DNA of 64,000 bases from Monocercomonoides exilis PA203. Taxonomy: Eukaryota; Protista; Preaxostyla. The translations under genes and the position numbers were made by a program. The stretch covers positions 310,001 to 374,000 of the forward strand of contig LSRY02000039.1 in NCBI GenBank assembly GCA_001643675.2, in the 5' to 3' direction. This document shows, piece after piece, positions 1 through 64,000 of this stretch (position 1 is the stretch's first letter; every line of letters begins with the position of its first letter). Below the pieces are notes generated by a model that did no database searches, had not been told where the DNA came from, and saw only the letters and a program-made list of their open reading frames with translations.

Positions 1-837
1 GGAACCAGCGGGAGTTGCGCCGGATTTCACTATAAATACGCCCTTTCCTTTCATCCGCGCTCTCCGGGCTGCTGCCAGAAATCTTGTAGGTTGTTGGATT
101 CCTTCGAGATAGAACGCTGCAATTTTTGTGTGTTCGTCTCTTTCGAAGTATTCCATCATATCTGCTTCGCATACATTTATTGAGTTCCCAAGTGAGATCA
201 TCTTCCCAATCCACGGAATTACTGAACAGATTTTCTCAACATGATTAAACATGCACACTCCAAAGCCTCCGCTTTGTGAAGCAATGGAAACTCCACCAGG
301 AATGGGCCTGTGTGCAGATGAATCCAAAATAAACAAGCAATCGATTGTGTCAAAAGCAGAATAAAAGCCTACACCGTTTGGCCCAATTAATCTAACCCCA
401 CAACTTTCGACAGCTTTTTTTAGTTCATTTTGAATTGCTTTTCCCTCTGCCCCAATATCAGCAAATCCTCCAGCTATGTTAACCATATATTTGCAACTTT
501 TTTTGCTTGACATGTCTTTTACAGCTTGTGGAGAGAATCTTGCAGGAACAACTATCACAGCAAGGTCGACATGTTGTGAAGGAATGTCATCAATTGACTT
601 ATACACTGGTTGATCAAACAAAGTCCCTCCTTTTGGATTTACGAGATACACCGGACCACGTTTGAATGATTTTAAAACCTGTTTTGAAACAGCCCATCCT
701 TTAAAGAGAATTAAAAAATAATTGTAAAGTATCTATAAAGTAAGCATACCAGGAGTTCCGTCTTTGTGAGATGCACCAATGATTGCAATGCTTGTCGCTT
801 CGAAAAAGCCATCAACAGGCAACATATCCTTTTCCAT
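1..837 (-). CDS. ADP-forming acetyl-CoA synthetase (acetate--CoA ligase, AcdA-like), 5' part; runs off the window edge
   Basis: Manual translation from ATG 837 with a 51-nt GT-AG intron (749-699): MEKDMLPVDGFFEATSIAIIGASHKDGTPG/WAVSKQVL...VYLVNPKGG...VYKSIDDIP...VDLAVIVVPA...GGFADIG...RLIGPNGVG...SQSGG...SLGN...YLEG. This matches the CoA-binding and ligase motifs of the NDP-forming acyl-CoA synthetase family. Absent from the ORF track. Confidence 0.9.
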
Positions 838-1173
838 TCTTCAAATGAGGATATGACCCCTTTTCCCGCAGTATAGTATGCGAATTAATGAACATTTTTA
901 TGAAAGCATTCGCATAAATAACAATTAAATTGGAAGCTATTCCGGAGAAAATAAATAACAAAAAATATTAGTATCTTGAAATAATTGTGATAATTTATAA
1001 TGGTGAAAATGTTATTAATCACACATATTTTGAAGAATGAAACTATTCTGCAAAAATGCGTTCATAAACTTTAATTAGAGAAGAGAAAATATGTTTAGCC
1101 CATAAATATTTTTTGAGGAAAATATTTTCGCTTTTATTATTCTTGATCGGGAAATATCAATCTTTTTAAGCAA

Positions 1174-2479
1174 ATGGAATCTTCAATAATTATAGATCTT
1201 CCTGGAAAACTTTGGGAAGGGATTGATTTAATTTTTGAAAGAGGAAAGGCAGGGAAGAAGTGTGGATTATCGATTATAAATGTTGAATAAACTTATTTTT
1301 GTAATATTTTAAATTTGAAGGACATACGATGAGATTATTGTTCGTTTAACAAAAAATCACATGTCTACAAAAGCGTTTTATGAAAACATAAAGTCACGAA
1401 AGTTTCAAGATTTATCAGAAGGAGGGTTTGCTTCATTATAATAAATGTGTCTAAGTAATGGTAATACCTTGATTTCTATTATAATATAGTGCAATACAAA
1501 TCGTATGGAAGGGATTGAAAGAGCGAATAGCATCGATTGAAAAAGCATCATTTGATTTTATGCAAAAGATTGAAGGTGTTTTGACAAAAGTAAAGGCAGA
1601 AGCTAAAGTCTATGAAGAATATTTCAAGACCCTTGAGCAAGAGCATCAAAATTCACTGAAGAAGAAGAAGCTTGCACACGAAGAAGCTGCAAGGGTTTGT
1701 TTTATCTTTTGAGAAATTTTTCACAAATGTGTTTCAGAAAAGAGAGAAATACTGTTTTGCATTTGGTGAATGGGATGAAGCCGACGCTGCTTATTCCAAA
1801 GTCAAAGATGACCTGGGATCAAAAGCTGACAAAAAAATTAAGGCATGAATCATCGATATGTTTTTTGTGAATTAATTCTGATATCAATTATCCAAATATG
1901 TAGTTGATGAAGACAATGACAGAGAAACTGAAGGAAAAGATGAACACTGAGATGCTATATGTGGACGCCACAAAGGTTTGCCAGGCAGCAGAAGAAGAAT
2001 ATGAGAGAACGATGTATCGCTTACTGAGAGAGTTTGAAGAATTGGAGGCAAAACGACTGAAAACCACTCAGGAAAGCCTGAAGTTGCTTATGACTTCTTG
2101 GATGGAGGTATGTGAAAGGGGGGAGGAAAAAAGAAAGAGAGAGAGAGAGAGAAAGAGAAAGAGATAAAGAGAGAGATAAAGAGAATTGTTAAAATGTTTA
2201 AAGACAGCTATGCATTAAGCATAGTTAATTTTTTTTCAACTTTTGTTTCAAATAATAATTATAAAATCACTTTATTTATTTCTAATCTTTAAACACTTCC
2301 TCTCCCCTTTCCAGGAGCTGCTTATTCACCAGAAGAATGTTTCTGTGTGTTTAGAGCTGTTGAATGAGCTTGATCCAGTTCGCGAACTTTCCCTCTTTGT
2401 CGCCCGCAACTGCACAAGAATACAGCACCAGCGCTTCTCTGAGCCAAAGTTTTGCAAGAGAGTATGCAAAGTGGCGCAT

Positions 2480-2510
<31 letters not shown>

Positions 2511-5500
2511 CATTCTTTTTGAACTTTATTGTTGTGATTGTTTGAAATTGGCATTCTATATTCGTTGTTATTTATTTATATATTCGTTGTTTATTTTTTT
2601 GTTTATTTTAATTAATGAATCATTAACATCCCACACATTCATTCAATGTGTTGCTATCTTTTCATTCTCTAAACAATAATTATTATTCCTATTCTGATAG
2701 CAACATGGTCCAAACGAGCCTGTGACTCCACCTCCTCCCAAATTCTGGATGCCTCCTCCGCCTTCTGCCCCTTCAGCTTTTCTATCATTATCTTCTTCTT
2801 CTTCCAATCCTCTTACTTCTTCGCCTCCTCTTCTTCCCCATGCCTCCTCTAATTCTTCTCTCCATCAGTCGATTTCCCGCACTTCATCCTGTTCTTCATC
2901 TACATCTCCCACTTCTCCAACCTCTTTTCCTTCTCTTGGGCCTCTCAGCTTGTCAAACGCAGCTGCCCCGCTTTCTTCTTCAAGCAGCATCACTTCAGCA
3001 TCACACCTTTCTATTTCTTCACTTGCTCCATCTGCTGCTATCACTTCATCTGATCCGTTCCTTCCTTCTTCTTCTGCCTCTGCTTCTTCTTCTTCTTCTT
3101 CATCTTCTTCTTCTTCTTCTGTGTTTGCTTCTGCATCTGCCTCATCCCCCTTTTCCGCCCCTTCTTCTGCTGCCTCTTCTCGCTGCTCTTCTCCAACGAT
3201 GCATTCACTCTCGTTGCAGACATCGCTATTCACCTCGCCTTTTGTGACAGATCAGTCCTCTGCTTCCTTTGCGTCTCCGTTTGAGACAATCCAAGGGACA
3301 GCATTGTCAGCTACTGCTGCTGCTTCTTCTTCTGCTTCTGTGCCGAGTGGGGAGAAGAAGAGAAGAGTGAAGAAAATGAGAAGGAAGGTGAAGAAGACGA
3401 AGGTGGTTGCACGCAGCAAAAGAGAGGTGCGAATGAAAAATGTGAAGAGACAGCAAGAAGAGAGGAGGAAGGAGAGGGAGGAGAAAAGGAAAGAGGAAGT
3501 GGAGGAGAGAAAAAAGAGAGAGAAAGAGGAAGATGCAGAGCTGAGCACTCGGGTGTGGTACTTGGCTGTGTATGAGTATCGTGCTGAAGAGGATGAGGAG
3601 CTGAGTGTGAGTGTGGGGGATATTGTGTATGGAAGATTGAGGAAGAAGAAAGAGAAGAAGGAGAAAGAAGGAGGAGGAGGAGGAGGGGAAGGGGAAGAAG
3701 AGGAAGATGATGATGATGATGATGATGAAGGGTGGGTGAAAGTGACGAATGGTGTTGGTGAGTCGGGGATTGTGCCAATGAACTATGTGAACGAATTGGA
3801 AGGAGGAGCAGCCTTTGAAGAAGTGAGAAGAGAGATCGAGAGAAGAAAGATGAAAAGGGAAAGGGAAAGGTTGGAATATGAGAAGAGAGTGAAAGAAGAG
3901 GATGAAGAGGAGGCGAGAAAGGAAAAAGAAGAAGAGGCGCCTAAGGAAGGTGAAGATGACATCACAGAAGTAGAAACAGAAGTAGAGACAGAGGTGGAAG
4001 AAGAGATTGAGTGTGATGAAGGAGAAGGAGGAGAAAGAGGAGGAGGAGAAAGAGAAAGAGAAGGGGCAGACAGTGTGGAGTTTGGGCACGTGAAGAGCGG
4101 AGCAGAGCAAAGTTCGAGGAATCCATCGAGGACATCAAGTGTTTGCTCGCGAAAGAGCAGAGAAGAGGAGAATAAGAAGGGGATAGTGAGAAGATGGAGC
4201 AGCGTAGGGGAACGAGGCAAAGAGGATGTGAGAATGAAAGGGAAAATGGAGATTGGATATGAAAGTGAGGAGGAAGGAGACGAAGGAGACGAAGAAGATG
4301 GGAGGAAAGGAGGGAAAGGAGGGAAAGGAGCAGATGATGGGGATAGTTCCATATCAGACGAGGCACTTCTGATGGATGTTGAGGATGCACTGGGATACGA
4401 CGAGAAAGAAGAGGAAGAGAAGATGGAGAAAGAGAGGAAGGCGAGAATGGAGGAGAAGCATAAAAGAAAGGATAAAGAAGGAAATGCAGCTGCGCTGATG
4501 TCGATGATTGCAGGGGAGCACTCGAACGAGAAGAAGAAGGAAGAAATTGAAGGGAATGCGAATATGAAGGAAAGTAGCGAAAACAATGAACATGAGTATG
4601 ATGATATTGAAAATAATCTGAATCTGACAGAAGAAGAGAAGAAAAATGAAAAACAGAAGAGGATGCTGTTGAAGATTGGAATAGCGAACAATGTTGTTGA
4701 TGGAAGCAAAGAAGAAAAGAATGCAGAAGAAGAAGAAGAAGGAAAAGGATTGAATATTAAGAAAGATAACAAGGAAGAAACGAAGAGTGGAGAAGAAGGA
4801 ATGAAAGAAATAGAGAAAGAAGAGAAAGAAGAAAAGCAGAAGGAGAATGATAAAAGTGTAGAGATAAACAAAGTAAAATTGGATGAGAAAGAGAAAGAAG
4901 AAAATGGAAATGGAAAAGGAAATGACACTAAAAAAGAAACTCATAGCGATTCAGATGGAAAAGAAAAGGAAAAGGAAAAGGAAAAAATTGAAGAAACATC
5001 ATTGAGAAAGGAAGAAGCGCAAGCGACTAAAGAAAATGTTGATGACAAAACAGAAGATGAATTGAAGGAGGTTAAAAATGCTTCATCTTGTAAAGAAGAA
5101 GCATCCAGTGAAAAAGAGGCAGAAAAAGAGAAAGAGATTGCAAGTGGCAAAGCATCAGAGGAGAATCAGAAGGATTCTCCTGATAAAGAAGAAGTCAAAG
5201 ATGAAAGGAAAGAAGAAGTCAAAGAAGAGGAAGACGAGGAAGAGGAAGAGGAAACTTTTCCTGCAATTGTATGTTAACATATCTTTATAAATATTCTTTT
5301 TAAATTTCTTTCCTGAATTTTTTCACAAACCAAAATGTCACTTATCTTGCTATTTATATTTCTTTGGCTTATTTTATTTATTTATAATATTTTTTTTGTT
5401 CATTTATTCATTTATTTCATTCTGTTTGCAGATTTTGTACAACTTCAAGGCAACTGGAGAAAATGCCATATCTGTACAAGCAAACGAGGAGGTGCAAATG

Positions 5501-5590
5501 ATTGACGAAGAAGCAAATGGCTGGATTTATGTGATTAAATCAGATGGGACTGAAGGTTATGTTCCAAAGTCGTTTGTAAAGAAGAAGTAG
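1174..5590 (+). CDS. F-BAR (FCH)-like coiled-coil plus two SH3 domains (FCHSD/Bzz1-like architecture), multi-exon, with Ser- and Glu/Lys-rich linkers
   Basis: ATG 1174 (KLWEGIDLIFERGKAGKK, FCH-like) followed by helical exons to ~2461. SH3-1 is YLAVYEYRAEEDEELSVSVGDIV...EGWVKV...GIVPMNYV (~3559-3790). SH3-2 is ILYNFKATGENAISVQANEEV...GWIYV...GYVPKSFV, stop TAG 5590. The F-BAR call is less certain than the SH3 calls. Confidence 0.75.
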
Positions 5591-6338
5591 AGAATCTGAA
5601 AAAAAAGATAAGGAAACAAAGAATATTTATAATTTATTTATCGAAACTTTGCGTTCTTTTCTATTATTTTTTGACACATTTATTTTTTTTTTTTTTTTTG
5701 ATTATTCTTCTTTTTATCTTCAAAAATAATGAGATGATTGCATTGTAATAGTAATTATGTATTAATTTCACACGATTCACATCATCGTTTAGACTTTTTA
5801 GATGTTTTTGTTTGTGCTATTTTAAAAGCCACCAAACATTTTTATTTTTTAATTTTTTTAGGTTTAGTTACTATTTTTTGTACTTTGTTTTTGTATTTGT
5901 TTCACATTTGAATTAGATATTAATTGACTTTGTTAAAACATTATTTTTCATTAATATCTTCCAACTTGATGTTTTCAATTAATAACTTCACTTGGTGATT
6001 CATGTTTGTCTTATTTCTTCTTCTCTTTTATAGTTGATAATATGAGCGTAATTCTTGTTCTAGTTTAATTATATTTTCATCTTAATATACTTCCATTTAT
6101 CTTCTTTATTGATAAAAGATTAAAAGACTGATTATCAGTTTTATGATTAAGATCGTTTTTTTTTAAATGAAATACATAAAAAAATTATTGTATAATCAAC
6201 CAGATAAAAAAAGAAAAGAGAAACAACAAATTTTGCCATGAATATCAATCATCTCATTTTTTCATTGATGATTATTCAACAATCAGATTTTTTTTTTTCA
6301 TTTGTTTATTTATTTTTTCATTTTTTGCTATTTTATTC

Positions 6339-6492
<154 letters not shown>

Positions 6493-7991
6493 TGTTAAAT
6501 ACACTTCAGAAAATTCTTCAATAACAATTACTGTTGATGAATTAATAATTCGTCTTCAACTGATAAAAAATATATAACAAAAAGTGAAATTTTAAGAGAA
6601 TTGTTTTTTATCATTCACATGGATTTTTCAACAAAAAAATATGGGGTTAAATATGGACTTTCAAGCTTTTTATGCACAAAGCTTGAAAAAATTGTTTCAC
6701 TTATAACATTTTTGAACTTTATCAGGTTTCAAAAAATTTTTGATTTTCATATCTGAAAACAAACTACATTGAAATAATTTCAAAATGTTTTCCAACATTT
6801 CGCTATTTTCAAAAAATGGACACATTTTTATTGTGGTTTTTGTTCTCAAAAAGTCAATGAAAAGTGCATAATTTTTCAATGAAAATGCCTGGGCATATGG
6901 AGAAGATCATGGTATTCCATGATCCATGCCCTCAATTATAAAAAGATTTTGATATTTCTTATTGTGTTTATTGGGTTTTAGGGTTTTGACGAATTAAACA
7001 AGTTCGCATTGGATATTGTGATAATTTAGGGTTTTTCCGAGGAATATTAGGGTTAGGGTTAACCCTAAAAGAGATTTTTAAAATGAAAATTATAAAAATG
7101 GTGGGTAGGATCTCATTGGTACCAGGATCTACTCCACTTGCCAATGCCTGAAGTGAAATATGCTGCCCTAAATGGTTTCAATAAAATATTGTCAACATGT
7201 TATAACATGCATTAATATGGGTAATTATTTTTGTAATCATAACTTTTTTCGAAGTGTTAATTTTTCGAAGGTTGTTTGTCACAGGGAAGAGATTTTTTAT
7301 TAAAATGCAAAAAATTGTCAAAACTATTTCGAAGATAAATATTTAATATGAATTAAAAACGAAGATATCTTTTATAATCCTTTTATCTTTTCAGTATTAT
7401 TTTAATGAAATACAAGGGAAATTTATGAACCGAAATATTTGAATGAAAAAATATGATTTCAAAAATAATCTCACATGTTTTATTTGAAAAATCAATAGCA
7501 AAAACTTTTGAATATATCTTTATTCCAATGTACTTGAAATAATAACATTTGCCACTTTTCAAAAAGAATGATACACATATCAACATGCCAAAAAAACTAT
7601 GATTTCAAAAAATTACATCCACACTTGTATTTGATTTATTTTTTTCAAATATATTTCTTAATTATATAAATTTGACTGAAAAAGTTTTTTGATATTGAAT
7701 TGTTTTTGATGTTACAACTTCAAAAAGAATTACACTCGTTACCAATATATTTTGATTTGAAAATTATGAAAGTTGGAGAGTCTATTGTCAAAATTGAGCA
7801 TTCCATGAATAGTTTTATTTAACCTAAAAATTAACCATTAACATATTTTTTTGAAGAAAAATCCATGTGAATGATAAAAAATAATTCTCTTAAAATTTGA
7901 CTTTATGTTGAATATTTTTTATAACCCTGGGTGACGTGAAGAAAAAAATTCGCAACGTCCGTCACCTATTTTCCACTTCAATAAAATAAAA

Positions 7992-8055
<64 letters not shown>

Positions 8056-8465
8056 AATATAAGAAAATATGAATTATTATTACATTTATTTGATTAACAT
8101 TAATCGATAATTTAATTTTCTTTCTTTCTTTCTTTCTTATTTTTGCATCTTTGGATCAATAATTCCCGTTATTTTATTATTAGAATATAAATCAAAGTGA
8201 GCTGTTGTGTTTTGTGATACAATCTGCAGATGCATAAGAGGATGGAATGTGTGTCAATTTTGTAAATGCTGTTTCTAAAGATTTCAATTCGTCAGTTTCT
8301 TTTTTGTGTTCGTCAACTTTGTTCGAACAAAATTTGAGACAAAATGCTCTGTAGCTTCTATACTAATCATATAAAAATTGCAAAGTGTGTAACTGAACAA
8401 TATGCAAGTGTCTGATCATTGTTGCATTTTAAGTCTTGATTATTGCAATTTTTATTTTTGATTAT

Positions 8466-9745
8466 TTTTTTGAGCTTTCATTTAGCATCGAGGAAGAACA
8501 TTGACAAAAAATCCATGAAGCGAATGAAACAAAGAATGGAATGAATAACGATAAATCAATATCTGTTTTCACAAAAAAGCAATTCGACGGAATACACATT
8601 ATAATTGAAGAATTAAAATACCAGTTGAAATTCTTATTCTACAGAAATTTTTTGGATATTACAATGTTTCTTAAGATTTGCGGATTTTATTTTTTGAAAG
8701 GATTTTTATTGAACAAAATATCTAAAAGCATGACGATTTATTTTGTAAAAATAAAAAAAGAAAAAAGTTAGAAAGGAAGAAAGTTATTGAATGACATTTT
8801 TGAATTTAATATTTAACCTGACAAAAGGATTTCTTCAGAATTGTTATATGTCTGTGTTCCTTGTCTGCTGAATGCTGCTTCAAGCAATGAGGTAAGCGAA
8901 GAAACACAATAAGAAATGAATGATGTTTTCCTGGTTACGAGCGATATAGGTGAATATGCATGTGTAAGCATTTCTTCTTCTATTTTGACATTTTTGGAAA
9001 TTTTAGAAATTTTTCATTGGTTTTTTGTACAAAAACTGCATCTGAATGAAATCAAAGAGATTATGAAATGTCATCAAGAATACAGAAATCTGACTCATCT
9101 TGCTTCTCAATCAACTTGGCAGTTTTTGATAAACCGTTTCTTCAGCAATGAACGCATCGAAAGAGTTGTTGCGAATGAGCTGCATTTTGGAAGAATGGCA
9201 ATTAGATAACTGAAAGAGCAGAGAGAATGTGATGATACGAAAAGAGAGAAAGAAAAAGTAGATGGAGAATTAGAAACAAAAGGAGAGCTTTTTTATTGAT
9301 ATGGCTCCGAACATTAGAATATTTCATCTGGTCATGCGCACGTTGGGGTCAAGAATATGCAGAGCTTATCAGCTTCATTGTTTGGATGTTAAAATCTGCA
9401 AAGGTGAATAATGAAATGATTATCAACTGTTGTATTTATTTATTGAGAAGCTCAGCAAGGAACAGTGCTGTGAAAATTGATGACTTGTTGAGAAGTGAAG
9501 CCGTTGATGCTGCTTTGGAGAAGAAACAGCAGCCAACGTTGAAAAAAGGTTTGGAATTTGATAGCTTGAATTTTTCATTGCGATTTCTAGGAGATTGAAA
9601 AAAGAAGAGAATTATAAAATTGTAGAAGCGAAAAGATAAGAGTTGTAAAGGAAATATTGAAATGAAGAAAAAAGGGTTGAGAATATCTTTATATGTTTTT
9701 AAAAATATGAACAGTTTTCTTTATTCAATTTTGTGGTTCACATGC
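8466..9745 (+). pseudogene. Decayed copy of a helical hypothetical-protein family (resembles the highly expanded Monocercomonoides family), located inside the hAT
   Basis: Fragments SVFTKKQFDGIHIIIEE, ELLYVCVPCLLNAAS, KLHLNEIKEIMKCHQEYRNLTHLASQSTWQFLINRF...VVANELHFGR and SAVKIDDLLRSEAVDAALE, broken by stops and frameshifts. The family match is from memory and needs BLAST confirmation. Confidence 0.65.
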
Positions 9746-11594
9746 ATGGTGTATTAATTATTATTCTCAATATAATGATAAAAATAAATATTCATGTTTT
9801 GTTCATAAAGAATCAATGTTCAATTTTTCTTTTCTTGTCATTTCTTAAAATCGAAAATGAATAGTCTTTTTTTGTTTTTTCAAAACACTTCTATTATTTC
9901 TATTTGAAATGAAACGAAATAAAAACTTTTGAACTTTGAAAATTAACTAAAAAATATTCAAGGATTTGACAAAAAATGGAAAAATAAAAGAAAATACTTG
10001 TGATTTTGACAATTCCTCATTTCTTTTACAGAAATCTTTTTCAAACAATTAACAAACAAAATAACTGCAAAGAAAAATTCAAATGCATCACTGTTTAACA
10101 TCTTAACTGAAAAATTACGTCTTTCACAGATGCTGGACTTCTTTTCCCATTTGGAAATCTGTTTGGATTTTTTCATTGAATAAACTTCAACAAACCTCAT
10201 CCAGAAAATGAAGAATCAACAAATTGAGAAATGGAAAAAATAATGAGTTCGGATGATTCACATCGAACCGAAAACCTGTATCAATCTTTATTGATCTCAA
10301 CAACAAAAACTGCAATTTAGTGTATGTGCAACCAGTTCACCTGAAATGTCTCTTTTTCTATTGAAAATGATGCAAACGTCGCTAAAGCTCAACTTTAACA
10401 ATTTGTTCAGACTTCATTGTCTCCAAATTTATTTGTTCGAAAATTTTCATAATGTTTTCATATCGAATTGAATGGTACATCGTTGTCTTTTTTTGGGCGA
10501 TCGCAAATAGTTGTTAACAAAGCAACATTTCCCGTTTTTCTAGAGACATTTATCTTGAATCCACATCAAAATAATCAACTGCACCAAATGCACACTCTCA
10601 AGCGGAAGTTTGTTCTTCCGCTTCAATATGTTCATTTGGACTTTCATTTGTTCGTCTCGTTTATTTCATGCAGCTAATCTTATACTCTTTTCATAATTCC
10701 TTCTTCACTCTCTTCCGAATCAACTTCAGAAGAGATGAAAGAAATCCCGAAAAGGTTAATTTCACATTTTTTTGAACAATGAATTAATGTTTGAAGTTGA
10801 GAACACCTTATATTTTGATTAAGAAAGTGTATTTATTATCATTTCATCTGTTCTAAAAGAAGCATTAGAAGCAGTTGGGGCTTTTGGAAGTGCAACGAAT
10901 TGAAACAGAAATTTCTTTGCTTTGCTCTTCTTTCCTTTTGAGTGGCAAAATAGTGAAATAAATTATCCGTAAAGAAGGCTTCCAAGACTTCAGAAAAGAT
11001 AAGGAAAATACCCTTTGGAGGAAATGAAAATTTGTTTAGGAAGAGGAAGAAGATCTTGAATAAATCAACGTATGCATCACACTTCTAATAACATTTGATG
11101 ATGTAAATGAATTTGATAATTTATTATTCAGTTGTCTTATATCCACGGTTTTTATTTATATGCACTATTCCCGAATTTCATTCGGCTCACATTCCAAAAA
11201 ATAAATATTGTAATATTTCCACTCATCCTTTTTAACGAATGAATCAAACTTTTTTTTATAAGTTCAGAACAATAAATGCGAAAATTTCAAACACTAATTT
11301 GCTTTTTGGTTTTCTCTTGAAACTGTTTTTTCTGAAAGCACCACAAATTTGTTTGTTTCTATGTGAAGTTATTTCCTATTTGAAAACATTTTCTCATTCA
11401 ACCCCGTAAATAGCAAATTGTTCCCATTTCCTTTCATTTTAATTTTTTTTTTTTGTTTTTTGTCTTGAACGAAGATGAATTGAAAAAAAATATATATAAA
11501 TTAAAGTTTTCTAATTCGTTTTACGAAAAGGTTTTGTCGAAAGAAAGTTTTTTAAAAGGAAATGAAGCTATAACGAAATGATAACAGAAACGTT

Positions 11595-14429
11595 TTAAAC
11601 ATGAAGAATTGCCTCAAGTGTTTGCAAATTAAATGAAAATCTTTGATCTCAAATAATGTTTTTCATTTTAGAAATGACTCTTTCACAACTAGACTCACTG
11701 CAGGGAGAAACGATCAATGAAAGACATAGCCCTGAGTAAATCATCTGTAAACTTCCGTATGCTGCCAGAACATTGTAATGTATTTCTGGATTTATCTCAA
11801 ACAGCTCTTCAGGCTTTGATTTCATTTGTCTTTCAAATAACAGAATGCAGCCATCGACAAACTCCTTTTCAAAACTTCTCAATACTTTTTCTGTATATTT
11901 TGTCATATATTCAATAAGCCGTGGGAACCAATCGACTAATATTTCATTTTCTATTCGTTTGATTTTTTGTAAGTCTTTTTCTTCATTCATTTCCAGTAAT
12001 AATTCTGATTTGCTTGTCGAGAACAACTCAACAATTTCTTCATCTTCTTCCACTTCTGAATCAGAACAAAGCGTTTGCAATTTTCTTCGATTGGGAATAT
12101 GTTCATCGTCTTCTTTTCTGTTTTCTGTAAATCGAACATTCTCTTCAAGTTCTGTTTCTTTTCTGGATGCTTCTCCTTTTGGCAAGTTTGACAATATTGA
12201 AGGAGAAATGCTGGAGGAAATGGACAAATGTGAAGTTGTTGAAAACCGTGCAGATGAAGAGGTTTGTAATGAACTTGAAATATCATCTGAAGACGATGTA
12301 TTTGTATCTTCTTTTTTTTCATATTGATCATTTTTTTGCGAGCATTCTTCAAACAAGAAGTCGAACATATCATCAATGGAATTTTCTTCTGCTTCCAACA
12401 ACCCGAAGGCATCGCTGTCATCATCTTCTGTATCCCTGTCATCAATTTTTTCATTTATTTTTTCGCTATTTTCAATATTTCTTTCATCTAATTGTTTTAT
12501 TAATTCCATTACATCCTGGAAATCACTTTGACCTAGTAAAGCGAGAAAAAAATGATTAACACTATTTTCGAAAAAAAAACAATTAATCAAACCTATTTCT
12601 TTTTCGGATAAAACTTTCTTTGGTGAATGTGGTTGATCGTTGTAACTTTTTCTGTAATTATTTCATGAAAAATTCAAAATAAAAAAAGAATGAAAGAAAA
12701 TAGTTAATAAAATGAAACACATTCGAAAATCTTTTGCATATGAATCCATGGTTTTAAGCAAGGGGTGAAACAACGAAACGGTTGTTTGTTTAATTGTTGA
12801 GGAATCAATCAAGCAAGAATCGTTCGATTTTTTGCAGCGATCCGAAAATATTGATGGAGTCGAAAAATTACTGATTGGAAATTGCTGTTTTCGAATTAAT
12901 TGCATGCCAGTTGGTGTCAAAGCGTAAGAAAGGACAATGTACTCCCCGCGAGTTCCAGATAAAAAATAATTATGCAACAACATCAATGAATTTACAATAG
13001 AGTTTCTCCATTTATTTTCCTTGAAGGGTTCTTGCTTTCATAAAAAGAAAAAATATTCAAAAGTATTAAGAATTAAAGGAAAAACTTGACTCAACTTTGT
13101 ATTATCATTTTCGAAGCACATATGAAGAAAATGAAAAGGGTGAAGAAAAATTTCAGCCTTGATAATATCCACGAGGCTGTTTGCATCGATCAAATGTTCC
13201 TTTTGAATAATTTCATTTTTCTTTCTAATGAAAGAAGCTATTTCAAATAAGGAATTCCATCTGGTTGAAACGAATGAAGGTGAGCGCTTCTTCAGAAGGT
13301 TCCTTATTGACTGAGAATGGGCTTTTTGAGTGAAATTGAGCATTTTTAATTTCAGATCATATAGAAATGGCACTTTGGAAAATAAATTGGTGATTACCAA
13401 ATTAGTCAGGTGGTTACAACAATAAACATGAAAGGGAATAAATGTTTGATAATTTTCAACAGGTTTATTTGAGTTGCTTTCTTGTGTTGATAAATTTTCA
13501 ATAGCTCTTTTCTGAGATGACAATCCATCTGTACAAAAACTCCTGATAACCGTATTGAACTGAGATTATTCAAAAATTAAACTTTTGACAAGTGACTCAT
13601 ATTCGTTTGAAGTTCCACATGGAGGATATAATCCCCAAAACATGGGCTTGCTGTCCAATGATAATTTTGAGATTGTCACAACAGTAATTTTTCGATTACC
13701 AACACATGCACCATCCAACATTAAACTCACTCCATTGTTCCAAATGCTTGACTGTTTTTCCTTTACGATTTGAGTTTTTTCTTTGAGCACCATATATGCG
13801 ATTTTCTTGCGAGTCAAATATGGGAAAATTGATGTTGATGGTGGTGAAGGGTTGCTTTGCCCAGCTCTGATCAATGAAAAAATAAACGAATTCATTTCTT
13901 TCGAAGAAGATGATAAAAACGAAGAATTGCATCTGCATATTAATGAAATAAATTGCTTATGTAATTCTGAAACATTTGCTGGACCATCTAACATTGAATG
14001 AGATATAGGATTTTTGCAAATTAATGTGGAATCATAAGCTTTTTTAAATCGAACAATATTTTTGTGCTTCAAAAGTTCACAATTATGATTAACAATGAAT
14101 GAGTAACTTCTTCGACCTGACACACCGCAGGCAAATCCTTCCTTCGAAATCGGGCACAGATAATACTTGTGGCAATCCTTTTTTGGTATACCATTTTCAT
14201 CAACAAGAGTGAAAGAAATCCACAATGATTCTCCAATAGCTTCAAAAGAAAGTCTAGAAAGATATTCGTTCTTTTTTCGAGGATGATCATACACTTTCCA
14301 TGAAGAAAAACACAGGGATATGAACATTGAAGAATAATAATTGATATGCACACCTGGTCCATATTTTGTTTCGCAATGTTTTTGCAATATCACAAATTGA
14401 CAATCTGCATTTTCCAATTTCTTTTTCAT
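11595..14429 (-). pseudogene. hAT transposase with three in-frame nonsense codons and two probable introns
   Basis: Motifs VSLMLDG (D1), FCTDG (D2), HVYCCNHLTNLVI (CxxH), STRWNSLF and SPCSESSCERVISKMK..DQRFSFNLQTLEAIL (catalytic E plus dimerisation domain). In-frame stops at TAA 13566-68, TGA 13038-40 and TGA 11649-51. Probable introns lie between ~12530 and ~12720. Confidence 0.88.
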
Positions 14430-14593
14430 CTTTTCAAAGATATCTTTCTGAAATAAATGTAAGAAACCTTCTTATTTGAATAACAATGGTTATTGTTCAC
14501 ACAATATAATCATTTGTCAAACATTTTTGTAATTCATTTGGCAAATTTTGAAGTTTTGTTTCTTCTTCTGGTTCGATCATTTTCTGACTCGAT

Positions 14594-14910
14594 GTGACGT
14601 TGTGACGTCAGTGACTTCAGTGACGTATCAATATTCCGATTTCCGCTTTCACGTCAGTGAAATATGTGTAATGGTAATTTTGATTTGTTTGAATTTAAAA
14701 ATAATTCATTGCAAAATTATAAATAAACAGTATATTTTAAATGAAAAATTATTAATCACTATGAAGAAATAAATTTTTAATTTTTTTTTATTTTTTAATT
14801 TTAATTATAATTTTTTATTTTAATTTATTTTTTTTTTTTTTTTGTGACGTAAAAAAATCTATCAAGTCCGTCAAAAATCGAAAAAGTCACGTCAGAAGTC
14901 ACCACGTCAC
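14594..14910. promoter_or_regulatory. Subterminal GTGAC(GT)/GTCAC repeat cluster, probable transposase-binding sites
   Basis: TGTGACGTTGTGACGTCAGTGACTTCAGTGACGT (~14593-14626), with further copies at ~14650, ~14843 and 14886-14910. The same motif occurs in the TIR and near 7956-7965. Confidence 0.6.
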
Positions 14911-15166
14911 CCAGGGTTAATTTTTTATCAGTTGAAAACGAATTATTAATTCATCAACAAAATATATTCTTTTTTTGAATTTAAATTCACATTTAAAAAA
15001 ACAATGATTGTGCTTGAAAAATTCGCTTATATAAAATATTTAATGAAAAATATAAAATTTGAAATTGTGTTAAAAGAGAAATACAAGTCAAAGATGCAAA
15101 AATGATTAACTTTGAAAAGTTAATAATTTTTTGTCAAATGTTACAATAATGGAATAAGATCTAAAA

Positions 15167-17027
15167 ATGTCAACTCAAATACCTGGACAACATAAAGGAG
15201 ACCATGGTATATTTTTATGATTTGTTCATCATCAACTTAATGTTTTTGTTAAAGTGACCAAGATGGAGGGCCCAACAGGCTATCACTCCTATTCTGAAGA
15301 GGAGAAAACTGCCTTTGTTGAGTTTATCAACATGCATCTTTCTGGAGATCCTGATCTTGAGGGAGTTGTGCCCATTGATTCATCAGGTGATGATATTTTC
15401 AAAAAGGTGCACGATGGTATTCTCCTCTCGAAAATGATAAATGTTGCGAAGGAAGGAGCACTTGGTTTGACATTCACATATTTTTTCAGCAATTAATAAA
15501 CCACATTACGAAACAACTTTGCTTTGATTAGACGAACGTGCACTGACAAAAAAGAAGTTAAACATCTACAACATTCAAGCAAATCAATGCCTTTGCATTA
15601 ACTCTGCTAAGGCTATTGGTGTGCTGGTTCTTTTTGTTTTATTTTTAACTGTGCTAATTTAAATATATTCTTTCAGGTTGCAGTGTTGTTAACATTGGGG
15701 CTCAAGATATTATTGAAGGAAGACCAATGCTTGTATTTGCTCTTATGTGGCAGATTATCAGAGTTTGAAACTGAAAGCAATTAAATTGATGGAAATCTTT
15801 TAATATTTTATTTGCTTTGTTTACGCTTTTTTACAGATCAAATTGACAAGCAAAATCAATTTGAAGGATCATCCTGAACTGTATCGTTTGTTGGAAGAAG
15901 GTGAAACAATCGAAGACTTTTTGAAAATGCCACCTGAACACATCTTGCTGAGATGGTTTAACTACCATTTGAAAGCTGCCAACCACTCTCGCCGTGTGAC
16001 AAATTTCACAACAGATGTGCAGGATGGAGAAAACTACATCGTCCTTCTTCATCAAATCGCCCCAATGCACTGCGACCTCTCAGGGTTAGAAGACACAGAC
16101 CCACTTAAGCGAGGTGAGTTTATTCTGTCTGGTGCTGAGAAGCTTGGTGTGAAGAGGTTTATTAAACCAGCCGATATTGCATCAGGAAACAACAAACTGA
16201 ACATGTCGTTCACTGCACAGCTGTTCAACATGTGGCCTGCACTTGCACCACTGGAGACGATGGATGATAAATTGAAGATTCTGATTGATGAAGACGATTC
16301 TGCAGAAAACAGAGAAGAAAGATCGTTCAGAAACTGGATGAACAACGTTGGAATTGAGACGTTTGTGAACAACCTGTTTACTGATCTGAAAGACGGGTTT
16401 GTGCTTCTTCAACTTTTGGACAAACTTAAACCCGGGTGCATCAATTGGTCGAAGGTCAACAAGCCTCCCGTTAAGAACGTGTTTAAGATGAACGAGAACA
16501 CAAACTATGCATTACAGGAGGCTCGCGACCAAGGCTGCTCTCTTGTGGGTATTGGAGGTGCTGACATCTCAAGAGGGCATCGTCAGTTTACATTGGCCAT
16601 CACATGGCAGCTGAGAAGGCAATATATGATGTCGTATCTGCAGGAACTTGCAAAGAAACAAGGAAAGCCTGCATACACAGAACAGAGTCTGCTTGCAGAA
16701 GCGAACGAGCAAGTACAAAAGGCTGGAAAGACATCAATGATCACTGGATACAACGACCCATCAATCAAAACGTCCCGCTTCCTTTGGGATCTTATTGGCA
16801 CAATCGAGCCACGTGCCATTGATGAAGAGTTGTTCCGCACAGGAGGAGAAGGAGAAGAAGAGAAGAAAGACCAGGAAATGAATGCCAAATATGCCATTGC
16901 TGCCGCTCGCAAGATTGGATGCTCCATTTTCTGTCTGTGGGAGGATATCGTTGAAGTGAACCCAAAAATGATTCTTACAATGGTTGGTGCTATCATCGCA
17001 GAAGGGCATAAAGTGACTGAAGAGTAA
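15167..17027 (+). CDS. Fimbrin/plastin (four CH domains, two actin-binding domains), no EF-hand headpiece
   Basis: [16 protein letters not shown]...[84 protein letters not shown]. Four short introns (~15207-15254, 15465-15531, 15619-15676, 15763-15836). Confidence 0.95.
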
Positions 17028-17558
17028 TACAAAGATGCAGCTTTAATATATGAGATAATGCCATTTTCAATTCTTTTCTCTCTTTTTTTCTATAATCTTC
17101 GCTATTTTTATTTTTTTGATGGCATTATTTCTTCAATATGTTTTACAAAGTATCTGTGGATCTTAAATTGAAATTATCTGTTGGAAATATAATTTACAAT
17201 GCATATCTGAGTTTAACATTTTGAATTTATGAGCTTAGTTTGTTATGAACCTAGCAAGAGATTTATTTCCTTACAATGTTTTATTTTTTACACAACTTTA
17301 TTTTTATTTAATTTCTAATAATCAATTATTCCATCTTATCCTTATTTTTTGTTTTCAATCTCTTTATCATCAAATTTAATCAACATATGTTTATCTAAAA
17401 AATTTCTTTTTTGTTGTTGACAGTCATTTGAGGAATATATTTAAAAGAAGGAGGAAATGCGAAATGAAAATTTACATTCAACTCAAATTAAAAGAAAATG
17501 AAATTTTCAGCAAAACAAAAAATGAAATGATTTGATATTACAATTTTTTAATTCAGTG

Positions 17559-18160
17559 TTATTGAACAGACTCTGAGCTTCGACATTGAAGAAGTGCTTT
17601 TCTATATAATTTCTTTTGTCTTTTAAGTAACCTATTAAATTTAAATAAAAAACAATAAATTATTTGAAATGAATTTTCATCATACTTTTTTTGGTGTGCA
17701 ATTGAGCGTTGAAGAAATCTCTCTTCACATACTTCGATTTGCAAACGTTTCAAGATGCTTGCCTGTTATAATTCGCAAATACTCAAAATAAGAAAAAAAT
17801 AAAATTCATGTCACACATTAAAAAGGTCAACGTCAGGAAGGACCTTTGTTTGAATTACCCTTGGAGCAGTAATTTCAGTCAGCGCACGAGATTTAAAACT
17901 GAAATATTTATTATTAAGAAATGTCCAATATAAATTAAAAAACTGTCAAACCCTTCTGAAATTTGGCGTAAAATAACATTTTGATCTTCCGGGATAAGCT
18001 GTGCAAAACTTTCAGTTGATCTGTAACAAAATCCATTTGAAAAAAGTTATGAATTAAAGAAAAAAAATAAAAACCGAATTGCTGCTGTTGTAAGTCTGAT
18101 CATGTTACTTATAAACATGGTATCCACTGGAGGATCTTTCATTCTTCGATTTTCAGCCAT
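17559..18160 (-). CDS. Small five-exon hypothetical coiled-coil protein (~128 aa)
   Basis: Manual splicing through four GT-AG introns keeps one open frame: MAENRRMKDPPVDTMFISNMIRLTTAAIRSTESFAQLIPEDQNVILRQISEGFKSRALTEITAPRVIQTKVLPDVDLFNASILKRLQIEVCEERFLQRSIAHQKKLLKRQKKLYRKALLQCRSSESVQ*. Confidence 0.65.
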
Positions 18161-18621
18161 TTAATACTGAAGTGAAACTATTCAATTCCAAGGTTAAAAA
18201 AAATTACATCTTAAGAAATTATGATCACAAAAAGCTTTGACAACCAAAAATATCGAATATTAAAAATGCCCAATTTAACATATAAAAAAACTATTCTTTT
18301 TGAAAACTCTCAAAAAAATACAAAATTTCATTTTTTCTTTCTTCCTTTAAATTTTTGAAAGAAAAAACATTTATCAAACTGGATCATCAATGCAAGAAAA
18401 TTAAAGTCTAACTTTCAACGAGCGTGAAATTATCAAAACAAAATAATAAAAAAATTTTCTTTAAAATTTAAAACTTATAATATGTGAAAAAAAAAAAAAT
18501 CATTAACATAAAAGACAAAAAATATAAACAACCGTTCAAAAATACAGTTCTAAATTACACTGTAAATTCCTAAATGAAATGATAAGTTTCCACAACATAT
18601 GAAATGCATGTTTTACATCCA

Positions 18622-20897
18622 TCATATTGACTTCTTCTTTCTCCTTTTCTTTTTCTTTATAGATTCTCCGAAGTTCTGGTCAACCTGGGGCTGCAGCCTC
18701 CTTCTCCTCTCCTCCTCGCTCATATTCCCGCTGATCCTGTCGCTCTGGTTGTCTTCCTCCTCGTCCTCCTCCGCCTCGCTCCTCCGCCTCCTCTCCTTCT
18801 CCCGCTCCTTCTCAATCTCGCTCAGCAGCCGCTCCCGCGTCCTCTCCGTCTCCCTCTCGTTCCACTCGTCCTGCTCTGTGCTGTGTATCGTCTGCATCGA
18901 CATCCCTTCCTCCAGCAGTGGCAGCCCTCTCCGCTGCATCTGCTGCAGACGGTGGTGGTTGAGCACTTGCTCCAGCGACAGGTTGCCCGCAGGGGCTGGG
19001 GAAGAGCCAGTGAGCGTGGATGTGAAGGAAAGCGTGTGGGAAAAGGATCCTTGGGATGGAGAGGCTGAGAGAGAAGAAGAAGAAGAAGAAGAAGAAGAAG
19101 AAGAAGAAGAGGATGATGAAGACGATGAGAAAGAAAGAGAAGGAGCGAATCTGTTAGGTGAAGTGAGGTGGAATGTGAATGGTGACTGTCCAATGCCTTC
19201 CTCGTGAATGTCGCTTGATGTGGTTGAAGTGAAGTTGATTGCCTGATTTTCTGGCTGGTTTGCGTGAGATGAGCCAGAACTGATAGAAACGGTGCCCACA
19301 TCTCCGTTCTGAGAGCCCGATGCCAAACCGGAACCAGTCACAGAAGCAGATGCAGACGAGACAGACATGGCAGAAGAAGAAGAGGAAGAAGAGGAAGAAG
19401 AAGATGATGATGAAAATGTAACGCCAAAAGAAGCAGGTGGTGATTGTGATGAAACAGAGGCAGAGCACTGTGGAAGAGTGTCGAGGGACATCTGAGTCGG
19501 AGAGGAAGAGAGAGAATATGGATATGAAGAGACTGAGTGAATTGATATGTTTGAGGTTAAAGGAGTGTAAAATTCTCCGTCTTTCTTCTTCTTTTTCTTT
19601 TTCTTCTTCTTCTTCTTTTTCCCTCCGCTTGATCCTCCTTCACTTCCCATGTCATTCCACGCACTTTCCCTCCGCCCGTATTTCGATATGCTGTTCCTCT
19701 TCTTCTGCCCATCTTTTCCTTTCCCTTTGCCGGCACGCAAATAACCAGAAGAGGAAGAGGCAGAGCCAAACGGGGAGATGGTGGAGGACGAAGAAGACGT
19801 CTGCACTTTCAGAATGAGAAACATCAGAAGAAGAAACACAGATGGAAGAATCTCCCAGCAGATCTGCAAGGATACTGTACGAATATACAGACCTCCACTG
19901 TTGTATAAATAAATAAGAAATAGAATGTCATGAAAATTACAAACAATAACAACAATTTTCATAATGTGTTTTTAACAAAGTTATTGAAGCATTTAAGTTT
20001 GCAAAAAAAACTACAAACCATGACAAATCATCCAATCCACATTCTGCAGAAAATCGACCAATGATTGTCTGGAGAACATTCACATCAAAAACTTTTAGAA
20101 GCGACCATAAAAATCTTGCCAAAAACACTGCCCACATCAAAGCAATTAAAATCATCAGTCCATTCAGACTACGTTTTATTTTCCCAAAACCACGAGCCAG
20201 AACGCAAATTTGGAAAAGCCTTACCGCATAAATAGAAATTGAAACGAGCACAGCAAAATACAATACACTATTTAAAATCATAAGAGCTTGATCAGGTGAA
20301 GCTAAATCTATTGTTTTAGATTTCTTGAAAAGGAATATGTCAGTTGAAGGGGAAAATATATTTCAAAAAACACTTAAATCGAAAAAAATATAAATACCGT
20401 TTCTCTTATAGTTATTACAAGCGATGCAATAAACATTGCGGCAAGCATGATGAGGAATAATGATCTCAGTAAGTTTTTCGTGCAGGAATGTAGATTTGAA
20501 GGCGGAAGAATTGCGCTTCCAAGCCAAAGTGCAAGAACTTCCCATGCGACAAATAGCAAATAACGAGGTATTTGATCAGCAATGAAAAGTCCCCAAAAAT
20601 AATTGAAAGGAACAGGCACCGTGTAACAAAAGATGCGCATCATCAAAAAAAGATTGAAAATTACTAAAAATAATTTTCTAGTGTGAGTCTTTTTCCCAGA
20701 TACTTTATAAAATGTAATTGCCATTTCTTGGAAAGCGAACAAGGCACAAATAAAATACAACGAGACCAAAACTATTAGAGGGGCAGCCCCTGCTCCAAAC
20801 ATCACTAAAAAAATAAAATAAAATACAATTTCAAAATAATATACAAACCAGGCACTTGGGCCGTTAGACGAGGCTGTGTCGGTGAAGATTCACTCAT
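18622..20897 (-). CDS. GPR137/TOM1(THH1)-like seven-transmembrane protein with a long Ser-rich cytosolic tail
   Basis: About seven hydrophobic helices in ORFs 20374-20805, 19937-20281 and the start of 18622-19962. Motifs include FLMMRIF, DQIPRYLLF, VFLARFLW and WEILPSVFLL. ATG at 20897. Confidence 0.72.
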
Positions 20898-20951
20898 TCC
20901 GATCACATACTGATCATGAATGATCTTGAACATTTTTTATAATAGTCACAA

Positions 20952-22794
20952 ATGGATGAGGAATTAAATTTGGCTGTAAACAGCGATGCATCCGACGAAT
21001 CAAAAACAAAAAGCGATGAGCAGAATGAGAAAGGTAATAATAATAAAGCAACTTCTGCAGCTACCAACGCTATTCAAGTGACTATTGATGATGACGATTT
21101 GTTTGAACAGTCGGAAAGCGAAGTGACACCATCAAAAAAAAAGGCTGCTTCAAATTCAAATAAAAGAACAAGTATTGCAACAAAATTATTTTTTTGTTTA
21201 AATGGAAATGTTGTTTTTGTAATCTGAAAAAAAATAAAAAATTACTTCTACCATTTTTTAATTTTTTTTCATGGATATTGATACTAATTTATATGAAGCA
21301 GATAAAAAAGATGCGCAAGAAGAAACTCTCATTTCACAAGAACACGAAGAAGAAGAAGAAGGAGAGCCAATGATGGCTCCAATCACAGAACAAGAAGAAA
21401 AAGCAATTGAAAAGAGAAAGAAGAAGAAGAATGAAGAAGAATTGGACGAAGATGTTTTAGATTGTTTGAAATTTGTTGTTATTTGATTAATGCTTTTTAT
21501 TTTTAATTTTTTCTTTTCAAATTACAAAAATAAAGTTTTGTTTGACGATTCTGAAGATGAAGAAAATATGGATGATGATGACGATGAATTCAAAATAGAG
21601 AAAAATGCAACTCAAGAAAGTGATGATGATTTTGATGTGTCTGACGACGAAGAAAAAATATCCGATTTTGAAGAAGATGAAGATGATGATTGGGACGATG
21701 ATGGGAAAAAGAAGAAAAAGAAAAAATCAGGTGCAAAAGGAAGATCAGGGAGAGGGAAAAAGAAGAGTGCGGACAGCAAAGATGATGACTTCTCTGGAGG
21801 AGAGAAGAAAAAGAGGGCAACGGGGGGCTCAAGAAAGAAGAAAGTGGACTCTGATGCTGAGCCTAAGCCGAAAAGGGCACGTGCAGCGCCAAAGGCCAAA
21901 GCCAAAGCGACAACGCCCAAGCCAAAGGCAGCTACCAAAAAGGCGATTGTCAAAAAGGTTGAGGATACCAAAGAGGAAGAGAAAGGCGAAGGAGCAGAGG
22001 TTGAAGGAGAGAGCGAGACGAAAAAGAAGAAGAGCAACATCGCATCCGACGACGAGCACAGCGCTGAAGAAGCTGGAGAAAGTGAAGGTGAAGGGTCAAA
22101 CGACGAAAGCAAAGAAAGCCACGCCAAAGCAGCGCCTGCCTCAAAAGCTCCTTCGAAGTCCCTGTCTGGCGCAAAGCCTGCATCCACGTCATTATCTCAG
22201 CACTCAAGTCTACTCACGCACCACACCCCGCTGAAGGGGCTGGGTGGGCTGAAGAAGACAGGCCTATCGTCGATCCTTTCTTCCTCTTCCTCTTCCTCCT
22301 CCTCTTCTTCTTCGACTTCTTCTTCTACTTCCTCACCTTCTGCCTCGCCGTCTGCTGGCTCGCCAACAGGGTCACTCGGAGGGATAAGAAGCCTCGGGGG
22401 ATTGAAGCGCCCGCTTTTGCACTCGTCGCAGCCACTGACGCTGTCGCAGTCGAGCCAGTCGCAAGGCACAACCAAAAAATCGCTTGTCAAAAAGGTGTCA
22501 GACGATGATGATGAGAACGAAGGCAACACAGGAGAGGGCAATGGCGATGAAGCAGAAAAGGGAGATGAGGAAGAGGGTTCCCATGAAAAGGAGGAGAATA
22601 ATGATGAGGAAACACATAGCGTTACAAAGCCACTGCTTAAACCTTCTATTCTCAAGTCTGCTCCTTTAAAAACTACTCTCTCTCACTCCCCTACTAAACT
22701 TGGATCTGGAGGGCTTGGAGGTTTAACAAAATCATTGGGACCAGTTCGACGTCTTGGAATTGCTAGAACGATTCCACCTCACCAAACGAAGTAA
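20952..22794 (+). CDS. Acidic/Lys/Ser-rich intrinsically disordered protein, probably nuclear; C-terminal RAD51AP1-like motif is tentative
   Basis: ORFs 20952, 21271 and 21490 are separated by AT-rich intron-like gaps. D/E blocks alternate with K-rich NLS-like blocks, and the protein ends VRRLGIARTIPPHQTK*. Confidence 0.65.
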
Positions 22795-22965
22795 TATTTT
22801 ATTTTGTTCATAATTTTAATCTTTTCATTGCAATATAATATCGTTCATTTCAACCTTTTTAATTTGATCTTTTTGCAACATTTTTTATCTGTTATTTTTT
22901 TAACCTTTTATTCAAAGTATTGTAACTTTTAAAGACAGATAAATTTTATTTTTGCAAAATACGTA

Positions 22966-23469
22966 ATGCAGAAAATGTCAAATACAACATATCATGATAA
23001 ACGTCCTTCTGCATCAACTGAAGAAACAAATTCAATTGAGACTACTGAGATAAAGCCTCTGGAAAAATGGCAAACATTTCTAGCCAGTAAACTTGACGAT
23101 AAATTACAGCAGGAGCTTGAATTTGTTGGAACGAAAGAAGATAGCAGCTCTTCAAATGCTGATGGTGTTGAAAAATATGAAGATCATTTTGATGAAATCC
23201 CTCTTTTTATTGAATCCTATCCATATGCTGGGCTTGATAGTGGAATTAAATTATTTGAATCTTCACCATTACGCTCCTTTTCTCCAACAAATGATCATTC
23301 AGAAAGTTCGAATAAACAATTAGAAATAAATGCATGCTCTTCTTCTGCAAAATCGGGAAAGGAAGAAAAGAAAGATGACGATGATTCTGACGATGAATTA
23401 GAAACCAAACTTCTAGTTCCAGGGATTGCTGTGGATTTTGTCAATGAAAAAATTATTCCACAAAAATAA
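22966..23469 (+). CDS. Hypothetical acidic protein (167 aa)
   Basis: Single ATG-to-TAA ORF with coding-like composition between AT-rich flanks; no motif recognised. Confidence 0.5.
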   Translation: MQKMSNTTYHDKRPSASTEETNSIETTEIKPLEKWQTFLASKLDDKLQQELEFVGTKEDSSSSNADGVEKYEDHFDEIPLFIESYPYAGLDSGIKLFESSPLRSFSPTNDHSESSNKQLEINACSSSAKSGKEEKKDDDDSDDELETKLLVPGIAVDFVNEKIIPQK

Positions 23470-23683
23470 TAACTTTTCAATCAAGTCTATTGAGTGAGGG
23501 GGAAAATAAACTTTTCACTTCAATACATTTCACTGTTCATAATTATTTTTTAAAAAATCTTTGTTTTGAAAGCCAAATCAGAAAAGAAAAATTCTTTCCT
23601 TCTGAAAATTACAAATAATTGAAAAACAAAAAAATGAGTGATAATTTCTCATCTATCAGATTTTTTGAGATTAATATGCTCAA

Positions 23684-24163
23684 TTACTTAGCATATTTTG
23701 CTTTTAATGCCTCAACGGATTCTACATATTTTTCCATTGCTTCCTCTTTTGACATTCCTAAAAATTTTTGGAACAACGTTTTTCCAAATCAAATATCAAC
23801 AATTATATTTCAAACCACTGCGAGATTTCCATTCTGCCCACTTTCTATGCTTTCTAATGTTCAAGCGCATTGGTTCAGCTGTGGTGTTATCACCCTAATT
23901 TCAAATAAAAAAAACATTCAATTTTTAAAGATATTTTAAAATAAACAATAAATAAATAAAAGCTAAAAGAATGTTCATCGATAAAAACCTCTGTTGCTTG
24001 TTTAAAATACGAATAAGATGGAAGAAGGTCTTCTTCATTTTTAACAAGTTTTGTGTTAGCCTTCAACCTAAGATCAACATTTATCATTTCTCTCATTATT
24101 ATAAATATGAATAAAATATAAGAACCATTCTCCAGCTTCGGTAAATTTATCTTGTGTCGACAT
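23684..24163 (-). CDS. ACBP: Acyl-CoA-binding protein (ACBP/DBI family), four exons, 89 aa
   Basis: Spliced translation MSTQDKFTEAGEWLKANTKLVKNEEDLLPSYSYFKQATEGDNTTAEPMRLNIRKHRKWAEWKSRSGMSKEEAMEKYVESVEALKAKYAK* has the YxxxKQATxGD, KWxxW and MSKEEAMxKY signatures. Confidence 0.93.
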
Positions 24164-24262
24164 AGAAAGTAAATGAATTACGATGATAACTCAAAAGTTG
24201 GGAATTATGATCCATAAATAAAAGGTACAATAAACGTAAAGCCTCATTAAACAAAACAAAAC

Positions 24263-25360
24263 TTATCTACGATAAAACACATATGACGCATTAGAGGGAA
24301 ATTGCTTTTCTTTTTCAGTGATTCTCTTCAGAGATATGAATTCACAGGAAGATCCAGCATATTTCATAGATACAAAAAATCTAACAGATGGCGGGATATC
24401 AGTTACAATTCTTGGCTGAGTTGTTTTAAATATGCGAAGAGAAAGAGTTCTAGGAACACTGTCAAGATCGATGTCTAAATCAACAGCCGCTCTATTTGGA
24501 CAAGCAACATTGCCACTCAGATTGTTTCCATTGCACCAGCAGCAACCACTTCAATGAAAAGAAAATGAGAAAGAAAGAAACAGTCATAGAATAGAAATAT
24601 GGTTTTAATAGGAAAGACAAGAAAAAAATTTAAGGAAAAAAATAAAATAAAATAAAAACAAAAATAATAATAACTTCTTTCAGAAAGAGAGAAGGAAAAA
24701 TGCTCGTATACCTTTTCAATGCATATGAAATAGCATCTGGAATGAGTCGATGTGCCAAAGAGATGTTTTATTCGATTCAATGAGAATTATTATGGAAATA
24801 TTAGAGAGAAGGAAAAAAAATGATGATAAAAAAAATGTTTATTAATGAAAGAGAAAGAGAGAAGGAAATAGTGAGAAATATTGAGAGAGAAAGAGGAAAA
24901 TAAAGAAAGAGAGAAAGAGAAGAAGAGAGAAAGAGAGGAAGAGAAAGAAAGAGAAAGAGAGAAAGAGAGAAAGAGAGAAAGAGAGAAAGAGAGAAAGAGA
25001 GAAAGAGAGAAAGAGAGAAAGAGAGAAAAACATTGAAATAATTAAGAAATCACATAATTTAAGGCACACTTGTGTCAAAGCGAATGTCCTGATGCAGAGG
25101 AATGCTGTATGACGATGGGGCTATGCCAACATCTTTGAAAGGGAGAAACAAAATAAATATTTTAGAGAAAAAAAAGAGGATATTAAAAAAAGAAAAGAAA
25201 AGAAAAGAAAAGAAAAGAAAAGAAAAGAAAAGAAAAGAAAAGAAAAGAAAATGAATCAAAGAAATTCAATTTACTGTTAAAATAACATTCTTTCACTGTT
25301 GCTAAATTTACTTCGAACATCTTTTTTTGACATATAAAAATACTTCGTTTTCTCTCTCTC

Positions 25361-25399
<39 letters not shown>

Positions 25400-28300
25400 T
25401 TCTCTTTCTCTTTCTCTCTTTCTTCTCTCCAACAATATGCTTTTTCATTATATTTTCTATTTCACATACATCTTTCATCTCCAGTTTGAGAGTTTGAGTT
25501 AACAGCCAAAGTCAATCTCCAAATGCCTTCACTCAACACAACACGTGATGAAATAACAGTCTCCTTCTTGTGGAGAAGGCGCAGGCGAAGCTCATCATAT
25601 TCAAAAGAGGAAGAGGAAGAAGAAGAGGAGGAGGAAGAAGAAGAAGAAGAAGTTGAATGTTGTGGAACATCCCATTGTGGGTAGAAGATTTCTTTGTAGA
25701 AAGGAAGCAGACGAGATGAAGAAGACTCGAAATGCTTTGGCGAATGAGAAGGAGAAGGAGAAGAAGAAGGAGAAAGCGAAGAAGAAAGAGAAGAAAGAGA
25801 AGAAGATGATGATGATGAAATTTTCCTTCTTTCAATTTCTTCTGTTTCAACAGTTTCTGATTCTATTTGATCGCTCCACACAATTCTGTCTTCATCATCA
25901 TCTTCTTCATTTTCTTCTGCTGCTGCTGCTTTTGCTTTTTCTTTAGTTTTATTTTTCGCTTTTGTTTTTGCATCCTTTTCGTCTTCATCCACAACGCTCC
26001 AATCAATCCACCTCCACTTCGCACTTTCTTTTTCCCATTTCTTCTCTTTCTCCTTCGCTTTCTCTCTTTCTCTTTGTGTTATCTTCACCCGCTCCTTTTC
26101 ATTTTGCCTCTCTCTTTCTCTCTCTTCTTCCTCCGTCTCAATAATCCTCTTAATTTCCCGCAAAATATCCTTCATCTTCTGCGTCTTCCAATTCGTTTCC
26201 TCTTCTTTTTCTCTCATTTTCTTCTCTGCCTCTTCTTTCTCCTTCCACACCTCATCCATTTTTAGCCTTTCCAGCGCCAGCTGTGCTCTTAGCTCTTCTT
26301 TTTCGCTCTCTCTCTTCCGAATCACATCTTTCATCTCGTCCAAAATCTCCTCTTCTTCCTGCCGCTTCTTCTTCAGCCGCAAGATTTCCTTCTTTTCGCT
26401 GCTCACTTTCTCCCTCAGCTTCGAAATCTGCTTCGAAAGAGCAGCACAATTCAGACAAGAAGGAGAAGGAGAAGGAGAAGAAGAAGGAAGAGGAGAAGAT
26501 GGATTGATAGAAGGAGCATAGGAGATAGAAGAGGAAGAAGAAGAAGAAGATGATGATGATGATAACGATAAAGAAGAGAAAGACACATTTGTATTTGACA
26601 TGCCAACAGATCTGGGTGAGCTGAGCAAATTGCTTGCAGACGAGGCAGAAGCAAAAGCAGGAGACGATTTGACTGAATACGAAGAAGAAGAAGAAGAAGA
26701 AGAAGGAAGAGGAGGAGAAGAGGATGAAGAAGAAAAAGAAGAAGATGATGATGATGAAAAAGAAGGAGAAGGAGGAGGTGAATTTGAGTAATTCTGATCA
26801 AAATTTGTTGAATCCTCCATCGAAAAACCGATTGATGGCTGCATCAGGATAGGAGGAGGTGTTGTGACAGCTTCAGCATAGATGGCTTCGAATGGGTTGA
26901 TTGCTGCTGCAAAGGAAGGAGAAGGTGCAGCAGATGAAAGGTCGTCTTCAGAAGAGCTGTCAGAGGAAGAGGAAGAGGAAGAAGAAGAAGAAGAGGAAGA
27001 AGAAGATGTCGAGGTACGAGATAGCATTGTTATTTGGCGGGGCTTGGTTGGACGGGGTTTGATTGGTTGGGGTGGAAGGAGAGGAGAAGGAGAAGAAGAA
27101 GGAGAAGGAGAAGAAGAAGGAGAAGGAGAGGAGGAAGGAGAAGGGGAAGATGAAGAAGAAGAAGCAATTGTGGATGTAGAGAGAGAAGAAAATGGAGAAG
27201 GAACGATCATTTTCTGTGTCTCTATCGTTTTATTTGAACTGCCACTTTTATTTATTTCACTCCCCCTTTCCCCTTCTTTCTCATTAGAACCATCATTCTT
27301 TGTGGAAATTGCATGTTTTGTGCTCTTTTCAGTGTTGTTTTGACGTCTTTGTCTGAAGATGTTGAATGGCACATATCCATTGTAGCTCCTTCGCTTCTCG
27401 CTTCTTTTATGTGGAAAACAGGTTGAAATCTCGTCTTTCTGCCATTTGGCTGAGGTTGATGTGGCATTGGAAATGGAATTGGAAGAAGAAGAAGAAGAAG
27501 AAGAAGGAAAAGGAGGAAGAGGAGATGATGATGATGATGATGGGTTTGATGAATTTGATGAATGCATCAGCTGTTTATTCGAAATCATCTCATCTTTCTT
27601 GTTTGAAATTTTGCTTTTTCTTTCACATTCTCTTTCACTTTCACTCTCGCTTTCTTCTTTTTCATCTGAAGAACTATCAATTTCTTCTCTTTTGCTGTGT
27701 TTTCTCTCATTTTGATGTTCATCTGACTCAGAAGACGAATCAAACGATGAAGAGTGCGTTAAGAAAGCAGGACTCGTAACAACTGAACAGGATTGCGTTC
27801 TTTCTTGTCTGTAAATGGAATTTGAAGAAGAAGAAGAAGAAGAATGAGAAGAAGAATAAGGAAAACCAGAGCTGGTTGTAGAAGTCATAGGAAGAGAAGA
27901 AAGAGTACGTATATCTGAATATTGCCGTTCAGATCTGTCTTGATTCTCTTTTTGTTTTTCTTTCTTCTTCTCTTTTTCTTTTTCTTTTTCTTTTTCTTTG
28001 TTCTTCTTCTTCTTTTCTTCTTTCACAGAATTCTGATAAAAAGGCGAAGGAAATATGCTTTTGGACAATTTTGTTGCTTGTTCAAATACATCTTCTTGAT
28101 TGCTATTCAATATACCGTTTTCATCATTGGTTATTTCATCATCATCATCTTCCTCTTCTTCTCTTTCAGAATCGGAAGATGAATCAGAAGAAGAACTTTC
28201 TTCTTCGCCTTCTTCTTCTTCCTCCTCCTCCTCTTCTTCTTCTTCTTCTTCGTTTTTGATTCTTTTATATCTTCTGCTTCTGTTGCTGATGTCACATTCT

Positions 28301-30121
28301 TCACCTTCAATATCATCAAGTTCATCCAAACTATCATCAAATCCATCTGCAATATTTCCGCTCTTCTCTTGTCTAACAAGAGCCTCTTTTTTCTTCTTGT
28401 GCTTCTTTTCTTCTTTCATCTTTGCCAATGCCAGTAAGCTTGGCTTTCCAGTTGATGAATATTCTTCACTCACTTCTTTCTTTCTCTGACGTTCTATTTC
28501 TTTCTCCCTCTCTTTCTCTTTCTTTCTTTCTTCTTCTATCTTTCTCTTTGCTTTCTCTTCTTTATCATATTCATCGTATGCATCATCTTTATCTTCATCT
28601 TTCCCCTTTTCTTCTTCTTCTTCTTCTTCTTCTTCCACTTCCATCAGAATCTTCATCAGTTTTCTCGCTTCCTTTGCACAACTTTCCATCAATGAAGCAA
28701 TAACCGTATGTGATTGCACTGAATTCTGAGAAGATTTGAGTGAAGATGAAAGCTCAGAAAGTGACATATCAGATGCTGATTCACATATTCCCTTCAGCCC
28801 AGCCGTCAGCTGCTTCCTCTGAACAGGTGACAGTTGGATCTTCCATTTACACAGCTTCCTCGAAAATTCAACAGAGGCAGGGTTTTCTACTTCAATCCAA
28901 TGGAATTGATCATCTTGCTCATTGCAGTCAATTGCATCATCATCGTCATAGTCTTCATCTTTCTCAACATCTCCGCTTTCAACGAAGGAGAAATAGCTGC
29001 GCTCATATTCTTCATCTCTCTTGTTTGTCTTTTTTGTTTTTGAGTCTTCTTTGCTCTTCTTCTTCTTCTTCTTCTTCTTCTTCTTCTTCTTTTCTAATTT
29101 TTGCAGCCCATCTGAGCCTTTCAGAAGTATTTGCATCAACTTAATTGCATTAATTGTTAATTTCGTTTTCATTAAATCTGAGTGAAGCGATCGTGTCATT
29201 GTTAAGTAGAATTCCTTTGCACTGTCATCCAGTTCTTTATAAGCACGCCTTGCTACTTGATCTTGGTTTCCACCTTCGAATAAATATAAAATGAATTAAT
29301 TAATAATAGTGTAGAAAAATGAATAGATGAATGGAAAATGTGATTTTGTGAAGAACATTAACTATAAAAAATAACAAAAAGAATTTATTTGACAAGTCTT
29401 TGTGCAAAGCAATTTTTTAATTTCTAAAGAAATTTTTACCTTTATAAATCATAAAAAGCAATGCAGAAAAAGGCCCATATGATGTCAATTCATGTGCGGA
29501 TGATGGGTGATGAGAAAGAAGATATAGCATGCATTCTGTTGATATGGAAATAACATTGCCGTTTGATGACTAAAAAACAAAATTTTTGTTGTTAAAAAAA
29601 TATAAACAAATTATGATATCATTTAAACAACAAAAAATAAATACTAAGTACAATTGGAATGCATCTCTTATTAAGTTTGTTCTTTCTTCTTGTATTTGAA
29701 TTGAATCATTTATTCCATATCTATCGAGCTCCTTTTCATACAAATCTATTAATTTCATTATCAAACCAGAAATTTCCTATTAGTTTGTTAATTGTAGCAA
29801 AAAAATCATATATTTATGCAAAACTGTCAACTCTTTATCTCTGTCAGATTCGACTATCGATTTAAGTTGATTGTATATCTCAGCATCGCTCAGTACAATA
29901 GCATTTTGTGGATCTTGTTTTGCAAATTATTTGAAATGGTTATTTGAAAAAGCTGCATACCAAGTGAAATCCTTTCAAACATTTTTAAGGCCAAACTCAT
30001 TCTTTTTGCAGGTTTTGAAGCAAAGGATTTGACTAAAAGTTCTGCTTGCTCATCCTTTATTAATGAAAAAATAAAATATAAAAGCTGTATATAATAAGCG
30101 CACTGTTAAAATGTTAATCAT
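24263..30121 (-). CDS. Large multi-exon protein: helical N-terminus, Ser/Glu low-complexity core, coiled coil, C-terminal SPRY/B30.2-like domain
   Basis: 1245-aa ORF 25462-29199 plus short upstream exons (probable ATG 30121). Downstream exons give SEGIWRLTL...YVGIAPSSY...ISY...WCNGNNLSGN...VDLDIDLDSVPRTLSLRI...QPRIVTDIPPSVRFF...EFISLKR, stop at 24263. The start position is uncertain. Confidence 0.65.
24905..25428. repeat. Intronic purine/pyrimidine microsatellites: (AGAGAGAA)n, (AAAAG)n, (TTTCTC)n
   Basis: Visible at ~24905-25027, ~25190-25250 and ~25350-25428, within introns of the SPRY-like gene. Confidence 0.9.
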
Positions 30122-31626
30122 TTCAGAAGTGAGCAAAAATTATTCTTCAAAAATCTGAAAATATTATGGGACAAAATAAAAAAAACGATATTCAAAAAGT
30201 TAGTTTGTTATCGTGTTTTACAAAAATATTTTATAAATCATATTTTTTTTTATGAAGTGAAAAGGATGAACAGTTATTTCATTGTTTCACAATGTAAAGA
30301 ATAATATTCCAACGAATCTTCATCAAAGAAAATGTTTTTTCTTTATGTACAAAAAAATCATCATATTTCAAGAACGGTCAAATAATCAAGTTCATCTTTA
30401 TATTGCATTCATGTTTTAACAATTGATTAATTCACATTTTTTTCAACTTGCTTTTGTAATTATTACTCAAGTGTTTCTATTGACTGGCATAGAATGCGGT
30501 TATTTTTGCATCCATATTTTTTCAATCAAAGATTTTGGTTAGAAAATTCACATTAAATATTGATTAATAAAATCTGAAAAGTTGTTGCTCCTTTCAAAAA
30601 TCATTTTTTCATTAAAATTATCTCAAACATCTTCATTTTAACTGTTCGAAAATGTTTCTCCTTTTAAAAAACTATTCCTCTCTGAAAAAATAAAACCTAC
30701 GTAGAATCCGCACACCGAAAAAAGTTATGATTTCAAAAATAATCACCCGTGTTGCAATTTTTCAAAATAATTATGAAAAGGAGTTTTTGTTTGTTTTCTG
30801 AAGAAAATGATATTTGAATAATTTCAAAAAATTTACATTCCAACTCTCCGAAATTCACAAGTCTGCATATAAAAACATTGTCAATCACTTGTTTTTATCC
30901 TGGTGAAAATTGGTGAGTTGGTATGAAAACATGATGAAAATATTCAAAATTCTTTTTCACCTTTAAATAAACAAAAAATTTTTTTCGAATTAAGTTGTCA
31001 TAATTTTTGTATAAATTTTTGTTTTTTTTTCATTCAAAAACATTAACAAAAAACCACATTAAAAGAAATAGACTTTGTAAATTATTGATTCAGTTAACAT
31101 CATTAGATTGTTTGGTTTGAACATACTACGTTCAAAAAATCTTCATCTTTAAAACCTAAAATTTTATCAAAATTTCTGTTATTCTATGTTGTCAAAATTT
31201 GTAGCACTCAAATAATTCCGAACCAAACATTGAAAAAAGTCTCAAATTGAAATTACAAAAAATATTTATAAAATAAGGTGAAAAATTTGATCTGAGGTGA
31301 TTTTTCAAAAAAATTTAAAGAACTTTGAAAATTATAATACATATACACCCATTGACTTCAAAACGAACTTCATATGAATTGCAAATAAATAAAAGAAAAT
31401 AATTTCTAACACTTAAATAAAAGAAAAAAATAGAAACTTAAAATAGTGAAACGCGCTTCTTAAAATAAAAAAAAATCAAATAAACGTAAATAAAATACAA
31501 TACGATAAAGAAATGCTGTAAGACATATTCAACAATTTGTAAAGTTTGTAATCAAACATAAACCGAAAATCACAATTCAAACAAATTCAACATATCCACA
31601 TTTGAACATTTGCATTTCCGTATCAT

Positions 31627-31690
<64 letters not shown>

Positions 31691-31784
31691 GAAAAGAAAA
31701 GAAAAGTAAAGAAAAGAAAAAGGAAAATAAGTTAAGTTTTCAAAATCTTATAAAATCATTTAAAACATATTCCCTTCATGTTCT

Positions 31785-34700
31785 TTACAAATGCTGATTA
31801 GCAACATTTGCAATTGTCTTTTTCATTCCTTCCACAACCATCGAGGCCATCTTCCTTTGCGCTTCTGAGTAAATTGGTGGAACAGGAACATCACACAACG
31901 AAAGACGAAGAGACGGCAAAGAAGACTTTGAACTGGAAGATTCACCATTTGCTGTCAAAGAAGAAGTCACAGACAGAATGTGTCCAGATGCAGCAGAAGC
32001 TGAAGTGCTGTTATGCACTTCCTTTCTTTCCTGTACCATGATTGCTCCTTTGTCACCTTCGTGAATCCATTCCATTCTGGTCTTCCTGATAAAGTCCTTG
32101 ATGATCTTGTGCCTTATTCGCGAAGGAACGAGAATTTGTGGATGGGAAGCAGAATTTTTGCTTCCACTCGCAGCTTTCTGCACAGAAGCAAAAGTTGGTG
32201 CAGACAAGAAAGAAGAAGAAGCAGAAGAGGAGGAAGAAGAAGAATGAAATGAATACAGTGAAGATGTTTCAGTCGAATAGGAATCAAGAGAAGAGGCGCT
32301 TGCAGGGCGGGAGTTCAGATTCTGCGGACTCACATTGCGAGGATAATGAGAAGAATAAGAAGAATAAGAAGAATAAGAAGAATAAGAAGAATAAGAAGAA
32401 TAAGATGAATTAGAGGGCGTTAATAATGAATGGGATTTTCCGCGCGAAGTCATATAAGCAGAAGGGCGAGGACGCGAATGGATCTGATTTTGGCTTGAAA
32501 GAGAAGAGAGAGAAGAAGAAGAGCTTAACTGGGGAACAACTGAAGAAGAAGAAGAGGAGGATGATGATGATAACAACGATGCGAATAAAGATGGTGCAAC
32601 ATGAGAAGAAGAAGAAGAAGAAGCCTTTGAGTGATGTTTGTATGTGAGTGTGTTTGTGTCGAAGCCAATTGCATCCACAAAATGGCTGGCCAAATCTTCC
32701 AGCTCGTCTGGCTGAGGAAGTGTGGGGTCAGAAGCATACAATGAAGAGAAGATGGCTAAAAGAGGAGAAGATGAAGTTGAAGAAGTTGCAGAAGAGGAAG
32801 CAGCAGAAGAAGAAACAGGAGGAGGGAGAGGAGGAAGAGAAGAAGAAGAGTCAGAAGAAGAAGGAGCAGATGACTCTAAAGAATCAGAAGAAGCAACCAG
32901 ATTGGATGTTGTCTTTGGCGACAGAGTTTGAGAGTGAACTGACGGAAGCACAGCTGCATCAGAACGTTGAGGTGTACCTGAACTAAAACCTTCGCTGCTT
33001 TCATCGTTTTCTGTGATGCTCTCCTCAAAATACGTTGACTCTCCAAAAAGAGGCGAAGGATGGCGGACAGAACGAGGTGAATGGATAGGAGACTGCGAAG
33101 CTGATCTGTTTCTTCTCTTTCTTCCTCTCCCTCTTTCCTCTTCTGTCCCTTCTTTCGGCTCGGCTTTCGCCTTCAATTCCAAAATTTCCTTCTCTTCCTT
33201 CTCCTTTTGCAGTTGTTCTTTCCTCTTCTTCATCCCTTCTGCGGTTGTTGGATAGCTTTCTTCATTTACAACAGGTAGTGGACGATGCAACACAATCAAT
33301 TGCTCCATCTTGTTCCACTGAGTTGATAAGAAGACGCAGATATATTGAGGGGGAGGGGAGGGGAGGGGGGGGAGGGGAGGGGAAATAGACACAATATTAT
33401 TGTAAAAGTTATTTTTGGAATTCAGATCATTTGCACATATGAACAATAATAATCATAATTATGAATAAATAAACAGAAGATATAACATATTAAAAAAAAT
33501 ATAATTTTTTCATATAAACCAAATAATAAATGAATACCATAATGTCCAATGCTTTAACTCTGGAAAAAAAGCAAGTCAAATAAACTTTTGCTCTTCTTTG
33601 ACAGCTGATAACTTCACCATTATTTGTGAAACAAAACATTAAAACCAGAAGAATAAGTGAAGAAAAAAAGATATGAGGAAAAAAAATAAAATATCATACA
33701 AAGATTTGAATAAAACGTCATCATTGAACAAATCAATAACACAAACTAAGATTGCGATATGCCCTGACTCTCAAGCTGAATGTCATCTGTGCCTTTGCAG
33801 ACAGCAGGAAGCGAACCAGAAAAGACGAATGAGACACTCTCGACTGAACACGGAAACGGAGAACATATCGACCAATTGCTCTAATAAAGAAAGAAAGAAA
33901 GAGAGAGAGAGTAAGAGAAAGAGAAAGAGAAAGAGAAAGAGAAAGAGAAAGAGAAAGAGAAAGAGAAAGAGAAAGAGAAAGAGAAAGAGAAAGAGAAAGA
34001 GAGTGAGAATGTGTATGTATGTATGAATGTGTGTTGATTGGAGAATTCAATGACAAAATAAACATAGAGAAATGTACATACATAAAAAAAAAAGCAATAA
34101 GAAATTTATTAAAAATAATAAAAAATTAAAAAAGAATAGTAAACCTTTCAATTATCAAAAACTTGCTCACCAGCTCCTTCCTCATCATCCTCATCTTTTC
34201 GTGCAACTTTTCTCTTTCCTCTCTCTCCTTCTCTGCAACAACACCTCTTTTGATCAATCTTCTTGCCCTGTCCTCATCCAGCGCGTTCTTCAGCACATTC
34301 ATCCTTCCCACACTCATAATCAACACAAGCATCCTTGTTCTGCTCAGCTTCTGTGCTGCTGTCATGAAATACTCTGCTCGCGACTGCTTTTCCCCTTTCA
34401 GCAGGATCTCCACCATCCTCCGCGTCTTCCTCATCCCTTCCTTGTCTCTCTCTCTTTCTATCTCGGCGAATCGCCTGTGTGTTTCCAGCTGTCTGCTGTG
34501 GAACTTTGTGGACGAGCGCTGAATGATGTCACGAAATGTCAGAATGGAAGGCTGTGCTGCTTCTGTGTAGCGTGGTGATGTTGGCATTGAGGAATAAAGA
34601 GAAGGAAAACGAGACGAAGAAGCCAGGCTTGTGGATGTGGACGAGGATGAGGATGAAGAGGATGATGATAAGAAGGACGAAGGGAGAGGAAGAGAAGACA

Positions 34701-36295
34701 GAGGAATAAGAGGTCTGAGAAGAGGCAGCGAAGACTGACGGAACGAGGAAGAGGAACCAGAAGAGACGGTGTTTTGGAGAGGATGACAAGAAGCAAGAGG
34801 AAGAGTGGGAATAAATGGACGATGGGAAGAGGTGGCGCTATGATTTGTGCTGGCGTTGGCAATTGTGTGCGGCGGAGCAGCCGAAAGAAATGAAGACAAC
34901 GAAGAAGAAGAAGATAAAGAGGAGGAGGAGGAGGAAGAGGAAGAAGATGATGATGGTGAAGACGAATAGAAAGAAGGAGAAAAAGTGGGAGAGTTTGGCG
35001 AATGCATTAGATGTGCCACGGGTTGTAGATCATTCTGAGAGGAATGCTCTTGTTCATCTAATTCATTTTCTGGCTGCGTCATGAAAAAAGATGGTTGATT
35101 CATTGAATTAGAAGAAGAAGAAGAAGTAGAAAAAGCAGAAGAAACAGAAGGCAAAGAAGGAGCAGAAGAAGAAGAAGAAGACAACAATGCAGTTGGTTCC
35201 ACATAATCATTCAACGACCCTGTACTCTGATACGATCTCAACAACAACTCTCTCTCTTTCTCTTTTTCTTTCATAGTCCATCTCTCCATGTGTCTCATAA
35301 TTGACAGGTTCTTCTCATTCTCCCGCTTTGTCTCCAGAACAAAAGCTGTCATCACTTCTTCTGTCGGAGCAGCATTTATCAGTTGCATCGATGGAGAAGG
35401 CATATACAACGAAGAAGAAGATGATGATGAATTGTTTGAAGAAACAGGAAACATAGAGGGCAGTGCAGCCGATGCACCTGAGAGGGAGATTGAGGCTGAC
35501 AAAGAGGATAAAAATGGTAGTGAAGCTATGTTTCGTGTTCTCGTTCTTTTTGTTTCCACTTTCATAACTTTTGACCGCAATAAGTCAATTTCAGCATCAA
35601 GATCCTTTTTCTTAATACGTTGTCTTGCTCTTTTAGCATCAGATAACAAAATATGTCGAGTATCATACAAATTAGAATTACTTGAAGGCTCTATTGATTT
35701 GTCATTTGTTATTTTCCTCAATGAAATATTCGAGCTTAAAGGCCGAGATGCAGATTGTGCTTGAAGAACCGAAACTTGAACAAAGCGGTTAGCAAGAGCA
35801 GATCTTCGCGTTCCCTTCTCAGCTCTATTTGTTGTTAAGAGGTCATCAACTTCTTCGAGAAGTTGCATATATTTTGTTTCATGCACTGCTGGTAATATCT
35901 CATCATTTAAATGTAATAATTTCGATTCTTTTTCATCACAAATTTGGGTTGAAAGCTTATCTTTTTGTTCCACCGAAGCCACATACTGCAATGTTTCATT
36001 TAGAAAATTATTAACATCTGACGATAAAGTTATATCCTCCTCTTTATCATTTACAATTCCTAAAATATTCATTAATTTCAAAAAGAAATCAACAATAATT
36101 GACTGACAAACGATTTCGACCAATCGAGTGAAAATTTTTTGCTGGTGCATGTTTTGTTGTTTGATGAATTCGCTCTTTCAAACGCGTTTTTGACAAATAT
36201 TTAGGTTTCCATTCAGATTCAAGCTTTTTTGTATATATCCTATCAGTAAATGATGAACCGTAATAGTTGTAATCATTTGACGTTAACGATTTCAT
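31785..36295 (-). CDS. Hypothetical multi-exon protein with Ser-rich tracts and basic helical segments
   Basis: ORFs 36089-36316, 34126-36150, 33733-34083 and 31785-33446 are co-oriented and separated by intron-like gaps. One gene is likely but not proven. Includes an (SSY)n repeat at ~32345-32405. Confidence 0.55.
33914..34001. repeat. (AGAGAA)n microsatellite, intronic
   Basis: Directly visible hexamer array. Confidence 0.9.
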
Positions 36296-36475
36296 TAGAA
36301 GAGCAACAAGGGCCAAAAAAATAAATTATTAAAATTTTTGGGAAAGTTGAAAAATATTTAGATAATGGCAACATTGATCAAGTTATTAACAAAATGTGTG
36401 ATATTTCTATTTCAAAACGATTATTTATATTTTCTTCACAACTTACTAAATAATTGAATTGATTTTTAAGTTTCT

Positions 36476-38278
36476 ATGGATCAACGAGCAATGCAAAAAG
36501 AGACACAAACCTCAAAAGTCGTTCATATCAGAAATTTACCAAATACAGCAACTGAGGTTTGATTTCTTGCATTTTTAATTTCAGAACCTTTAAACATATG
36601 TATGATGCACATTTTGTTGCAGAATGATATCATGCAATTGACAAGCAAATATGGAACTGTTTCAAAGATCATTCTCATGAAAAACAAATATCAAGCTCTT
36701 GTTGAATATGCAAACTTGGTGGATTCCCAAGCATTTATCATCGAAATGAATATGACTAACTCAATGTTTTTGTTTGTTTTGTTTTACACATTTTTATCTT
36801 ATTTTTTAAAAATGGTTTAATGTTTGATTTTTTCAAACAGAGGCTCTCGTATATATGTTCAATATTCTAAGTATCAATCTTTAGATTCATATACAACAAA
36901 AACAACGCCTGCAGCACCATCATTTTCAGAACCAGAACCCTCACGTGTTCTTTTAGCAACGATTATGAATGTGAAATATGTAATTGATGTCAATGTGATT
37001 TCTCAAGTGTTTTCACCATTTGAAACAAATTCTCGCCGAACAGTTGAAAAGGTGATTGTATTCCGCAAACCAGCAGGCCTTCATGCCCTTGTTCAATTCT
37101 CTAATCTTGCTTCAGCTGCAAAAGCTAAAAACGAACTTGAAGGTAAAAACATTTACACTGGATGCTGCACTTTGCATGTTACATACAGTGTTGAAAAGGA
37201 GCTTGAAATCACAGAAAACTCAGAGTTGGCACGGGACTTTACAAATCCTTCTCTGCCATACAAAAAGACTCCATCAGAATCATTCCAGATTCCAAGTGCT
37301 GATTCGTCAGCAATGGGACCTCGCGGAAGAGACAACCGTCCAGTTCTGTCTTCAACAGGTATCGCAGCTGTTCAGACATGTATGACTTTTTTGCTGTTTT
37401 ATTTTTCTTTCTTTCTTTTTGCCTGATGGTTGATAAAAATATTTCATTTTTTTTATTTTTCCTTATTTCTATATTTCTTTTCATTTCCACTTTCCACTTT
37501 CTGTTTTTAAAACTGATGTGAAATTTGCGCGTGCTTAATTGCAATGGCAACAGCCGCAGCAGCATCGTCATCGTCTCGGATGCTGATGGGGATGATGCTT
37601 CCAGACTCATCGTTGATATTGCCCCATTCAGTTGTGCTTGTCTCGAATGTGCCTGCGGAGAAGATGTCAATCACAGAGATCTTCAACCTCTTCTCCAACT
37701 ACGGAATCATCAAGCGTGTGAAGGTGATCCACAGCGACCACTCCAAAGTGCTTGTGCAGTTTACTTCCCCCGACATGGCCCGCAGCGCCATCTCCAACCT
37801 CCACGGCTGCACTCTCTTTGGCAGCACTTTGTCTGTTGTCGCCTCTAAATTCGACACCATCCAGACGCCGATTCCGAAAGCCGGTGGAGGCGACGGGCTG
37901 ACGGTGGACTTCCAGGAGACGAAGCTGAACAGATACAAGTTTGGCTCTGAGTTCCACACGAAGGGAATGAATGTGCGCCCCACAGCTGTTCTGCATGTGT
38001 CGAACCTGTCTTCGCTGACTACAGAAGATAAGCTGAAAAAGCACTTTGAGGAGAAGCAGCCACACCCTGTTCGTGGAATTAGAATGATTGAGATTCCGTC
38101 AGCTTCTTCTGCGTCGTCTTCATCAACTCCTTCTGCCTCAGAAAAAGTTTCAACAAAGAAAATGGCTCTCATCGAATTTGAATCTTCATCTCAAGCCTCA
38201 GAAGTTCTTTGCACCGTTCATAACACATCTCTGGATGGAATGACTCTTAGAGTTTCTTTTGCCACCAACAAACTTTGA
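36476..38278 (+). CDS. Polypyrimidine-tract-binding protein / hnRNP-L family, four RRMs
   Basis: SKVVHIRNLP...QALVEY (RRM1), SRVLLATI...HALVQF...LEGKNIYTGCCTLHVTYS...RDFTNPSLP (RRM2), VVLVSNV...IFNLFSNYG (RRM3), PTAVLHVSNL...MALIEF...LRVSFA (RRM4). Confidence 0.9.
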
Positions 38279-39112
38279 GCATTACATTATACTTCTTTTT
38301 TTGAAAACTATTATTTTGATATTCATCCATAAAATGGTTTTAAGATCAAATTGAATATTTTTGGATAATTGTTTTTCTTTTAGAAAATGAATTGAGAAAA
38401 AGAAAATATAAAAAATTGAGTGAAGCATTTGATTTTGAAGAATCTTTTAAAAAAGATCTCTTTATACAAGTCTTTTGTCAATCTACAACAGATAAATAAG
38501 GTATTTGAATTGTTTCATCGAGATAATATGAATAATAATGATTTTTCGGATTCTGTTGTTTTTTTAATGAAATTTATTAAATAGTTGAACTTTTTTTTAA
38601 AATTTCATTCCCCTTTTATATGAACTTTTCTTTCAAAGATGGAAGAATTTCAAAACATAAAGGTTTGAATATAGAGATGATGTAGAGAGTTTTATTAATG
38701 ATGAGTTATAAAGACTATACGAGCAATGTGCAATGAGTGCTCTTACAAACAACTTTTTCTGATATATTGCTGTTTTCAATTTTAATCCTTTTATTTTTTC
38801 AATTTTGAATTTTGTTCATAGAAAGCTAATTCATTTTCTCATTCTGGTTTTATTTCTTAATTATTTAATGAATTCTTTAATCTCTAGATTTATTTTAGTT
38901 GTCACTTCACAATTTTAACTCATTTAAACCTCATTTTTTGTAAATTGAACACATTTAAAAACATCTTGGTTTTTATGTTTGCATATGAATTTTTTAAAAT
39001 TTTTTAAAAAAATGACAAAAAATTTCGACCCTGAATATATGCAGCCATTCTTCACAAAAAATAAAAAAGAAAAAAATGTATGAGTACATAATGAAAAAGA
39101 TTCATCTTTCGA

Positions 39113-40124
39113 TTAATCATTTTCCTGCATATACTGTTTAATCTCGTCTTCGGAAAGAGTTTTGAAATGAATCATCTTTCCATCTTCACCTAATCCTACA
39201 ACACCAACATCAATTCCTTTCTCTGTAAGTATTCCATCATAACTTTCTTTGATTGTTAAAATTGCAGTGTGTATTGCATCATCTAATTCGGAATCAGCTC
39301 GATATCTGGATCAATTAAAGAAATACAAAAAATTCGATTTCAATTTACATGAATAAGAACAGAACATAAACCCACAAATATCAATGTCCAAACCTTTTTT
39401 CCAGAAATTGCTTCGTTGTTTGAGAATCTTTCCCAATTCCAGTTGCTTTCCATGACCAATACGATCCACTTGGATCAATTTGATACAAATCTGGTTGCTT
39501 TGTTGCTTCATTGTATCCAGCTACTAAAAGCGAGCAACCCATTGGTCTCACACCACTAATTCAAAATAATTTTTTTGAAAAAGAAAATGATATATAAACA
39601 AAGCCATTCGAAGAAATATCTACAAGCAAACCCAGCCTGAGTGTAATCTTGCATAAGTGATCCGATGTATGTAGATATTGCCAAAACAGAAGCCTCTTCC
39701 TGAATGATTTAAATTTTCATATTTGAAAATAAATATACAAAGGAACCTACCCCAAATTTTAACTTGTATTTTTCAGCCTCCTTTCTTGCCTTTTTAACAA
39801 CCACCCTATAATCTGGAGATAAACCTGAAAAGACGCATCCAACATTCTCCGAAATTTTTGAAATTCTTTCGATGCTAGTTTCATCAATAAGTGGAGCATT
39901 CTTCTTTGCAGTTGCAATCACCACACCGTTTGTTGCTAAAAAGAAACATTTAAGATTTTGTTGAAACATATATTGCCATTGTATTGAAATATTGAAAATT
40001 TATAACCTTTAATTCCCAAAGCAGTAGTTCCGTGATTAACAGCTTCCAAAGCATATTCAATTTGTACAAGCTTTCCAGTTGGAGAAAAAGTTGTTAATGA
40101 ATATGCATAACTTCCGTCGTCCAT
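39113..40124 (-). CDS. PSMA2: 20S proteasome subunit alpha type-2
   Basis: [21 protein letters not shown]...[30 protein letters not shown], and a C-terminal exon with [17 protein letters not shown]. Several short introns; stop TAA 39113-15. Confidence 0.93.
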
Positions 40125-40226
40125 TTTGTTTTATGTTTGATCAAACCTTTGCCCACAACAAAACAAAAATCGTGAATTTATTATGGTCACTGTCCTCTTT
40201 GAAGGTTATGGGCGCATTTTATGAAG

Positions 40227-40234
40227 TATAAATA
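40227..40234 (+). promoter_or_regulatory. TATA box upstream of histone H4, in a 166-bp divergent PSMA2/H4 intergenic region
   Basis: TATAAATA ~60 bp upstream of the H4 ATG. The AT-rich background weakens the call. Confidence 0.4.
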
Positions 40235-40290
40235 CGAAAAAATATGTTTTAACTTTATTGATTATTTATCATAAATCTAATATATTAAAT

Positions 40291-40608
40291 ATGTCTGGAC
40301 GTGGAAAAGGTGGAAAAGGAGGAAAAGGTATTGGAAAGACTGGAGCAAAGGGATATCGCAAGCTTCGTGATAACATCCAAGGAATTACAAAACCAGCCAT
40401 CCGTCGTCTTGCTCGCAGAGGAGGCGTGAAAAGAATTTCCAACCTTATCTATGATGAAACAAGAATCATCTTGAAAATGTTCCTTGAAGGAATCATTCGT
40501 GATGCTGTGACTTACACAGAACATGCCAGAAGGAAGACAGTTACCGCTATGGATATTGTCTACTCACTTAAACGCCAAGGAAGAACACTTTATGGCTTTG
40601 GAGCATAA
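40291..40608 (+). CDS. H4: Histone H4 (intronless, divergent N-terminal tail)
   Basis: [50 protein letters not shown]...[12 protein letters not shown]. Confidence 0.98.
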
Positions 40609-40656
40609 ATTTCTATAATTTTGTAATATTTTTTATTTTTTTCAATACAAATCAAA

Positions 40657-40671
40657 CGTGGTTTAACCACG
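40657..40671 (+). promoter_or_regulatory. Putative histone 3'-UTR stem-loop
   Basis: CAAA-CGTGGT-TTA-ACCACG-AAAA, a GC-rich hairpin 48 nt after the H4 stop codon. Confidence 0.5.
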
Positions 40672-41042
40672 AAAAGAACAATTGAATCACTTAAAGAACT
40701 TCAGAATAAATCTTTTTTCCACCAAAAAAGTACTAATATAAAAAGAGAAATGACTTTGAAATTTGAGAGAGAGCAAAATATATTTTGCAAACTTTAATAT
40801 TTAATGGATGCTTAAAGAACTGCATAAGTGTTCATTTATTGGAAGATGTTTGATTTGGTTTAATTTTATTAATTTTTTGATGTGAAAGTGAAAGTTGTTG
40901 TTTTTAAACCAATTGCAGCATTAGACGAATGCTGAGTATTTATTAGTGAAAGGTTCAGTATTGTTTGTTAATTCCAGTTCTCAAATTATCAACCATTATT
41001 TTACATATTAAGATCGTACTTATTAGAGATCCTTTCAATTGA

Positions 41043-51611
<10,569 letters not shown>

Positions 51612-51925
51612 TATTTTAATTTAATTTAATTTAATTTTTTTTAATAATTATTAAATGAATTTATTTATTTTTACGGACTTCTGAAAGTTGTTATCTTGTT
51701 TCATTTGCTTTTTTATCATTGACATCTCACCCTGTAGTTATTTAATTTCTATTTATGCATTTAATTTCTTTCTTATGATGTGGTTGCAGCATAAGTGAAA
51801 TCTGTTGTAATATTTTGTATGTGATTGTTTTTGTCATTTCATTTTCAAATAAACTTTTGTAATGGTTATACCCTTACTTCTTCTATCATTTCACATTCCT
51901 TGATCTCTGTCTTGAGTAAACGGTG

Positions 51926-54900
51926 ATGAGCTCAAAGCAGGTTCAAGGCCAATGGTCTGTGAGTCGACAACTTCCACCAGTTCGCTGGAGGGACTTGACA
52001 CCTCCACAAATCGACTTTTTTCTATCTTTGAATGTGGACATATTTAACGCTGGGACAGTCCTACATTCACGGAATTTTGAAATTAAAGTTCGTCATCATT
52101 ACACAATATTATTTTATTCACAAAAATTTCAATTGATATTTTTTCTTTACTTGTTATGATGCGCATAACATTTTTAATAATTTTTCGATTTTATGATCAA
52201 ATACGAATTAGTTCGTTTCAAATTATTTGGAATTCAAACTTAGAATATGTTATACACAGAACAAACTTTTGCAATTTATTCCAGCTGGAAAAACTACTCC
52301 TACATACATGATCTTCAATACTGGGCTCCAAATGGCAAAAACTTTCAGGGATATTTATATCCTCCTTGAATCTGGTATACATATTTTATTTTTTAGCCTT
52401 GATTTTTATTCATCGTTTTTAAATGTTCTTTTTTTGCTTCTGAATGAAGATGGCGTCTTATGGAATCTTGCAAATATTTTACCAGCTGAGACATTGAACA
52501 GCTCATTGCTGAATTATCCAGTAACAGAATTAAAAGAACCTCCAAAGCCGCCCTCTTATAAAGCGGATACATTTCTTCCCACACAACCAGATGATATTCA
52601 TATTAATGCACCAACAAAATCACTTTTAGCATTCTTTAAGTATGACGTAATGAAATAATTTTGTTTATTGTTATTATTAACAATATTTTATCTTTTTTAT
52701 ACATCACAATATTTATTTCAAACAACTTCAAAAAAAAAAAAAAAATAACCAAGCAATTTCTTCCAACACCATGTGAAACGCCACCAGACCGGATCGGCAT
52801 CTCTTCTGGCGAAGCAGTTTGCGCAACGCAATTCACAGGAAGTGCAGAGCCTGTTTCTGCAGGCAGCAGAAGTCAGCCAGCGGAGGGCAAAAGCGCAGCC
52901 ACGAGAAATTATTCCGTATTTGGTGTTTATCGATTCTGTTTCCCGCACAAAGAAGAAGGAGACTGAGATGGCAGATAAGGCAAAAATTGATAGGGAGAAA
53001 GAGAAAGAGAGGGAAAAAGAAAAAGAAAAAGAAAAAGAGAGGGAGAAGGAGAAAGAAAAAGAGAAAGAAAAAGAGGAAAAGAAAGAAAATGAACCAGAGA
53101 AAAAGGAAGATGAGAAAGAGGAAGAAAAAGAAAAAGACAAGAAAGAAGAAGGAGAAGAGAAAGAGAAAGAAAAAGAAAAAGAGAATGAGGACAAAGAAGT
53201 CGAACCGACAATTGATGCAGATGCCGCAGCAGCAGCAGCAGAAGGCGACAAAGCAAATGAGCAGAGCGGAAGTGACACAAAAGGAACAACTCAGCCATCT
53301 GCCTCAGGAACTGAGCAATCTGCACCTTCTTCTTCTTCTTCTACTACAACTTCTTCATCTTCGGATTCATCATCGTCTTCTTCTGCTTCTTCTTCAACAC
53401 CTTCTTCTGCACCTTCCACTTCCACTTCCTCTTCCACCTCTTCTTCAACCACTCCATCAGCATCCACTTCCACTCCAACTCCAACTCCAACTCCTTCATC
53501 ATCATCATCATCATCATCATCATCTTCTTCTTCTTCCTCGTCTTCCTCTTCTTCTTCTGAAAAGAAACTCGAAGAATCCGACAAACAGCTCCACTTCTCG
53601 TTCCAGACTGGGTTTATCATCCCTGTCTGCCTGTTCTCTCAGTCTGTATCCTCACCCGACTTCGCCCTCGCCCTCACTCTGGTGAAGCGGACGCACCAAG
53701 TTTCAGAAGACTCCCTCACCCCGCAGCAGCTGGAGCAATACCAGTCGCAGATCCAGGCATCATCTAACTTGGGCAACGAAGGCGGCGAGAGAGGAGGCAA
53801 AACAGGGCGAACCATCTCCATCACGCGCCTGGAGTATGACGTGAGTGGGCTGCTAACGCTGGAGCAGTCCTTCTTCGGTGCGTCTCTTTTGTGCCGTGTG
53901 GATTCTCTCTGGCTGCACAACGCGTTCCACGAGAAGGTGCTGGGCGCTGGCAGACACTCGAGCAGCCATTCACAGCAGCATGCACTGACTGCTGGGTCGC
54001 AGTCGGGTGCTGCTTCTGCTGGGGGCAGCAGCGCAAGCGCGGGAGGAGGGATGAATGTGAATCCTCAGCCTGGGAGTGGAGGAGGAGGCGGAGGCGGAGG
54101 AGGAATGAGAGAGAGAGAACAAGAGAGAGAAATGCAGGCAGGATCCGTTTCTGGAATGTCACGGCATCTTGCGTCGATGTCTTCGAGTGCTGAGATGAAA
54201 GAGAGGGCAGAAAGGGCAGAAAGAGCAGGGCGCAGGGAGCACAGATCGCGAGGTGCTGATGGGGCGAGGGTTCATCAGTACCAGCTGGCTGGCAGCCCAT
54301 CTCAGCGGACAAACCACTCACCTTCCCCATCCACAGCAGCAGGGGCGGCAGCAGCAGCATCCAGAGAGGAGTTGCACCGCCTCGCGAAGGAGAGATCCAA
54401 CATGGCGATGCTGGAGCAGAATGGGAAGCAATTTGTGGCATACAACGCATCTGGCTCACACGCAGGAGACAAAGAGCGAGCAGTCGCTGTGGCCACACGA
54501 GGTGCAGCTGCCTCGTCTTCTGTGACTGGGCAGCTGAACTCGGCAGCGAATGAGAAGGATGCTGTGGAGGTTGTGGGAGACGGTGAAGGCAGCATCTCGT
54601 TTGGCAGGGCACGTGATGTGCTCCGCAGCTCGATCGACAGCGGGAGCCAAGCACACACCCATTCGCACTCACATTCACACTCTCATTCACACAGCAGGCA
54701 CAGACACCACACATCCACTCACTCGATCTCGCCTGTGGAGTCAGCGTCGAATGTACAGGCGTCTCCAGTCAACAGCAACAGCAACAGCATGAACATCGTC
54801 AGTGGAGGAGCGAAAGCAGAGAAAGAAGGAATATCTCCTTCACACTCTGCTCATTCTGCTCATTCTTCTCACGGGCATGGACACAGCCACAGTCACAGCC

Positions 54901-55773
54901 ACCACACGCAGCAGCAGGTGGGTGATGAGACAGTTGGGAGCGAGCTGTCAGGGAATGGGCAGCTCACAGCGAGTGCAGAGAGAGAGAAAGACGGAGAGGT
55001 GAATGGAGAAGCAGAGATGGAGAGCGGAAGAGAGGGTGGGAGAGAGAAGACGAGGTATGAGAAGGACAGTGCAGTTGCGAAAATCGGCGAGAAGTCGGGT
55101 TTTCGTAACTCCCCCTTTGCAACGGAAGACATGAAAGGAGAGATCCTTGTGTCTGAGGCAAGAGCGCACGGAAAGCAGACGTTGCAGAGTGCAAAGGGGG
55201 AGGATACTGACGGAGCAGAGGCCAACAGAATGGCCTTTGATCTGGCTCTGCAACGCAAAAGTATGAAAGGAAGTGAAGATGAGCACAGTTATGGCTATCA
55301 ATATGGACATGGATATGGATATGGAAATGGCGATGGAGAAAGAGAAGGAGTTAGCGCAGAAGATGGATTGAATGGAGATAGTCGCAGAAGAAAGTATGGA
55401 GAGGTAGAAAACAGTGCCAAACTGTCTGCTGCATCTAAAAGTGCAGCTGAGAGTGAGATGGGCTTCATTGGAGGAGATGACTCACTTGTTGAGCCAGAGC
55501 CTCTGATGAGTCAGACAAGCACAGAGAATCCAATGGAGACATCAAGTTCTTCTTCTTCTGCATCATCTGCATTGATTGAAGAAAAAAGCAAGACATCTTT
55601 ACAATCATCTCCATTGACACAAAGAACAGCAGGTGAAGGAGAACGAGAAGGGCTGTCGCCTTCTGCTTCGCCTGCAAGTTCGCATCAATCAACAGGAAAT
55701 ACTCTTCAATCGCCAAACACTGCATCCTCAAAGCTGTCTTCAGCTCTACCTTCTCCTTCTTCTGGCACATCTG

Positions 55774-55810
<37 letters not shown>

Positions 55811-56620
55811 TTCTTCTTCTTCTTCTTCTTCTTCATCTTCATCCACCACATCATCTACACCAACAGCTGCAACAACAACAACGACATCTGCAATTAAAAC
55901 ACGCCCACGTGTGCAGCTGACAGAGGAAGAGTGGAAGAAGCGGCAGGAAGACATAGCCAATCTGAAGTCAGGGAAGAAGATCAGAGCACAAAGCAAAAGC
56001 GACCAGCAGACGAAGAAGTTCCGCAACTTGCAGGCAACAGGGGTGATTCCTTCGTCTCCTATTTCTTCAATTGGACTCGGAAACAGCCCATTCAGCTTTG
56101 ACAAAGGGTTTCTGCAGAGGAAAATGGATCCAGAGAAGGCAAAATCAGCGATGGGCAAAGAAGAAAGCGGGGCAGAACACAGCAGCCGGCTGAGCAGTGC
56201 ACATGGAAGCAGCTTAATAGAAGCATCATCATCAGCAGCAGTATCATCATCATCAGCACTGACAAAGGAAGGAGGCAAAGAATACTCAGAGCATTCACAC
56301 TTGCATTCACACGGACATTCATCACACTCTCCAATGAATGGGGTGAAAGACATGGGGAAAGAAGAATTAAAAGGAAGCATCCACAAAAGCTCTTCGCATC
56401 GGCTGACGAGTGCGGAAGCAATGAACAATGGAGAAGAAGAACAGCAGGCAGGCAGGCAGGCAAAAGCGAATGGGGCAGATGCTGCTTCTTCTTCTGCTGG
56501 TGGTGTTGCAGCGTCTGATGAGAGGCGTTCTGTGTCAGCAGATGACAAGCGCAACAGAGGGCTTAGCCAGCAGGAGGAGGAGAGGAGGGAGAGGAGAGAG
56601 AGAAGGGAACGGAGGGAAAG

Positions 56621-56657
<37 letters not shown>

Positions 56658-59318
56658 GAGAAAGAGAAAGATAGAGATGAGACAGACAGAGACAAATCCA
56701 AAGATGAAGGCGAATCTGAAAGCCAGAGGAGAGAGAGAGAGCATAAAAGAAGGAAAGAGAAAGAGCATCGTGAAGAAACAGTGGGCACGTCGAAGGAGAA
56801 GAAAGGAGAGGAGGAAGAAGGAGTCACCAAGCGCCATCATCGCCACCACACAGACGACAAATACGATGCACACGACGAGGCGCGGAAGAAGAGGAAAGAA
56901 GAGCGAAAGAGGCAGCATTCATCGCATCAGTCGCATCAGTCGAGTGTGGCTGGAGGAGAAGGAGAGGAGCAAGGGGGAGAGGAAGCGGAGCGGCCGATGG
57001 AGGAGCTGACAGAGAAGGAGAAGGAGAAGCTGAGGAAAGAAAGAAGACACAAAGAAAGGCTGCCGGAGAGGGAGAAGAAAAGAAAGCTGCTGGCAAAGAA
57101 GGCGGAGGCTGGCGAAGAAGCAGGCGAAGGAGGAGAGAATGCAGTGAGTGTTCTGGATGAGACAGCAAAGGATGTCCTTGCTGGTACCGTTGGACCATCC
57201 TCATCCTCATCCTCTTCTTCTTCATCGTCTTCTTCTTCTTCTTCTTCTTCCTCTGCTGCTGCATTGGCATCTTCCTCAACAGGAGAGAAAGGAGCAGCAG
57301 GAGCAGCCGGAGGAGCAGTTGTTTCAGCGTCTGCTGCTTCGAAGCGCTCGCATTTCCATCACTCGAAGACACACAGACACAGAGAAGAGGAAGGAGCAGG
57401 GGAGGAAAAAGTGAGGGGAACGAAGCACCGAAAGAAGGACAGGGAAGAAGGAGAGAAAGAAGGCGAGCGGAAGACAAGGGACAAAGAGAAAGGGAAGGCG
57501 AGGGAGGAAAGGGAGAAGCCGCAGATAACCGACGAGCTGATCAGCAAGATGAACGAGCAGGCGAAAGTGATGCTACCGTTTGGGTGGTGGCTTTTCTTGA
57601 ACATGCAGTACACGGTGGGGCTGCGGGAGAAGCAGTGCCTGCCAGAGGAGCTGTGGGAGGACGACGAAGACCAGGACGACGAGATCGCACGCATCTTCGC
57701 TGCTGCCGATGCAGTTGCGCAGTCAACAGAAGTCGCATCGGCAAATGCCATGTCCTCGTTCTTCAATCCAGAGACGTTTGCGCAGAACAACCCGTACTCC
57801 ACCTCGCGTGCAGAGGACTTCCAGAGCCACTTCCACAACAGAACACTCGGAAAATACGCTCAGGAATACACCACAGCAGCTGCATCGGCGGCGGCTGCAG
57901 CAGTCGCAGCAGCCGCAGCAGCCGCCGCAGCTTCGGCTTCTTCTCAGGTTTCTGCCTCTGCTTCTTCAGCTTCTGCAATGGCTGGTGCATCTGTGGCAGG
58001 AGTGGCTGGTGCATCTGCCATCAATGCAGCAGGCCAGGCTTCGATCTCCTCTGCCTCTGCGCTTTCATCCACAATTGCATCGTCTTCTGCGCTGTCTGCC
58101 ACAAGTGCTGTGCCAAATGTCAATGCACCATCGCCAATGGGACAAGGACTGATGGGAGCGCCTGGAATGATGCCTGGGCAGAATATGGGGCCGAATGCGC
58201 TGATGGCGCCAGGGGCAGGCGGATCGCAAGCACAGTCACTGATTCCTATGCCGAATATGCCTCAGCAGATGGCTGGTGGGCAGGCAAATGGAGTGGTGCC
58301 TGGTGTGGCACAGCAGCAGCAGATGCATCAACAGCAGATGGCTCTGCAACAACAACAGCAGCAACAGCAACAACATCAGCAATCACAGCAGATGCAGATG
58401 CAACAAGGGCAGCCTGCAGGTGCGGGTGTGGCAGGCAATGGGTTGATCAGCCAGCCGCCAAATGTGATGCCTATGAGCAACGCAGCGAATCTGCCGTCTG
58501 TTGGAATGGGAACTGGAATGAACACTGGAATGAATGGGGGCATGGGCGGAGGCATGGGTGCTGGAGGCATGCCGCCGCATATCCCGCCAGGAATGCCTAC
58601 GTATTCACAGCATCTGACGGGGGCAATGCAGCACACAGAGATGAGGATGAACAGCGTGTATCCTGTCTCCCAGGGGAACTACTCGTACGGAATGGGGCCG
58701 GGATCTATGAATCCACAACAAGCACAGACACAATCTTCTCTTCAGCAGCAGCAGCAGCAGCAACAACAACAGTCTCAAGGGCAGCCCTCTCTTCCAGGCA
58801 GCACCCAGCTCAATCCTCAGATGGGCGGTGCTTCTCTGCCTCAGCCCCAGCTGCAGCCAAATATCCCCATGCCTCGCACACAAGCCCCGCAGTCAGCACA
58901 GCAACAGAATCAGCTGCAGATGCCTGGGCAGCCTCAGGGGCAAGTCGGTGCAGGGCAGCAATCTTCTCTTCCTCAACTGCAACAACAACAACAGCAGCAG
59001 CAGCAGAAGACAGCTCAACAGTCTCCACAGTCACAACAGCAGAATCTGCTGAATCAACAACAGACAGGAATGCAGCCACATCTGAATGGAGCAGGCGGGG
59101 CAGTGGAGAAGAAGAAAGTGCCTTCGCCAAATCCATCTTCCACACCTTCTCTCAAGTCTGCTTCCACATCGCTCTCAGCCAATGCAGCTACATTTGTTCC
59201 TGCGAGGCAATCTTCAACGTCAAGTGTCTCTTCAAATGGGATACTTAACAATCAAGCAGCAATTGCAGCAGCATCTCCATCTCCACCTCAACAACAACAA
59301 CAACAACAGGCTCAATCA

Positions 59319-59358
<40 letters not shown>

Positions 59359-62300
59359 CGTCTCAGCCTCAGCAACAGATGCTGCAAGTGCAGAACCAGA
59401 TGTCTCCAATGCAGAGCGATGCACTTCAACCAGCACCTTCACTCCAACAGCAGCAACAGCAGCAGCAACCACAACCACAGCCACAACAAACGATGCTAAT
59501 GTCTTCTGCACAATCACCTTCTCAGACTCAACCTCAAAATCAACCTCAGCCTCAATCACAGTCTCAATCACAATCTCTTCTTCAACCACAACTGCAGGCA
59601 CCTCAACAACAACAACAACAGCCTCAACAACAGAACATGCACAACCCCCCTCCACTTCAGCAGCCTACGATGCATCCAATGCTGCCTCAGCAAATGAATG
59701 CAACTGGAAACATGGGACTTTTACCAACTGCAACTGCATCATCTCTTCTGCCCCAGCAGCAGATGAACAACACAACCATGTCACCGAATGCTCCATTGCC
59801 TGCTTCAGCGCCAGCAACATCGCCTCCAAGCGCAGCAAACACCACAAATACCGCAAGCCAACCTGCATCTATTCCTTCGAATTCTCCTTCGCAGCCGCAG
59901 ATGCCAATGAACAAGCAAGGGCAGACGCACATGGCTCCTCAGCTGGCATCAACGCCTCCTCCGCATTCATCTGCTGCCTCCCCTTCGTTTGTTCCTCCAT
60001 CTCCTGCTCCTTCCTCTGTCACATCAATGCAAAATCTCCAGACGCAACAACAACAACAGCAGCAGCCTCCGCAGCCGCAACAGCAGCAACAACAACAACC
60101 TTCTCCTCAAACCACCTCTCAAACACCTGGCCGTCCTGTCAGCACGAATTCCTTCCCTCCCGTCAATGCACAGCAGACAGCGACTTCACCTGGCATCAAC
60201 TCACTTCAGTCGCTTGCAGCATCACAACAATACTTGCTAGCCCAGCAGCAGTTACCGCAGCAGTTACAGCAGCTGATGCCTCAGATGGGGATAAATACAC
60301 AAGGCTCTGCTCTTCTTTCCTTTGTACCTGGAACGCCTGCACAACAACAACAGCAGCAGCAGAACCTTCAGCAGCAACACCCACAACAGCTGCAGCAGCA
60401 GGCAGCCTCGTCGCCAGTGGCAGCAGGATCACAGTTTGCGTATTCGCCTTCACAGCCACCGCCCACTCAGCATCCTTCTCTGCCTCATCAGCAACAGCAG
60501 CAGCAACAAAGTCAACAACAGAATCAACAACAGAATCAACAACAACAACAAAACATTCAAAAACAACAGCAAGTGCAACAGAACCAACAGAATCAGCAAG
60601 CTTCTCAGCAGACTCAACAACAACAGCAGCAGCAACATGGATTGATAGCATTACCAGCTGCACAAAACATTGCACCACCACATCCAGGTGACCAACAAAA
60701 CGTTGCTCTTCCTACGCAACAACAGCAGCAACAACAACAACTTCAGCAATCCCAACAGACACCCCAGACACAGTCTGCACTTCCTTTGCCTCCTGCTCAA
60801 GCAACTCTGACGCAGATGTCAGTACAGCCATCGTCCATCCTTCCGCAGCCGGGAACAACACTCAACCCTCAGCAAAATGTCACTTTCACTCTCCCGCCTG
60901 ACCAAAATCTCATGAATCTGCTTGCGAGCACTGGATTTATCATTCCGAATAATGCAATGCTCACCCAGTGGGCAGGCCAGCCTGCGATTGCACAATACGC
61001 CAATCCAGGTTTGAATGGACAGGTGGTGTATCAGCTCGGTACATCTCTGTCAAATTTAAACTTCATGCAGCATCCGTTTCATGTGCAGCAGTTGTTTCAG
61101 CCTGTTCAACAACAACAGCCACAACAACAGCCACAACAACAACAGCAGCAGCAGCAGCAACAACAACAACAACAACAACAACAACTCTTGCAAACACCAA
61201 CACAACACAGAGAAGAAGGAAGTGGAGAGCATCCAGCAGAACAACAACAACAACAGCAACAACAACAGCAACAACAGGACAATCAAGATGAGCAGAGACA
61301 GAATGGATCTAAAGCAGGTTCTGCTGAAAGTACACAAAGACACGCAGATGGCACGCCCATAGATCGAGAAAAGGAGTCTGAGTGGTCACAGCAGTCAGAG
61401 CGAGATTCAGAAGCAAGTGAGCACACGAAGGAGCTTCAGCCTGCAAATTCGCAGTATCTTCTTCCACAGCCGACGGTGCCTGGCCAAGCAAGCACAGCAA
61501 TGTCGCCAGCTGAAGCATCGCCACAGGCACAACATCAGGCTCTGTCTGTTCCACCGATGCCGCAGCTTTCTCAGCAGCAGCAACTGCAACTGCAACAGCA
61601 AATGATGCAGGCGCAGGCAGCTCATTTGATATATCAGCCATCATTCCCGATGTTTCAGTTGTTTCCACAAGCGCTGGCAGCAGGACAGAAAGGAGGTGCA
61701 ATACCAGAAGCGATGTATGCTCAGCTGCAGCATCAGATACAGTCTCAGCCAGCACAGTCAAATAGCTATCCCATGATGTCACTACTCCAAGGAGCCCCTT
61801 ATTTACCCCCACCTCCACAACGTCAGGCACAGCTGGCACTTCCTGGAGGAGATAGTTCTGCCTCAGGTGCCGCGCAGAATGCAGCTGGTGGTGCAATCGC
61901 CGGCAGCGGACAAGCAGCTGGCAGCAATGTGCAGGCGCAGCCTCCTACACAGCTTACGGTGCTGCCTCATGCAGGCTTTCCTTTTTCCTTTGGGGCATAT
62001 GGGGCTAATGCCTATTTCACAACCCCACAGCCGATGGGGCAGATAAGTTACCAGCAATCTCTTGGGCAGGCCCAGCAGCAGCAGCAACAACAGACACAAC
62101 AACAGCAGCAAATTCAAGCACTGAACCAAGCTCAATCTCAGCCCCAGCAACAGAATCAGCAGCAACCCCAGCTACAGGCACAAACACAGATACAGTCGCA
62201 ACCGCAACTTCATGCACAACCTCTGCCTCAGCTTCAGTCTCAGCCACAGCCTCCTTCTCAGCTATTGCCTCAACCGCAGCAGATGCAACAACCGCAGAAT

Positions 62301-63173
62301 CAACAGCTGTATCATACGCCAACTGCTCAGATGCAGGCACCCATGAATCTTCTTGGGGTGCCTCAAAGCAACACACAGCAGCCAAGCTCCAATTTGCCTG
62401 TTGAAGGCAGCGGAGGGACAGGCGGCATTGGGCTGCCTTTGGATCAGCAGCAGCAACAGCAGCAGCAACAGATGCAGCTGCCAGCTGGAATTCATCAGAT
62501 GGGCACACTTGCAGCATCACAGTTTGCTGGTGCTCCATCGCCAGCGCAGCAGCAAAAGGAAAGCATTCTCGGAATGGGGCCGCAGGCTCCCGTTTCTTCG
62601 GATCCTCTTTTTCCGCAGCCGCAATCAACTGAAAGACGAGGAAGCTTGCAGGTTCTGGATCACTTAGGATCTGTTGCATCGGCTTCTGCGTCTTCTCCGC
62701 AAGCGATTGGTTTGGGTCCAACAGGAGGCATTTCAGCAAGCACTCCTTCGCTTGCCCAAACACCAGCACTCGCATCTGTTCCACAGCCAGAGCATTCACT
62801 GCCGCAGATGCCATATCAAGGGCAGCAGATGAATAAAATGCACAGCCAATCGCATATGGAGACATACACATCAATTTCACAACATTCGAATCAGGCACCG
62901 AGCCTGACGGCATCACCATCACCAACACCACCACCTCGCCCTCCTTCTTCTTCTTCCATATCATCCTCTAACACATACTATCAACGCCACACTGGAGTCA
63001 ACCAGACAGGCAGAGAACGACCTGAGAGAAGCGGAGGAGGAGGGAGAGGCCATCCAGCAGGAGACGATGGAAGGATATACAGCGGAAAGATGAATAGAGG
63101 AAGGCAAAGCACTGGAAACACATCGACTTCTGGAGGGGGAAGAGGGCAGCATAGGAAGCATCCTAATCAGTGA
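51926..63173 (+). CDS. Giant (~3,600 aa) protein: N-terminal DUF3825-like domain, charged and His-rich linkers, PAM2 motif, Q/P-rich region, RG-containing tail
   Basis: Four exons (introns 52088-52211, ~52375-52449, ~52640-52753) splice in frame into the 3466-aa ORF. Motifs: NYLEF..YMIFNTGL..DIYILLE, QAAEVSQRRAK..EIIP, FIIPVCL..PDFALAL..YDVSGLLTLEQSFFGASLLCRVDSLWL; PAM2-like SLSANAATFVP at 59169-59201. Confidence 0.8.
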
Positions 63174-64000
63174 GTTTTTCTTGACTTCGCTTCTTTCAAA
63201 TAAAAATTCGGTTTTCAATTTGATCAAAGAATTTTGCAATCCTTTTTTTAATTGTTTTTTATTATTATTTCTCACTTCAATCTTAATTGTTTAAGGCAAT
63301 ACAAAAAAAAAAACTAATTAATAATGATCATTTTTCATATGAATTAATTAAATTTTCGAACAAAATTATGATTCTATATTCATATTTATCACTCATTATT
63401 CATGTTTGAAGATTTGTTATTCTTTCATTCTGAATTCCGCAAAACATAAAGAATTTATTTTTTTATAAAAATGTTAATAAAAAACATATTGAATATTCAT
63501 TTTTTATGAGTAACTTTTAATAAGCTGTTTTTGAGTAAAATCACAGAAATTAAAATTGAGAAAATGAAGTTCAGTAACAACTTTCCATTTGAACCGTTCA
63601 TATATTGAAAAAATGATAAAATTAACTTGTTTCTTATTGTCAGATTCAAATCACGAATTGCATTTCCAGAAGCTTTTGTTTCAATGTATATCTTTCTCTT
63701 ATCTTTTTCATGTTATGCCAATGCTTTGCCCGGATAGACTTTGTTCCATCTTTTCTTGTATATCCAAAAAGGCGAGCTGAAGGGCTAACTAACTTTTCTG
63801 ATCCGAATGTGGATACCATTTTTGTTAGTCGGTGCAGCTGTTAACACACTTGAAGACTTATCTGAAAAAGAAATTTGTTGTTAGGGCATTTCTAAATTCG
63901 TCACTTCTCTATGCACCTTTTGTATTCCTCACCCGCTTCATCCATCTTTATGTGAAATCGAAGCGAAGAAGGAAGAAGAAGATAATTGGTAAGCATCGTC

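Follow-up and report, generated by a model that had tools for sequence, protein, structure and literature searches.

A very divergent DUF3825 domain heads a giant disordered protein, a possible mRNP adaptor, of the oxymonad Monocercomonoides exilis

In the window (the whole stretch of 64,000 nucleotides of Monocercomonoides exilis DNA that was analysed), a four-exon gene at 51926-63173 on the forward strand encodes a protein of 3,644 residues, most of it disordered. What kind of protein is this, and does its N-terminus really belong to DUF3825, a domain of bacteria and phages? A preliminary description of the locus had proposed such a domain, together with a PAM2-like motif and a Q/P-rich and G/R-rich tail. 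The answer depends on the reality of the gene, on the origin of its N-terminal domain and on the meaning of its tail.

The coding sequence measures 10,932 nt, equal to 3,644 codons, and all features described below lie on the same strand. Exon 1 (51926-52087) starts with ATG, contains 54 codons and ends at a phase 0 donor (AAA/GTTCGT). It is followed by intron 1 (52088-52211; 124 nt, GT..AG, 22 % G+C), exon 2 (52212-52374), intron 2 (52375-52449; 75 nt, GT..AG, 23 % G+C), exon 3 (52450-52639), intron 3 (52640-52753; 114 nt, GT..AG, 17 % G+C) and exon 4 (52754-63173). Exon 4 is one uninterrupted frame, 3,472 codons long and closed by a TAA stop, and it far exceeds every other frame of the region in length. 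Intron 2 contains no in-frame stop, so that 52212-52655 reads as a single 148-aa ORF. The introns (75-124 nt, 17-23 % G+C) are in keeping with the means published for M. exilis, which are 119 nt and 27.6 % G+C (PMC8767320). In RNA contigs from four runs of one study, 0.90-0.91 of the words sampled from 51700-57600 were present, and the exon share predicted for this interval by the gene model is 0.909.

It could be argued that the 3,466-codon open frame forms a gene of its own, apart from the 5' exons, as the support for the junctions comes from conservation. This reading is very improbable. The DUF3825 domain itself spans the exon 3/exon 4 junction, with its C-terminal half inside the giant frame. 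Moreover, the exon layout is identical in three M. exilis paralogues, and the positions and phases of introns 1-3 all recur in the independently annotated Blattamonas gene BLNAU_414. An HMM constructed from Blattamonas sequences only matches every exon in collinear order. Judged by this conservation of its splicing, 51926-63173 is a real four-exon gene.

The N-terminal domain occupies exons 1-3, continues over the first ~400 codons of exon 4 and is split by two low-complexity insertions. Exon 1 carries a conserved G-x-W...P-x-V-x-W-R motif preceding the DUF3825 core; it corresponds to positions 3-56 of the Blattamonas-only HMM and was also found in all three paralogues. Exon 2, whose peptide runs from NYLEFKLRI through FNTGLQ to DIYILLES, encodes the core's first helix and its FNTGL strand. 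This exon matches Blattamonas HMM positions 52-117 (i-E 1.3e-12) and was aligned by hhalign with the bacterial ILxNY..FNTGL..IY block. Exon 3 (HMM positions 83-160) contains the conserved W strand and the P-x-x-P..F linker, and its W and P, which are near-invariant in bacteria, are retained in 6/6 oxymonad sequences. The long helix and the next strand (AAEVSQRRAK...EIIPYLVF) are found at 52755-52955; they match HMM positions 201-245 and were aligned by hhalign with the bacterial AIDxAxxRV..NYKxAIPQYY block.

Insertion 1 (52956-53585) consists of ~210 low-complexity residues, K/E-rich and then S/T-rich, between EIIPY and FIIPVCL, at a site that is a short beta-hairpin loop in the predicted bacterial model. 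It is variable among the paralogues and missing in the Blattamonas homologues. The strands GFIIPVCL and PDFALAL (53586-53690) correspond to bacterial HMM positions 189-217, which are matched by the window copy and by the C68 and C6-1675k paralogues, and their P and D are conserved. Insertion 2 (53691-53825; ~45 residues), also in a hairpin loop of the bacterial model, precedes the C-terminal motif LLTLEQSFFGASLLCRVDSLWL (53826-53942), which covers Pfam DUF3825 positions 212-238 of 238. The preliminary description had quoted the peptides NYLEF, YMIFNTGLQ, TFRDIYILLE, PPKPPSY, AAEVSQRRAK, EIIPY, FIIPVCL and PDFALAL and a C-terminal motif ending in DSLWL, and all of them read as it stated; its three introns, its K/E/S insertion of ~200 aa and its second insertion were likewise recovered.

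Standard annotation gives little sign of this domain. When exon pieces were scanned separately with Pfam DUF3825 (PF12873; gathering cut-off 27 bits), two collinear sub-threshold matches were obtained, one of 14.7 bits in the exon 2-3 ORF (DUF3825 positions 25-110) and one of 16.9 bits at the C-terminal motif. The paralogues and the Blattamonas homologues gave no match to Pfam, and a six-frame search of the whole M. exilis genome with PF12873 yielded no candidate. Such scores, along with an identity of only ~17 % between oxymonad and bacterial sequences, could mean that the likeness arose by chance or convergence and that the N-terminus is an unrelated domain specific to oxymonads.

The comparison of profiles points firmly the other way. 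An oxymonad family profile, based on an hmmalign alignment made exon by exon without joined exons, was compared by hhalign with a profile of 54 bacterial DUF3825 sequences. The match had a probability of 97.7 % and an E of 2e-12 over 212 columns, from position 32 to 247 of the 248 in the template, and followed almost the entire domain in collinear order. Controls were weaker by at least nine orders of magnitude (E 0.71 for the reversed profile and E 0.0026 for the best of 24 block shuffles), and the signal persisted at E 1.3e-10 after removal of the window gene's own pieces. Other alignments of the two families gave probabilities of 74.9-93.7 % with E from 2.6e-5 to 2e-7, the C-terminal block 53826-53942 reaching 93.7 % and 2e-7. 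For the Blattamonas protein, AF2 gave a poor model (pLDDT 50, from a shallow alignment), whose predicted helices and strands are ordered as in the bacterial model. Because the profile match is far stronger than the reversed and shuffled controls, homology is supported: the N-terminus is a genuine, though highly diverged, homologue of bacterial DUF3825. A chance or convergent origin is largely refuted by the sequence comparisons and has hardly any probability left. The earlier suspicion that automatic annotation would miss the domain was borne out; no piece reaches the Pfam cut-off.

How widely is this domain distributed? Three paralogues of the window gene were found in the M. exilis genome, making four giant copies. 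Two compact stand-alone homologues of 358 and 376 aa exist in another oxymonad, Blattamonas nauphoetae (BLNAU_414 and BLNAU_12691), where they are annotated as hypothetical proteins. When the exon 2-3 ORF served as query in an exhaustive HMMER search, a Blattamonas homologue was the sole true match; three further matches were rejected, as they fell on an intron-encoded or low-complexity stretch. A word search with the family-alignment profile matched only the two Blattamonas proteins. A word-based search of candidate proteins of 221-703 aa with the C-terminal portion of the domain found nothing, no usable match for either domain piece came from the ESM Atlas, and no relative appeared in a metagenome scan with the Blattamonas pair. 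So far, the family seems to occur only in oxymonads, with four proteins in M. exilis and two in Blattamonas.

Near-invariant columns, defined from the 54 bacterial sequences in profile numbering, separate into two groups. The N of FNTGL, W95, P115, P186, P198, D208, A231, D242, W245 and L246 are kept, and the asparagine of FNT, the tryptophan, three prolines, two aspartates and the closing WL are strongly conserved between Monocercomonoides and Blattamonas. In contrast, T46, K182, Q187, Q194, N234 and R236 are changed in 6/6 oxymonad sequences. The preliminary description had already noticed that the AYxNAR segment is replaced; its arginine is S or T in 6/6 oxymonad sequences, and the loss extends to other polar residues near-invariant in bacteria. 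Because the bacterial near-invariant polar residues are replaced and the core is kept, the oxymonad domain is most likely a module that binds RNA or a partner protein without catalysis. It might instead remain an active enzyme, for example an RNase with a re-wired active site that the tail targets or regulates. The strong conservation of core motifs between Monocercomonoides and Blattamonas implies purifying selection beyond the fold, and RelE-type RNases in general vary in their catalytic residues; nevertheless, six near-invariant polar positions changed in every oxymonad sequence, and even bacterial DUF3825 has no known enzymatic activity, which makes an active enzyme a decidedly improbable reading.

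Bacterial members offer some indication of what the domain may do. As the preliminary description had stated, they are often fused to cold-shock domains (CSD), and fusions to OST-HTH were also found, more weakly; a phage family exists as phrog_11623. The predicted structure of a bacterial DUF3825 is confident (pLDDT 93.8). Its residues 138-250 resemble RelE, ParE, HigB, YoeB, BrnT, CdiA-CT and colicin D with Z of 4-6.1, values below the typical background best Z of 7-8 for such searches, over superpositions of 80-95 residues at rmsd 3.4-4.8 A. The majority of the top 24 rows of the structural comparison came from this RelE/ParE-like (BECR) group, for which Foldseek gave probabilities of 0.4-0.8. 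Foldseek found nothing in the PDB at E <= 0.001, a profile search of PDB sequences gave no match, and PADLOC gave no defence-system match for the DUF3825 part. Among 81 bacterial DUF3825 loci, no neighbour family was common to more than 3, and no antitoxin-like or immunity partner was seen. No paper mentioning DUF3825 was found in the literature searched. A RelE/ParE-like topology of the C-terminal half of bacterial DUF3825 is thus offered as a lead only, and action of DUF3825 on RNA remains putative, suggested by the domain fusions and by a moderate resemblance of predicted folds.

In the tail, a conserved island at 57516-57680, with a G-W-W-(L/M)-x-L-x-x-Q-(Y/W) core, is common to the window protein and the C68 and C6-1675k paralogues. 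The Q/P-rich region (57813-62612) contains ~1,600 residues with 17-42 % Q per 200-residue block, somewhat more than the >1,400 aa of the preliminary description, which had also listed the PAM2-like motif and the GGRG motifs found here. The PAM2-type motif is a pattern match at 59166-59204 with the core L-S-A-N-A-A-T-F-V-P. The pattern applied was of the L/F/P-N/S-x-x-A-x-x-F/Y-x-P type, which we take to be that of ELM LIG_PAM2_1. This is the one match in the whole chain, against an expectation of 0.017 from composition shuffles. Two paralogues have a looser form, F-(N/S)-S-S-A-x-P-F-x-P, that fails one position of the strict pattern. Six loci with MLLE domains lie above the PF00658 cut-off in the M. 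exilis genome (55-81 bits). The C-terminal tail (63033-63146) is G/R-rich and carries two GG(G)RG motifs, at 63033-63050 and 63132-63146.

The tail may also be a neutral low-complexity expansion with a chance PAM2 match, on a protein that does whatever the ~360-aa Blattamonas domain does and has no link to PABP or mRNA granules. Such expansions are common in the M. exilis genome, and the Blattamonas homologues are compact and tailless. Tail composition varies widely among the paralogues, being Q/P-rich in the window copy and S-rich or K/E-rich in others, and the G/R-rich tail is specific to the window copy. The PAM2 pattern also has a measurable background: it occurs 3 times in 35,961 residues of the window's open frames of >=100 aa, so that one match in a chain of 3.6 k residues is nothing unusual, and the fourth M. 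exilis copy has no match. On the other hand, giant open tails are present in all four M. exilis copies, a PAM2-type core (F/L-x-x-x-A-x-x-F-x-P) and the GWW island are the few islands that can be aligned between tails that otherwise do not align, and composition shuffles expect 0.007-0.017 PAM2 matches per protein. Neutral expansion is considered unlikely, though it keeps an appreciable share of the probability.

The preferred explanation is as follows. The DUF3825 domain would have come from bacteria or phages, and oxymonads would have kept its structural core while replacing the polar K, Q, Q, N and R. In M. exilis, the domain is followed by more than 3,000 residues of disordered sequence with the PAM2-type motif, the GWW island, the Q/P-rich region and the RG tail. 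From this arrangement we infer an mRNP-scaffold function: within mRNA-protein particles, the protein would most probably be an adaptor or scaffold between the ligand of its domain and proteins with MLLE domains, for instance PABP. Taken as a whole, this explanation is judged slightly better than an even bet. A bolder version has only a small chance of being right; in it, a RelE/ParE-type (BECR) RNA-targeting module of bacteria and phages would have been acquired laterally by an oxymonad ancestor, gained introns, lost its catalytic or polar site and become an RNA- or ribosome-binding element, tethered in Monocercomonoides to PABP through PAM2 on a giant prion-like tail.

If the preferred mechanism is true, an amitochondriate gut protist would clearly exemplify how a domain of prokaryotes or phages can enter eukaryotic mRNA metabolism; if derivation from RelE/ParE is also true, a toxin-like prokaryotic RNase fold would have become a eukaryotic mRNP scaffold. 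If the mechanism is false, a correct domain assignment for six hypothetical or unannotated proteins would still be gained. The oxymonads carry a diverged, intron-bearing DUF3825 branch invisible to standard annotation, and the confident bacterial model, its RelE/ParE-type RNase-toxin-like C-terminal half and the CSD/OST-HTH fusions together provide a first fold-level lead for DUF3825. The compact stand-alone form of Blattamonas and the giant tailed forms of Monocercomonoides, with their candidate PABP-docking motif, constitute a natural comparison.

Compared with bacterial and phage DUF3825, the oxymonad domain shares the FNT(G/S)L strand, the conserved W, three prolines, the (I/L)(I/L)P-x-C-L strand, D-x-A-L and the final A-(Y/F)...D-x-x-W-L. 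It differs in being spliced, in an extra N-terminal segment (exon 1), in the replacement of the near-invariant K, Q, Q, N and R and, in the window copy, in large loop insertions and in a partner of more than 3,000 disordered residues in place of CSD or OST-HTH. The Blattamonas homologues share ~41 % identity with the window protein in exon 2 and the same polar replacements, but are without loop insertions, tail, PAM2, polyQ or RG. Because they stand alone, the ancestral role of the domain, as read from these sequences, is one that needs none of the last three. RelE/ParE/BECR toxins (HigB, YoeB, YafQ, BrnT, CdiA-CT, colicin D) have the helix-helix-four-strand order predicted for bacterial DUF3825 138-250, and nearly the whole toxin is covered by the alignment to the bacterial model; however, they have no sequence similarity to DUF3825, which is more than twice as long and has no conserved antitoxin-like neighbour at its loci.

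Ataxin-2, GW182/TNRC6, PAN3, Tob and LARP4 are disordered mRNP adaptors that bear PAM2. The window protein has no homology to them, and its docking to PABP is predicted from the motif; their folded domain is LSm, kinase-like, BTG or La, whereas that of the window protein is DUF3825-like. Like them, it places a PAM2-type peptide within long Q-rich disorder next to one folded domain, as an adaptor that docks on PABP would be expected to do.

The gene at 51926-63173 (+) reads from the DNA as four forward-strand exons, 51926-52087, 52212-52374, 52450-52639 and 52754-63173, the last closing with a TAA stop. The three introns (124, 75 and 114 nt; 17-23 % G+C; phases 0, 1 and 2) are all of the GT..AG type, and the coding sequence sums to 10,932 nt, exactly 3,644 codons. 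Introns of Monocercomonoides exilis average 119 bp with a G+C content of 27.6 % (PMC8767320). Intron 2 is open in frame; thus, 52212-52655 can be read as a single ORF of 148 aa. The gene upstream, at 46771-51072, is likewise a giant open frame of low complexity (1,433 aa), and Pfam gave no match for it.

The splicing pattern was compared with transcripts and with a related genome. Sampled words of 51700-57600 were present at a share of 0.90-0.91 in four metatranscriptome runs of one study. A share of 0.909 is expected if nothing but the three introns of the model and the 5' flank is missing, and about 0.78 if both low-complexity insertions are spliced out too; the transcripts therefore agree, indirectly, with the gene model. 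The gene of BLNAU_414, a hypothetical protein of the oxymonad Blattamonas nauphoetae, has three introns whose positions and phases coincide exactly with those predicted for the window gene. The first three exons and three blocks of exon 4 are matched collinearly by an HMM derived from the two Blattamonas proteins alone, and the exon 3/exon 4 junction falls inside the DUF3825-like domain. Because of these matching introns, the collinear order and a domain that spans the junction, the predicted four-exon model can be considered secure.

Searches, alignments and folds were run on single exons or open frames. Queried with the ORF of exons 2-3 and with the C-terminal portion of the domain, the M. 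exilis genome yielded three paralogues: on contig 68 (~47-58 kb) and at two places on contig 6 (~1.670-1.678 Mb and ~1.607-1.617 Mb), with giant open frames listed as 2,475, 1,539 and 3,129 aa, respectively. All three share the layout of the window gene, small 5' exons followed by the giant frame, and in all of them the domain holds K/E-rich and poly-S insertions and shares its C-terminal motif with the window copy. Two paralogues are immediately preceded by actin genes, nearly identical to one another (L002, G000:C68:55934-59188, minus-strand ORF 3-974; L003, G000:C6:1675767-1678964, minus-strand ORF 2-994; also L010:8972-10000), which indicates that a segmental duplication carried actin and the DUF3825-like gene together. 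In the fourth gene copy (L011, G000:C6:1605500-1615499, minus-strand ORF 1932-9998), the ~1,400 C-terminal residues are of ordinary complexity, have no Pfam match, and may contain one or more undescribed folded domains.

Outside the M. exilis genome, the closest homologues belong to Blattamonas nauphoetae. An exhaustive HMMER search of 1.84 billion representative proteins returned one true match, BLNAU_414 (P0002; 358 aa), of which BLNAU_12691 (P0005; 376 aa), also a hypothetical protein, is a paralogue. Both are compact whole domains without insertions. The next gene begins 227 bp after BLNAU_414 on its contig, so BLNAU_414 has no tail.

The preliminary description had likened the N-terminus to DUF3825, and the features it listed for the gene are present in the sequence. 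Pfam detects DUF3825 in the window copy at model positions 25-110 (14.7 bits) and 212-238 (16.9 bits), two collinear matches that both fall below the 27-bit cut-off, and finds nothing in the three paralogues or the Blattamonas proteins. As Pfam alone was equivocal, genuine bacterial members were gathered for profile comparison. DUF3825 was matched in 7 of the 401 Clostridia genomes searched; six Clostridia sequences (158-255 bits in Pfam) and 80 from metagenome contigs made up the bacterial set, which left 54 sequences after reduction to <75 % identity. The oxymonad profile consisted of the two Blattamonas proteins and 23 single-exon pieces of the four M. exilis genes. To position these pieces, hmmalign used the HMM of the Blattamonas proteins alone, and the alignment is thus free of bacterial information.

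Against the bacterial profile, hhalign gave the full oxymonad profile a score of 89.7 (E 2e-12; probability 97.7 %) over 212 aligned columns, oxymonad 46-335 on bacterial 32-247 of 248. The controls were far lower: the reversed oxymonad alignment scored 11.7 (E 0.71), and the best of 24 shuffles in 10-column blocks scored 28.4 (E 0.0026). The match persisted without the window's own pieces (77.4; E 1.3e-10) and with the two Blattamonas proteins alone (35.5; E 2e-4). Cruder MAFFT alignments gave probabilities of 74.9 % (E 2.6e-5) and 93.7 % (E 2e-7). This controlled test supports the assignment: the domain is a true, very divergent DUF3825 homologue, which lies below the curated cut-off and passes profile comparison. 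It is a eukaryotic, intron-bearing and architecturally novel form of a family that is itself known but uncharacterised; a literature search for DUF3825 found no mention.

Near-invariant bacterial columns were mapped onto the six oxymonad sequences through the profile alignment. In the FNTGL motif, N, T/S and L are kept, as are the conserved W, three prolines, two aspartates, A-(Y/F) and the final W-L. Six polar positions are changed in all six sequences: T46 to K, K182 to S, R or N, Q187 to Y or F, Q194 to G or A, N234 to H or G, and R236 to S or T. These changes confirm that the AYxNAR segment has been replaced. Such a pattern would be expected if the fold were kept and the polar functional site lost or rebuilt. 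The proposal of a catalytically dead domain is supported in the sense that the bacterial polar signature is gone, and in that sense only. The insertions of the window copy (52956-53585 and 53691-53825) each sit between two successive strands, at places where the bacterial model has short hairpins; hairpin-loop positions tolerate large insertions.

The remainder of exon 4 has a K/E/R-rich part that includes 56573-56610, places excluded from or masked in scripted analyses, and, from 57813-62612, residues that are 17-42 % Q and 8-20 % P. A candidate PAM2-type motif occurs once, at 59166-59204 (+), against the 0.017 matches expected from composition shuffles. The pattern has a background of 3 matches per 35,961 residues (all window open frames of at least 100 aa), so this single match is not strong alone. 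A closely similar core, F-(N/S)-S-S-A-x-P-F-x-P within poly-S, is found in two paralogues and is absent from the fourth. A second short island, with a G-W-W core (57516-57680), is common to the window copy and two of the other paralogues, and two C-terminal GG(G)RG motifs are seen in the window copy alone. Six MLLE-domain loci were found in the M. exilis genome. The exon 3 peptide P-P-S-Y-K-A-D-T-F-L-P (52545-52583) is likewise compatible with a loosely defined PAM2-like pattern. Its place is within the folded domain, at the bacterial conserved L-P-x-x-A-x-Y-F block; PAM2 motifs called in this genome from the pattern alone should therefore be treated with caution. The protein may plausibly serve as a scaffold of poly(A)-mRNPs or condensates, an idea made weaker by the lack of a tail in the Blattamonas homologues and by the modest specificity of the single PAM2-type match.

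DUF3825 corresponds to the phage family phrog_11623. Cold-shock domains (CSD), single or paired, are present in some bacterial members, and one member has weak OST-HTH matches; in ESM Atlas clusters, CSD occurs in 70 % of one and OST-HTH in 13 % of another, while a third is entirely viral. The N-terminal region of a 786-aa bacterial DUF3825 protein (L134, G038:C24:4632-8456, minus-strand ORF 1459-3816) is long and contains two internally repeated segments and a weak OST-HTH/LOTUS match (17.2 bits). The neighbourhoods of 81 bacterial loci revealed no conserved neighbour, and PADLOC gave no match to the domain.

An AF2 model of bacterial DUF3825 from the 54-sequence alignment reached pLDDT 93.8 and pTM 0.86, and Foldseek returned nothing for it at E <= 0.001. 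An exhaustive VIA-align search placed model residues 138-250 on RelE, ParE, HigB, YafQ, YoeB, BrnT, CdiA-CT and colicin D chains. The alignments to this group span 80-95 residues, nearly the full length of these small RNase toxins, with Z of 4-6.1. Such Z values do not reach the best background score usual for this search, and a RelE/ParE-like topology of this region is thus a lead from the model, not a finding. However, this one toxin group supplies most of the top 24 rows, which speaks for a real resemblance in topology. Taken with the CSD and OST-HTH fusions, this resemblance makes an RNA-directed role the most economical hypothesis for DUF3825.
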